DNA of 64,000 nucleotides from Longimicrobiales bacterium (GTDB lineage: Bacteria > Gemmatimonadota > Gemmatimonadetes > Longimicrobiales > Gaopeijiaceae). The translations under genes were made by a program, and so were the position numbers. Each line of letters begins with the position of its first letter. Position 1 is the first letter of the stretch. This document shows positions 1 to 64,000 of this stretch, piece by piece. The DNA is taken from positions 1 through 64,000 of the forward strand of contig CBDDCX010000006.1 in the NCBI GenBank assembly GCA_965226375.1. The letters run 5' to 3'. The notes below the pieces were generated by a model that searched no databases, was not told the DNA's origin, and saw only the letters and a list, made by a program, of their open reading frames with translations.

Positions 1-693
1 GTGATCTTCCGGCCCGCGCTGAAGGTCGGAGAGCTAGTGAACAAGTCGAACGAATGCAGCACGGTTTGAGTGCGGAGGCGGCTGTGGTCTTGCTCCCTCG
101 GGGTGGTGCGCGCGGCGATGGCAGCCGCCGAGGGGAGACCGGCGTTCCCATGTTGCTAGGGGCCGGGTATCGGTACTCGGAACCCGGATCTCGCGGCCTA
201 CTCCCCCGAGATCCTCGCTCCGAATCAGCTGCAGCATCAACTACCTTCCGCGCCGCGCTCCAACGCTTCGGAAGACTCTCGGCCTCCGCTCCGTGGGGTT
301 CTCCGGCATCCTCGCCCACTCCTCTCCAGACTCGGGGAGGTCGAACCGAACCCAGCTACCGGATGTCGTGAAGAGCCGGGTACGCTATAGTAGTGCCACG
401 ATCGACGATGCGGTGGGCTGGTGCGACAAGGGGTTGACAACGACACAGCGCTCGCACGGCTACGGGCGAGATGCACCGAGCCGGTTCATTAAGGTTAAAC
501 GGCGGGCCGAAAACGACACGTCTCAACCTTGTGTACTTTGTCATGATAACCTGCAGATACGCGTTCATCACCTCACCGACCATCCGCTGAGCGGCGATTG
601 ATAGTTCCTCATGAAGAGGGAACGCTTTAGCCAATCGGCCGTGTCAACTCCGGCGCGGGTGGGTTCGTGAGACGACCCAACTCCTTCCTCAGC

Positions 694-2073
694 GAGGTTG
701 GATCAATAGGTGTGTAAACGTATCAGGCGGCATTCTTCCGCTGTTGGGTTGAGACGGGTTTTCCGTCTTCGAACTTCCTTCCTTCAAACACGTCCTTGAG
801 GAGGTGAGGAGCGTCGAGCCTTCGGAACCGCTTCTCGGCCACCAAGAGCAACTTCCAGATCAGCGCCGTAGCGCTCTCGACCCGCTTGAATCGCTTCGCC
901 GCCGTCGTCCTGAGCCATAGCGCAGCGAACGGGCTCTCGACCACGTTCGTCGTGCGTAGATGCTTCCAGTGATCCTCGGCGAAGTCGTAGAACGTCACCA
1001 TCCGCTCCCAGTCGTCCTCGAGTACGTCCACCGCCTTCGGATACCACGGTCTGTAGCGCCTGGCGAACGCCTCGCGGGCCTTCAGCGCCTCGGCCCGGCT
1101 CGGTGCGTAGACCACGGCCCTTGAGAAGATCCTTCGCCTCGCTCTGCTCCCGCTGCGGCAGCCGGTCCAGCACGTTCCTCATCTTGTGGTTCCAGCACCG
1201 TTGCTCGCCCGCCTCAGGCCATACCTACCGTACTGCGCCCCAGATCGCCGCGTTACCGTCCGCCATCAGAAGCCGGGGCGCCTCGATGCCGCGTGCCTTC
1301 AGATCCCGCAACACCTCCGACCAGGACTCGACCGACTCTCGGTAGCCCGATCTCAGGGCCAACACCTCCTTCGTCCCGTCTCGCATCGCGCCCAGCACCA
1401 CCAGCAGCGCCGCCTTGTCCCGCTCGAGCCCTGCCTTCACGTAGATCCCGTCCGCCCATACGTAGACGACCTCACGGCCCTCCAGGCGACGCTGGCTCCA
1501 TTCCTCGAACTCCGCCGTCCATCCCGCCCGCAGTCTCCGAATCGAAGACTTCGACAGCGGTGCCCCCTCGCCTAGCAGTCCCCGCATCGCCAGCTCGAAG
1601 TCTCCCTCCGCCAGTCCGTGCAGATACAGCTCCGGCAGCAGAGCGCCCAGCTCCTTCGTCCGCCTCGCGAACAACGGCAGCACCCGACTCTCGAACCGCT
1701 CCTCGACGCCCCGAACCCGAGGGCGTCGGAGTGTGATCGTGCCCGAGCTCATCGCCAACCGCCTCGGCCTTGCCATATCCGTTGCGGTAGCCCTCGGCCG
1801 AGTCCACCGTACTCCTGCGCTCTGACTTCTCCCGGCCTAACAACTCCGTGACTTCCTCCTCCATGATCTGTTGGATGAACTCCTGCGCCTTCTCCCTAAC
1901 CATCCCCCTCGAGCGTCTCCCACATCGGCCTGCTGGACGCACCCTGGGGTCCCGCGATATCCTCTCTCATGAGGCGACGTTCCTTTCCCCGGGCTGTCAC
2001 CCGGGCTCGCTGCTTTAAATCTCAGCGCAAAGGTACGTCGCCTCTCTTTTTACACACCCTTTGATCCTAGCTC
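694..2073 (-). mobile_element. IS256-family insertion sequence (degenerate)
   Basis: Imperfect terminal inverted repeats GAGGTTGGATCAATAGGTGTGTAAA (694-718) and TTTACACACCCTTTGATCCTAGCTC (2049-2073) enclose IS256-type transposase fragments; about 1.38 kb; no target duplication seen. Confidence 0.85.
723..1970 (-). pseudogene. IS256-family transposase, fragmented
   Basis: Consecutive fragments GYRNGYG / YVWADGIY..ALLVV / MRNVLD / HLRTTNVVESPF; frameshifts near 1775 and 1120, stop at 1225. Confidence 0.85.
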
Positions 2074-2639
2074 GAAGTAGCTGCCGAACCGGCTCCTCCC
2101 ACCCGTCGACAGCCTGAGTGGGGAGAATCTGGATATTCTCAAATGAGCCGTCCGGATTCCAACGAAGAGTCAGCTCGATCTCTAGGTCAGCCAGCTTCCC
2201 ACCAAGTGGACAGCACCACACTTGTTCGATGAGATGATCCTCATCCTATCTGTCATCGGCCGACCAGCTACCGGTCGAGCGAATCTTGGCGCGGAGGCGA
2301 TCCAAGAATGGTGCGGCAGGAGGCTCGACTACAAATTCCATCACTCGAGAGCTGGTTCAACGCCGATGCGGTTTGAAGGATGGCCGATAACCAACAACCG
2401 GCCCAGGGCACGTAGCGTACTGCAGTAATCCGTCGGGCGCGAGGCAACCGATGGGAGGCGTTCTCGATGGCGCTGAACCAAGTCCACGACCGTGATGGCA
2501 TTATTGGCTCCGGGCCCCGGGCGGGGTCGAAGGGGTGCCCCGAGCTACATCGTCGCAGTACTGCCTCACGCTGCATGAGCAGGAGGTCGCCGGTGCCGTC
2601 GATCCTGGCTGGCCGCTCTCCACCGTGATCAGCGGGGCG

Positions 2640-2745
2640 GGTCGCTACGAGCCCGTCCACGATGACCAGATCGTTGTAGCTCAGCTCCGGGACGAGCGGC
2701 TCAAGAGCGTACTTGGTGCTGAAGCTTCCCTCGAAGTACTCCGTC
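2640..2745 (-). pseudogene. Fragment resembling the C-terminus of DUF2779-type (RNase H-like) proteins
   Basis: FEGSFSTKYALEPLVPELSYNDLVIVDGLVA within ORF 2268-2786; flanking sequence is not protein-like. Confidence 0.4.
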
Positions 2746-4236
2746 CACGGCTGCAGCTCCGCTCGTATGGCCAGCCGTAGCGCCAACGCTGATGCCCAGC
2801 GGCATGCGTTCAGACGATCGTCCTCGGCTCGTGAGTGCTATCGGCGCGTGTGATGGATGGAGCGCGAGAGTGGTATGCCAGCCAGACACCAGTATTTGGA
2901 ACACGGCAAGGTGAGTGAGTGACCCGATGGCCAGGAGCACCGCAAGCGGGTGTCCCAGCGCAGCCCCGACCGCGATGGCAAGAATTCGAAGATCACGACG
3001 CTTGAGCTTGTTTACGAGATTATTGGGATACGGACGTTGAAACCGAACCTGGAATTCCTTGGTGACATAGCTCGCCATGAGGAAGCTGGCCGTTGCAGCG
3101 AAGCCGGCTGGCCAAACCCAGGCCGCGTCGTACAGCTGTGACGCGGCGAATGTCACGGCGAGCCCGACTGCCAGGTCAGAATACCGATCCAACACCGTAT
3201 CAAGCCAGGCACCTTGTGGACTTTGAAGCAACTTGATCCGCGCGATCTCACCGTCGCACCCGTCCACGATAGAGGCGATCTGAATGAGTATCCCTCCGGC
3301 GATCCAAAACCACGGGTCCGTGGTGGCCAAACCGACGGCGCCAAGCAGCCCCATGAAGAAGGATAGGAGTGTGATGTGATTGGGCGTCAGGGGCGTTCTC
3401 GATAGAGCCACCGAAAGGCGACGGGAGAGCGGACGGTTTATGTATTGGGAGATGAAGCCATCTTCTCCACCTTTCCCCATGGCCGCGTCGATCCGGTGCA
3501 CCGCCTCCTGAGATGCTTCCGGCGTGTCCACATCGAGCCAACGCGCTCGGGTCACATCGATCGCTCGAACCCCACCCTGTGCAACGCATTCTCGGATCCC
3601 GTCCGTCAACGAAAACTTGCCCTGCGCGTGCGCTCTCGCCAGCCCCTCGAACAGCCTTGACGAACAGTAAAACAGGCCCGTGTCGCCCGCATTCCAAGTT
3701 GCGAGGTCTTTTCCAATCGCTGCGATGCACCCTCCTGACACCTCGACCTTGGTGAGATCGGGAAGGTCGAACACGTTTTCTGTATCATGATCGACGGCGA
3801 GCGCGATTTCGTCCTGTGCCGGTGGATTAGCCAGCACATCCCGGATCATTTCCGGGGGTAGCAGGTGATCGACCATGGCCAAGAGAAACCGGCTGTCGCC
3901 GACCAACGGAGCGGCGGCGACCGCGGAACAGCCGTTGCCTCTTTCCCAGTTCTCAGCCTCAACAAAAGTGATATGGCAGCGACGTCGTCTTGCAACCCGC
4001 TCGAATTCGTGCTGGACAAGCGCTGCGTCATACCCGAGAACGACGACAAATCGCTCCACACCCGCCGTGAGCAGTTGTGCTATCGATCTCTCGGCGATCG
4101 ACAGACCTCGCAAGTGGACGAGCGGTTTGGGGACGGCCGAACGATCGCTCCGCAAGCGGCTCCCATTGCCGGCCGCGAGAATCACGGCCAGCGGAGCGAC
4201 CGTTTCTCGGCGTGGAACTCTATCTAGCGAGGGCAT
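2701..4236 (-). CDS. Bifunctional NTP-transferase/CDP-alcohol phosphotransferase (IPCT/DIPPS-like)
   Basis: AVILAAGNGSRL..PKPL, WLDVDTPE, then DGFISQYINRPLS and CDP-OH motif DGCDGEIAR..G..LD..LD; SD GGAGGAG before ATG 4236. Confidence 0.85.
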   Translation of the reverse strand: MPSLDRVPRRETVAPLAVILAAGNGSRLRSDRSAVPKPLVHLRGLSIAERSIAQLLTAGVERFVVVLGYDAALVQHEFERVARRRRCHITFVEAENWERGNGCSAVAAAPLVGDSRFLLAMVDHLLPPEMIRDVLANPPAQDEIALAVDHDTENVFDLPDLTKVEVSGGCIAAIGKDLATWNAGDTGLFYCSSRLFEGLARAHAQGKFSLTDGIRECVAQGGVRAIDVTRARWLDVDTPEASQEAVHRIDAAMGKGGEDGFISQYINRPLSRRLSVALSRTPLTPNHITLLSFFMGLLGAVGLATTDPWFWIAGGILIQIASIVDGCDGEIARIKLLQSPQGAWLDTVLDRYSDLAVGLAVTFAASQLYDAAWVWPAGFAATASFLMASYVTKEFQVRFQRPYPNNLVNKLKRRDLRILAIAVGAALGHPLAVLLAIGSLTHLAVFQILVSGWHTTLALHPSHAPIALTSRGRSSERMPLGISVGATAGHTSGAAAVDGVLRGKLQHQVRS

Positions 4237-5101
4237 TGATGATCTCCTCCGTAAGCTCTTTGGTCGATGCGGCGACGAGGGTCGTGCGATCCTGCAGCGA
4301 TTCGAATGGACCGAGCTCCCCGCCGTCGAGACGACAGATGTGGCCATCGGCCTCGGTGACGATTAACGAGGCCGCGAGAAAACTCTCCGGCGTCAATCGG
4401 CTCCTGACGTCGATATGGGCATCCAGAGCTCCGTCTGCCACCAGGCACAGAGCACGTGAAGCACAGCCGTAGACGCGTATGCCGGCGCAGGTCCGCATCA
4501 GGTCGGCGAGAGAGGCGTCCGGCGCCCAATGGTTCAGTTCGCAGGAGATAAACGCGTCACGAAGACGGCGCGTCTCCGACGTGTGCAAGCGTCGGCCGTC
4601 TGATGAGTAGGCTCCGTTTCCGCGCGCCGCGACGACGGCTCCAGGGCCCGATGTGGCACCAACCGACGCGAAGATGACTCCGTCCGCGGAGAGCGATGTC
4701 TGTCGTGGAAGCATGGCCAGCGAGATGGCGGACAGCGGCAGGCCACGCGCGAAGTTGTCGGAACCATCGACCGGGTCGACGATGAATCGGTAGCCTTGCT
4801 CGCCGCTCCCGAACTCGAACGCACCCGTCTGCTCCTCAGACTCCACGACACCGCTTTCGAAGTGTTCTGAAAGCCACTGTCGAATCCATTCGTCAACAGC
4901 GATGTCAAAGGGCTTCTGGTCGTCGCCCTTGGCATTCACACCGACGGCCTGGCTGTGGTCCAACCCAGGTCTTACTTGGTCGAGAAGCGGTAGGGAATCC
5001 ACGTGAAGCTGTCCGAGCAACGCCAGCATCTCCTGAGAGTCCGTCGATGTGTCGTGGAGCGGAGCGCTGGTCATGACGGAAAGCCGCGCGTCGAGGTTCA
5101 T
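4220..5101 (-). CDS. Inositol monophosphatase/FBPase family protein
   Basis: VESEE, IVDPVDGSDNF, RVYGCAS..LCLVADGALDA motifs; overlaps both neighbours. Confidence 0.85.
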   Translation of the reverse strand: MNLDARLSVMTSAPLHDTSTDSQEMLALLGQLHVDSLPLLDQVRPGLDHSQAVGVNAKGDDQKPFDIAVDEWIRQWLSEHFESGVVESEEQTGAFEFGSGEQGYRFIVDPVDGSDNFARGLPLSAISLAMLPRQTSLSADGVIFASVGATSGPGAVVAARGNGAYSSDGRRLHTSETRRLRDAFISCELNHWAPDASLADLMRTCAGIRVYGCASRALCLVADGALDAHIDVRSRLTPESFLAASLIVTEADGHICRLDGGELGPFESLQDRTTLVAASTKELTEEIINALAR

Positions 5102-6408
5102 GGGGAAGTCGCCGACGTAGCACGGCGCGGAGTTTGGCTAGAACTCCCATGCTCTTGTTGTGGAGGCGTGGCCGCAGTGGCCAAGAGACCCTTTCGGTCT
5201 GCCACGCGAACTCCCGCGAGATCCGCTAGTTCGTTGAATCTGGGGGTATCGATATTCCCCCGATGGAGTGCACTGGCCGCGAGCGCCGCCAGACGAGAAC
5301 AGAGGGAGTCCATCTCATGGGCCTGCAGCGCAAGTTCCCCGTCGATCGGCGTATGCTTTTCACTTCGCAACATCGTTTTTAGTTGATCGAGTTCACGGTC
5401 TGTCAAAAGTCGGAGGTTTCTCAAACGATGCGCAGCCACGCTGGGGCTCGTGCCGTAGTAGTGAGCCGTCCGTAGGACGTCCGCCAACGTGATCGGATGA
5501 CGACCCCTGCGCTGGCGACCATCCACGCGACGGCTCTCGCCCGTCTTGTCGCGACCGTCGCCCTCTGAAAACAGGGAGAGCACCGTGGGACCAGCGCGTC
5601 CCAGTGTCTCTTTGCCGAGGGTCTCCACGTATCGACGCAAGCCATACTGGGGAATCAGAAGGGCGCTGGCGAAAGCGTCGGCCCTCACCTCCGGAAAGTC
5701 AGGCGCTCCGCCAGATTTGCACACGCGCCACGGGGCTTCGGTATAGAACAAAAAATGGGCAAGTCCGTGTGCGTATCTGAAGCGGCGGTGTTCGAGACCA
5801 AGGTTTTTATCGACCACAACAAGAAGGCCGTGGTCCGGTTCAGCGATCGAAATCGAGAGGATTCCTGTCGGCAGAGTCGCCTTGGCCGAACGAACGCCGG
5901 ACGTCATGAGCAGTTCGTCAACGAAACGGATGGGCCCCTCTCCAAGTGCTAGGCGCCGCCGCTCATCCTCCGCAATGCGATATCCTTCCCGCGCCGCTTG
6001 CCACGGCATATTCCCGTGCTCAACCCGGTACGAAGGAAGCGAGTGTACAGTGGCGTCGATCTCAAGTCTTGCTTCCAGATCGGTGAGAGCTCTCGCGGTC
6101 GCGCACACACCGGCGAAGGAACTCGGACCCTGATCTTCCGCGAGGTCAGGATGGGCGCGGAACAGCTCGGCAAGGCTATCCACTTCCTGGTCGTCGGTAG
6201 CCGGGGGAAGGAGCTCGCTGAGGCTACAGCCATAGAAGGCAGCTAGCCGGCGCAGATCTTCGGCCTTCACGGATCGCCGTCCTGTCTCGATATGGGCGAT
6301 GGTGGCTCGCGATACACCAAGCTGAGGTGCGATGTCAGCCTGGGTGAGACCACGTGACGTCCGCGCTTGCCGGAGAATGCTACTGATATCCTTCAGTTTC
6401 TCAGCCAT
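5098..6408 (-). CDS. XRE HTH + ImmA/IrrE (peptidase M78)-like domain, degenerate HExxH
   Basis: N-terminal GLTQADIA..GVSRATIAHIETGRR; RRFRYAHGLAH; EVRADAFASALLIP. Confidence 0.8.
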   Translation of the reverse strand: MAEKLKDISSILRQARTSRGLTQADIAPQLGVSRATIAHIETGRRSVKAEDLRRLAAFYGCSLSELLPPATDDQEVDSLAELFRAHPDLAEDQGPSSFAGVCATARALTDLEARLEIDATVHSLPSYRVEHGNMPWQAAREGYRIAEDERRRLALGEGPIRFVDELLMTSGVRSAKATLPTGILSISIAEPDHGLLVVVDKNLGLEHRRFRYAHGLAHFLFYTEAPWRVCKSGGAPDFPEVRADAFASALLIPQYGLRRYVETLGKETLGRAGPTVLSLFSEGDGRDKTGESRRVDGRQRRGRHPITLADVLRTAHYYGTSPSVAAHRLRNLRLLTDRELDQLKTMLRSEKHTPIDGELALQAHEMDSLCSRLAALAASALHRGNIDTPRFNELADLAGVRVADRKGLLATAATPPQQEHGSSSQTPRRATSATSP

Positions 6409-6604
6409 ACCTGGTCAACCCGTCCTTCTCGGGGGGGACGATATCTAACACAGCAGCGGATGCCAGCTAACAATGTTAGATATTATTACGCCCTGCCGCA
6501 ACTGGCCTTCCCCGTCTGTCAGACCCCGGGCTGAAGCCGGGTTGGTCGGCGGTGGATCCGTGTCGGGGCTACAATTAGTATTCATACTCTCGAAGGGTCT
6601 TTAG

Positions 6605-6820
6605 ATGACGTTGTTGCCGACGGTTCGAACCGCCATCCCAGAGGTCGGAATCGGACGAATCACGCCCGAGATCGTTTCAGAGATTTTCTCGGGATTGGAT
6701 CTGACCGAAGGGACTCGGATTCAGTATGAACGGGGAATCGGACGGTTTGTCCTGTGGGTGGAAGAGGAGGGTTGGGGTCCCGATGTTTTGGTCCGTTTCA
6801 AGAACTATCTCAGAGGGGAT
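6605..6820 (+). pseudogene. Probable integrase N-terminal (SAM-like) fragment truncated by IS481
   Basis: LTEGTRIQYERGIGRFVLWV..FKNYL, ending at the IS481 end repeats. Confidence 0.4.
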
Positions 6821-6825
6821 GAGGG

Positions 6826-6870
6826 TCCGGGGAGATAGGTAACAGATTGAGTCCGGGAGATAGGTAACAG
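6826..6870. repeat. Tandem transposase-binding repeats at IS481 end
   Basis: TCCGG(G)GAGATAGGTAACAG occurs twice just beyond the transposase stop. Confidence 0.7.
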
Positions 6871-6874
6871 TTTT

Positions 6875-7660
6875 CTAAGTTTTTGGGTTACGCATCACAA
6901 GGCCTCGGGAGTCAGTGATGCGACCGATTTTTTCGAAAAACCTTCCGAGCCAGACAGGGCCGAAGTAGACGTCCCAAGCTTGGTGATCGACCTCCTCGAA
7001 GCCGATGTAGAGACCGCCGAGGATCTGGCTGACCCAGAGCCACCTGGCGTTCCAGCGAACACCACCGTTGGTGCTAACCTTACGGACCTCGTAGTGTCCG
7101 GGGTAGACGAAGGATTTGAGGTACTTCGGGTACGGCCTGTCAGAGGGCCGATATAGTTCCGCAGGGACTTTCATCTGGAGTGCCGCATGCGGCCGCTCGT
7201 GGTTGAACTCATGGCGGAACGCGTCGAAGCGTTTCTGCTGAGAGCGTAGATCAGCCTCGGGCGGTCGCGCCGTTTGGGCTTTGAGCGTGCGATGCATGCG
7301 TTCGTGGCGGCCGTTCTGCTGGGGCTTACCGGGCTCGATGAGTTCGGGCGTGATGCCGAGCCGGAGCCACCAGGCACTGAGCTTGGAGAGGCGGGCGAGC
7401 GCCATGGAAGCGAAGGGCGTGCCGTTGTCGGTACGGATCCGCTCGGGGATGCCGTGGATGCGAAAAACCTTTTTAAACACACGCATCGTGGCATCGAGCG
7501 TGGTGCCGTACAGTCCCCGACACTCGAGCAAGAAACGGCTGTGGCCGTCCTGGATGGTGAGGGGATAGCAGTAGACGCCGTCTTGGGTTTTGAACTGGCC
7601 CTTGAAGTCAGCGGTCCAGATCCGGTTGGGCCGAGTGAACCCGCTCAGAGGTCGTCCCCT
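6875..7660 (-). pseudogene. IS481-family transposase, 5'-truncated
   Basis: rve core WTADFKG, RTDNGTPF, PQQNGRHERMHRTLK; HTH region replaced by IS3 sequence. Confidence 0.85.
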
Positions 7661-7663
7661 CTC

Positions 7664-8296
7664 TGCCAACTTAGGTGAGACACGGAACGAGTAAAGAATT
7701 AGAGTAGGGCGAAGGCAGAGAAACCGAGGATGCTGAGACACCGAGAGAGAATGGAAGAGAATGGAATCGCCCCACTAACCTGGGAGGGTAAGCGAAGCGC
7801 GGCAGCTGCTCCGGACGCGGAGGTGGTAGATAAGCCGACGCGCCGACGGTTTAGTCCGTCGTACAAGCTGCGGGTCGTCGAAGAAGCGGACCGGTGCACG
7901 GAGCCGGGAGAGGTAGGGCGACTCCTGCGACGCGAGGGCTTGTACTCGTCGCACCTGACGACATGGCGCAAGGCGGTGCGGAGTGGGTCGCTGAGAGCGC
8001 TGTCGAAGAGACGAGGTCGAAAGCCGAGCGAACGGAATCCGCTGGAGGGGAAAGTGCGCAAGCTGGAGCGCGAGAACACTCGCCTGGAGAAGGAACTCGA
8101 GAAGGTGCGCCTGATCATCGACGTCCAGGGAAAAGTTGCAGGGCTGCTGGGATTGAGCCTCGAGGACGGGACGCACTCGTGAAGGCGGCCGAGGCGCTGG
8201 CCACGTACGTAGGGGTAAAGCCCGCGTGCGATGCGCTCAGGGTCGCCCGAGCCACGTTCTATCGTCGTCGGAGGCCATCGACCGGGCATCAACACC
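7664..8296 (+). mobile_element. IS3-family element, truncated (orfA 7751-8182, orfB stub from 8179)
   Basis: TG-starting left end; orfA RRRFSPSYKLRVVEEAD..LLRREGLYSSHLTTWR; orfB stub VKPACDALRVARATFYRRR stops at an integrative-element end. Confidence 0.75.
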
Positions 8297-8438
8297 CACT
8301 CATAGTCTGCCGATGTCCGTAGGGGTCCAGTAAGTGCTATAAACAGTTATATCCTAACCGGTTATGACTGTTCTACAGCGCTCTGAGCCACCCGTAGCGT
8401 CCCTTGATATCCGCTTGCATCCCCTATATTATTGTGGG

Positions 8439-10436
8439 ATGAATAGTGTGAAGCACTCGGCCAACCCGCCGCGAAAAACCAAGCCCAAGGGCCGCCATCC
8501 CGACAAGGCGTTGTCGGCCGCCTTCGTGCGCACGGCCCCGCCCGGCAGACATTGCGACGGCAATGGCTTGTACCTCTACGTGCAGCCTACGGGAACGCGG
8601 AGCTGGATTCAGCGGCTCGCGATCCGGGGCCGCAATCGCGAGCTCGGACTGGGCAGCGTGGCGCTGATTTCGCTGGCCGAGGCCCGCGAGCAGGCGCTGG
8701 CCAACCGCAAGCTCGCGCGCTCGGGCGGCGACCCGCTCGCCGAGAAACGCCGCACGCAGGGCGTGCCGAGCTTCGCGGAATCCGCCGTGAGGGTGATGGA
8801 ACAGAAGCGGGCCGGTTGGCGCAGTCCGGGTCATAGCCACGAGTGGATTTCGAGCCTCAGGCGCTACGCCTTCCCGCGCATCGGCGAGATGGCGGTCTCG
8901 GAGGTGACGAGCGCCGACGTGCTGGAGATCCTCACACCCATCTGGCACGTGAAGGCGCCCACGGCCCGGCACGTGCACCAGCGTATCCGCACGGTGCTGG
9001 AATGGGCCGTGGCGATGGAGTTCAGGACCGACAACCCATGCGACCGAATCGGGCCGATCCTCGGAGCGCAGAACGACGTGGTAACACACATGCGGGCCTT
9101 GCCGCATCGCGACGTGGCGTCGGCGATCGAGACGGTGCGGGGGTCGGGGGCGCAGCCGGTCGTCAAGCTCGCGTTTGAGTTCGTGGTGCTGACGGCGGCG
9201 AGGTGGGGCGAGGTCCGGGGGGCCGAGTGGGCGCAGATCGATCGAAGGGAGGGCGTGTGGACGATTCCCGCCACGCGGATGAAGGCGCAGCGCGAGCACC
9301 GGGTGCCGCTGTGCCGCCGCGCCACAGAGATTCTCAGCGCGGCGCGGAAGCTCGGGGACGGCAGTTCGCTGGTGTTCACCCGTGGGGGTGGCAAGCCGCT
9401 CTACGAAAAGCGGCTGCGCCGGCTTCTCCGGAACTGCAAGATCGCGGCCGTGCCGCACGGCTTCCGCTCGAGCTTTCGGGACTGGGCGGCAGAAGAGACG
9501 GATCATCCGCGCGAGGTCATCGAGGCGGCCCTGGCGCACATGGTCCAGAACAAGGTCGAGGCGGCCTATCGGCGTACGGACCTGATCGAGCGCTGGTACC
9601 TGAACGACTGGACGGCGCTCGACCCCAAGCTCCGCACCTCCATCGTCGAGGGCATCTCCGTCTTCCTGTCGCTCTTCGATCAGCCGCAAGTCGCGAGCAT
9701 GTTCTGTCCGCCGCCTCCGGACCCGGACGAATCCATACATATGTATAGTGCTGCGCCGGACGAGGACCCCGAGGCCGTCCGGCCCATGCCGGGCCTTCGC
9801 CGCCGGCTCCCGCCGCTCGCCGAGCTGATCGAAGGGGGCCGGGTCCTCGCCCTCAACATGCCCGCGGGCGCGAACCCGGCGCTCGGTCGCGCGATCGGCG
9901 TGCTGCTCAAGAACGCCTGGATACAGGCGCTCCTCCGGCGGCCCGCCGAGGCCGCCCGCCGGCCCGGCCGCTACCTCCGGCCCGCCGTGTTCATCTGCGA
10001 CGAGTACCAGGCGTTCGCCACCGTGGGCCAGGACGACCCCGCTGGCGACGAGAAGGCGTTCGCGCTGACGCGGCAATGCCGCTGCATCCCGATCGTGGCC
10101 ACGCAGTCGATCTCCTCGCTCCGCTCCGTGCTGTCGGGCACGGACGCCTGGCGCACCCTGGTCCAGACGCTCCGCACCCGGATCTTCCTGTCGCTCTCGG
10201 ACGAGTCCTCGGCCCGGATCGCGTCCGAGATGTGCGGCAGCGTCCTGAAGACGCAGCCCTCCTACACGTTCACCGAGACGACGGGCAGGCCGGAGTTCTC
10301 GCTCCTGTCGGGACGCGCCGGAGGCGGGCGCGGCACGATCGGCGCGAGCAAGTCGTTCCGGCAGGCACGGGAGCCCGTGTTCACGCCCCGGGACTTCACG
10401 CTCCTCGCCAACTATCAGGCGATCTGCCTGCCCTGA
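8439..10436 (+). CDS. P4-like tyrosine integrase fused in frame to the C-terminal part of a type IV coupling protein (TraD/VirD4-like)
   Basis: DGNGLYL arm domain, TAARWGE, HGFRSSFRDW, ALAH, EAAY up to about 9590; then VFICDEYQ, IVATQSISSL; a frameshift at 10434 cuts off a tail that would end near 10539. Confidence 0.8.
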   Translation: MNSVKHSANPPRKTKPKGRHPDKALSAAFVRTAPPGRHCDGNGLYLYVQPTGTRSWIQRLAIRGRNRELGLGSVALISLAEAREQALANRKLARSGGDPLAEKRRTQGVPSFAESAVRVMEQKRAGWRSPGHSHEWISSLRRYAFPRIGEMAVSEVTSADVLEILTPIWHVKAPTARHVHQRIRTVLEWAVAMEFRTDNPCDRIGPILGAQNDVVTHMRALPHRDVASAIETVRGSGAQPVVKLAFEFVVLTAARWGEVRGAEWAQIDRREGVWTIPATRMKAQREHRVPLCRRATEILSAARKLGDGSSLVFTRGGGKPLYEKRLRRLLRNCKIAAVPHGFRSSFRDWAAEETDHPREVIEAALAHMVQNKVEAAYRRTDLIERWYLNDWTALDPKLRTSIVEGISVFLSLFDQPQVASMFCPPPPDPDESIHMYSAAPDEDPEAVRPMPGLRRRLPPLAELIEGGRVLALNMPAGANPALGRAIGVLLKNAWIQALLRRPAEAARRPGRYLRPAVFICDEYQAFATVGQDDPAGDEKAFALTRQCRCIPIVATQSISSLRSVLSGTDAWRTLVQTLRTRIFLSLSDESSARIASEMCGSVLKTQPSYTFTETTGRPEFSLLSGRAGGGRGTIGASKSFRQAREPVFTPRDFTLLANYQAICLP

Positions 10437-10535
10437 CGACGGCACGAAGTCCCTGCCGGGCCGGCGCGTCTATCTGAAGCCCCATTACCTGCCGAGGGAC
10501 GTGGGCTACTGGCGGCTTCGCGAGGAGGGCCGCCT

Positions 10536-11520
10536 ATGAAGCGCGCGAGCGGGATAGGACACCTGAAGCCGTTCCTGCCCGGGCTCGAGGCCGTGCTCGA
10601 GGACCCGGAGGTCTCCGAGCTCATGATCAACGGCCCCGGCAACGTCTGGGTCGAGCGCGGCGGCGAGCTCGAGCCCATCGAAGCACCAGCGCTCACCGCC
10701 GCCGCGCTCTACCGGGCGGCGATCCACATCGCGCAGCCCGCTCGGGCTCGATCCCGCGACCCGGCCCATCCTCGACGCGCGGCTCGAGGACGGCTCCCGG
10801 GTCGCCATCTGCACTCCGCCCGCGAGCCCCCACGTGGCGATGACGATCCGCCGGTTCGGGGGCCGCGCGTTCTCAGCCGAGGACCTCGTCGGCCAGGGGG
10901 CCCTGCCCGAGAGCGTGTTCCGCGCGCCCGAGGGCGTGCTCCGCTCCCGGCGGAACATCCTGGTCTCCGGAGGCACGGGCTCGGGCAAGACCACGCTGCT
11001 GAACGCCCTGATCGAACTGCTTCCCGAGGAGGAGCGGATCGTCGCCATCGAGGACACGCTCGAGCTCAGGATCGACCGGACCAACTGCCTGCGCTTCGAG
11101 GCGGGAACCGTCGGGTCCGACACTCCCGTATCGATCCGCGACCTGGTGCGGCACGCGCTCCGCCACCGGCCCGACCACATCGTCGTCGGCGAGGTGCGGG
11201 GCGGCGAGGCCGCCGATCTGCTGCAGGCGCTCAACACCGGCCACGGCGGATCGCTCACCACCGTGCACGCCAACAACGCCAGCTCCGCGCTATCGCGCCT
11301 GGCGAGCTGCGCCATGCAGGCCGGAGGCGCGCTCCCCTGGGAGGTCACCTGCAGGGGCGTGGTCGACGGCATCCATCTCGTCGTCCACATGACCCGGCGA
11401 GGGGGGCGGCGGTTCGTCGAGGAGGCGCTCCGTGTCAAGGGCTACGACTCGGCTGCCAACCGCTGGCTCACCGAAACCGTCTGGAGGAAGCACGATGAAG
11501 AACCAACCGACAAGGAGTGA
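10536..11520 (+). pseudogene. VirB11/CpaF-family secretion ATPase, frameshifted near 10735
   Basis: VSELMINGP in one frame; GGTGSGKTT, IEDTLEL, RPDHIVVGEVRG, TGH..TTVHAN in another. Confidence 0.85.
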
Positions 11521-11524
11521 ACCC

Positions 11525-11728
11525 ATGCCAAGCGACGAGAAGAGCGTCCGCATCGAGTCGCTCGACGACTTCGACCGCGAGCTCGCGCGCGACGGGGGCG
11601 AGGCCCTCGAGGTGCCGGCCTCGCTGGCCGAGCAGTACGGCCTCTTCCCCGAGGACGTGGGCACCGAAGACGAGATCCGGGACGCCTCGGAGGATCCGCA
11701 CGACCGGGAGGAGGAGGTAGACCGATGA
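11525..11728 (+). CDS. Small highly acidic hypothetical protein (67 aa)
   Basis: AAGGAG SD upstream; stop overlaps ardC ATG (ATGA); 24 of 67 residues are D/E. Confidence 0.65.
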   Translation: MPSDEKSVRIESLDDFDRELARDGGEALEVPASLAEQYGLFPEDVGTEDEIRDASEDPHDREEEVDR

Positions 11729-12477
11729 AACACGACGAGTATCACCGCCAGTTCGCCGACCGGGTCATCGAGCAGATCCGCCAGGGCACCGCCCCCTGGC
11801 AGAAGCCCTGGGGGCCGGGCGAGCGTGTGCTTCCCGCGAACGTCGACACCGGACGCTCCTACTCGGGAGGCAACAGCCTGCACCTTGCCGCCGTCCAGCA
11901 GGAGCGCGGCTACGCCGACGTCCGCTGGGGCACCTACCGCCAGATCCAGGCCCGGGGCGGCCAAGTCAGAAAAGGCGAGCAGGGCACCCGGATCCTCTCA
12001 TTCCAGGACCACCGGAAGATCGCCGTCAACGACGAGCGCGGACGGCCCGTCAGGGACAACGCAGGCAAGCGCGTTTACCGCCACGAGCGGATGCCCACGC
12101 CCGTCGTCCGGCAGTACACCGTGTTCAACGCCGAGCAGGCCGACGGGCTGCCGGCTCGGCCGACGCCCACGGCCGAGCCGCTCTGGAAGGTGCACCAGCA
12201 GGCCGAACGCGTCCTCGAGGACGGCGGGGTCCCCGTCCGTCACGTGGCGGGGGACCGGGCGTTCTACAACTTGAGCCGCGACGAGATCGTGCTGCCCGAG
12301 CGCGGGCAGTTCCCCTCCGCGAACCACTACTACCAGACGGCGCTCCACGAGCTGGGGCATAGCACCGGCCACCCGGAGCGCATGAACCGCGCAACGCTCA
12401 CCCAAGGGATCGCCGACGGGTTTGGGTCGCCGGCCTATGCGAAGGAGGAGCTGCGCGCGGAGATCAGCGCCATGATG
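11725..12477 (+). pseudogene. ardC: ArdC-family antirestriction protein, 5' part (interrupted)
   Basis: APWQKPW, YSGGN, WGTYRQ, VRKGE, TVFNAEQ, zincin LHELGHSTGH, YAKEELRAE. Confidence 0.85.
12464..12477 (+). repeat. attL core TCAGCGCCATGATG
   Basis: Exact 14-bp direct repeat with 22857-22870. Confidence 0.9.
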
Positions 12478-12622
12478 GACACATAGAATCCAGCAGCGTT
12501 CGTAGTCATCCAGAGTATTCCATAACCTACCGTATTACCAACGCTTTATAAGTATTCCTCACCGATCTTACCGGCTCACAATATCTCTTTACATCCACCT
12601 TCATCCCCTATATTATGTGGGG

Positions 12623-13855
12623 ATGAGTACTGTAATAGACACGGCCGCCGCGCCACGGAAAACCAAGCCCAGGGGCCGCCATCCCTATCAGGCCCTTTCG
12701 GCTGCCTTCATCCGCACAGCCCCGCCGGGGAGGCACGCGGACGGCAACGGGTTGTACCTCTTCGTCCAGCCGAGCGGCACCCGGAGTTGGATCCAACGCC
12801 TCGTCATCCGGGGCCGGAGGCGCGAGCTCGGACTGGGCAGCGTCGTGCTGGTCTCGCTCGCCGAAGCACGTGAGAAGGCGCTGGCCAACCGCAAGCTGGC
12901 CCGCGAGGGCGGCGACCCCCTCGCAGAAAAGCGGCGCTCCCAGGGCGTGCCGAGCTTCGCCGAGGCTGCCGCGACGGTGGTGGAACAGCAGCAGGCCGGT
13001 TGGCGCGATCCGAAGTACCCGAAAATCTGGCTGAACAGCCTGGAACGCTACGCATTCGCGCGCATCGGCAAGATGCCGGTCTCGGAGGTGACAAGCGCTG
13101 ACTTGCTCGAGGTCCTCGGGCCTATCTGGCACGTGAAGGCGCCCACGGCCCGAACCGTCCGCCAGCGCATGCATGGGGTGCTGGAATGGGCCGTGGCGAT
13201 GGAACTCCGGACCGACAACCCCTGCGACCGGATCGGGCGGGTGCTCGGCCCTCAGAACGACGTTGTGCAGCACTTCCGGGCGTTGCCGCATGGCATGGTG
13301 GCATCGGCCATTCAGACGGTACGGGCTACGGATGCGCCCCGGGTCCTGAAGCTGGCCTTCGAGTTCCTGGTGCTGACGGCGGCGCGGTGGAACGAGGTGC
13401 GCGGGGCCGCGTGGGAGGAGATCGATCCGAGAGAGGGTGTGTGGGCGGTTCCCGCCACACGCATGAAGGCCAAGCGCGAACATCGGGTTCCGCTATGCGG
13501 CCGCGCCATCGACATCATCGACGAGGCCCGGACGTTCGGCGACGGCAGTCCGATTGTCTTCACCGTCGGCTACGGGCAGCCGATCATTGAAAAGCATCTG
13601 CGTCGATTGCTCGCAACGCTCGAGATCGCGGCCGTGCCTCACGGGTTCCGGTCGAGCTTCCGGGACTGGGCGGCCGAGGAGACTGACCATCCCCGCGAGG
13701 TCGTCGAGGCGGCGCTGGCACATGTGGTCCGGAACAAGGTCGAGGCGGCCTATCGCCGGTCGGACCTGTTCGAGCGCAGGCACGTCCTGATGGACGATTG
13801 GGCTGCGTATCTCGCGGGCGAGCGTCGGGACCCGGAGGCCCAGCGCGTCGGTTGA
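12623..13855 (+). CDS. P4-like tyrosine integrase (intact)
   Basis: DGNGLYL, TAARWNE, HGFRSSFRDW, ALAH, AAYRRSDLFERR..MDDWA. Confidence 0.92.
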   Translation: MSTVIDTAAAPRKTKPRGRHPYQALSAAFIRTAPPGRHADGNGLYLFVQPSGTRSWIQRLVIRGRRRELGLGSVVLVSLAEAREKALANRKLAREGGDPLAEKRRSQGVPSFAEAAATVVEQQQAGWRDPKYPKIWLNSLERYAFARIGKMPVSEVTSADLLEVLGPIWHVKAPTARTVRQRMHGVLEWAVAMELRTDNPCDRIGRVLGPQNDVVQHFRALPHGMVASAIQTVRATDAPRVLKLAFEFLVLTAARWNEVRGAAWEEIDPREGVWAVPATRMKAKREHRVPLCGRAIDIIDEARTFGDGSPIVFTVGYGQPIIEKHLRRLLATLEIAAVPHGFRSSFRDWAAEETDHPREVVEAALAHVVRNKVEAAYRRSDLFERRHVLMDDWAAYLAGERRDPEAQRVG

Positions 13856-13943
13856 TCCGCCGCGCTCGCGGCGCCGGCGGACGAGTCCGTCAGGCGCTGA
13901 AGAGCGGGGGCGCGAAGGCTGGCTCATGACCCGTTAGCAGTCA

Positions 13944-14039
13944 GGAGCCAGCCTACCCTTTGGGGCCACGCTTCGCGGGTCCCCGGCAGGGGCTGGCGGG
14001 GGGCTGCGCCCCCTCTGACCCCCCCAACGGCAACGGCAC
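13944..14039 (+). repeat. oriT-like sequence, copy 1
   Basis: 96-bp near-identical reverse complement of 15961-16056. Confidence 0.7.
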
Positions 14040-14150
14040 GTCATGGACGCTGGACGCGGGCGGGGGACTCGCCCCCCTTCCGTCTCGCCGGCGGGTCCTG
14101 ATGGCTGATCGTCGCACCGTCGCCGCCGGCCGATTCGTTGCCGAGAACCA

Positions 14151-15629
14151 CTAGCGGCTCGGACCATGATCGCGCTCTCGCCCACGCTGGCGCATCAGGT
14201 CCAGCGCCCGCGTAACGTCTCGGCGAGCGTCCTGTAGTCCCGGGCCAAGTGCGTCACTTGCCCGCTGAGCTGTTCGACCTGCCGCCGCAAGGTCTCGACC
14301 TGCGCGGCGTGCTGCTGCTGCGCCTGCTCGTACTGCGCGGACAACGCCCGCAAGGCCTTCGTCAACTGCTGTTCTAACGCGGTCATAGAACTCCTTCACT
14401 TGTTCGACAGCTTCAAGGCAGGCCGGGCGCCCACGGTCAAGGGTGGATCGGCCAGCGCGCCGGCCGGCAGCACCACGAACCGCTCCCCCTCGATCTCCCG
14501 GAGCGTGATCCCCCAGGTGGCCGCCTCGAGCCGCGTCAGAGTCTGGCGGGCTTCCTCGATGCCCAGATCGAGGGCGGCGGCCGTCTGGATCCGGGCCTGG
14601 ATGCGCGTCGACAGCCAGTGCATCGTCGCCCAGCTCCCGCCGCAGATGCCAAGCCAGAGGCTCAGGCCGACCACCAGGGGCCGGAGCCAGGCGTTGAGCA
14701 GGAGGGCGCGCATCCGCCCGGTCGCCACCGCCGTATCGGCTTCGATGATACGCAGCGCGTTGCTCGCGACGCGCCGCGAGTTCGCGCCGAGCCGCTCGAG
14801 CTCGCTCGCGGTCAATTCCTCGATCGCCTGGCGTTCGGTCTCCAGCCGTCTCCGCAATCGCTCGGTCAAGTCGTTCGCGTTTGAAGTCATGTGCGTATAG
14901 CTCTCCTTTCAGACGCCACCGGTCCCCGGTCGTGGGATCCAGGGCCGTCAGGTAGTCCTGGCCCTGGCGCGGCACCTCCAGGCCCGCCTCCCGCAGGGCG
15001 GCGACGACATCGGCACGGTTCCGTACCGTGCCGTGCTCGACACGCTGGAGCAGGTAGTCGCGGATCAGGTCACGGGGGGAAGGTTCGAGCGCGAGGCCGG
15101 CGCGCAGGTGCGCCGCCTCGACGTAGGCACGGTGCCCGGGTTGCTGCACCCGAGCCAGCGCCGGGTCATCCGGCCGGCTCCAGCCCTCCTCGGCGTTGAA
15201 GGCGTCGCGTAGCGGGTCGAATGTCTTCTGCCAGCCCGGCGGCGCGATGTTGAGGCTCCGGCCGGTCTCCAGGTCGCACCGCGCGGCGAGGACATGCACG
15301 TGAGCGCCGCCGCCGCGCTCGCGGTGCACCACGGCCGCCCAGGCGTACCGGTCGGGCTCGAGCCCCGCCCAGGCCGTCCGCTCGAAGGAATCCAGAACCG
15401 CGCCGATCTGCGCGTCGGTCGGAGTGTCGTCCGGTGCCCAGGCAATCACGCCCGACGTGTACTTGTGCTCGAACGCCAGCGCGTCGGCCACCACGGCCAC
15501 CTGATGGGGATCCCCCCGGAGGACCTCCACGCCCTCGCGCGGCTGCCCGGTCGCATCCCGCGCCCCGAGCAGGTAGTCGGCCGCCGCCCGGGCCGAGCCC
15601 GTTCCGCGGGCCAGGAACTTAATGTGCAT
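14151..15629 (-). CDS. MbeA/MobA-type (ColE1-like) relaxase
   Basis: MHIKF..AAADYLL, YTSGVIAW, VVHRE..HVHVL, TGRSLNIAPP; C-terminal RDHGPSR. Confidence 0.85.
   Translation of the reverse strand: MHIKFLARGTGSARAAADYLLGARDATGQPREGVEVLRGDPHQVAVVADALAFEHKYTSGVIAWAPDDTPTDAQIGAVLDSFERTAWAGLEPDRYAWAAVVHRERGGGAHVHVLAARCDLETGRSLNIAPPGWQKTFDPLRDAFNAEEGWSRPDDPALARVQQPGHRAYVEAAHLRAGLALEPSPRDLIRDYLLQRVEHGTVRNRADVVAALREAGLEVPRQGQDYLTALDPTTGDRWRLKGELYAHDFKRERLDRAIAETAGDRTPGDRGIDRERARAARRELAARREQRAAYHRSRYGGGDRADARPPAQRLAPAPGGRPEPLAWHLRRELGDDALAVDAHPGPDPDGRRPRSGHRGSPPDSDAARGGHLGDHAPGDRGGAVRGAAGRRAGRSTLDRGRPACLEAVEQVKEFYDRVRTAVDEGLAGVVRAVRAGAAAARRAGRDLAAAGRTAQRASDALGPGLQDARRDVTRALDLMRQRGRERDHGPSR
14195..14386 (-). 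CDS. MbeD/MobD-like protein (overlaps relaxase)
   Basis: MTALEQQLTKALRALSAQYE coiled coil; SD AAGGAG; ColE1-type nested position. Confidence 0.7.
   Translation of the reverse strand: MTALEQQLTKALRALSAQYEQAQQQHAAQVETLRRQVEQLSGQVTHLARDYRTLAETLRGRWT
14396..14890 (-). CDS. MbeB/MobB-like protein (overlaps relaxase)
   Basis: SD AAGGAGAG; coiled coil, one TM segment, TWGITL..GERFVVLP. Confidence 0.7.
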   Translation of the reverse strand: MTSNANDLTERLRRRLETERQAIEELTASELERLGANSRRVASNALRIIEADTAVATGRMRALLLNAWLRPLVVGLSLWLGICGGSWATMHWLSTRIQARIQTAAALDLGIEEARQTLTRLEAATWGITLREIEGERFVVLPAGALADPPLTVGARPALKLSNK

Positions 15630-15960
15630 CGGGGTCGGGGCTCCCGACGGGGGCCAGCGCCGCGAGCGCCCGCTCGATGGCGACCAGGTGGGCGACGATC
15701 TCGACGGCCTCGGCGTTCGCTTTGAAAGTATTGGCCCAGCGGGCGATCTGGTTCAGGTTCGCCCCGATCCGCGCCAGCTCGCGGGTGCGCTCTCGCTCCA
15801 CCTCGGCGTGCGCCACGGTCCAGGGGCGCGCCCGGCCCACCGACCGGCGCACCAGATCCGACAGCGTCAGCCCTGCGGAGCGCGCCTTCGCGTGCCACTC
15901 GGCACGCTCCGCATCGCGGGCGCGGATTTTCACCCACACGTCGCGTCCAGCGCCCCTCAT
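15619..15960 (-). CDS. mobC: MobC/MbeC relaxosome accessory protein
   Basis: RHH-like N-terminus and ELARIGANLNQIARWAN motif. Confidence 0.88.
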   Translation of the reverse strand: MRGAGRDVWVKIRARDAERAEWHAKARSAGLTLSDLVRRSVGRARPWTVAHAEVERERTRELARIGANLNQIARWANTFKANAEAVEIVAHLVAIERALAALAPVGSPDPDAH

Positions 15961-16056
15961 GTGCCGTTGCCGTTGGGGGGGTCAGAGGGGGCACAGCCCC
16001 CCGCCAGCCCCTGCCGGGGACCCGCGAAGCGTGGCCCCAAAGGGTAGGCTGGCTCC
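15961..16056 (-). promoter_or_regulatory. Putative oriT upstream of mobC (copy 2)
   Basis: Directly upstream of mobC; contains GGCTGGCT resembling the ColE1 nic CTGG/CT; GC-rich hairpins. Confidence 0.65.
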
Positions 16057-16615
16057 CGTGCGCCGAACCATTTCGTCCACCAACGCGTGGAGCCCTGGGC
16101 CGTCAAAATCTCCATACCCGTACATTGAGGAGCCCGCCTTATGCGGTGTCAACAACGGAAAAGGAGAAGTTGTCCCAGGTGTTCCAGCGACGTACTAGAG
16201 GCGGACCGGGCTCCGCCAGCGGACGCCCTCGAGCTGCTCCCGGAGAGCATGGGAAAGCCGTAGTCGCAATCGGTCGTGGTGGGTTCTGTTCCGGGACAGT
16301 TCATGCCCCGTGACACACTCGGCATCCTAGCCGAGCACGAAACGCGAAGCCTCGGCGACGGACGGGCCTCCGACGGCTGTTTCGGATCCCTGCTGTTCTG
16401 TGGACACGTCGGTCCATTGTGGATCGGGCACCTCTCGAGATAGCAACTGCATCGACGAGCTATACGCCGGCACGACACTTGTCGTATCTTGCGTGCCGTC
16501 GACCTAGCAGGTTGGCCGGATCGATAAACATGCCAACAGGACCGGAGGCGAGCGGCCCAGCCGTGTGGATATCCGGAGCACCGCAACATGGCACTAGGGA
16601 AACCGACGAGAGCCA

Positions 16616-18190
16616 ATGAAGACAGCGAGCACACGTTCCGATAGTGGGGCAACGACAGGCCATGAGGCCGAGCTGTGGGCGATGGCCGATGCGCTCCGCG
16701 GCTCGATGGATGCCGCCGAATACAAGCATGTAGTGCTCGGCCTCATCTTCCTGAAGTACATCTCGGACGCCTTCGAGGAGCGTCATGCAACGGTGCTGGC
16801 CAAATGGGGCGAAGATGCTGCGGAGGATCGCGACGAATACATAGCAGAGAACATCTTCTGGGTGCCGCCGGAGGCCCGCTGGTGGAATCTCAAGGCGCAG
16901 GCGAGGCAGTCGACCATCGGATCCATCGTCGATGGGGCCATGGCCGCGATCGAGCGCGACAACCCGGGGCTGAAGGAGGTGCTGCCCAAGGACTACGCGC
17001 GGCCTGCCTTGGACAAGCAGCGTCTCGGTCAGTTGATCGACATGATCGGCAACATCCGTGTCGGGGATGCTGAGGCCCGTTCCCGGGACGTGCTTGGCCG
17101 CGTCTACGAGTACTTTCTCTCACAGTTTGCAAGTGCTGAGGGCAAGAAGGGCGGCGAGTTCTACACGCCACGTTGTGTCGTCCAACTGCTCGTCGAGATG
17201 CTGGAGCCCTACAGGGGGCGGGTCTACGATCCCTGCTGCGGCTCCTCGGGAATGTTCGTGCAGTCGATCGCGTTCATTCGTGCTCACGCCAGCGGCAACG
17301 CCAATGGCGGCAAGGCACGCGGCGACATCTCGATCTACGGCCAGGAGTCGAACTACACGACGTGGCGGCTCGCGAAGATGAACTTGGCCATACGAGGGAT
17401 CGGGGGGCAGATCACCCACGGCGACAGCTTCCATAACGATCGCCATCCAGACCTAAAGGCGGATTTCATCCTCGCCAATCCCCCATTCAACGTCTCGGAC
17501 TGGGGCGGCGACAGGCTGGCAGAGGACAAGCGCTGGTGTTACGGCACGCCACCGAAGGGCAACGCCAACTTTGCTTGGGTGCAACACATGGTCCACCACC
17601 TGGCACCGAAGGGCGTTGCGGGCTTCGTGCTCGCCAACGGGTCGATGTCGTCGAATCAGTCGGGTGAGGGAGAGATCCGGAAGAACCTGATCGAGGCGGA
17701 GCAAGTGGACTGCATGGTGGCCCTGCCGGGCCAGCTCTTCTACTCGACTCAGATTCCCGCCTGCCTGTGGTTCCTGGCTCGCCGACGCAACCGGCACGGC
17801 GAGATTCTGTTCATTGACGCGAGAAAGCTCGGACGGATGGTGGACCGGACGCATCGTGAGCTGACCGACGAGGATATTGGTCACATCGCGCACACCTACC
17901 ACGCCTGGCGTACCGGAGAGGGCGACGACGGCTACTCCGACATTCCGGGCTTCTGCAAAAGCGCATCGCTGGATGAGGTACGGAAGCACGGTCATGTGCT
18001 CACACCAGGGCGCTATGTCGGTGTGGAGCCAGAAGAGGACGACGGCGAGCCGTTCGAGGACAAGATGAAACAGCTGGTAACCGAGCTTCGCGAGCAGCAG
18101 GCCGAGGGCAAACGGCTCGACGCTGCCATTACTGCCAACCTGAAGGCGCTCGGGTTGGGCGGAGACTTTCGCGGTCGACAGAGGACGTAA
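16616..18190 (+). CDS. hsdM: Type I R-M methyltransferase subunit
   Basis: [28 protein letters not shown]. Confidence 0.95.
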
Positions 18191-18192
18191 CG

Positions 18193-22652
<4,460 letters not shown>

Positions 22653-22856
22653 CACCGGATCGGCCAGCGCGGATTGGAACATACCGATCTCAGGCCCGGC
22701 CGCGCGGCCTCGGTTGATCACTCGGAACTCGTCCACGGACTTCTCATACGGTCGGATGGATTCCCGTTCAGAAAGCGGGAGTGAATGAGGGAATCACGTC
22801 TGATCAACAAGCCGTAAGTCTTGTATTATCAATTATTTATAAAGATTCCGCAGTCG

Positions 22857-22870
22857 TCAGCGCCATGATG
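22857..22870 (+). repeat. attR core TCAGCGCCATGATG
   Basis: Exact repeat of 12464-12477. Confidence 0.9.
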
Positions 22871-23146
22871 ACCGGCGAGCGCGTGGGGGTCGGCCACGAC
22901 CCGAGCCGGGGGGCCGCCTACGTCGAGGGCTGGGTCGCGGCCCTCGAGGAAGATCCCCGGGAGATCCGCCGAGCCGCGGCCGACGCACAGAAGATCTCCG
23001 ACTTCGTGCTGGCCCGAAGCCGCGAGCGCGCGGCCGAGCGGGAGCCCACTCCGGTGGCCGCCACCCGCGCTCCCGACCCGCAGCACGCCGGAAGGCCGGA
23101 GCTCCCGCTGCCGGTCCCCAAACGGAGCTCCGGCCCCAGCCGCTGA
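22857..23146 (+). pseudogene. ardC: ArdC 3' part
   Basis: SAMMTGER..AAYVEGWVAALEEDPREIRRAAADAQKISDFV continues EELRAEISAMM in frame. Confidence 0.85.
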
Positions 23147-23169
23147 GGCCAAGGACGGAGCCCTAGGAG

Positions 23170-24057
23170 ATGTTCGACCGCACGATCGGATCGGACCCGC
23201 GTCCCGCCGCGCCGCAAAGCCGCGCTAGCTACCGCATGCGGGACGGCCATCGCCGAGAATACGACGCGAGCCGGGACCGCGGGTCCACCTCCTTCAGAGA
23301 ACGGTGCCGTGGGGCGCTCGCCGACATCGGCATCTACGGCGCCGTCTCCGTCCGCGATCTCGCCGAGGCTCACTTCGGCGGCCATCCCTACACCACGCGG
23401 CGGGCGGTGAACGCCTGGATACGCGAAGGGCTCGCCCAAGAAACCCGAGCCACTGGACCCAACGGCAACCCGTTCAAGATGCTGACTCTCACGCGGAAAG
23501 GCGTGGCCGAGGCCCGGAAGCTGGCCGCCGAGCGGGGAATCGATCCCGGCCAGGAGATCGGGTTCGCACGTACCCGGCCCGCCGAGGCCGCGCACGACAC
23601 CGCCATCTATCGGGCCTGCCGCCAGGAGCACCAACGCCTGATCGAGCAGGGGGCCACCGTCCGCCGTGTGCGTCTCGACGGCGAGCTCAAGAGCGCCGTA
23701 GCACGCAAGAGCGAGTCCGCGCGGGCGAAAGACGGCCGGCGGGCCGCGGACGCCGAACGGCACCGGGCCGCCGGAGCGATCGGCCTCCCCGTCGACGCGC
23801 AGGGACGCGTGCTCTACCCGGATGCGCAGATCGAGTACACCGACTCCGAGGGGCGCACCGGACGCGTCAACATCGAGGTCGCATCGGGCAACTACCGGGC
23901 TCGCTCCATACGTGCCAAGGTGGCCGCCGGGTTCCGGATGCACGCCAACGGACCGGCCGCCGCGCGCCTGCTCCGCTCGCTCGGCGTGGGCGACGGCGGA
24001 GATCGCTCCTCCCTGCGAGGGCCGGCCGACCGGGATCCGGCCGCGCTCGAGCTCTAG
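23170..24057 (+). CDS. Hypothetical protein, wHTH + PD-(D/E)xK-like (possible replication-relaxation family)
   Basis: SD AGGAG; LTLTRKG, AHDTAIY, YPDAQIEY, NIEVASGNY. Confidence 0.55.
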   Translation: MFDRTIGSDPRPAAPQSRASYRMRDGHRREYDASRDRGSTSFRERCRGALADIGIYGAVSVRDLAEAHFGGHPYTTRRAVNAWIREGLAQETRATGPNGNPFKMLTLTRKGVAEARKLAAERGIDPGQEIGFARTRPAEAAHDTAIYRACRQEHQRLIEQGATVRRVRLDGELKSAVARKSESARAKDGRRAADAERHRAAGAIGLPVDAQGRVLYPDAQIEYTDSEGRTGRVNIEVASGNYRARSIRAKVAAGFRMHANGPAAARLLRSLGVGDGGDRSSLRGPADRDPAALEL

Positions 24058-24066
24058 CCCGCCCCC

Positions 24067-24381
24067 ATGCAACCCTGGAAGATCAGCGCGGGGCTGACCG
24101 CCGCACTCTCCGGATCGGCCCTTCTCCTCGCCGGGGACCGGCTCGAGTACCTCGCGCCGTTCTGGGATGTGCTCCTGGCCGACTACGGCCTCGAGGTCGC
24201 GTTGCACGTGGCCCTGGCGATAGCAACTGTCGCGGCCGCCATCTACGCCGTCGCCCGCGCCGCGGGACTCGCAGACCTCGGACAGCGCGTCGATCTCGCC
24301 GAACGCTCCGTCCGGCGAGGCGAGGGAGATCCCGATCTCGCCGACGCCCTCAGGAGAGATGCCGACGGCGAGTGGGACTGA
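24067..24381 (+). CDS. Small membrane protein
   Basis: Two hydrophobic segments; follows the previous gene by 9 bp. Confidence 0.6.
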   Translation: MQPWKISAGLTAALSGSALLLAGDRLEYLAPFWDVLLADYGLEVALHVALAIATVAAAIYAVARAAGLADLGQRVDLAERSVRRGEGDPDLADALRRDADGEWD

Positions 24382-24392
24382 GCGGCGGCGTC

Positions 24393-24518
24393 CTAGGCCT
24401 CGCCCGGGGTCGCGATGCGGTAGCCGACCCCGTGCTCGGTGAAGATGTAGGTCGGACTGGCGGCGTCTTCGCCGAGCTTGGCCCGGAGCTTCTTGACGAT
24501 GATGCGGACGCGGTCGGT
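24393..24518 (-). pseudogene. OmpR-type winged-helix C-terminal fragment
   Basis: Manual translation VRIIVKKLRAKLGEDAASPTYIFTEHGVGYRI; likely the tail of the gene starting at 27433. Confidence 0.7.
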
Positions 24519-24861
24519 TGCGGACCTTGGGGTCCTTCGGGCGCATGAGCGCCCGCGCCACGTCGCTCATCTTGGCACCCTTGTCGCGCGGGTTTACCGC
24601 TCGCACGTCCGGCACTTGACCTCGCTTCTCGGTCATTCGCCCACGTCTGGCGCCGTAGGACGGCGATAAGCGGAACGAGACGACTGTGGGGACCAAATCA
24701 GGGTCGGGGCATTCACAGCGGACTGTTAGGCAGGGATTGCGTGTAGGCTCAACGAAGCTGAAGCCGAAGCCGGGGCCGAGGTCCCACGGGAGTATGCCCA
24801 TGCAGTGAAGCTACGGGCGATGATCGGGCGGTGCGGCGGCTGGATTGGGACCGAGGAAAGC

Positions 24862-25248
24862 CTATACCCACACGCAGATACGACAAAGCCTCCCGGAATG
24901 CCCCTGGGTGAGCTTTGGGCAGATAACTGTGTGAGCGGGATTGCCGTCCTTCGGGTCGAGGCGAACGATGTACTCCTGTGGGCCACCCAGGCCCCGAACG
25001 TCTCCCGCGGTGAACGCGACGAGCCGAAAGCTGTCGTGACCAGCAAGTGCCGAATCGCGATCGATTAGCGATGCCAGGAAGACCGAAAGCTCCCCGGACT
25101 GGTCACGGAAGTTCCCTGAACTCGGGTGGACGCCAGCCGGATGCTGGCCGGGCGGTATTCTACGCCACAGGATCGCATCGTTGGGAATGTTTGGGTCATC
25201 ACCAAGGTCACGACACGCCTGACCGCGTCTAGGTTGATCCCGGGCCAC
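24862..25248 (-). CDS. Hypothetical protein, candidate ADP-ribosyltransferase-fold toxin
   Basis: LWRRI..PSSGNF..LSVF..D....AH pattern; third gene of a compact operon; function is inference. Confidence 0.55.
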   Translation of the reverse strand: MARDQPRRGQACRDLGDDPNIPNDAILWRRIPPGQHPAGVHPSSGNFRDQSGELSVFLASLIDRDSALAGHDSFRLVAFTAGDVRGLGGPQEYIVRLDPKDGNPAHTVICPKLTQGHSGRLCRICVWV

Positions 25249-25266
25249 CTCGGAGAAGCCGGCCTG

Positions 25267-25731
25267 CTATCCGCCGATGATCCAGTTCAGGTGGCCCAGC
25301 AGCTCGGGTGTACTCTCGACGACACCGTCGTTGAACCGCTCTCCATGTGAGACACGGAGGTACTCGACCGGCAGGCCTCCATCATCGATCAGGCCGAACT
25401 CAATCTCCAACTCACGGACTCCACAGTGCCATTCAAACTGGACCCCACCTCCGCTCACTGCAGTGATGTGGGGAGGTAGCAGAAAAGGAGCGAAGTACGA
25501 GTCTGTGGCTCTTACGAACGACTCTGCGACTTCGAGCAGGTCGTGACTCGGGGGCACACTGCCGTAGCTATCCCAGTCCTCCTCCAGCTCACGGAGGCGG
25601 TTAAGGCCAACGAGAGCGTCGATGAGCGGATCGCCATGATCGAGCACGATCAGATCCCCACGAGTCGACGTTGGAGCCAGAATGTCCGCGTCGATGTATC
25701 CTGGATAATGGATCGTGTCGGTCGCTCTCAC
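25267..25731 (-). CDS. Hypothetical protein
   Basis: LEEDWDSYGSVPP..GGVQFEW..ELEIEF; starts 2 bp after the upstream stop. Confidence 0.7.
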   Translation of the reverse strand: MRATDTIHYPGYIDADILAPTSTRGDLIVLDHGDPLIDALVGLNRLRELEEDWDSYGSVPPSHDLLEVAESFVRATDSYFAPFLLPPHITAVSGGGVQFEWHCGVRELEIEFGLIDDGGLPVEYLRVSHGERFNDGVVESTPELLGHLNWIIGG

Positions 25732-25733
25732 TG

Positions 25734-26555
25734 TCAGGACGTTCTCTTCCAGATTTTATGCATCTTTTCCGTAGTTAGATTTGTGAAGCTGCGCACGATC
25801 GTCGCTCTCGCCCGGTCCATCCAAACCATCACGTCGGAAGGGTCCGAAGAGGCGGGCTGGCCCTTCACTGTCAATTGGAACCGCAGTATCTCAAGACCGC
25901 CCTCTCGACGAACCGCCGGTGTAAGTGTTACGTCAAGCATGTCAGTATCAACCTGAAACCGCGCCTGAATACTGATCGCTTTGGGAGTTGGTAGCACCTC
26001 CGGCGTCCCGGCCCACCAGCGGACTACACCGCGTAGATCCTCCGCAGACTTCCATTCACGGCCTCTCTCGAAGTGGTTTACGTAAGTCGCCTCGCATTCG
26101 ACCACTTCCGAGACGCCGATTTCCTCGCCCGAGAGGAACTCCCTAAACCTATCCCATTCAGCTTCAAACGCCGGGCGGATAGACTGTTCGTACCTGGGGT
26201 ACTCCTCTTCTGGCGTGCCCTTACGCCAATTGTAGAAGAACCCGTCATGCTGCACCTGAATCAGGCGGCCTCCTCCCTCCTCCAGGAACCAGCAACGAGC
26301 CTCGGGCGTGGTTGTGAGTTGCAATGTGATGCCCTCTAAAGTGCCCTTCTTCGGTCCGGGCTCCATTAGCGGCGGATGGACCTCGAACTTCGGGTAGTCA
26401 GCCCTGATGGCATCCCAGTATAGGCCGAAGTGCGGGATGTCCCACTTGAGCTTCGGAAAACGGACTCCGAAGACGGTCTCGAAGACCGGCGGGGCATCGA
26501 ACTCAGGCAGTCCAGACTGCCCCTGGGCGGAACGATCTTGGGTCTCGCTCACCAT
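25734..26555 (-). CDS. TIGR04255-like protein
   Basis: FDAPPVFETVFGVRF, RCWF, LIQVQ, YPRY, YVNHF, SFTNLTTEKMHKIW; SD AAGGAG. Confidence 0.75.
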   Translation of the reverse strand: MVSETQDRSAQGQSGLPEFDAPPVFETVFGVRFPKLKWDIPHFGLYWDAIRADYPKFEVHPPLMEPGPKKGTLEGITLQLTTTPEARCWFLEEGGGRLIQVQHDGFFYNWRKGTPEEEYPRYEQSIRPAFEAEWDRFREFLSGEEIGVSEVVECEATYVNHFERGREWKSAEDLRGVVRWWAGTPEVLPTPKAISIQARFQVDTDMLDVTLTPAVRREGGLEILRFQLTVKGQPASSDPSDVMVWMDRARATIVRSFTNLTTEKMHKIWKRTS

Positions 26556-26890
26556 CAGCTCCTTGCGTCGATCAAGTCAGCGTCAGGTTGAGGCGTGGAG
26601 TTCCTGGATGGCCATGCTTAACCTCCCAGGTTGGGGGGTCCGCTGCTGCGGGTTGCCCTACGCTACGGTCAATATCCGGCGCCCACACTCACCGCGCAAG
26701 GAATATATACCACTGCAACGGACACAGGGTTTCTTCGGGGGATTGTCGTTTAGCTTTCTAGGGCCCTGTGAACTTGTCAAAACTGGACTTTCCGGGAGTG
26801 AGCTTTTCTTGCTTCGCCGGGGAGTAGATGGCCTTTTAGAGTGTGGAAACAGTCCTTGATCGTTAGAGCGCATGCCTCGTAGGCGGTGCA

Positions 26891-27433
26891 TCACTTGCCC
26901 TTAACCGCCTCGAGGTTGAGCGACACCGCGCGGCCGGTTCCGGAGTCGAAGACGACGACTCCGACCGGCGAGGTCTCGACGAGCGCCTCGAGGTCGGCCC
27001 GCGCCCGCTCGACGTCGCGGTGCGTCCTCGCGTTCGCGATCGCCGTCGCCGCCTGCGACGCGAAAAGCACCAGGATCTCCTCGTCCTCCGCGGTGAATGC
27101 CTCCCCGTCCTTCTTGTCACCGAGGACAAAGTTGCCGAGATGCTCGCCCCGGTGGTGCTCGAAGAGCCGCGGCCCGTCGGGCCATGCCACCATCTTCCGG
27201 CGCTGCTCCGGGGGAAGGCCGGAGATGACGAAATCCCGGACCCGTCCTCGCTCGTCGAACGTCGTCATCACGCCGACGCGGGCGCCGGTGAGCGCACGGG
27301 CGCTCTCGACGGCCTCTTCAAGGACAGTGGCCAGATCGAGGCTCTGGCTGATGCGGAGGATCGCCGCGCGCAGCCGGGATGTGGGGTCGCCCGCGGGCCC
27401 GCTCCTGGGCCCGGCCGGATCCGGGTCGTTCAA
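26891..27433 (-). pseudogene. GAF/PAS sensor-regulator N-terminal fragment
   Basis: ISQSLDLATVL, FTAEDEEILVLFASQAATAIANAR, LVETSPVGVVVFD; ends abruptly. Confidence 0.75.
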
Positions 27434-27593
27434 TGCTCCACTCCCGCCGGGGGTGAGGCGGCCCGCCTGCGCCGGACCGCCGGAGAGTGGAGGATAGCGA
27501 TAGCCGGTTTCGGGGGGCGAGTCACGGGTGGGACATGACGATTGCCCAATTGCATCACGATCAGATCACAAGAAATCGTGCAGATTTCTGGGT

Positions 27594-27623
27594 AGCTCCC
27601 GATAATTGTAGTTATCGGGAGCT
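27594..27623 (+). promoter_or_regulatory. lox-like recombination site 1
   Basis: AGCTCCCGATAA-TTGTAG-TTATCGGGAGCT. Confidence 0.8.
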
Positions 27624-27660
27624 GAAGATATGTGCGTATGTCGTTGTTTTGGAGTCACTT

Positions 27661-28647
27661 ATGCCAATTCATGCCTCGGGAGACGTGTCCGGCCATCCCG
27701 GCCTCACCACCCAACGGCCACAAATCGGCAGGCGCCTCGACGCCTGCCTGGAGGAAGCCGACGGTACCCTCAGCGGACATACCATCCGGACGCTGAGAGC
27801 GGATCTGGCGGGGTTCACGGCGTGGTGCGCCGAGCGGGGGCTCTCTCCGCTCCCCGCGAGAGCGGGCACGGTCGTGTCGTACATTGAGGCGATGACACCC
27901 GTCCGTGCGTCGGCCACCGTTCGGCGCTACGTCTGGAGCATCGCCACCGTGCACAAGGTAGCCGGGGAACGGAGCCCGCTCGAGGACGCCGCAGTGCAGC
28001 GGGCGCTCACGCGGATGCACCGGAAAAATGGGATCCGGCAGAGCCAGGTGCGGGGGCTCACCTGGACCCTCGTCCGGCGCCTGTTGGCTGCCGCAGAAGA
28101 CCGGCTGATCGATGTGCGGAATCGCGCGATGCTGGCCGTCGCCTACGATGCCATGCTCCGCCGCTCAGAGCTGGTCGCGCTGCAAGTCTTTGACATGAAG
28201 AGATATAGGGACGGGTCGGCCTCGCTCCTCGTGCGGCGCGCGAAGAACGATCCGGAAGGTGGGGGCGCGATGCTCTACCTCCACCGGGACACAGTGAAGC
28301 TGGTGCGGGCGTGGCTCGGCGCGAGCGGAATCGACGCCGGGCGGCTCTTCCGCTCGGTCGCCAAAGAGGGCACCGTGGGCGCGAGGCTCGACGAGAGCCA
28401 GGTGCCGCGCATCTACCGGGCGATGGCCGAGCGCGCCGGACTCCCGGCGGAGGTGGTACGGCGGATCTCCGGGCACAGCCCCCGGGTGGGAGCGGCTCAG
28501 GACATGATCGCCTCGGGGATCGGGATCCCGGCCATCATGCAGGCCGGGCGCTGGAGGAGCGCCTCGATGGTGCAGCGCTACGGCGAGCGGCTCCTCGCGC
28601 AGCGGAACGGCGCCGCACAGCTCGCGCGGCTTCAGAAGCGCGAATAG
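27661..28647 (+). CDS. Cre/TnpS-like tyrosine recombinase
   Basis: RNRAML..LRRSEL, RAKND, GHSPRVG, GRW, VQRY; SD GGAG before ATG 27661. Confidence 0.88.
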   Translation: MPIHASGDVSGHPGLTTQRPQIGRRLDACLEEADGTLSGHTIRTLRADLAGFTAWCAERGLSPLPARAGTVVSYIEAMTPVRASATVRRYVWSIATVHKVAGERSPLEDAAVQRALTRMHRKNGIRQSQVRGLTWTLVRRLLAAAEDRLIDVRNRAMLAVAYDAMLRRSELVALQVFDMKRYRDGSASLLVRRAKNDPEGGGAMLYLHRDTVKLVRAWLGASGIDAGRLFRSVAKEGTVGARLDESQVPRIYRAMAERAGLPAEVVRRISGHSPRVGAAQDMIASGIGIPAIMQAGRWRSASMVQRYGERLLAQRNGAAQLARLQKRE

Positions 28648-28706
28648 CGCCGAAGACCCCGCAGGGGTTGCCTCGGCGCGCTCCGGTCACATAGTTAGTG
28701 GCGGGT

Positions 28707-28736
28707 AGCTCCCGATAACTACAATTATCGGGAGCT
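28707..28736 (-). promoter_or_regulatory. lox-like recombination site 2 (inverted)
   Basis: AGCTCCCGATAA-CTACAA-TTATCGGGAGCT; exact reverse complement of site 1. Confidence 0.8.
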
Positions 28737-28987
28737 TGAAAATCTTGACGGAGGCGTGTCGAATGTCGGAAGTACCGAAACGGGTTGTCTGTGTGCGGCT
28801 GGCGATGTCCGAATCACTCTCTCGGAGCCGTCGCCCTACGGCGGAGGGCCGTTGGCTTCACCGCGCTGGCGTGGCGCGGCGGCGAGCGGGTTCCTGCCGC
28901 CGGATCGCGTTCAGTCACGTGACGAGAGACGACGACGCCCCGTGGGACCAGACAGCAGGGCCGTCGTCCGGATGCCTCGGCGGCGGG

Positions 28988-30245
28988 ATGGCGCGCGACA
29001 CGCCGGGCGCGGACGGAAGGTGTCCGCGTGCGCTGCGCGGCCTGGCCATGGGACTGGTGACGCTCTCCGGCCTGGTTGTCGCCGTGCCGACCGAAGCCCA
29101 GACCGTGACCGTGCCCAGTGCGCCGAGAAATTTCCTGGCAGTGGCCGGTGACGGCCTGGTGCGGCTGTCATGGAGTAGTCCGAGCGATGCAGATGGGGTA
29201 GTTGGCACCACGCTCACCTACCAGTACCGCTACGCCCCCGGCGCTGCGGTGCCCGCCGAAACGGCCTGGAGCACGCCCGAGCGTTATCCGGTAGGTGGAT
29301 CTGTGATCCTGGCCGGTTTCGCCAACGGCACGGCCTATGCGTTCGAGGTACGGGCGGTGAACACGGTCGGCGCCGGCCCGGCAGCGTCGGCCACGGCGAC
29401 GCCGCAGCGCGCGGCCTGCCCCGCGCCTGCCCTCGGTGGCCGGCGCCAGATCTGGCGCGCCGCATTGACGATAGGTGCAGCGCCAGAAATATCCTATTTG
29501 AAGCCAGGAGAAGTTTTGTTCTTCGGTTACGACGCATCCGCGGCGGGAACCCTGAGTGATACCGGGTTCCGGGTCGGCGCCACCAGGTATTCGATCGGAC
29601 AGCTGTTCGTGTACAACCCGCGCTCTACGTCCAGTTTTCCTGGGGACTTGAGATTTTCTATTGTCAACCGGGACCTGAGCCCCGCGCACCAGGCGGTGCT
29701 ACGCCTGCATGTGTGCGACACGGCCTACGATTTCAACACCGAGTATGTTTTCACACCGGAGAACTTCTACATCGAGAACAACCAATACCCGTATCTCTGG
29801 CGACACGGGAGAGGGGATCGCAGTGGTCTATATCCTGATGAACTGGACTGGGGCCTGCTCGTCGACCGCACGGTGTACCTCAGCCTGCCGGCCAACACTC
29901 CGGCCACCGGCAATCCCACCGTCACCGGCACGGTGCGGGTGGGGCAGGTCCTGACCGCGGCCACGGGCACCATCGCCGACGCGGACGGGCTGACGCTGGC
30001 CGATGCGGGAGAGGCGGGGTTTGGCTACACCTAAGCTGAAGGTGCGGGTGTCGCTCACGGACGACTTGGACAGTGCGGAGGCGAGAGAGAGCGACGGCAC
30101 CGTCGCCAACAGCGTCCCCACGGCGTCGGACGGCCGGGTGACCGCGATTGAGAACCAGGACTACACGTTCACCGCGGCCGACTTCAACTACGCCGACGCC
30201 GACGGCGACCCGCTCGCGAGCGTGACGCGCCCGCGCGCGTCCTGA
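28988..30245 (+). pseudogene. Secreted fibronectin type III / cadherin-like surface protein, truncated
   Basis: Signal-like segment; PSAPRNF..LSWSSP..YAFEVRAVN..G.G; stop at 30034; further repeat fragment FNYADADGD. Confidence 0.65.
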
Positions 30246-30425
30246 GGTTACCTCGAGTGCAGGCCCGCACCGGGCTGGCGCGGAGCACGATCTATGTGCG
30301 GGTGGCCGACGGGAGCTTTTCCCCAACCGATCCGGCTAGGCGCGCGCGCCGTCGGCTGGATCGAGTCCGAAGTGGATGCGTGGATCCGAGAACAGATCGC
30401 CGCGAGCCGTGGCAACGCGAAGTGA
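30242..30425 (+). pseudogene. AlpA-family excisionase/regulator, frameshifted
   Basis: LRLPRVQARTGLARSTIY..GSF / PQPIRLGARAVGWIESEVDAWI; slip in TTTTCCCC near 30320; no start codon. Confidence 0.8.
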
Positions 30426-30542
30426 TCTGAGACGGAAATCATCTGAATCGTTCGCAATGCGAGAGGACAGGGGCCATCGACAACCCGCCCTCCGGCAAGC
30501 TTCGCTCCTTCGCCTCCTCCGGGAACCTCCGCTACGGTCCAC

Positions 30543-30640
30543 TGGATTCCCGTTCAGAAAGAGGGGTGTAATAAGGGGAGCAGAGTGGGTTAAGTAGTCT
30601 TAAGTATATTATCCATAATAAGTTATAACGGATTCGGCGT
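30543..30640. mobile_element. Right end of outer integrative element
   Basis: TGGATTCCCGTTCAGAAAG plus AT-rich tract and GATTC, as at 22757-22850; abuts a truncated permease gene. Confidence 0.7.
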
Positions 30641-31100
30641 GGATCCGGCACAACCGGTCGACGACGTCCGCACCATGGAGCAATACAAATACGATAGCTC
30701 GTCGTTCAGCCTCGCCCTCCTGACTTTGGCGATGACCTTCGCTGTGTTCGCGCTGGTCATGGCGGGCCTGGGGATCTACGGAGTGATGTCGTATATGGTC
30801 TCGGAGAGAAAGGCCGAGATCAGCCTGCGGATGGCACTCGGTGCCCAGCGAGGGGACGTGCTGCGCATGGTGCTTTACAAGGGCGGGACGCTGATGACCG
30901 CCGGAGCCGCGGTCGGAATCGTCGGAGCGCTCCTGCTGAGTCCCGTCCTGGAGAGCATGGTGGTCGGCATAAGCCCCCAAGATCCGGTGACGTTCATCGG
31001 TGTGCCGGCGGCCCTGATGGTGGTGGCGCTGGTGGCCAACTACATCCCGGCGTTCCGCGCCACTCGGGTCGATCCCATGTCAGCCATGCGGAAAAAGTAA
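30639..31100 (+). pseudogene. ABC permease (FtsX/ADOP) C-terminal fragment
   Basis: GIYGVMSYMVSER..EISLRMALGA..PAFRATRVDP; 5' part missing. Confidence 0.8.
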
Positions 31101-31146
31101 GGCCTCGGGGGACCGACCCACCGGCAGGCATCGGAAAGCGGCGGGC

Positions 31147-32364
31147 TCAGCGCCGGGCGAGCGCCTGGTCGAGTAGTTCGGATAACTCGGCTTCACCGAG
31201 CGGGCCGCGGAGAATAGCCAGACCATCCAGGAGTTCTCGAACGACCTGGTTCCACCCGTCCGGGAGGCGTGCGACGGGGATCCCCTCAGCGTCCCTCGAT
31301 GTGTCTCGCTCCGCCAGGGTGGGTACGAAGCGCAACTCCACGACGCGCCCGTCCGGGAGCTCCTGGATGATCGTCACCGCAGAATCGAAACCCTCGGCGC
31401 CTCCCCCGAACCGGACGTCCCGGATCGAGAGGCCTGGGATGACGAAGGAGCTCGTGCGCCCGGTGACTGACATTTCATTGAGACTCATCGCGTTGGCATT
31501 GTCCGCGAACAGCTCATCCTGATTGGACTTCGTGACATCCTCCGCCAGGACGGAGGCAGCCACGCCTCTGGCCACTCCCGTGACAGCTCGGTTGTCCATG
31601 ACGCTGGTCGGGTCGACCGCCTCGCGCCTTCTCCGCTCCAGGGGAGCGGCTGGTCCGGCCGCTTGGGGCGCTGCCTCGGACGCTCGCTGCTGATCCAACC
31701 GGAGAGCGCCGCCGACCGCGTCGCGCCGTCCGGCCTCAACCTCATCGGCGGACTCCATGGGGACCGCGGCGGCCGGCGCGTCGGTCGGCGCTATTACCAC
31801 GTCGGAGAGTGCCGCACGGGCAATGGGTGGCACCGCCTCGGCGTCGAGGTCCTGCGACTGCACGGGTGACGCAACCTGGGCGGTAAAGTCGCCCTGATCG
31901 GCCTGCCTGAGTTCGGGCTCGGCCTGGAACGGATTCAGGGCCTCGTCAGCTCGCGACGGAACGCCCTCCTGGGTTCGCACCGCGTCGAGCGCAGGCGCGG
32001 TTGCCAGTTCGCTGCCGGGTCCGGTCAGATCATGGGCTATCCATCCGGCACCGAGGGAAATCACCACCGTGGCGGCCATGCGGAGCACCCTGAACTTCGA
32101 CGTCCCGCCGGACGGGCGGGTCGACTCTGCCTCGTCCGCCCTTGCCACCAGTTCTTCGAACGGTGCCAGGTCCATGGGAGCCTCGGCCGTAGCGGCCAGA
32201 ATTTCCGACGCGACCATACGGAGCTCTCGCTCTTCATCCAAGGATCGAGCGCACGCCTCGCACTCGTCCAGGTGCTGTCGCACGCGATTGGCCTCGCCCT
32301 CGGGATAGGCGCCCAGGGCGCCGTCGAGGTAGGCGTGGATATCTCCCTTACCGACGTGCGACAT
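31147..32364 (-). CDS. zf-HC2 anti-sigma factor
   Basis: AYLDG..HLDECEAC, single TM segment; overlaps the sigma gene. Confidence 0.8.
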   Translation of the reverse strand: MSHVGKGDIHAYLDGALGAYPEGEANRVRQHLDECEACARSLDEERELRMVASEILAATAEAPMDLAPFEELVARADEAESTRPSGGTSKFRVLRMAATVVISLGAGWIAHDLTGPGSELATAPALDAVRTQEGVPSRADEALNPFQAEPELRQADQGDFTAQVASPVQSQDLDAEAVPPIARAALSDVVIAPTDAPAAAVPMESADEVEAGRRDAVGGALRLDQQRASEAAPQAAGPAAPLERRRREAVDPTSVMDNRAVTGVARGVAASVLAEDVTKSNQDELFADNANAMSLNEMSVTGRTSSFVIPGLSIRDVRFGGGAEGFDSAVTIIQELPDGRVVELRFVPTLAERDTSRDAEGIPVARLPDGWNQVVRELLDGLAILRGPLGEAELSELLDQALARR

Positions 32365-32854
32365 CTGATTGCTCCAAGTCTCCATGCGCCTTCACGAGCC
32401 GCTGCCGGGCACGGGCGAGCGTGGTTCCCACCGCGCCCACCGCCAGGTCCAGCGCCTCTGCGATGTCTTCGTAGTTCTGCCCCGCATCCCACAGGAGAAG
32501 GGCCTCACGGTCTCTCTCCCCCAGGGACTCCAGAGCCCTCCGCACCTCCGCCTCGCGCTCCCCCCGTTCGAGCTCCGCCTGCGGATCGGGGGCCGGCCCA
32601 CGCACTTCCGCCTCGGACTTGAGTAGCGTGAGGTGTTTCTTGCGCCGGATGGCGGTTCGCGCCTCGTCACGGGCCAGGTTGGCCGCAACCGTAAAAAGCC
32701 ACGCGCGGGGCTTGTCCGGTTGCTCCCGTAACGCCCGGACGAACGTCTCCTGTGCCAGGTCCTTGGCACGCTCCAAATCCCACACCTTGCGGTGCAGAAA
32801 GCGAACCAGATCCGGCAGCGTCGTTCGGTAGAGCTCTGCCCAGTCAGCGTCCAC
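32348..32854 (-). CDS. ECF sigma-70 factor
   Basis: DLAQETF, AWLFTVAANLARD, YEDIAEAL..VGTTLARAR. Confidence 0.9.
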   Translation of the reverse strand: MDADWAELYRTTLPDLVRFLHRKVWDLERAKDLAQETFVRALREQPDKPRAWLFTVAANLARDEARTAIRRKKHLTLLKSEAEVRGPAPDPQAELERGEREAEVRRALESLGERDREALLLWDAGQNYEDIAEALDLAVGAVGTTLARARQRLVKAHGDLEQSDVARR

Positions 32855-33016
32855 GGCGTCCTCATTCGATCACATCGGAGAGCGAATCTCTCCCGTTGGG
32901 GCTCCGAGGCTTGGCTCAGTTACCCCACGGACGACCCCTTGGAGCCGCCCTACGTATCTGATGACGATCGAAGGGTGAAGACTTGCACACTCCGGATCCC
33001 TACCCGGGTCTGGACA

Positions 33017-35689
33017 CTAGTCCGCTCTCAATGCCGTCACGGGATCGATCCGTGTGGCCCGACGCGCCGGGAGGTAACTGGCCAGAACCGCGACCCCGAT
33101 CAGCAGACCAGAGACGGTCGCCAACGTGACCGGGTCACCCTCCGTGACCCCGAACAGGAGGGACGACGCGAGGCGACTGAATCCGAAGGCCGCAACGAGG
33201 CCCAGCGCGAGGCCCCCGAGGGCGAGTCTAAGCCCCTGCATGACCACCAGTCGTCGGACATCTGCGGGCTGAGCACCCAAGGACACCCGCACTCCCATCT
33301 CATGGGTCCTCTGGGACACCGTGTAGGACAGAACGCCGTACAGACCGACGGCCGCCAGCAGCAGAGCCACTCCGCCGAAGACGCCCAGAAGGATCGTGTT
33401 GAAGCGCCGACCGGCCACCGAGGCTACCAGGGCCTGCTCGCTCGGCGAGACTCTCTCCACCGGCACGCTCCCGTCGAAACTCCAGACCTCCTGGTGAATC
33501 AACGGCAACACATCGGCAATGTCGCCGTCGACCCGTACCAGGAGCACCATGTCCGTCATGGGGCGCTGAGCGTGGGGAAAGTAGTAACCCGGGAGCGTCT
33601 CGGACTCACGACCGAAATAGCGGACGTTCGGCGCCAGCCCGACAACCTCCCAGCGGGCGATCGCGATATCCTCCCACCAGCTGCCGATCAGTAGTACCTG
33701 GCCGATGGGGTCCTCGCCGGGAAAGTGCTGGTCGGCGAACGCCTGATTCACGATCACCACACCCGTGGACTTCGAATCGTCGAGGTCGGTGAAATCACGA
33801 CCACGTACGAGGGGGATGCCTGCGGTCCGGAAGTAGCCTGGAGAGACCGGGCGGTATTGTGCCTCGGGCCGCACGTTTCCGGCGGGTTCCGGGCGCCCGT
33901 CGACCCAAAAGCCAATCGTCCAACTCGGGTTCGTCGGACCCGCGTACGCAATAGCGGCGTCACGGACACCCGGCATTTCACGTGTCCGGCGCGTGACCTG
34001 ATCAAAGAACGTCTCCACCTCGGGCCAGCGCTCGCTCGGATATTGGGTAAACGGTAACGAGAGTGAGATCTCCCAAAGACTGTCCGGATCGAACCCCGGA
34101 TCGACCGACTGGACGGCCGCGAAGCTCCGGATGAGCAGGCCCGACGCGACGACGAGCACCATGGCCACCGCCGTCTCCAACACCACGAGAGATCCCCGAA
34201 GGCGTCCACCCGGCATAGCCCGCATGCCCCGAGTGCCCTCCTTCATGGTGTGGGCCAAACGCGAGCGTGATCCCTTGAGCGCGGGAACCAGACCGAACAG
34301 TACGGCAGTGGCCAACGTCACGGCGGCCATGACCGCAAGGATTCGGCCGTCCATGCTGATCTCGGTGACCCGGGGGACGGCTTGGGATGGCGCCAAGGCG
34401 AGGATGACACGTAGACCGCCATACGCCAACCCGACTCCCGCCAACCCGCCCACCACTGCCAGCAGCACGCTCTCGGTGAGAAGCTGCCGGACGAGTCGTA
34501 AGCGCCCGGCTCCCAGAGCGATGCGAACTGCTACCTCACGATCGCGTGCCGCCGTCCGCGCCAATAGGAGATTCGCCACGTTGGCGCAGACTATCAGGAG
34601 GACCAGGCCCACCGCTCCCATCAACATCAGCAGCGCCGGCCGGACGTTTCCTACCAGGGACTCCTTCAGGGGTTCGACCCAGGCCGTCCGTTCCAGATTG
34701 CTGTCGGGATAGGCTTGCTCGAGCCCCGCTGCGATGGAGGCGAACTCTTGTGAGGCGGAGGTGTGGTCGACGCCGGACTTGAGTCTCCCCACTACGATCA
34801 AGCGGTGCATTCCCCTGCTGTCCAGCCCCACATCCTGGGCCGCAGGCAACCACATGGAGACCCCGATCGGATAATCGAATGACTCGGGCATCACCCCAAT
34901 GATCGTGTGAGACACCCCATCCACCAGAAGAGACCTACCCAACACCGTGGGATCGCCTCCGTAGCGCTGGCGCCACAAGCCGTGTCCCAGGACCACCACC
35001 GCGTCCCCACCGACGACGTCCTCCGAGTCCTGGAACGTCCTACCCAACTCCGCCGAAACACCGAAAGCCCGCAACAGACCAGCCGTCACACGACCGATCT
35101 GTAGGGAGGTGGGCTCGCTGTCGGCGGACGTGATCGTAGCCAGAGGGGCCCGGTAAGCGCCCAACTCCTCGAAGGACTCCTGGGTCTCCAGAAAGTCTTG
35201 AAAGTCGGGATACGAACTCCAAGATCTCCCGAAGCTGTTCGGAAGCGTGGAGCGCCCCCACACCAGGGCCAGTCGGTCCGCACCCTCGAAGGGCAAAGCT
35301 CGGAAGAGCACCGCGTCCACCACCGTGAAGATGGCGGTGTTGGCGCCGATGCCTACGGCGATGGTGGCTACCGCTACCACCGTGAAACCGGGACGGCGCA
35401 ACAGTGCGCGTATTCCGTAGCGAATGTCCTGAGCGAGCGTTCCCATCCAGTTCCCCCTCCGATGTCTCGTGCCACGTCTAAGAAACTCACTGAGCCACTC
35501 ACGCCCGACGGCTCCGATCAGATCCAGCGCCTCAATGACGAGAAGACGCGCCACCGCGCCCAGGCTCCCTTCCCTGGCTCTTCCGAGCCGCTTCGAGAAG
35601 ACGAAGACCATCTCGTTCCCGTGCTCCCACCTAAAGTCGGGGGGAAGCAGGCGGGTCATCACCCCGTAGAGCCACACCACGGTCTTCAT
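33017..35689 (-). CDS. ADOP-family duplicated ABC permease
   Basis: [37 protein letters not shown]. Confidence 0.9.
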
Positions 35690-35692
35690 CGA

Positions 35693-36061
35693 TCAGCCTC
35701 GCTTGGTGGAGCCGGCGAATGCGGGAAGCACGTTCTTGGCTCTGGCCAGGTCGGCGAGGCGCTCGTGCCTGCGCGCCTCTGCCTCGACTACCGCAAGGCC
35801 GGCCGGCGTCAGCTCGTAGTACTTACGGCGAGGATCGGTCTCCTCGGCAGGACGTGGAGCTTCACTGATGAGCCCGTCCTTCCGCAGACGTTTGATGGCT
35901 GAATAGAGAGTCCCGGTACCGAGCGTCACTTCACCATCGGTGCGGCGCTCGACCTCGAGCAGGATTCCGTAGCCGTGGCATGCGCCCTCCACCATGGACA
36001 GCAGTATCAGGAACACCGGCTCGCTGATGGGCAAGTGTTCTGTAACGTCGTATTCGCTCAT
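35693..36061 (-). CDS. PadR-family regulator
   Basis: HGYGI, GTLYSAIKRL, RRKYYELT. Confidence 0.9.
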   Translation of the reverse strand: MSEYDVTEHLPISEPVFLILLSMVEGACHGYGILLEVERRTDGEVTLGTGTLYSAIKRLRKDGLISEAPRPAEETDPRRKYYELTPAGLAVVEAEARRHERLADLARAKNVLPAFAGSTKRG

Positions 36062-36109
36062 GGATGACTCCAGCGTCGAGCTCGCTTCCCCAAATACCTC
36101 ACACCAAAC

Positions 36110-36128
36110 TATATCATAGTATGATATA
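36110..36128. promoter_or_regulatory. Palindrome, candidate PadR operator
   Basis: TATATCATA-G-TATGATATA between divergent padR genes. Confidence 0.5.
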
Positions 36129-36293
36129 TCGACTTACGACGCAATACCGATGACAACACCGGCTAGCGACATCCCCACGTCGGTATCGGTCGTGCTCGAT
36201 CCGACTCCACTCGCTCCCTGGCCACTTGCTCGGCCCCTTGCGGTTTTCTCCGATTCTGATAAAATTTGCTTTGTTATTTTTATGGAGGTGGCG

Positions 36294-36632
36294 ATGGGTA
36301 AGGGAAACAAGTTGGGCGAAGCCGAGCACCTCGTATTGCTGGCGGTCAGGCGGCTCGGTGGCCCGACGGGTGGCGCGGACATCCGAGAAACGGTAGAGGA
36401 ACGCACCGGCCGCGTACTGACGGTGAGCGCGATCTATGTGACGCTCATGCGGCTGGAAACAAAAGGATTCCTCAGCTCGCAGCTCGGTGATCCGACCCCG
36501 GTCCGAGGCGGAAAAGCCAGACGTCACTTCCGCATAACCGAGGCGGGTGACGAGGCCCTGGAAGAGGTGCGCCGTCAGTGGGAACGCATGTGGGAGGGCA
36601 TGCCCTCTGCTGCGGACGGAGCCACGCGATGA
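36294..36632 (+). CDS. PadR-family regulator
   Basis: LGEAEHLVLLAV, AIYVTLMRLETKG, RGGKARRHF; SD GGAGGTG. Confidence 0.88.
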   Translation: MGKGNKLGEAEHLVLLAVRRLGGPTGGADIRETVEERTGRVLTVSAIYVTLMRLETKGFLSSQLGDPTPVRGGKARRHFRITEAGDEALEEVRRQWERMWEGMPSAADGATR

Positions 36633-39304
36633 GGACCTCTGGCCCGCAGGACAGCAGCAAAGGCACGAAACACGCCAGTCCGCTCCCTCGGTGGGTTCAC
36701 CTGCTCCTTCGCCTCGTGATTCCCGAGCACGTCCGAGCCGTGGTGATGACGGACATCGAATCGGCCTACCGGCGCGACGTGGAGCGTCTCGGACTCGTCC
36801 GGGCCCGGCGGCGACTCCTGGCTGAACTGGCCCCTTGGCACCTGTTGGCACTTCGGCACACCGTACGACAAACGCGGCATAGGAACTTGGACGGGAGAGG
36901 GATGATGGCCTGCGTTGACGATTTGAGATTTGCGGCTCGAGCGCTACTGCGGAGTCCGGCCTTCGCCGGCGTATCGGTCTTGACGTTGGCGCTGGCGATC
37001 GGTGCGAACACTGCGGTCTTCTCGATGGTGGACACGTTCGTGTTGCGCGCCCTGCCCATCCCCGATGCGGATCGCACCTACGAGGTCTACGAGACCGCAC
37101 CGGTGACCGGCGACTACGGACGAGTCAGTTGGGCGGAGTTCCTCGATTGGCGAGAGCGCAGCACACTGTTCGAGCGCATGGTCGCGTTCGAGGAGGGCGG
37201 TGTCACGTTGAGCCAGGGCAACCGGGCGGACTGGCTCCCAGGCGGACTCGTCAGCCGCGACTATTTCGACCTAGTGGGCGCGCAGCCCTTCCTGGGGAGA
37301 TTCTTCTCACCGGTGGAGCACCTGGACGACGCGTCGCCCGTGGCGGTGATGAGCTACCGGCTCTGGGTGAATCGATTCGAGGCCGATCCCGACATGATCG
37401 GCAGCACCATCGTGCTGGATGACGAGGCACACGAGGTCGTCGGGGTCGCCGCGCCCCACGCGGGAGATCTCACAGCGAACCGACTCCTCGATCGGACGGA
37501 CCCCACCGATATCTGGCGGCCTATCGAGCGAGTACCCTTCTGGAGTGGCCGCGCCAACCACTGGCTCGACGTGGCCGTCCGGGTTGCTCCCGGTGTGGGT
37601 CCGACCGCGGCGCTCGAAGAGCTGAGCGCGATCGTGGTGCGGCTCAATGAGGAGCACGGCACGTCCAGGGGTGTGGCGATCGTCCCGCTGGGCGAGCGCT
37701 TTGGGGGCGACTCGGCTGCCTTGCTGCTCGCTCTTCTGGGGGCCGTGGGTCTGGTAATGCTCATCGCAACGGCCAACGTGGCTGCGCTCGGGCTGGCTCG
37801 CGCCACGACGCGCAGCAAGGAGTTCACGGTGCGCGCCGCGATCGGTGCGGGACGCGGACGCCTATTCCGCATGGCGATTGGCGAGGCCCTGCTGATCACC
37901 GGCCTGGCCGTGGGGCTGGGAGTCGGCACGGGATGGTTGGGCATCCAGATCCTTGTGGGTATCTGGTTCGAGGGGGCGCCCTTGGCCCAAGAGGTCGCCC
38001 TCAACTGGAGGGTCCTGGCGTTCACAGGCGTAGTGGGGTCTCTCGGCGCCGTGCTCGTCGGAGCACCCCCTGCCTTCCAGGTCGTTCGCACCAGCGTACA
38101 CGGCATGCTGGGTAGAAATTCCCTCGGCGTGACGTCGGGCGGAGCTGGCCGCCACGGTCGCAACCTGCTCTCGGTGGGTCCGTTCGCCCTGTCGGTCGTG
38201 CTCCTGGTGGGGGCCGGTCTGATGATCCAGAGCTTGGTGGGGCTACTCAATGTGGATACCGGCGTCGATCCGGAAAACCTGCTGACGTTCGAGATGAACA
38301 TCACGGAGAATCGTTTTCCAGATGACGCCGAGATCCGGGGCATGTACGACGACCTGACGGAGCGGCTGCGTTCGGTACCGGGCGTGGTCTCCGCCGCGAG
38401 CTCCTTCTCCAACCCACTGACGAGTCCCTTCTCCTCGCTGCTGGGGATCGAAGGCCGCGACCCGTTTCCGGAAGGACAGGCGCCACGCGCACTGCTCAAG
38501 GGCGTCGATATGCACTACTTCTCCACGGTCGGATCACGTCTCATCCGGGGTCGTTCGTTTCTACCAGAGGACCACACCGCTCCTGAGATCGTTGCTCTCA
38601 TCAATGAGACGCTCGCCGAACGCTACTGGCCCGACTCGGATCCGGTCGGCCAGCGCCTCATCAATGGTGGGAACCCGATTCGGATCATCGGTGTGGTCGA
38701 GGACGTACGGCTTGGCGGGCTGGATCTCGAGCCCGATCTCCAGAACTATTACGAGATCGACGACACGCGGCCCCGGACCCTCACAGTTCGAACAACGGCT
38801 GACCCGGAGCAGATGATCCCTATTCTCCGCCGTGAAGTCTTCGAGGCGACCGGACTTCCGATCTACCTCGTCAACACGCTGGACGATCTGCTCACGTCCG
38901 CAAGCGCGAACCGCCGTACCGGTGCGATGCTCCTGGGCACGCTGAGCGTGCTCGCGCTCGTGCTCTCCGCCGTCGGGATCTTCAGCGTCCTCTCGTACAC
39001 CGTCTCGCAGCACCGCCGGGAGATGGGCATTCGGCTCGCCTTGGGTGCTACCGGTTCGCGAGTGACCAAACTGATCCTGCGCCAAGGGATGACGGCCGCC
39101 GTGGCCGGCCTCGTCTTGGGGGTGATGTTGGCGCTCGGGCTCACCCGTTTTCTTCAGGGCCAGCTCTACGGTGTAAGTGCGACGGACCCGCGAACGTTCA
39201 TTGGGGCGTGCGTGACGCTCGCAGCCGTGGCGTTTGCGGGTTGCTACCTGCCGGCCAGACAGGCCGCTCGCTGCGATCTGATCGACGCGATGCGGGAGGA
39301 GTAA
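36629..39304 (+). CDS. ADOP-family duplicated ABC permease
   Basis: DDLRFAARAL, GANTAVFS, EMGIRLALGA; ATGA coupling with padR. Confidence 0.9.
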   Translation: MRTSGPQDSSKGTKHASPLPRWVHLLLRLVIPEHVRAVVMTDIESAYRRDVERLGLVRARRRLLAELAPWHLLALRHTVRQTRHRNLDGRGMMACVDDLRFAARALLRSPAFAGVSVLTLALAIGANTAVFSMVDTFVLRALPIPDADRTYEVYETAPVTGDYGRVSWAEFLDWRERSTLFERMVAFEEGGVTLSQGNRADWLPGGLVSRDYFDLVGAQPFLGRFFSPVEHLDDASPVAVMSYRLWVNRFEADPDMIGSTIVLDDEAHEVVGVAAPHAGDLTANRLLDRTDPTDIWRPIERVPFWSGRANHWLDVAVRVAPGVGPTAALEELSAIVVRLNEEHGTSRGVAIVPLGERFGGDSAALLLALLGAVGLVMLIATANVAALGLARATTRSKEFTVRAAIGAGRGRLFRMAIGEALLITGLAVGLGVGTGWLGIQILVGIWFEGAPLAQEVALNWRVLAFTGVVGSLGAVLVGAPPAFQVVRTSVHGMLGRNSLGVTSGGAGRHGRNLLSVGPFALSVVLLVGAGLMIQSLVGLLNVDTGVDPENLLTFEMNITENRFPDDAEIRGMYDDLTERLRSVPGVVSAASSFSNPLTSPFSSLLGIEGRDPFPEGQAPRALLKGVDMHYFSTVGSRLIRGRSFLPEDHTAPEIVALINETLAERYWPDSDPVGQRLINGGNPIRIIGVVEDVRLGGLDLEPDLQNYYEIDDTRPRTLTVRTTADPEQMIPILRREVFEATGLPIYLVNTLDDLLTSASANRRTGAMLLGTLSVLALVLSAVGIFSVLSYTVSQHRREMGIRLALGATGSRVTKLILRQGMTAAVAGLVLGVMLALGLTRFLQGQLYGVSATDPRTFIGACVTLAAVAFAGCYLPARQAARCDLIDAMREE

Positions 39305-39383
39305 AGGGCGACTGGCTGCTGAGAGCCGCTCCGAGGCACTGTGACAAGTCATTCGGCTATATGCTCGGGAAAGGGACGGGAGG

Positions 39384-40370
39384 ATGAAGAGGTCGTCACT
39401 AAAATCCGTGAAGCTACTGCTTCTTTCTGTTGGTCTACTACCGACCGGTCTTCGGGCTCAAGAAAGCAGCCCTGTCATGTATTTCAGTCCGGACTGGTCG
39501 CCGGACGGTGAGAGAATCGTTTTCTCGTCTGGCAGTAATGGCGCGTTCTCGATTTACGCCGTTGATGTCGACGGCCACAACCTCATCCGCCTTACGGATG
39601 CCGAGTACAATGATGAGGGTCCGGTTTGGTCTCCAGATGGCCGGAAAGTCGCCTTCTTCTCGAACCGACGAGATCAAAGGGACGAACGACCGATCAGTCT
39701 TCAGATCCATATCATGAACGCCGACGGATCGGACCAGAGACGGGTTACCGACGAGAGCGCCGCGCTGGAGTACGACATCACGTGGTCTCCGGATGGAGAC
39801 CGCATCGCCTTTCAGTCGAGGCCCGAGATCAATCCTTTCGTCCACAGTATCTACGTGGTCGGCACCGATGGACTGGGGAGGGAGCGGGTCACGGACGGTC
39901 AGTACAACGATTTCTCACCCCAATGGTCACCCGATGGTGATCGGATTCTGTTCGTCCGGACAACGGCCCTCTACAAGTTCAGGCGTGATCAGACCGACGA
40001 GGAACGAAACGATGTCAATGTGTCGACGGAGATCATGGTTTTGGACCTCGCGGACGGGACCATTACGCCCATCACCCAGAACGAGGTTCCTGACGAAGGT
40101 GCAAGCTGGAGCTCGGACGGCAGCGAGGTGTTCTTCTTCCGGGACAACTCAGACGGAAGATCGCTGTTGCGACAGCGCCTCGGCCAACCGGCCCCTACCA
40201 TCATGGTCGAGGACGGCAACGCGGTGTCCAATACCGGCGGCTTCGTCAACAGAGCGCGTGTTTCTCCAAACGGGCGTTTCCTGACCTACACGAAGGCAGT
40301 CGACGGTGTGTACGGTCTCTACATTTACGCTCTCGAGCTCGAACGGGAAACACGGGTTATGGACGGGTAA
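39384..40370 (+). CDS. TolB-like PD40 beta-propeller protein
   Basis: Signal peptide and repeated WSPDG motifs. Confidence 0.85.
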   Translation: MKRSSLKSVKLLLLSVGLLPTGLRAQESSPVMYFSPDWSPDGERIVFSSGSNGAFSIYAVDVDGHNLIRLTDAEYNDEGPVWSPDGRKVAFFSNRRDQRDERPISLQIHIMNADGSDQRRVTDESAALEYDITWSPDGDRIAFQSRPEINPFVHSIYVVGTDGLGRERVTDGQYNDFSPQWSPDGDRILFVRTTALYKFRRDQTDEERNDVNVSTEIMVLDLADGTITPITQNEVPDEGASWSSDGSEVFFFRDNSDGRSLLRQRLGQPAPTIMVEDGNAVSNTGGFVNRARVSPNGRFLTYTKAVDGVYGLYIYALELERETRVMDG

Positions 40371-40412
40371 CACACCCGGAGACGGCGGGGCTCGTCTCAA
40401 GCGGCTCCCCCC

Positions 40413-40715
40413 TCAGCGCGCCGCCAGCCCCTTCGCCGCCGCGATCCCGAGGATCGCGCTCATGCGGGCGATCTCTCGCTCGCAGGCCGCAGCACCCTCC
40501 GCGGTGATCTGATAGACGCCGTCGGCCTCGGTCACCCACCCCCGCCGAAGCAGGCGCTTGAGCCCGCCATACAGCGTACCCGGTCCCATCGCCAACCGGC
40601 CGTCACTCCTCACGCGCATGTCTTCGTTGATGACATGGCCCGGCTTCGGGCCATCGGCTAGCGCCAGGAGGATCTGGAACTGAGCGGATGGCAGGGACGA
40701 TCGATTGAGCGTCAT
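40413..40715 (-). CDS. PadR-family regulator
   Basis: QILLALADGP, GPGTLYGGLKRL, YQITAEG. Confidence 0.75.
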   Translation of the reverse strand: MTLNRSSLPSAQFQILLALADGPKPGHVINEDMRVRSDGRLAMGPGTLYGGLKRLLRRGWVTEADGVYQITAEGAAACEREIARMSAILGIAAAKGLAAR

Positions 40716-43326
40716 TCTCCCCTCAACAGGGTCACGGGATCGGTGCGAACGGCACGGAGAGCGGGGGCTGCGGCCGCCAGTACTCCCGTAGCGACGATCA
40801 AGGCTGCTGTGGCGCCGAGAGATACCGGGTCGGTCCGCTCGACGCCGAACAGGAAGGACTCGAGCGCAGAGCTGCCGATCAGGAAGAGTACGATCCCCGC
40901 ACCCACGCCCGCCACAGTCAGCGAGAGGCTTCGTATCAGCACCTCCCGGAGTACAGTCCCGGAGGTGGCGCCCAGGGCGAGCGCTACAGCCCAGCCTCGG
41001 ATCCGCCCGCTGACCCATTGCGAGATGACACCGTGCACGCCGACGGCGCCGACGATGAGCGCCAACACACCGAGCAGGATCAGCAGTCGCATGATCATGA
41101 GCGTGTCCCCCTGAGCGGCCTGCTCGACCTCGGTAAACGTGGAGACGCTCCTCACGGCCAGGCGGGGCTCCGCTCTCTCAACAGGTTCACGACCTGGGCC
41201 GGGTACTGCGGCCCCGCCCCGGGCACGGGTCGCGCGACCATCGCAAAACTCAGAAACCGCGGATGTTGCTCGATCAGAACGTAGATCGCAGGGAGAACCG
41301 CATCTGTCAGATTCCCTTCCGAAACGTTACCCACTACGCCCGCCACGCGGCGGCTCGCTCCCCAAGCGGTGACCGAACGCTGGCCGGCCGGATCCTCTCT
41401 GGGCCAAATCCTCTCGGCAAGTGCTTGGTTCACCCAGGCCACCGGAGCACCATCGGCTCGGTCGATGAACGAGTCGGGAAGGCGCCCGGAGGCGAGCGGC
41501 ACGCCCAATGCCTCGAAATATCCCGGCGTGACGAACCGAATCGGAACGAACATCGGCTCATCCAACACTCCCGGAGCCACCACCGACGTGGTCCACCCGC
41601 TCCCTCTCAGCGGGAGCTTCTGGCTCAAGCCGACCGAGGCCGTTTGGGGCATCTCACCGATCAATCCACGAAGGTTGGCGTACAGCTCTCCGTGTTCGGA
41701 GGCAGGATAATCCCCGGCGCCGGCGACGACATCGAGGACCACGGCCTGTCCGGGAGAGAGGCCGGTCTCGATCATCGAGAGCTCGCCGACGCTCCTCGCC
41801 ATCACGCCGGCTCCCCCGACGAGCAGCACGGTAAGGGCGACCTGTGCTATGACCAGTGCGTTCTGGGTCAGCGCTGCTGAGCGGGAGGCGCCGGTAGTCG
41901 TGCCGCGACTCCCGCCCGGTGTCTTGGCGGACGATCCGAGCGCTGCGATCAGACCGACAACCGCCCCGACCCCCACACCAAGGAGCAGCGTGAAGAGCAG
42001 AAATACCCGATCCATCTCGAGTGCCTGGGCATCCCCCGGTGAGATCGGCAGGCTGCCCACCAGCAGCTTGAAGCCGACCAGCCCGAACAGCACTGCGGCG
42101 CCACCGCCCAACAAGCCGATGATCGTGGACTAGGTCACGAGTTGGCGAGCGAGACGACTCCTACTCGCGCCGATGGCCGCCCGAAGGGATAACTCGCCCC
42201 TGCGTCGCTCGGTGTGCCCGAGCAACAGCCCCCCTACGTTGATGACGGCCATGAGCAGCACGAGCGCCAGCGCTCCCCCGACCAGGATCATCGGCTCGCG
42301 ATTACGGCCGAAGATGGCGCGCCGAACCGGTGTCAGCCGAACGGCATCGGAAAAACTGTCAATCTGCCGCCCGAGCACCGTCACGACGCGCTGCGCCTCG
42401 CCGGCGAGCGTCTCGGGGGTGGCCGTTGTCGAGACTCGGGTGATCAGGCTGAGGTAGCGATCACGGCTCGTGCGATCGACCTGCATCGGCCGAAACATCC
42501 TCGTCGCTTCGTCCGGGAAGTAGAATTCCGGTGCGGTGATCCCGACGATCTCGACGCCCTGACCGTCTATCCGCAGCGTCGAGCCGACCATATCGGGTCT
42601 CTGACCCAGCTCGACCCACAGGCCATGGGTGATCACCGCGACCGGCGGGGCTCCCCGGACCTCGTCCGATACGTCGAAGTCGCGTCCCCTTTGAAGCTCC
42701 ACACCGAACACGGAGAAGAAGGCGTGGGAGACAAGGAGGGCATCCTCGGCCGACGCGGGGCCGGACTCGTTCTGTACCACGACCTGGGTCTCGGTGTAGG
42801 CGGCCACCAGAGAGAGCGTCGGGCTGCCTTCCTCGAGGACCGCCAGATCACTTGGAGCCCATGAACCGGCATTCCAGAACATGTGGATTCGATCGGGCGC
42901 GTCGTACGGAAGCTCCCGCAACAGCGTCCCACGCAGCACCGATTGGATGGCCGTCACACCCCCGATTCCGAGGCCCAGGGTGAGGGTCAAAACCAAGGTA
43001 AGTGCAGGGCGTCTCACCAGTCCCCGCATTCCGTATCGAAGATCCTGCCATAGACTCTCGAGCATCATCCCCACCCTCCCTTTCCCCTCGTGCGCGGCGA
43101 CGTCGAGCCACTCGCGCGGAACGTTTACGAAAGAATCCGCCAGGAGCCGGATCCAAAACACGAACGCCGCCGGGGTTCCCGCGATCCGAGCTCGCTTCCA
43201 CTCTCGCTCGAAGACGACCTCCATCGATTGGCCAAAGCGTTGGCGGAACGCGGCTGGATAGACCCTGAGTAGAGCCCTGTAGATGCCCCTGGGTGATCGA
43301 TCCATTCGTCTCCCCGATCGGTCCAT
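40712..43326 (-). pseudogene. ADOP permease with nonsense codon (42130) and frameshift (near 41155)
   Basis: Three consecutive ORFs rebuild one permease; TAG stands where LVTE is expected. Confidence 0.8.
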
Positions 43327-43330
43327 TCCT

Positions 43331-43378
43331 CACTTCGCATTGCGATATCGAGGGGTTGGACACTTCGCAGTGCGATAT
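43331..43378. promoter_or_regulatory. Tandem palindromic operators
   Basis: CACTTCGCA(T/G)TGCGATAT twice, 30-bp period, just upstream of the permease-padR operon. Confidence 0.55.
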
Positions 43379-43545
43379 GGTTGGAATACCGGTTGAACCC
43401 CGGATGTTGGACAGGCTGTTTACGCTGGAGCCCCGGCCCTCAACTAGACCCTGACCGACCCGAGGGGTCGGCTGAATCCACGGAGACAGGTGCCGTAAGA
43501 CGTTCAGCCGTTGACATGTGCTACACATGCTAACATGCTTTTCAC

Positions 43546-43623
43546 ATGTCTATCATGATCCAAATCCGCAATGTGCCGGAGGACCTGCACCGCCGAGCCA
43601 AGGCCAAGGCGGCCATGGAAGGC
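43546..43623 (+). pseudogene. FitA-like ribbon-helix-helix antitoxin stub
   Basis: [26 protein letters not shown] followed by unrelated sequence. Confidence 0.6.
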
Positions 43624-43786
43624 TCCTACCCAAGGCCCTCTCTCCACCTGGCCAGTCCATCACTACACGCCATACCTTGGCTTTTGGCCCCAAGGGGACT
43701 TGGAACGCCTACCACGTCACCGGCGAGGCCCATTGCGAGTGCTTCGAATCGTCCGCTATCCGCCCGAGCCAGGGAGGTCGTCACCG

Positions 43787-44143
43787 ATGGACCCGCTAGT
43801 GAAAATGACTTGTGAGGCCTGTCAGCGAGGGGCCCCCACCGTCACGGCTGAGGAAAGCCGTGAGCTGCATGCCCAGGTGCCGGAGTGGGCGCTCATCGAG
43901 CGGGATGGGATCCCGCGTCTGGAACGGGACTTCGAGTTCCGGAATTTCGCTGACGCGCTGCGGTTCACGAACGGCGTCGGTGCTCTGGCCGAAGAAGACG
44001 CTCATCATCCGGCCCTTGTGACCGAATGGGGCAACGTCAGGGTGACTTGGTGGACCCACAAGATCCGGGGCCTGCACCGGAACGACTTCATCATGGCCGC
44101 CAAGACAGACAAGCTCTTGGCCCGCGAAGGGACGGCTGACTAG
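43787..44143 (+). CDS. phhB: Pterin-4-alpha-carbinolamine dehydratase
   Basis: [30 protein letters not shown]. Confidence 0.9.
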
Positions 44144-44263
44144 AGCCAGACTGACCCTCTCGGCGGGAACCCCGGCCGGCCTCCGGAGGACTAGGAAAGG
44201 AGGGTGCGAATCGGGGAACCGAGGTCCGGCGGATCTCACCATCGACATTACGGAGGACGGCTC

Positions 44264-45595
44264 ATGCGAGATCACCGACGACGCGTATATGACTCGGTAC
44301 TCGGCCTCCTTTGCGACGCCGAGAATCCCACACCGCTCGTGCGGCTCAATCGAGTGGTTCCGTTCGAACACACACGGGTGTACGCAAAGCTCGAGTGGTA
44401 CAACCCGTTCGGCGCGGTCAAGGATCGTATCGCCGCCAACATGATCGCCGATGCCGAAGAACGGGGAGTGCTGCGCCCGGAGCAGCAACTGGTCGAGCCC
44501 ACGTCGGGGAACACCGGCATGGGCCTGGCCATGATGTCCAATGCGAGGGGGTATTCGCTCACGACCCCGTTGTCATCGGCGATCCCACTCGAGAAGCGTA
44601 CGATGCTGCGGTTCTTCGGCGCAGACGTCATCGAGCTCGAGGATACCCTTTGCCCAGCTCCTGGCGCTCCTGAGGGAGCGATCGCCAGAGCCAACGACCT
44701 GGCCGAGGCCCCCGATTTCTACATGCTCAATCAATATCGAAACGAAGCCAATCCCGACGCGCACTACAAGACCACAGGCCCCGAGATCTGGCTCCAGACG
44801 GACGGCGGAGTAACGCACTTCGTGGCCGGCCTGGGCACCTGCGGGACGATTACGGGGACGGGACGGTTCCTGAAGGAGCAGAACCCGGCCATCATGGTTC
44901 ATGGTGTGCACCCGGAAGAGGGACACGACATTCCGGGGGTGCGGAGTCTTCGGCAGCTCCAGCAGACCGAGCTCTTCCGGCCCGACGAGTATGACACGCT
45001 GGCCGAGGTGACCAACCAGGCGGCCTTCGACCTCTGCCTCCGACTCAACCGTGAGGAGAGCATCATAGCCGGCCCGAGCTCCGGCATGGCGCTCGCGGGC
45101 GCCTTCGACTTGGTGCCGGACGAGCCGGGGGGGCTCGCCGTGGTGTTGTTCCCGGACAGTGCCTTCAAGTACGCTTCGTCCGTGCCCAAGTACCTCCCAG
45201 AACTGGGCTCGACCGCGGCGCCCAGCCCACGTGAGCACATGATGGATCGGCTCGTTGAGAACGCGAAGAGCACACCAGGCCTCACTATCGAGGTCGGGCC
45301 CGCCCACGATCTCATCGAGGCCGCCAATGTTGTGGTGGTCGACGTGCGCGAGCCCGATGAATACGCGGCCATACGTATTCCCGGTGGGCTCCTCATGCCC
45401 CTGCAGGAGATGACTCGATACGTCGACTTCCTGCCCGAGGATCGCGAGGCCCCGATGCTCGTGGTCTGTGCCACGGGCGTACGATCTCTGTCCGGCGCCC
45501 TGTTCCTGGCTTCATTGGGCTACCGGAATGTCCGCAGCATCAATGGCGGAACCACCGCGTGGGCGGAGCAGGGGTTCGAGGTCGCGTGTGACTGA
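44264..45595 (+). CDS. PLP-dependent cysteine synthase family fused to rhodanese
   Basis: KLEWYNPFGAVKDR, PTSGNTG, GTCGT; C-terminal DVREPDEY, CATGVRS. Confidence 0.88.
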   Translation: MRDHRRRVYDSVLGLLCDAENPTPLVRLNRVVPFEHTRVYAKLEWYNPFGAVKDRIAANMIADAEERGVLRPEQQLVEPTSGNTGMGLAMMSNARGYSLTTPLSSAIPLEKRTMLRFFGADVIELEDTLCPAPGAPEGAIARANDLAEAPDFYMLNQYRNEANPDAHYKTTGPEIWLQTDGGVTHFVAGLGTCGTITGTGRFLKEQNPAIMVHGVHPEEGHDIPGVRSLRQLQQTELFRPDEYDTLAEVTNQAAFDLCLRLNREESIIAGPSSGMALAGAFDLVPDEPGGLAVVLFPDSAFKYASSVPKYLPELGSTAAPSPREHMMDRLVENAKSTPGLTIEVGPAHDLIEAANVVVVDVREPDEYAAIRIPGGLLMPLQEMTRYVDFLPEDREAPMLVVCATGVRSLSGALFLASLGYRNVRSINGGTTAWAEQGFEVACD

Positions 45596-45679
45596 TGAGG
45601 AGGTGTCAGCCATCGAGACGTTCGAGCGCTGGGTGGCACTCATGGCGACCCGGCACGGGAGGAGCTGGCTGAACTGAAA

Positions 45680-45704
45680 GGGGGGTGACCAAAGTCACCC
45701 CCCC
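45680..45704. terminator. Hairpin between convergent genes
   Basis: GGGGGGTGAC-CAAA-GTCACCCCCC. Confidence 0.6.
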
Positions 45705-45763
45705 AGGGTCCCGGCAAGTCAGCTCAGCGCGAAATCCGCGGATCCAGTCCGCGGTACGCAATC

Positions 45764-46525
45764 CTACGGCTTGACGTCGAAGCCGGATTCCTCGAGTTCA
45801 TGCGCATGCTCCTCACGCTTGGCGTCCTCTTCGTCGACGACTTGGCCGTCGAAGAGATGCACGGAGCGTTCCGCAACCGCAGAGTAACGCGGGTCGTGCG
45901 TGACCATGCAGATTGTGGCTCCCTCATCATGGAGCTCGTGCATCAGGTCCATGACCGCGTTGCCGTTCTTCGAGTCCAGGTTACCCGTGGGCTCGTCTGC
46001 CAGCAGGATGAGGGGCTTGCCCACGATGGCACGGGCCACCGCCACCCGCTGCTGCTGACCACCGGAGAGCTGGCTGGGATAGTGGGTCATGCGGTGAGCC
46101 ATGCCCACACGCTCCAGAGACGCGTGCACGCGCTCCTTGCGCTCGGCCCCACCCATTCCGCGATATGTGAGCGGGAGCTCGACGTTCTCGAATACCGTGA
46201 GGTCACCGATCAGGTTGAACGCCTGGAAGATGAACCCGATGGCCTGGTTGCGGATCTTGGCCCGCTGCGAAGCCGTGAGGTTCGCCGCCGGCTCGCCGTC
46301 GAGCAGGTAGTCACCGCTCGTGGGGGAATCGAGCAACCCCAGAATCGACAGCAGGGTGGTCTTGCCGCAGCCCGAAGGGCCCGCGATCGAAACAAACTCT
46401 CCTGCCTTGATGCTCAGATGGATCTCGGAGAGAGCATGAGTTTCGACCTCCTCCGTGTAGAACACCTTGCTCAGGCCGTTCAGTTTGATGAGGACCGTGT
46501 CCTGCGTCGAATCGCTGGTTTCCAT
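45764..46525 (-). CDS. ABC transporter ATP-binding protein (LolD/MacB-like)
   Basis: GPSGCGKTT, LSGGQQQR, ADEPTGNLD. Confidence 0.93.
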   Translation of the reverse strand: METSDSTQDTVLIKLNGLSKVFYTEEVETHALSEIHLSIKAGEFVSIAGPSGCGKTTLLSILGLLDSPTSGDYLLDGEPAANLTASQRAKIRNQAIGFIFQAFNLIGDLTVFENVELPLTYRGMGGAERKERVHASLERVGMAHRMTHYPSQLSGGQQQRVAVARAIVGKPLILLADEPTGNLDSKNGNAVMDLMHELHDEGATICMVTHDPRYSAVAERSVHLFDGQVVDEEDAKREEHAHELEESGFDVKP

Positions 46526-46622
46526 CCCTGGTACTCCGTCTCTGTGAAGCGACTCGGGGGTGGTTCCCCTCGAGGTCTTACTGATAGGCGAGATTTCCCC
46601 GTCAGAAGTTGCATCCTGAAAA

Positions 46623-47498
46623 TCAGCGCACGTCCTGCCGAGTTTCAGACCCTCCGCGGCGCAGGACAATCCGACCCCCGAACGTCTCCGCTTCGAGGAC
46701 CGCGCCACCGCTTCCGATGGTGAACGTATTTCTCTGTCCCCGCGCGAGGTTACCCACGCCGGAGAAGTTGGTGGAGATGCTCCCGTGGATGGTCGCGAAA
46801 CTGACGTCCGCATCCGTGCCCTCGGGAACCTCGATGGTGATTGAACCACCGTGCGATCCGAAGAAGTACTCGCCGTCGCGGTCGAGGCTACCGGAATAAG
46901 AGATCCTTCCACCTACCGTCCCCGCCTCCACCACGCTCGCCGAGACGTCGGCGAGCGTGATATTACCGCCTACCGACTCCACGAAAATTTCGCCCGACGA
47001 ACCCGAGATGTGCATGCTCTCGGCGACCGAGCTGGCTTCGATGACCCCCTCGGCGTCTTCAATGCGGATCTTTCCGGTCGTGGTCTCCGCCGTAACCGAG
47101 CCTCGGCCACCCACGATGGTGATGTCACCCTCGAAGGTCTCCACCGTCACTTCGCCGTTCGCGCCCTCCACGGTCACGTCGGTCGACCAGCCTTCCAGGT
47201 CCAGATCGAGGGACGCCGGCATCGTGATGTCGTAGTCGACGATGCTGGCGAAGCTGTTGCCCCTGCGGGTCTCGGCTTCCAGCTCGATGACCCCGGACCG
47301 GCGTCGCTCCACGGCGATCACAATTCGGCTCGAGTGCTCAGCCCGGATCCGTATCTCGGGGCGGTCCCAGGTCGTCACCGTGATGCGCCCACCTGCGTTC
47401 TCGATCTCGAGGCCCGTGGCACCATTCAGCTCCACGATAGTGTCCGTCTGTTGTACCAGGCTGAGGGCCATGAGGGCCCCAATCAATACTCCACTCAT
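46623..47498 (-). CDS. DUF4097 beta-strand repeat protein
   Basis: Signal peptide and repeated ET..G.I units. Confidence 0.8.
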   Translation of the reverse strand: MSGVLIGALMALSLVQQTDTIVELNGATGLEIENAGGRITVTTWDRPEIRIRAEHSSRIVIAVERRRSGVIELEAETRRGNSFASIVDYDITMPASLDLDLEGWSTDVTVEGANGEVTVETFEGDITIVGGRGSVTAETTTGKIRIEDAEGVIEASSVAESMHISGSSGEIFVESVGGNITLADVSASVVEAGTVGGRISYSGSLDRDGEYFFGSHGGSITIEVPEGTDADVSFATIHGSISTNFSGVGNLARGQRNTFTIGSGGAVLEAETFGGRIVLRRGGSETRQDVR

Positions 47499-47580
47499 GG
47501 TCGTTCGCTCTCGTCTATGGTCACATGCTTTCGCGTCATCATTCAGATCTCACCGATGCGTAGTGTTCTGTCCCAGAACA

Positions 47581-48279
47581 CTAGATCTGCACCGCCGCCG
47601 AGGCTTGCCGAAGCACCCTCAGCTTCGACTGCTGGTTCTGGATGAGCAGTCGGTTGAGTAGGTCGTTGTTCGGATCCTCGGCCAGCGCCCGCCGCGCCTC
47701 ATCGATGGCCCGATCCACAATGCTCAGGCTCTCTTCGATGGTGGCGAGCGTCTGGGGGTCGAGCAGGTTTCTGCCCCGCTCGAGTACGGACTCCAAGCTG
47801 GCGATGGCCTGCTCGTATTCGGTCGAGGCGGCATAAACGGCGGGAACGAGATTGGCCGGCCGAGCCACCTCGCTCGCCAAGGTTCCCGCGGCGTCTCGGT
47901 TGCCGCCTCCGTTGAGGACCAGCCACACCGTAGCACCGGAGATGAACGCCAACGTGATCGAAGCGGCCATCAGCTGTCCCATGGAGAAAGAGAACCGCCG
48001 CGCGCCGGAGGCACTGCCCGTCCGTAAGGGAACGACCCCATCGTCTTCCTCCTCGGCGGGCGAGTCGATCTGCGCCCGTACCTCCGGCCACAGATCTCGC
48101 GAGGGGGTCGCCTCGGTCGGCAACTCGGCCATCTCCGACAGTAGTCGTTCCAGCCCGGAGAGGCTCTCCTGGCATTGCTCGCACGTACTGAGATGCGCTT
48201 GGATCTCCCGGGCCGTCTCGTCGGTCACCTGCTCCTCGAGATAGTCGTTCAACCGTGTCTCTTCGATGTGTCCGTTCAT
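47581..48279 (-). CDS. zf-HC2 anti-sigma factor
   Basis: HLSTCEQC, RDLWP, TM segment. Confidence 0.82.
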   Translation of the reverse strand: MNGHIEETRLNDYLEEQVTDETAREIQAHLSTCEQCQESLSGLERLLSEMAELPTEATPSRDLWPEVRAQIDSPAEEEDDGVVPLRTGSASGARRFSFSMGQLMAASITLAFISGATVWLVLNGGGNRDAAGTLASEVARPANLVPAVYAASTEYEQAIASLESVLERGRNLLDPQTLATIEESLSIVDRAIDEARRALAEDPNNDLLNRLLIQNQQSKLRVLRQASAAVQI

Positions 48280-48875
48280 CGTTCCAGTGCCTCTTGTACC
48301 AGGGCACGCGCCCTGTGAATCTGAGCCTTCACCGTGCCGAGCGTCACTCCGGTGAGCTCGGCGATCTCCTTGTACTTGAACCCCTGCACATCCCGGAGCA
48401 CCAGCACTTTCTTCGCCCCGTCCGGAAGGCCCGCGATGGCCCGTTCCAGGTCGACCTTGGTCCCCGGCATGGCCTGCGTAGCCGCCACCGCGTAGCGCTC
48501 CAGATCATCCACCGTGTGCTCCCGGGCCTGTCTGCGTCCCCGCGAACGACGGTCCTGCAGAATCACGTTCACGGCCAGACGATGCAGCCAAGTCGAGAAT
48601 TGGCTGTCTCCCCTGAAGCTCGAGAGCTTCTGCCACGCCCGGACAAAGACGTCCTGCGTCAGAGTCTCGGCGTGCTGTGCGTCACTACTCATACGAAGAC
48701 AGAGTGCGTGAATACGACCGACGTTGGCCCGGTAAACGCCCTCGAAGGCATCGGGATCGCCCGACTGTGCCTTACGGATCATGCGATTCACCAGGTCGGT
48801 CTGGTCCACTTGGTCCGTTTGGGCTGCCTGGCCACCGAACTCGACGTCGATCTCCTTCAAAAGCGCTAATCCCAT
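48276..48875 (-). CDS. ECF sigma-70 factor
   Basis: TQDVFVRAW, FSTWLHRLAVN, GTVKAQIHRAR. Confidence 0.9.
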   Translation of the reverse strand: MGLALLKEIDVEFGGQAAQTDQVDQTDLVNRMIRKAQSGDPDAFEGVYRANVGRIHALCLRMSSDAQHAETLTQDVFVRAWQKLSSFRGDSQFSTWLHRLAVNVILQDRRSRGRRQAREHTVDDLERYAVAATQAMPGTKVDLERAIAGLPDGAKKVLVLRDVQGFKYKEIAELTGVTLGTVKAQIHRARALVQEALER

Positions 48876-48964
48876 GGGTTCCCGGGAAACAGGGTTCTCT
48901 AACCTCTACCTGCTCAGATCCCGGAGAACGCTCAGATGTTGGAAGAGGGTAAGGCTACTGTGGA

Positions 48965-49378
48965 TCAGCGATCCGAGAGCCGATACACGAAACGCAGACC
49001 GGACCAGTCATTGTCGATGGCGCACACCTTGTTATCGACGAGTCCAGCCTCCAATCCGATGCTCCGAACGTGGCTATCTCGCAGGTCGGTTGCCAAGGGC
49101 GAGCTCTTCTTGGGCCAGCTCACCCAGAGGCCACCGTTCGGCCGCAGGCGCCGAGAGATCCCGGGAAACCGGGCCCTGAGCTCACCTTCGTCGCTAACGA
49201 AGAAGACGGCCACGTCGAGCTCGATCTCGGGTGGTGGCTCCCTCTTCATGTCCACATCGTCGGGCAGTGGATCGAGGCGGGCGGGAAAGTGGGGCGGAGC
49301 GTCGAACGTACCCACGTGGTGCCCCGCCTTTATCCCGAGCTTCTTGGCCAGTGGGGTGCCGGAGTATCCGGCGCTCAT
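48965..49378 (-). CDS. DUF3052-like protein
   Basis: MSAGYSGTPLAKKLGIK, LWVSWPKK, GLVDNKVC. Confidence 0.8.
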   Translation of the reverse strand: MSAGYSGTPLAKKLGIKAGHHVGTFDAPPHFPARLDPLPDDVDMKREPPPEIELDVAVFFVSDEGELRARFPGISRRLRPNGGLWVSWPKKSSPLATDLRDSHVRSIGLEAGLVDNKVCAIDNDWSGLRFVYRLSDR

Positions 49379-49491
49379 GATCGCCACACGTGTGTAGTCA
49401 CGAGTCCATGGTAGGCAAGGAGCCCCGGCGGGTCCACCGGTTCCCGGACTCACCTCTTTGTTGAGTCTCCGTTCGGCTCCACATTATCTGA

Positions 49492-50274
49492 ATGGATTTA
49501 CTGACCAGCCCCGAAGCGTGGGTCGCCCTGGCCACGCTCACGATTCTCGAGATTGTCCTCGGGATCGACAACATCGTCTTCATATCGGTCCTGGCCGACC
49601 GACTCCCCGCGGAGGAACGGCCCAAAGCCCGCCAGCTAGGCCTGGCGCTCGCGATGGGCACGCGCATCCTGCTGCTGTTCTCCATCACCTGGATCATGCG
49701 GCTCACGGCACCGCTGTTTACAGTGGTCCAGAACGAAGTGTCGGGCAGGGACATCATTCTCATCGTGGGGGGACTCTTCCTCCTGACCAAATCCACCCGT
49801 GAAATCCATCACAAGATGGAGGGGAACGGAGACGGGGTCGGGTCAGGCGGTAACGTGGTGACCTTTACGGGGGTGCTGATTCAGATCGCCCTGCTGGACA
49901 TGATCTTCTCGCTGGACTCGGTGATCACGGCGGTCGGTATGGCGGACGACCTGGCCGTAATGGTGACAGCGGTCATCCTGGCCGTGGGGGTCATGATGAT
50001 CTCGGCCGAACCTGTGGGAAACTTCGTCTCGGATCATCCCACCGTGAAGATGCTCGCCCTCAGCTTCCTTCTGCTGATCGGAATGAGTCTGGTGGCGGAC
50101 GGAGTGGGCTTCCATATCCCGAAAGGCTACATCTACTTTGCCATGGGGTTCTCGGTCTTCGTGGAGTTCCTCAACCTGCGTGCACACCCGAAAGACAAGG
50201 CGGGGCCGCATGCGGCCCCCCTGCACCCCTCGGAAACGCAGGAGGCGGCGGCAGATAGCGGCGGGGACGTCTAA
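49492..50274 (+). CDS. TerC-family membrane protein
   Basis: LEIVLGIDN, FSLDSVITAVG, KGYIYFAM. Confidence 0.92.
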   Translation: MDLLTSPEAWVALATLTILEIVLGIDNIVFISVLADRLPAEERPKARQLGLALAMGTRILLLFSITWIMRLTAPLFTVVQNEVSGRDIILIVGGLFLLTKSTREIHHKMEGNGDGVGSGGNVVTFTGVLIQIALLDMIFSLDSVITAVGMADDLAVMVTAVILAVGVMMISAEPVGNFVSDHPTVKMLALSFLLLIGMSLVADGVGFHIPKGYIYFAMGFSVFVEFLNLRAHPKDKAGPHAAPLHPSETQEAAADSGGDV

Positions 50275-50307
50275 CTCTGGGCTACCCGATGGGCTCCCCG
50301 ACGGGTG

Positions 50308-50883
50308 TTACATGCTCACGCCCGGCTCACCCTCCGACACGTTGAATCGGACCCACATGCCGGTGACGGCGTGCGCGGGGATGTAGCACACCAGCGCGTA
50401 CTCCCCGGCCACATCGGCAGTGAACCTGAAGGACTCCGTTTCGCCCGGCAGGGTGGCCTCCGTCATGGACGTGGGATCGGCGGTGATCGCTCCGCTGAAG
50501 GCCGGCTGAGGATCCTCGAACATGGCGCCGTAGCCCCCCACCTGCGCGTCGATTCCGAGGCTGTGCGCCATGGCCGAGTCGTCGTTGGTGAACTCTACCG
50601 TGATCTCGTAGCCCAGCGGCACGGTGATCGTACCCTCGCCGTTCGCCATGCCGTTGAACTTCCACCCGCCGTCCATCTGTGCGGTCACGTGGAGTTCGAC
50701 CGTCTTGGCGTCCGTGTCGATATGGTACCAGTCCGGTATCCCACCCTCGACGGCGCCTTCGGCCGCCGGTGCCGCTGCCGGCTCCGAAGCGGCGGGAGCG
50801 GCGTCCGGGGAATCGGCACCGCCACAGGCTACGAGCCCTGCGGTGATAACGGCGGTCAGACCCAGCTTGGAGGAGCGCTTCAT
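50308..50883 (-). CDS. Sulfocyanin-like blue copper lipoprotein
   Basis: Lipobox LVAC; AHS and CYIPAHAVTGM copper ligands. Confidence 0.8.
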   Translation of the reverse strand: MKRSSKLGLTAVITAGLVACGGADSPDAAPAASEPAAAPAAEGAVEGGIPDWYHIDTDAKTVELHVTAQMDGGWKFNGMANGEGTITVPLGYEITVEFTNDDSAMAHSLGIDAQVGGYGAMFEDPQPAFSGAITADPTSMTEATLPGETESFRFTADVAGEYALVCYIPAHAVTGMWVRFNVSEGEPGVSM

Positions 50884-51033
50884 TTTGATCCGTACTCCTG
50901 GTTCGGCTCGTAGCCGAGTAGCCGAAAGGCCACCGGCCGTGAACACGGGGACCCTGAAAAATACGCAAGCCTCTGTACGGAGGTAAGGCGCGGTAGGCCG
51001 GATCAACGAGGCCTCCAAGGCGCCACTGGCAAG

Positions 51034-51066
51034 AAAAAAAGGGCGCTGCCTCGAAAGGCAGCGCCC
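51034..51066 (-). terminator. Rho-independent terminator
   Basis: Minus strand GGGCGCTGCC-loop-GGCAGCGCCC-T7. Confidence 0.85.
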
Positions 51067-51092
51067 TGGAAAGGCCGGAGAACTCGGCTCTC

Positions 51093-51254
51093 TCAGTCGC
51101 TGTGGCAACCCACGGCCATCACGACTCTCTGACGCTCCACCGGGAGTGCCTCTTCGGCCATCTGCCGAAGTAGCTCAGCCCCACGACTATCCCCCTCACC
51201 CTCCACCCGACTCGCTGCTCTGAGTCAGTGCCCAATTCTCTCTTCCACACTCAT
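51093..51254 (-). pseudogene. Small ORF with in-frame TGA at codon 10
   Basis: Purine-rich SD, 54-codon frame, terminator downstream. Confidence 0.45.
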
Positions 51255-51459
51255 CTTCCTCTTCCTTCCTCACGGGGCCGATCTGAACGCGGCCCTCAGC
51301 CCTTCTCCCACACTCTCTCCAATACGAGACAGCACTGTTTCGGTTTCAGGCTCATCGCAAGAACCATCCCCCTCACTTGCTCTGACGACTCTTAGACGAG
51401 GAAGGTTGCGTCGGGGTCACATCGCTTGACAGCCATGGGGTGCGGTGACACGCTGCGAG

Positions 51460-52620
51460 ATGACCGACTCAGCCACCGACGCCACGGGCAGCGGGACTCG
51501 CGCCCCGGGCCTTCTGAAGCGCTACCTCCTTCCCGGGTTCATCTTCCAGTCGGTGGTCATCGCCGGTGGATACGGCACGGGCAGGGAGTTGGCGGAGTTC
51601 TTTCTGCCCTACGGCCCCAAGGGCGGACTCCTGGCCATGATGCTGGTGTCCATGACGTTCTGGTCGCTGGTGTGTGCCGTAGCCTTCGAGTACGCACGCG
51701 TTTTCCAGGCCTATGACTACCGGACGTTCTGCAGGCACTTGCTGGGGCCTGGTTGGATCGTCTTCGAGTTGACGTATTCGGCCATGCTCATGGTCGTTCT
51801 GGCCGTGATCGCGTCGGCAGCGGGCTCGATTCTACAGGAGACGTTCGGTCTCCCGTACCTGGTGGGGGTCGTCGGGATCATGGTCGCGATCGGATTCCTG
51901 GTCTTCGAGGGTACCGGACTCATCGAGAAGGTGCTGGCCAGTTGGTCATTCGTGCTCTACGGCACGTTCACTGTCCTGTTCGCCTGGTCGTTGTCCGCCT
52001 TCAGCACGGAGATCGGAACGGCCTTGAGCACAGTGCCGGTCGGCGACGGATGGTTCGTGGGCGGCATCGCCTACGCGGCGTACAACGTGGCCATCATCCC
52101 GGCGCTGCTCTTCAGTGTGCGACACGTGAGCACCAGAAAAGAAGCGTTGATCTCGGGTGGTCTCGCCGGCCCGATCGCCATCATCCCGGGCTTCTTCCTG
52201 CTCCTCGCGATGGCCGGCCACTACCCGGGAATCGCCGACGAGACGGTGCCCGTGAACCTCATACTCGAGGGCCTCGGATCCCGCACGTTCCAGATCGTCT
52301 TTCAGATTTGCCTGTTCGGAACGCTCATCGAGACCGGCACCGGCATGATCCACGGTGTGAACGAGCGTCTGGCCATGACTTTCAAAGAGGCTGGCAAGGA
52401 GCTTCCCCCGATGGTGCGCCCGGCAATCGCCGTGACGCTGTTGGTTATCGGCGCCCTTCTGGCTCAGTTCGGGCTCATCGGCCTGATCGCGAGGGGGTAC
52501 GGCACACTCACGTGGATTTTCCTGGTGGTGGTCCTGTTGCCGCTGCTGACCTGGGGCGTGTGGCAGCTGGCCACAGCGGACGGAAACAGCGGTGACGACG
52601 CGGCGACAGACTCCGCCTAG
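51460..52620 (+). CDS. YkvI-like membrane transporter
   Basis: VIAGGYGTGRELAEFF; about 10 TM segments. Confidence 0.8.
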   Translation: MTDSATDATGSGTRAPGLLKRYLLPGFIFQSVVIAGGYGTGRELAEFFLPYGPKGGLLAMMLVSMTFWSLVCAVAFEYARVFQAYDYRTFCRHLLGPGWIVFELTYSAMLMVVLAVIASAAGSILQETFGLPYLVGVVGIMVAIGFLVFEGTGLIEKVLASWSFVLYGTFTVLFAWSLSAFSTEIGTALSTVPVGDGWFVGGIAYAAYNVAIIPALLFSVRHVSTRKEALISGGLAGPIAIIPGFFLLLAMAGHYPGIADETVPVNLILEGLGSRTFQIVFQICLFGTLIETGTGMIHGVNERLAMTFKEAGKELPPMVRPAIAVTLLVIGALLAQFGLIGLIARGYGTLTWIFLVVVLLPLLTWGVWQLATADGNSGDDAATDSA

Positions 52621-52638
52621 GCGGCTCGAGACAGCCCC

Positions 52639-54429
52639 CTAGGAGATCGGCCTCCGGTCCGGCGCCTGGTAGCCAGGGCCACGCACGATCATGCCCGGCT
52701 TCGCATCGGTGTGCTCTCCGTCCCTGACCACCGCCACCCCGTTCACGAACACGTCGCGCACGCCCTCTGACACCTGATGAGGCTCCTCGAAGGTGGCCCG
52801 GTCAATAATCGTTTCGGGATCGAAGATCACGATGTCCGCATAAAAGCCCTCTTTGAGTAGGCCGCGATCATGAATCGAAAGACGGGTGGCCACCGCCGAG
52901 CTCATCTTCCGGATGGCGTCCTCCAATGGGAGCACTCCCTTCTCTCGCACATAACGGCCGAGGATACGCGGATACGTCCCGTAGCTTCTCGGATGCACGA
53001 GAACGCGCGTGGTTTCGGGATTCACGCCTCCGGCGTCGGTCCCGAACTTCATCCAGGGCTGCTGCATCTGTAGAGCGACGTTGTCCTCGCTCATCAGGAA
53101 GTAGATCGTTCCCACGCGCTGGCGCTCGTCCAGAACCAGGTCCATGGCGGTGTCGATCCAGTCCTTGCCCATCTCCGCCGCGATATCGTCCAGGTAGCGG
53201 CCCGTGTACTTCTGATTCTCGGGCTTGTCCAGACCGAGAACCAAGACACCGGCAGGCGTAGCGAGCGTGCAGAAGCTCTCCCATACCTCCTGCTGGTTCT
53301 CGATCTCCCCTCGAATCCGTTGCCGAGCCTCGCGATCGGCCAGATTGTCGTAGAGCTTGCCATCCGCGGAAGCCGACGGTGGGAAGCACGCCGTCAGACC
53401 CGTGCTCCCCGCAACGTACGGATACATGTTCGCCTGTACGTCGACCCCTGCAGCCCGGGCCGAGTCGATCTTGGTGATGGCCATTGCAGCCTTGTGCCAG
53501 TTCCGCTGGCCTCCGGCCTTGAGGTGGTAGATCTCCACCGGTACGCCGCCACGTTCTCCGATTTCGATGGCCTCGTCGATGGCCTCCAGATAGTCGTCCG
53601 CTTCGGATCGCATGTGCGTGATGTAGACGCCCCCATAGCCAGCCATCGCCCCGGCGATCTCACCCAGCTCAGCCGTGGACACAAAGTTTCCCGGAGGATA
53701 GACCAGAGCGGAGGCGACACCGAAGGCGCCGTCCTCCATGGCCCGCCTCACGACGGCTTTCATCGTGTCCAGCTCTGCGGGTGCGGCGGGTCCCATACGC
53801 ATCCCGACCGCATAGGTGCGCACCGTGCCCGCCCCCAGAAAAGAACCCTGGTTGGCTGACGTGCCGTGAGCCTCCATGGCCTTCAGCCACGCGTCGAAGC
53901 CGTGATTTCCGGCGAAGCTACGAGCCAGACGGTCGGCCTGAGACTCTTCGTCGTTTGCCCGCCCCAGGCCCGTCGGATTCACCGGGGCATCGGTAGTGCC
54001 CTCCCCCATGATCTCCGTCGTAATACCCTGCGTGACCTTGCTGACGACCCTCCCGTCGCCCTGGAGGAACGCGTAGCGGGAGTGGCTTTGTATATCGATG
54101 AAGCCGGGAGCGACCACGTGCCCGAACGCGTCGACGCGCTCGCTGGTCGACGCACGACGTAACATCCCGCGAGGCGCGATGCGGGCGATGCGGCCGTCCT
54201 TGACCGCCAGGTCGCCATAGAACCATGCGTTTCCGGTGCCGTCTACGATCCTTCCGTTCTCGATGACCAGGTCGTACTCGACCTCCGGTTCGGCCACCGG
54301 CTCGACGGCCGGCTCCGGAGCCGGAAGGGGCACGGCTACGGCGGGGGGAGGTGCACTCCCTCCGCACGAAGAGAGGACGAGGACCGTGAGGAGCAGGACG
54401 ATGGATCGGGAACGAAGCATATTTATCAT
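52639..54429 (-). CDS. N-acyl-D-amino-acid deacylase family amidohydrolase (lipoprotein)
   Basis: IVDGTG, APGFIDIQSHS, THMRSE, HPRSYGTYPR; lipobox LSSC. Confidence 0.88.
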   Translation of the reverse strand: MINMLRSRSIVLLLTVLVLSSCGGSAPPPAVAVPLPAPEPAVEPVAEPEVEYDLVIENGRIVDGTGNAWFYGDLAVKDGRIARIAPRGMLRRASTSERVDAFGHVVAPGFIDIQSHSRYAFLQGDGRVVSKVTQGITTEIMGEGTTDAPVNPTGLGRANDEESQADRLARSFAGNHGFDAWLKAMEAHGTSANQGSFLGAGTVRTYAVGMRMGPAAPAELDTMKAVVRRAMEDGAFGVASALVYPPGNFVSTAELGEIAGAMAGYGGVYITHMRSEADDYLEAIDEAIEIGERGGVPVEIYHLKAGGQRNWHKAAMAITKIDSARAAGVDVQANMYPYVAGSTGLTACFPPSASADGKLYDNLADREARQRIRGEIENQQEVWESFCTLATPAGVLVLGLDKPENQKYTGRYLDDIAAEMGKDWIDTAMDLVLDERQRVGTIYFLMSEDNVALQMQQPWMKFGTDAGGVNPETTRVLVHPRSYGTYPRILGRYVREKGVLPLEDAIRKMSSAVATRLSIHDRGLLKEGFYADIVIFDPETIIDRATFEEPHQVSEGVRDVFVNGVAVVRDGEHTDAKPGMIVRGPGYQAPDRRPIS

Positions 54430-54433
54430 GGCC

Positions 54434-55564
54434 TCACCGGTATCCGTAATATGTGCGGCCCTGCGGGGGAGCAGGCAGCGTCGGGGCCGTCCAGCGCCCT
54501 GACTCGAAGTCCATCCAGCGCTCGAAGAGCCTGGCGGAGTACTCGGCCCCCGCATTGGCGTCCAGTCCCCTGAGAACCTCACCCATGACGCCGGAGTAGC
54601 CTGCCCTGGCCACCCTGATCAGGGCGGTCAATCCATCGTATGCGTCCGCGAAACCCTGGGCCGTGAACGTCACGGAGCCGTCGTCATATCGAACACCTGG
54701 CACCCCTTCCAGGGCCGCCAGTGAGGCGGGCGGCACGGCATCGAGCGTCGCTTCGACCGGCGACGCGGTCTTCATCACGCGGGCATCGGACAGTGCCTCG
54801 ACGGCGGCCTGGGCCTCAGCACGGAGCTGTGCCCGGACTTCTTCCACGGGATAGGGATCCGCCGTTGACGCGCTGGTGGCATCCTTCACCGTCACGTACC
54901 GGATCCACGGCATGGTGGCCAGATCAGCGGCGAGTTTGTCATCACCGGACGCGAAGATGACAGGCACGCCCACACGACCCCAGGAAAGAGCCACGATCTC
55001 GGTCTCCGTGATACTCTGCCCGTTGAGGCGCCATCCGATTCCGGGATTGTAGGTATGAGATGCGAAGCCCCCGCTTCCGGTCTTGGCATGCATGCCGACC
55101 ACGGCGATCGCGTCGAAAGCGCCCGCCTCGACGATGTCGACATAGGCCTCGAAGGGTTCTGACCGGCTGTACATCTCGGCCCGTGGGTCCAGACGGTCGA
55201 GGATGATATCGGGTTCCGGGTTGCCACTTCCGTGGCCGTCTACCACCCGAACCACATCGGCCCCTCCATCGAACAGACCCGCGATGACGGCGTTCACGTC
55301 ACCGATCAGATACTCCGCACCCTGCGGATAGAACTCGGCATTGCGGTACGAAAAGGTCCGGGGGTCGGACTGACCGGAGAGCCCCTCCATGTCGTGCATG
55401 ACCAGGACTCGAAGCTCACCGTCGTCGTCGGGTGCCGGGTCCGCGAGGGTCCAGGGAGCACCCTGTAAGGCGTCGCCAGACGTGTCCTGCTCGGACTCGA
55501 TCGTGCATCCGCCCGCGGCGACGCCGGCAAGAAGTGTCAGGGCCCAGTGTGCTCGAAACGTCAT
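54434..55564 (-). CDS. M55 (DppA-like) D-aminopeptidase
   Basis: DMEG, DGHG, GMHA, SHT, SGDD. Confidence 0.85.
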   Translation of the reverse strand: MTFRAHWALTLLAGVAAGGCTIESEQDTSGDALQGAPWTLADPAPDDDGELRVLVMHDMEGLSGQSDPRTFSYRNAEFYPQGAEYLIGDVNAVIAGLFDGGADVVRVVDGHGSGNPEPDIILDRLDPRAEMYSRSEPFEAYVDIVEAGAFDAIAVVGMHAKTGSGGFASHTYNPGIGWRLNGQSITETEIVALSWGRVGVPVIFASGDDKLAADLATMPWIRYVTVKDATSASTADPYPVEEVRAQLRAEAQAAVEALSDARVMKTASPVEATLDAVPPASLAALEGVPGVRYDDGSVTFTAQGFADAYDGLTALIRVARAGYSGVMGEVLRGLDANAGAEYSARLFERWMDFESGRWTAPTLPAPPQGRTYYGYR

Positions 55565-55639
55565 GCTTCGGTCCCTCTCGGTGTGGGAGATTATACGGAC
55601 GAACGACCCCCGGAGCCACGCTCCGAGGGTCGCACGTGC

Positions 55640-55757
55640 GCCGTTCATCTATCTCGCGGTGGCCTCGGCCCTGTTGGTGGTGGGGTTGGTGGCCAGTTAT
55701 GTGCCCGCGTGGAAGGCGACGAGGGTGTCGCCGGTGGTGGCGATGAGGTGTGAGTAG
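55640..55757 (+). pseudogene. ABC permease C-terminal remnant
   Basis: LVASYVPAWKATRVSPVVAMRCE. Confidence 0.7.
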
Positions 55758-55801
55758 GGGGGGCGCCCCGCGGCTGCACCGAGGCTCTGTCCCAGCGCTC
55801 T

Positions 55802-56100
55802 CTACGAAGCGGGCTCTCGGGACTGTCGAGCCGTGCTGATCACCCTCTCGACCTGAGCCGGAACATCGGTCTTGATCTGCTCGAACGCGGCTTCGTCTCC
55901 CCGGATAGCCGCGTAGTGTAGTTCCCTCACCTGATCGACGAAGTTATCCAGCTCCCGCCTGAGCTCCGGATAGTTGCGTTCGTTCTTGATGAACGGATGG
56001 GCGGCATACCAGATCGCAAGAAGAAGGCAGAAGAGCCCCGCAGTGACGCCTAGGATACGGCGAAAGTCGTCTTCGACGAAGAAGAAGATGACACTACCGC
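55802..56100 (-). CDS. Hypothetical membrane protein, probably 5'-truncated
   Basis: Hydrophobic segments then a helical tail; no clear start. Confidence 0.4.
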
Positions 56101-56350
56101 CCGACCGGACAAGAGAAAGGCGGCCTTTCCGAAGCCGCCCAGCCAGAACCTCCCAGTCGCCTGTCGTGGGTGACAAAAGGTGACTTTTCCGGCCGAGTAG
56201 ATGACCACGCCCCTGCATCCCGTTTGCATCCCGCAGACCGGCTAAGAACGGTTTTACAGGACGCCTCCTGACCGGCTTAGAACGGTCGAAACGTCCAGCT
56301 TCTAAGCGAGCGAGGAGGCCCGAAGGGCCCCCGCAGCTCAATCCTGTCGT

Positions 56351-56776
56351 TTACGCACCTGTTGACCCGAGCTCCGCACTTATCCGAGCGATGATCTCGG
56401 TCGTGGAAATCCCGGGCGTGTAGCCCACCGTGCGGTAAATGCCCATCTCGATCGGAATCTTGTAACAGAGCTCTTCCATCTCACTGGGAAAGTCATCTCC
56501 GTGCACGATCAGGTCGATTTCGTACTGTTCGATCCAGGCACGGTCGATCGTGAGTGGTGCGTTCGATGCTACTTCGTCGACGTAGCGACAGCCCTCGACC
56601 GAAGCCACGCGCTCCTCCATGGTGAGTATCGGGCGGCTCCTCTTGTAACTCATCACCGTTTCATCGGCGTGAACGCCCACCAAAAGGTAGTCACCGTGTC
56701 TTCTGGCCTGTCTGAGGAAATTCACGTGACCGTAATGGAACAGATCGGCCACCATATCGACGTAAACGCGTGTGAT
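56351..56776 (-). CDS. TagD-like cytidylyltransferase
   Basis: DLFHYGH, LLVGV, HGDD, TPGISTT; start uncertain (56755 ATG or 56776 ATC). Confidence 0.85.
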   Translation of the reverse strand: MTRVYVDMVADLFHYGHVNFLRQARRHGDYLLVGVHADETVMSYKRSRPILTMEERVASVEGCRYVDEVASNAPLTIDRAWIEQYEIDLIVHGDDFPSEMEELCYKIPIEMGIYRTVGYTPGISTTEIIARISAELGSTGA

Positions 56777-56824
56777 GTCAGGTTCTCCTGGGCTAGGTCT
56801 ATGGATTACTGATCTAAGGCCTGG

Positions 56825-57715
56825 TCAGACCTGTTCGGCAATGAGGGCGTGTGCTCTCCCCGAGAGACTCTGAGGGTCCGGTTTGTAGACGTAGTTCACA
56901 CCAGGCGCGAGGTACTCAACATAGAGGATCTCCTTGTGATCTCCATGTTGGACAGAGACCACGTATCCGGCCTCGCCCGGGAGGCTGAAGTAGACATAGC
57001 CATCTGCATTGGTGCTTGACCTATCCAGCCCTGTCAGGACAGTCGTGGCGGCCAACGCAACCTGGGCCCCCTCGACCGGACGACCCTCGAGATCGAGGAC
57101 CTTCAGACTGCCGGTGTGCCGTTGAGGTTCGAGTTTGCTAGCCAGGCCCATGATCCCATCGGAGGTGGTGGGAAGAGTGGCTTCGGCCATCAGGACTTCC
57201 TGTTCGAACCCGCCCGCTCTTTTTGGAATCATCCATTCCGGACCGTACTTGAGCCTGAGGTATTCCTCGGGCGGATTCGGCACCAAGAATTTCTCGCCGA
57301 GGAAATCGATCTCTTTCAGGTCCGTGTGCAGACTTGCTGGGATTCGAACGACCGGCCACTGGTAAATGCTGTCGTCTATGATTCGATAGCAGCTCCAGTC
57401 CATCGGCGTGCCAAACTTCTTGAGATCAACGCTCAGATGAAGTTCGGTATCTGTGATTCGTGCGTCGAACCCGTGCTCCTTGAACACGTCCGCTGCACTA
57501 CGTACCAGTTCCTCGGTAAGACCGTGCAGGCCGATCACCGAACCGATGTCCAGGTCATCGTCCCATTCGATGAAGGCGCTATCCCTCACAGCGCCCAAAC
57601 ATGTACCATGGCGCAAAAAGAAGACCAGTCCGAGTCGATCCAGGATCTGTTTCGCTTCTTTCAGCAGCGCTTCGGCGGTGCTCATGTCCATCGGTTTGAG
57701 AACTGAGGGTTGCAT
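56825..57715 (-). CDS. LicD-family phosphotransferase with C-terminal beta domain
   Basis: GTCLGAVR..FIEWDDDLDI, PEEYL..KYG..W.IP. Confidence 0.85.
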   Translation of the reverse strand: MQPSVLKPMDMSTAEALLKEAKQILDRLGLVFFLRHGTCLGAVRDSAFIEWDDDLDIGSVIGLHGLTEELVRSAADVFKEHGFDARITDTELHLSVDLKKFGTPMDWSCYRIIDDSIYQWPVVRIPASLHTDLKEIDFLGEKFLVPNPPEEYLRLKYGPEWMIPKRAGGFEQEVLMAEATLPTTSDGIMGLASKLEPQRHTGSLKVLDLEGRPVEGAQVALAATTVLTGLDRSSTNADGYVYFSLPGEAGYVVSVQHGDHKEILYVEYLAPGVNYVYKPDPQSLSGRAHALIAEQV

Positions 57716-57933
57716 GGTTGTGGATAAGCTCGTGTGTGGGGCCGATAAGGGTGGCCTCGCGCGACACAGACGAAGACTACGATAGGTCGCCGTCCGGATG
57801 CCGGCACACCTACGTTACAGCAATAGGCATACAGCACAAAGCCGGGGAGTCCATTCCCAGGACTCACCGAGGGAGAGACGCTGAGGGAGCGGATCGACCG
57901 CGAGAGACAACTACCCGCCGATTCGGGCGTACT

Positions 57934-59303
57934 TGATCTTGCCCCGAGTTGGTGGACACTTCCAGACTGAGGTAAAGGAGGTGTCACGGTGGGAGGAACG
58001 AGGAAGCCGTATCCGGTGGAGTTTCGGAACCAGATGGTGGAGTTGGTCCGGGCAGGTCGGAGTCCAGAGCAGTTGGCGAAAGAGTTTGAGCCCACGGCGA
58101 CCACGATCCGGAAATGGGCGGATCGGGCGGACCGTGACGAGGGCCGTCGAAGTGACGGTCTGACGACACCGGAGCGTGAGGAACTGAGTCGGCTGAAGCG
58201 TGAACTCCGGCAGGTGAAGCTGGAGCGGGAGATCTTAGCAAAAGCCACGGCCTGGTTCGCACGGGAGACCGGCTCGATGCCGTCCGGAGGTTCGAGTTCG
58301 TGAAGGCTCATCAGGCCGAATATCCGATTGCCACGCAGTGTCGAGTGCTGGGAGTCTCTACCAGCGGATACTATGCGTGGCTCAAGCGAGCCCCTGCGGC
58401 CCGATCGAAGGCGAACGCAGAGCTGTTGGAGGAAATCAAGAGGAGCCACAAGAAAAGCGACGGGACGTACGGTGCACCGAGGATCCACGCCGATCTTCCG
58501 AAGGAGATGGGTGCGAGCCTGAACCGGGTGGCTCGTGTGATGTGCGACGTGGGGATCCAAGGCGTGACACGGCGGAAATGGACGAAGACGACGGTGCGCG
58601 ATGAGGACGAACGAGCGGCGCCGGACCTGGTGGATCGGGCCTTCACGGCGACGGGCCCAGACCAGCTCTGGGTGGCTGACATCACGTACATCCCGACGTG
58701 GGCGGGCTTCCTGTATCTGGCGGTGGTGATGGATGTGTGGAGCCGTCGGATCGTGGGCTGGGCGATGGCGACACACCTCAGGACGGAGCTGGTGCTGGAC
58801 GCGTTGAACATGGCGCTCCGGCAACGACGGCCCGAGGCTGTGGTCCATCACTCGGACCAGGGAAGCCAGTACACGTCTGTCGCGTTCGGGGGGCGCTGCA
58901 AACAGGCGGGCGTACGGCCGTCGATGGGCTCGGTGGGCGACTGCTACGACAATGCCATGTCCGAGTCATTTTTCGCGACGCTCGAGTGTGAGCTCATCGA
59001 CCGCTATCGGTTCAAGACCCAGGCCGAGGCGAGGATGGCGGTTTTCGGGTTCATCGAGGGCTGGTACAACCCGCGGCGGCGGCACTCCTCCCTGGGCTAC
59101 GAGTCACCGATAAGCTTCGAGGAGAACCATGCAAACAGGAGCGCCGCTTGTCCGGCTGCCGCGGGCACGGCAACCTTCAACGAGCCGGGCATGCTGCTAC
59201 TCCCCTGCGCCTCCGGCGCAGCGGAAGCTTCTGACTCCAAAGGCTCTTGGGAGAAGAGAGAAAACACAAGCACTTAACCGTCCACCGATTCGGGGTAGGT
59301 CCA
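57934..59303 (+). mobile_element. IS3-family element (orfA 57989-58303, orfB 58300-59277)
   Basis: TG..CA inverted repeats TGATCTTGCCCCGAGTTGGTGGAC / GTCCACCGATTCGGGGTAGGTCCA; WVADITY, HHSDQGSQY, DNAMSESFF. Confidence 0.92.
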
Positions 59304-59388
59304 GTCATCGGTTGCCTCGTTCGTTTTGGATGTCCATAGTGCAGGTCGTGGTCACACCCGGTTGGGCCAATCTCGGAGGGCCATTCGC

Positions 59389-59661
59389 ATGGCAAGCCCG
59401 GAAGACCAGGTTTGGATCAACCAATTCGAGCACGAAGGAGAGGAACTGGTCCAGCGTAATTTTGACCGCGGCCATTACGGCCATCGCACGAGGCATGAAA
59501 ATGCTGCGCGCCGGTGGCTTCGAGGCAAGAAGGCCGCACGGCTCAACCCCAAAGTCCCGGTGAGTGCACCTGTCTTGCTCGGTCTCCCTACAGCGGAGTC
59601 CAGCCCTTCCCGCAAGGAGCGCTTGAAGGTGTGGCTTGCAATTATCCGTGGGTCGTTCTGA
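59389..59661 (+). CDS. Hypothetical protein
   Basis: SD GGAG and ATG; no recognised motif. Confidence 0.35.
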   Translation: MASPEDQVWINQFEHEGEELVQRNFDRGHYGHRTRHENAARRWLRGKKAARLNPKVPVSAPVLLGLPTAESSPSRKERLKVWLAIIRGSF

Positions 59662-59743
59662 TGGGAACCTCACGCCCGCCTTTCCAGCCGGGCCTCCGGT
59701 TCGGTAACCTGCGAGTGCACTCCACCTCCTATGGGGGGAAGTC

Positions 59744-59938
59744 GTGAACGTGAATGGCAAGAAGCTCGAAGGCCTCATCGTGCTCATCACCGGGATCGGG
59801 GTCTTGGTCGTTTCCCTCTTGGCCGATGTCATCGGGATCGCGAACGCCCCCGGTTTCGGAAGCGAGCAGACGATGGGGACGATGCTTGGCGTGGTGATAA
59901 TCGGCGGCGGCCTTATCCTGGCGCGTCGAGCGTCATAG
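59744..59938 (+). CDS. Small two-TM membrane protein
   Basis: Two hydrophobic helices. Confidence 0.55.
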   Translation: MNVNGKKLEGLIVLITGIGVLVVSLLADVIGIANAPGFGSEQTMGTMLGVVIIGGGLILARRAS

Positions 59939-60505
59939 CCGCCGCTTCTGTAGCCGTGGCAACCGCCGTACCACCATCAGACCATGAGCCTGTCTGCCAT
60001 GCGCCATCAGGCCATGACCCCGCCTTCCACGAGGCGCCTATAGCGGACATCAGGCGTCACCCTCTGTTGCTGTGGCCGTCGTCGCCATCACCTCGGACAC
60101 GGTAGCCCTCCTCGCGGTGATAGGCTGTGGGTGGGCGGTCGCGTCGCCCTGAGCTTCGGCTGGCGCCATGGACGCTGAGCCCGTGATGGGTTGGGCGTTG
60201 GCTTCCTACTCCGCGTTACCGACGTTGAGCGTCAGCCTTTTCGCAGCATGGGATTTGTGAGTGTGATCATCGCGTCGGCGATATTTGCGCTGGGGCTGCC
60301 GTTTGTCCTGTTGTAGGCCCTAGTCCGCTACGACCCTGGTCACCGTCTCACTACAAAACGGCATCGGCCACTGCCCAGGCCGATCCGTCTTCACCTCGAA
60401 CTCCTCATGCTCCTGCATCAAGTGCAAGAACAAATCGTGGGCTTCACGAGCAGAGTGGCATGCGGTAGTGACGTGAGAGGCTGAACGTCACCTCAGTCGG
60501 CGTCA

Positions 60506-60795
60506 TTAGGGTGTCGGCCGGCACAGCATGTCGGACCGTCCTGATGCTAGGGACGCCCTCCATTGTTTACGTGCAAGGACAATCTGAGCATTGCGTCCGG
60601 TGAACGGTGGTTCCCCCACCAGCATCTCGTAGACGATGCAGGCCGGGCTGTAGATGTCGGAGCGCCCGTCGAGATCCGCGCTTCCCGTCGCTTGCTCCGG
60701 GCTCATGTAGTAGGGCGTCCCCACGCTGAGGCCGGTCTGAGTGAGGCGGTCGCCGCCTGCCGCTCCCACCGCGAGCGCGATCCCGAAGCCGGCCG
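60506..60795 (-). pseudogene. Ser/Thr protein kinase fragment
   Basis: FGIA..LTQTG..GTPYYMSPEQ..DGRSDIYS..YEMLVGEPPF only. Confidence 0.85.
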
Positions 60796-61044
60796 TACGA
60801 AGAAAAGGAACAGGGTCGGATAGAAGACGTATAGCGACGGACGCCTGGTCTCATAGATCTCGTAGAGGCGGCGTAGCGAGAATCGCCACTCCTCGATTAC
60901 GGGATTCGTGGCGTTCAAGTGACCTCCTGGCACAGCCTGACGTTCCGGGACGAGCGGGAAAGCAAGATCATCCAACCAATATGGCGACGTCCCTGGCCTC
61001 GCATCAGTCCCATCCAGCCATCGCCCAACCTCAGCATCACCACC

Positions 61045-61326
61045 ATGGGTATAGCTTCCTTCGGATTCGACTCAGTGCAGTCGCAGACTCGCACGCCTCG
61101 GCTGACCATCCGCTGCGAGTATCCTGACACGCTCATGGCACCTACGGAGGTCACGTTTAGGCTCTCACCTCACTACGGCATCTACTCTGCTCGAGAGGCC
61201 CACGATTGGTTCCTACGCATGATGCAGGAGCATGAGGAGTTCGAGGTGGAGACGGATCGTAGAGGACTGCCGTCGAAGGATGTCGCCCACGCCGGCGGTT
61301 GGAAGGACATCGAGACAACGGGCTAG
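61045..61326 (+). CDS. Hypothetical small protein with paralogous fragments at 24650-24801 and 60380-60517
   Basis: LTIRCEYPD..PTEVTFRLSPHYG motif shared across copies. Confidence 0.5.
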   Translation: MGIASFGFDSVQSQTRTPRLTIRCEYPDTLMAPTEVTFRLSPHYGIYSAREAHDWFLRMMQEHEEFEVETDRRGLPSKDVAHAGGWKDIETTG

Positions 61327-61466
61327 TCAGCTACGTCCGATCCGACGCCGCCACTGTGCTTCGGGTGGTCGAGAACAGCGCTTGACGAGACACGTTTGGG
61401 ACACGGTAGCGGAAACAAGAAAGCGCCGCAGGGCCGGAAAGCCTTGCGGCGCTTTGCTTTTCTCAG

Positions 61467-61540
<74 letters not shown>

Positions 61541-61801
61541 TTTTTGCGGAACCGAATCGGCCACCGCGATGCTAATGATCGCCACTTCATGGCGCGGGTC
61601 AAGGTGGGGTGTGGGAGCTTCGAACGTGCCTCTCCCTCCCACAGGTCGTGGTTGCCCCATGCTGTGGAAACGATCCATACTCCTTCGTTGCTAAAGTGTT
61701 GAAGGACCTGGTGGGATGGCCATGAGAAGGCCCGAAGTCCTTCTTCCCATGCTGCCGCGGGTCACCGTCCGCGCAGCGCCTGATGAGCGAACGCTCTCGA
61801 T

Positions 61802-63556
61802 ATGACAGACCAGAAGCGCAGACTAACGGCCATCCTGAGCGCCGATGTGGTCGGTTATTCCCGGTTGATGGGCGATGACGAGGAAGCGACGATCGAAGTC
61901 CTCGTGGATTGTCGGGATGTGTTCAGCAAGCGTGTGGAGAACCACGACGGCCGGGTGGTCGACACGGCCGGTGACAGCGTTCTCAGCGTCTTCGATAGCG
62001 TGGTCGAAGCGGTGCGCTGTGCGATGGAGATTCAGGTCGCGCTGTCCGAGCGAAACGCGGATCTCAAAGAAGATCGCAAGATGCGATTCCGTATCGGCAT
62101 CAACCTGGGCGACATCATCGAGAAAGAAGACGGGACCGTCTATGGCGACGGCGTGAACATCGCGGCTCGCATGGAGGCGTTGGCTGAACCTGGCGGTGTG
62201 ACGCTATCGGACGACGCATACCGCCAAGTTCGCACCAAGCTCGAGGTGACGTTCGAGGACATGGGTGACCAAGAGGTCAAGAACATTGCGGAGCGGATCC
62301 GTGCCTTCCGCCTAGTGGACTCCGACAGCACGCGACCTGGACCGGTCTCTCAGGCTCCGTTGGAGTTGCCGGACAAGCCGTCGATCGCGGTGCTGCCGTT
62401 TCACAATCTGAGTGGCGACCCCGAGCAGGAGTACTTCTCGGACGGACTCACCGAGGACGTTATCACGGACCTCTCGAAGCTATCCGGCCTGTTCGTGATC
62501 GGTCGCAACTCGTCCTTCACGTACAAAGGAAAGACGGTGGACCTGACGAGGGTCGGAAGGGATCTCGGCGTTCATTACGCGCTGGAGGGAAGTGTGCAGA
62601 AGTCCGGCAACCGCGTGCGCATCAACGCCAAGCTCGCCCATACGACTACCTCCCAATACGTCTGGACCGAACGGTACGAGGGGACCTCCGACGACATCTT
62701 CGCCCTGCAGGATGACATCACCGGAAAGATCGTGGCGGCCCTCTCCGTCCAGCTGACCGCAGCAGAGGAGAAACAGCGGGGAAGCGAGTACACAACCAGC
62801 GCCGAAGCTCATGATCTCTTCCTCAGAGCTCGGGTTCTGTACCGTCAACCCAGTCCAGTGACGAACGCCGAGGCCCTCGTGATGTTCGATGCGGCCCTAG
62901 ACCTGGATCCAGGATTCGCGCTGGCCCTGGCGTATCGCAGCTACGTGAAGTTCCATGCGTGGTTTTTCGGCTGGAATACCGATCCTGACGCCATGGACTT
63001 GGCGATTCGGGACGCCGAGAATTCCGTCGCCCAGGATCCGAACCTGGCCCTCGGGCACTCGTTCCTGGGCTGGATGCACATGTGGAAGGACGGGCATCAG
63101 CGCAGCCTCTCCGAACATGAACAGGCGCTAGCTCTCGACCCGAATTCTTCGGAGGCCCAACTCTTCTATTCCTCGAGCCTCATCTTCAGCGGGCACCCGG
63201 AGCTGGCGGAAGCGCCTATGCTACTTGCGAGCCGCCTGGATCCGCACCTCTCGGCTCCGGCCCTGCTCAACTTCGTCCACCTTTACCTCCAGACGGGGCG
63301 GTACGCGGAGGCCGAACGATATAGGGATGAGCTACTGGAAAAGGCGCCCGACTATCCCGTCGCTTACGTGTACGACACAATGCTCCGAAACGCTTGTGGT
63401 GACGCGGAGGGCGTGCGGAGGTCTGGTGAAGAGATTCTCAGGTTGATGCCCAACGCCACCGTAACCGCTCTCAGCCGGCAGTACCCTTACAGGAAGCCCG
63501 AGCATCAGGCCCGATTGCTCGAAGGCTTGAGGGCGGCCGGGCTACCCGAGTCCTAG
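61802..63556 (+). CDS. Class III adenylate/guanylate cyclase with TolB-N-like and TPR domains
   Basis: ILSADVVGYS, AGD, RIGINLGD, GDGVNIAAR, SIAVLPF..YFSDGLTED, TPR repeats. Confidence 0.92.
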   Translation: MTDQKRRLTAILSADVVGYSRLMGDDEEATIEVLVDCRDVFSKRVENHDGRVVDTAGDSVLSVFDSVVEAVRCAMEIQVALSERNADLKEDRKMRFRIGINLGDIIEKEDGTVYGDGVNIAARMEALAEPGGVTLSDDAYRQVRTKLEVTFEDMGDQEVKNIAERIRAFRLVDSDSTRPGPVSQAPLELPDKPSIAVLPFHNLSGDPEQEYFSDGLTEDVITDLSKLSGLFVIGRNSSFTYKGKTVDLTRVGRDLGVHYALEGSVQKSGNRVRINAKLAHTTTSQYVWTERYEGTSDDIFALQDDITGKIVAALSVQLTAAEEKQRGSEYTTSAEAHDLFLRARVLYRQPSPVTNAEALVMFDAALDLDPGFALALAYRSYVKFHAWFFGWNTDPDAMDLAIRDAENSVAQDPNLALGHSFLGWMHMWKDGHQRSLSEHEQALALDPNSSEAQLFYSSSLIFSGHPELAEAPMLLASRLDPHLSAPALLNFVHLYLQTGRYAEAERYRDELLEKAPDYPVAYVYDTMLRNACGDAEGVRRSGEEILRLMPNATVTALSRQYPYRKPEHQARLLEGLRAAGLPES

Positions 63557-63595
63557 CAGGGAACGCGCCCGCCGCCGAGGCGACGGGCGCGGTAC

Positions 63596-63977
<382 letters not shown>

Positions 63978-64000
63978 TATCAAACCCGCTGGGACGAAAA

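Follow-up and report, generated by a model that had tools for sequence, protein, structure and literature searches.

Cre acts natively in dimer resolution, and the H segment of Salmonella measures close to 1 kb. In the Hin system of that segment (hixL, hixR, fljBA promoter), the recombinase gene and a promoter both lie inside the invertible DNA (excerpts of PMC5903667 and PMC9368917). The fimS switch of FimB/FimE and the Salmonella T1 switch instead keep the recombinase outside a segment of 269 to 314 bp, with 9-bp repeats that are not lox-like palindromes (excerpt of PMC11294581). Here we describe a locus in a 64,000-nucleotide stretch of a Longimicrobiales genome (the window, by which we mean the whole stretch analyzed) whose best reading is a Hin-like phase-variation switch that employs a Cre-type tyrosine recombinase and may receive feedback from the regulator. 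We found no description of this system in a search of listings and passages from mostly open-access papers; members may sit in supplementary material such as the candidate table of PMC10250229 or the inverton lists of PMC11602134, and the words "sponge" and "Gemmatimonad" do not occur in the PMC11602134 main text.

The putative invertible segment of the window spans about 1.1 kb, with a recombinase gene and a predicted outward promoter between two inverted sites, and it is placed between a surface-protein (FN3) gene and a divergent GAF-PAS-kinase-receiver-winged-helix regulator that survives here as a remnant (Table 1). The sequence-only reading had described two 30-bp sites with perfect 12-bp arms and reverse-complement spacers, each preceded by GGGT, around an intact recombinase with the R-K-HxxR-W-Y residue set, and all of this was borne out: the sites are 100% complementary over 30 nt, and the recombinase frame is uninterrupted. 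Shuffled sequence gave 0 matches to the paired sites, and neither a pattern search nor a profile scan found a third site across the 4.2-Mb genome. Perfect symmetry in the window ends at 30 bp, with partial extension beyond this length in the common orientation of the family. Cre structures are the best solved-structure match of the recombinase, which contains the PF00589 domain and residues R167, K195, H272, R275, W298, and Y307, all invariant across 17 aligned homologues. GGAG stands at 27651 to 27654 ahead of its ATG. In 40 of 43 loci, a loose TAnnn[T/C] motif recurs 12 to 14 nt inside the left site (counted without a control set). No second recombinase of this type was found in the window's genome.

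Table 1. Features of the cassette and its flanks, in positions of the 64,000-nucleotide window
Feature	Position	Strand	Basis
C-terminal regulator remnant, aa 735-774, severed by deletion and other genes	24399..24518	-	Alignment
Regulator remnant, 180 aa, 38-codon internal deletion	26891..27433	-	Domain search and alignment to relatives
Predicted regulator promoter, GTGACT ... TATCCT	27491..27525	-	Flank comparison
Predicted regulator-dependent promoter outside the cassette, aimed inward, TCAC-N7-TCAC-N11-CAGATT	27554..27586	+	Motif comparison
Left lox-like site, 12-bp arm, spacer TTGTAG, 12-bp arm; regulator side here	27594..27623	.	Site, shuffle, and genome scans
Candidate -10 of the recombinase's own promoter	27637..27642	+	13 nt inside left site; inferred
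Cre-like tyrosine recombinase, 328 aa, intact	27661..28647	+	PF00589; Cre E 7e-26; catalytic residues
Predicted outward promoter within the cassette, TTGCCT-N16-CATAGT, facing the FN3 gene here	28668..28695	+	Sigma70 scoring
Right lox-like site, spacer CTACAA, exact reverse complement of left	28707..28736	.	Site, shuffle, and genome scans
FN3 surface-protein gene, inferred switch target	28763..30034	+	GGAGG 28750, ATG 28763; domain search

We analyzed 183 loci, window included, that are distinct at the recombinase end (the filter merged L014 with L013); these loci are kin, and counts among them overstate independence. Both sites were found in all 43 loci at ≥66% identity, a figure partly built in because the arm profile was trained on paired loci, and in 40 of 58 loci at 53 to 65%. 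Below 53% identity, 0 of 39 loci have both sites, 18 have a single upstream site, and none was detected in 21 (full-length matches with enough flank in all three ranges). The profile used to find sites leaves out the spacer. Spacers, of 25 types, are exact reverse complements in 83 of 85 two-site loci and direct in none, compared with a mean of 7.1 and a maximum of 19 matches when partners are permuted. Paired arms mismatch at 13.8% of positions and paired spacers at 0.4%; the spacers thus match while the arms drift, which strand exchange requires and an operator does not. The proposed check of whether homologues are bracketed in the same way came out positive, with paired inverted sites in relatives and spacers that covary.

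Clade A, as we call the close group, forms a single lineage in the tree (monophyletic; support, 0.997), and its named records are MAGs from Longimicrobiales, "Ca. Palauibacter," Vicinamibacterales, Latescibacterota, and Gammaproteobacteria; records of the wider clade B add Poriferihabitaceae, Alphaproteobacteria, and Chloroflexi. The MAG names presumably point to sponge hosts. A search of 151 genomes from the family to which the window belongs gave a recombinase match in 10, and single genomes have up to 6. One subfamily (L020, L022, L023, L024, and L028) has 7-bp spacers and GGTTGATAA arms, and its close relative L025 has a 6-bp spacer, the length having changed at both sites together. Insertions enlarge the cassettes of L029, L117, L119, L129, and L060 to 2.6 to 4.3 kb, and their spacers still match.

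In clade A loci, one conserved flank leads to the hybrid regulator and the other to a variable gene. The regulator flank lies downstream of the recombinase in 42 of 48 loci (OFF), and 4 to 6 of the 48, window included, show the rarer arrangement, in which the predicted promoter faces the surface gene (ON). The regulator flank is upstream of the recombinase in the window, L005, L060, and, judged by its flanks, L159, while L034 and L035 keep only the right half of the cassette followed by a target-type flank. The suggestion that the window's current state is a recombination product holds, since the great majority of close loci are in the opposite orientation, and it is in that orientation that the GGGT/ACCC extension of the arms forms. 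Symmetry past the arms is greater in OFF than in ON, by 27 versus 8 of 43 loci.

L060 and L009 represent one locus in two genomes, with surface genes 98% and regulator flanks 98.6% identical and their sides swapped. Flipping L009 in silico within its spacers gives a junction that agrees with that of L005 base for base (54 of 54) and also reproduces the outer arm and flank of the right junction of L060. L005 begins its record and could be an assembly artifact; the other end of its cassette was not found at the far end of that record. The L060 recombinase is split by a 1,433-bp Mutator-family IS and that of L009 is frameshifted, so that L060/L009, the best two-junction pair, is frozen. Flanks are also swapped between clade B paralogues within single records (L115 and L149 versus L131; L150 versus L147 and L148) and between L159 and L032. 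Crossovers map to the spacer, and outer arms remain with their flanks. For four of 24 public runs, the analysis covered contigs, which end at the 30-bp repeat or close to it, and no joint linking the two sites is listed among them; such contigs cannot show a mixture of orientations, and both orientations are known from separate assemblies. A contig of X2 links 27376 to 28641 across opposite strands, the configuration expected of a relative in the other state; at 88% likeness it may come from another organism, and it was left out of the count. Together, the two orientations and the covarying spacers among homologues support the self-inverting cassette that the sequence-only reading had proposed, and comparison of these sequences makes inversion at the sites highly probable.

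The sites might instead be mere recombinase operators, or relics. An autoregulatory operator would fit the distant relatives, with their single upstream site or none detected, but an operator has no need of the near-universal match between the spacers of the two sites despite arm drift, and flipped copies exist; we find this reading barely credible. The presence of the cassette in several phyla and in many copies calls for some means of spread, as would be expected of a mobile element with inverted terminal sites whose orientations reflect insertion either way and not switching. This explanation is highly improbable given that crossovers fall in the spacer and leave outer arms on their own flanks, that the close clade always has the same regulator flank attached, and that the sites are inverted, an arrangement between which Cre-type chemistry cannot excise.

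Recombination between loci could also be the main job of the enzyme, through swapping of surface genes among regulator modules or rearrangement of the chromosome, with local flips as a by-product. Genomes with multiple recombinase matches would suit such a role, as would L061 and L070, whose spacers do not match within a locus and whose genome contains TTGTAG sites as well, and L013 and L014, which share one contig, the same cassette, and the same regulator flank and have different surface genes, a hint of gene swapping. However, single-copy genomes, including the window's, retain both sites intact, spacers match within loci and often differ between the loci of one record (L004 versus L009; L008, L012, and L031), and the predicted outward promoter is conserved, which leaves this role very unlikely as the main one. 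We retain local inversion of a cassette with a predicted promoter as the preferred reading.

The predicted outward promoter lies just inside the right site. We scored the last 70 nt inside this site with a hand-written sigma70 matrix, and outward scores beat inward scores in 41 of 43 close loci and shuffles in 39 of 43 (outward, 7.5; inward, 1.0; shuffled, 1.9). A strict consensus scan for promoters and terminators called 0 promoters in 27380 to 29000, the element at 28668 to 28695 not being listed, and no terminator. In clade B, 20 of 42 loci have a TTG(A/C)nn hexamer 3 to 5 nt inward of the right site, as do 12 of 43 in clade A; none has one at the left site. A spacer such as CTACAA or CTACAG, plus the next T, could serve as its -10. 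The left spacer was considered as a -35 element and rejected, as its spacing is not conserved.

In 25 of 43 loci, the target side has a ribosome binding site and start codon no more than 60 nt from the site, versus 4 of 43 on the regulator side. A domain scan of 24 far-side ORFs identified FN3, Calx-beta, cadherin, LRR, SWM, or CARDB domains in 21; the other three are two hexapeptide proteins and one oxygenase-like protein (L030, unpaired). The surface-protein gene appears to be mostly promoterless. In the window, an alternative ATG of the FN3 gene at 28988 precedes a signal-peptide-like stretch (judged by eye). The far-side genes of L017, L018, and L157 encode about 250 aa, and those of L017 and L018 are hexapeptide-repeat acyltransferase-like proteins, not adhesins. 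We put the probability that the locus is a self-contained invertible promoter cassette acting as a promoter switch for the surface gene at roughly 0.8.

The conserved neighbor is a GAF-PAS-HisKA-HATPase-REC-Trans_reg_C hybrid regulator of about 775 aa, with a full-length ORF in 28 of 42 OFF loci and none in the sequence examined in the other 14. TCAC repeats with an 11-bp period and a -10 lie in its flank, and 34 of 45 regulator flanks, versus 1 of 43 target flanks, have CAC-N11-TAnnnT directed toward the cassette; the window's inward -10 is CAGATT, degenerate at the first base relative to the TAnnnT of its relatives. PhoB-type repeats are positioned over the -35. The layout here is of the OmpR/PhoB type, with direct repeats of 11-bp period upstream of a -10 and a Trans_reg_C winged-helix regulator, and PhoB itself recognizes a pattern of 11-nucleotide direct-repeat units (excerpt of PMC4415409). 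In the predicted promoter of the regulator, the spacing from GTGACT to TATCCT is 23 nt in the window versus 17 to 19 nt in 33 of 43 close loci.

The regulator family occurs without the cassette at 67 of 75 loci. CAC-N11-TAnnnT points away from the regulator in 14 of these 67, whereas the opposite strand and shuffled sequence each gave 0. Of 21 divergent ORFs examined at such regulators, hand-picked mostly as the longest, 10 encode Ig, FN3, cadherin, Calx-beta, or LRR domains. The motif and the divergent surface genes at these regulators suggest an older unit of regulator, divergent promoter, and surface gene, and the cassette appears to have inserted between the regulator-controlled promoter and its target gene. 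One-protein GAF-PAS-kinase-receiver-winged-helix regulators of this kind (L282 to L360) are multicopy in many phyla of these MAGs and often divergent from giant surface proteins. At L108 and L109 (clade B), receiver/winged-helix regulator matches lie 3′ of the right site, a possible parallel link. We also considered whether regulator loss locks the switch ON. An intact regulator is present in 0 of 4 ON loci versus 28 of 42 OFF loci (P = 0.04 on a table of 0/3 versus 28/41), which is a hint at most because L005 and L060 are one lineage and the L060 recombinase is IS-split; the 14 OFF loci without a full-length regulator indicate that its loss does not force ON.

The window's copy is in the ON orientation within a decaying locus, with an intact recombinase, perfect sites, and both flanking genes broken, a feature that the sequence-only reading had not noted. 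Contigs of X1 and X4 span the point of regulator truncation, and the genome, which is 90% complete, yielded no intact regulator copy. The FN3 gene is cut short at 30034, and another piece of it lies in a different frame at 30003 to 30245. Control of a full product by this copy of the switch has probably been lost. Three minus-strand genes occupy 24862 to 26555 inside the broken regulator gene, one of them TIGR04255-like (E 4.7e-17, a match that may be below the family cutoff), and a mobile/defense region with a type I restriction subunit R, an MPTase-PolyVal fragment, and ORFs of unknown function adjoins the locus at 19503 to 24400. Directly after the truncated FN3 gene, 30239 to 30425 holds a frameshifted AlpA-family gene, typical of an island edge. 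The stretch at 30638 to 31500, an ABC-permease end, is 99.8% identical to a second copy on the same contig (G000:C6:136954-137816) over the 863 bp compared. Further regulator/flank fragments lie at G000:C6:414438-414624 and C7:28638-29072, without a recombinase or site.

In the mechanism that we propose, the recombinase would bind the two palindromic sites and exchange strands within their 6-bp spacers, and since the spacers are inverted, the 1.1-kb segment with the recombinase gene and outward promoter would flip. Judged by the motifs, the outward promoter would face the hybrid regulator in OFF, the common state, leaving the surface gene without a nearby promoter, and would face the surface-protein gene in ON, the window's state. 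The regulator-box promoter would read the recombinase in sense and then the target in ON and would read the recombinase antisense in OFF, so that an active regulator would favor a flip back to OFF. Such feedback, for which we allow an even chance or slightly less, would bias the switch toward OFF, as the assemblies are biased, and read-through into the target in OFF is possible.

More tentatively, host-associated marine bacteria of different phyla may have in this family a genetic memory circuit gated by a signal, a reading we hold somewhat short of even. In such a circuit, the recombinase would flip its own gene relative to a promoter under the adjacent one-protein sensor-kinase-regulator, one signal would drive sense transcription of the recombinase in ON and antisense in OFF, and the cassette promoter would feed the surface-protein gene or the regulator by turns. 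Uncultured bacteria would, on this evidence, phase-vary their large FN3, cadherin, Calx-beta, and LRR surface proteins; these are usually seen as static gene content, and a switch makes their role testable through long-read orientation counts. The Cre-like recombinases of the family are compact and have predicted targets of 30 bp. As a new pairing of recombinase and target, they come with no fewer than 25 spacer variants and several arm variants found in nature, and the putative feedback would be a natural design for DNA memory.

Among described systems, the fimS and T1 switches resemble the cassette in that a tyrosine recombinase flips the promoter of a surface structure with a bias to OFF (excerpt of PMC11294581), and the cassette differs from the FimB/FimE type, in which the recombinase lies outside a segment of about 300 bp with 9-bp repeats. 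The TnpS/TnpT-rst resolvase of Tn4651 likewise has a tyrosine recombinase and an upstream site between divergent genes (excerpt of PMC7157771). The sequence-only reading had remarked that similar sites may serve TnpS-like resolvases. Kinship to TnpS/TnpT as a system is not supported: the cassette has a second, inverted site downstream, neither a TnpT helper nor a Tn3 transposase beside it, and a hybrid kinase-regulator as its divergent gene. A tblastn search of a pWW0 stretch gave no match. Sites of the Rhizobium etli IntA/attA system share the half-site core CCGATAA with those of the cassette, and the 7-bp attA spacer matches the subfamily of L020, L022 to L024, and L028 (excerpt of PMC4928290). 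The likeness lies in the sites, with attA-type sites scoring 15 to 24 bits on the family arm profile in 10 of 14 loci and the protein search giving one 27% partial match; unlike the cassette enzyme, IntA joins two plasmids via sites on different replicons (same excerpt). Cre/loxP and Cre-type systems have in common with the cassette the six catalytic residues, palindromic sites, and an asymmetric spacer adjoining the gene (excerpt of PMC10250229). Unlike loxP (13+8+13; 34 bp), the perfect arms here give 12+6+12 or 11+8+11, and two inverted sites enclose the gene and predicted promoter, giving inversion. The recombinase gene lies inside the segment, as in the Hin system. A promoter within the Hin segment is directed at a surface-antigen operon in one of its two states, and the predicted promoter of the cassette may play a similar part; Hin belongs to the serine recombinases and needs Fis, HU, and an enhancer (excerpts of PMC5903667 and PMC9368917), whereas the cassette enzyme, with its PF00589 domain and Cre matches, is a Cre-like tyrosine recombinase and so falls outside the serine-recombinase invertons of the Hin type. 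Also unlike Hin, the cassette has palindromic sites, a dedicated hybrid kinase-regulator attached to it, and the possibility of several copies per genome.
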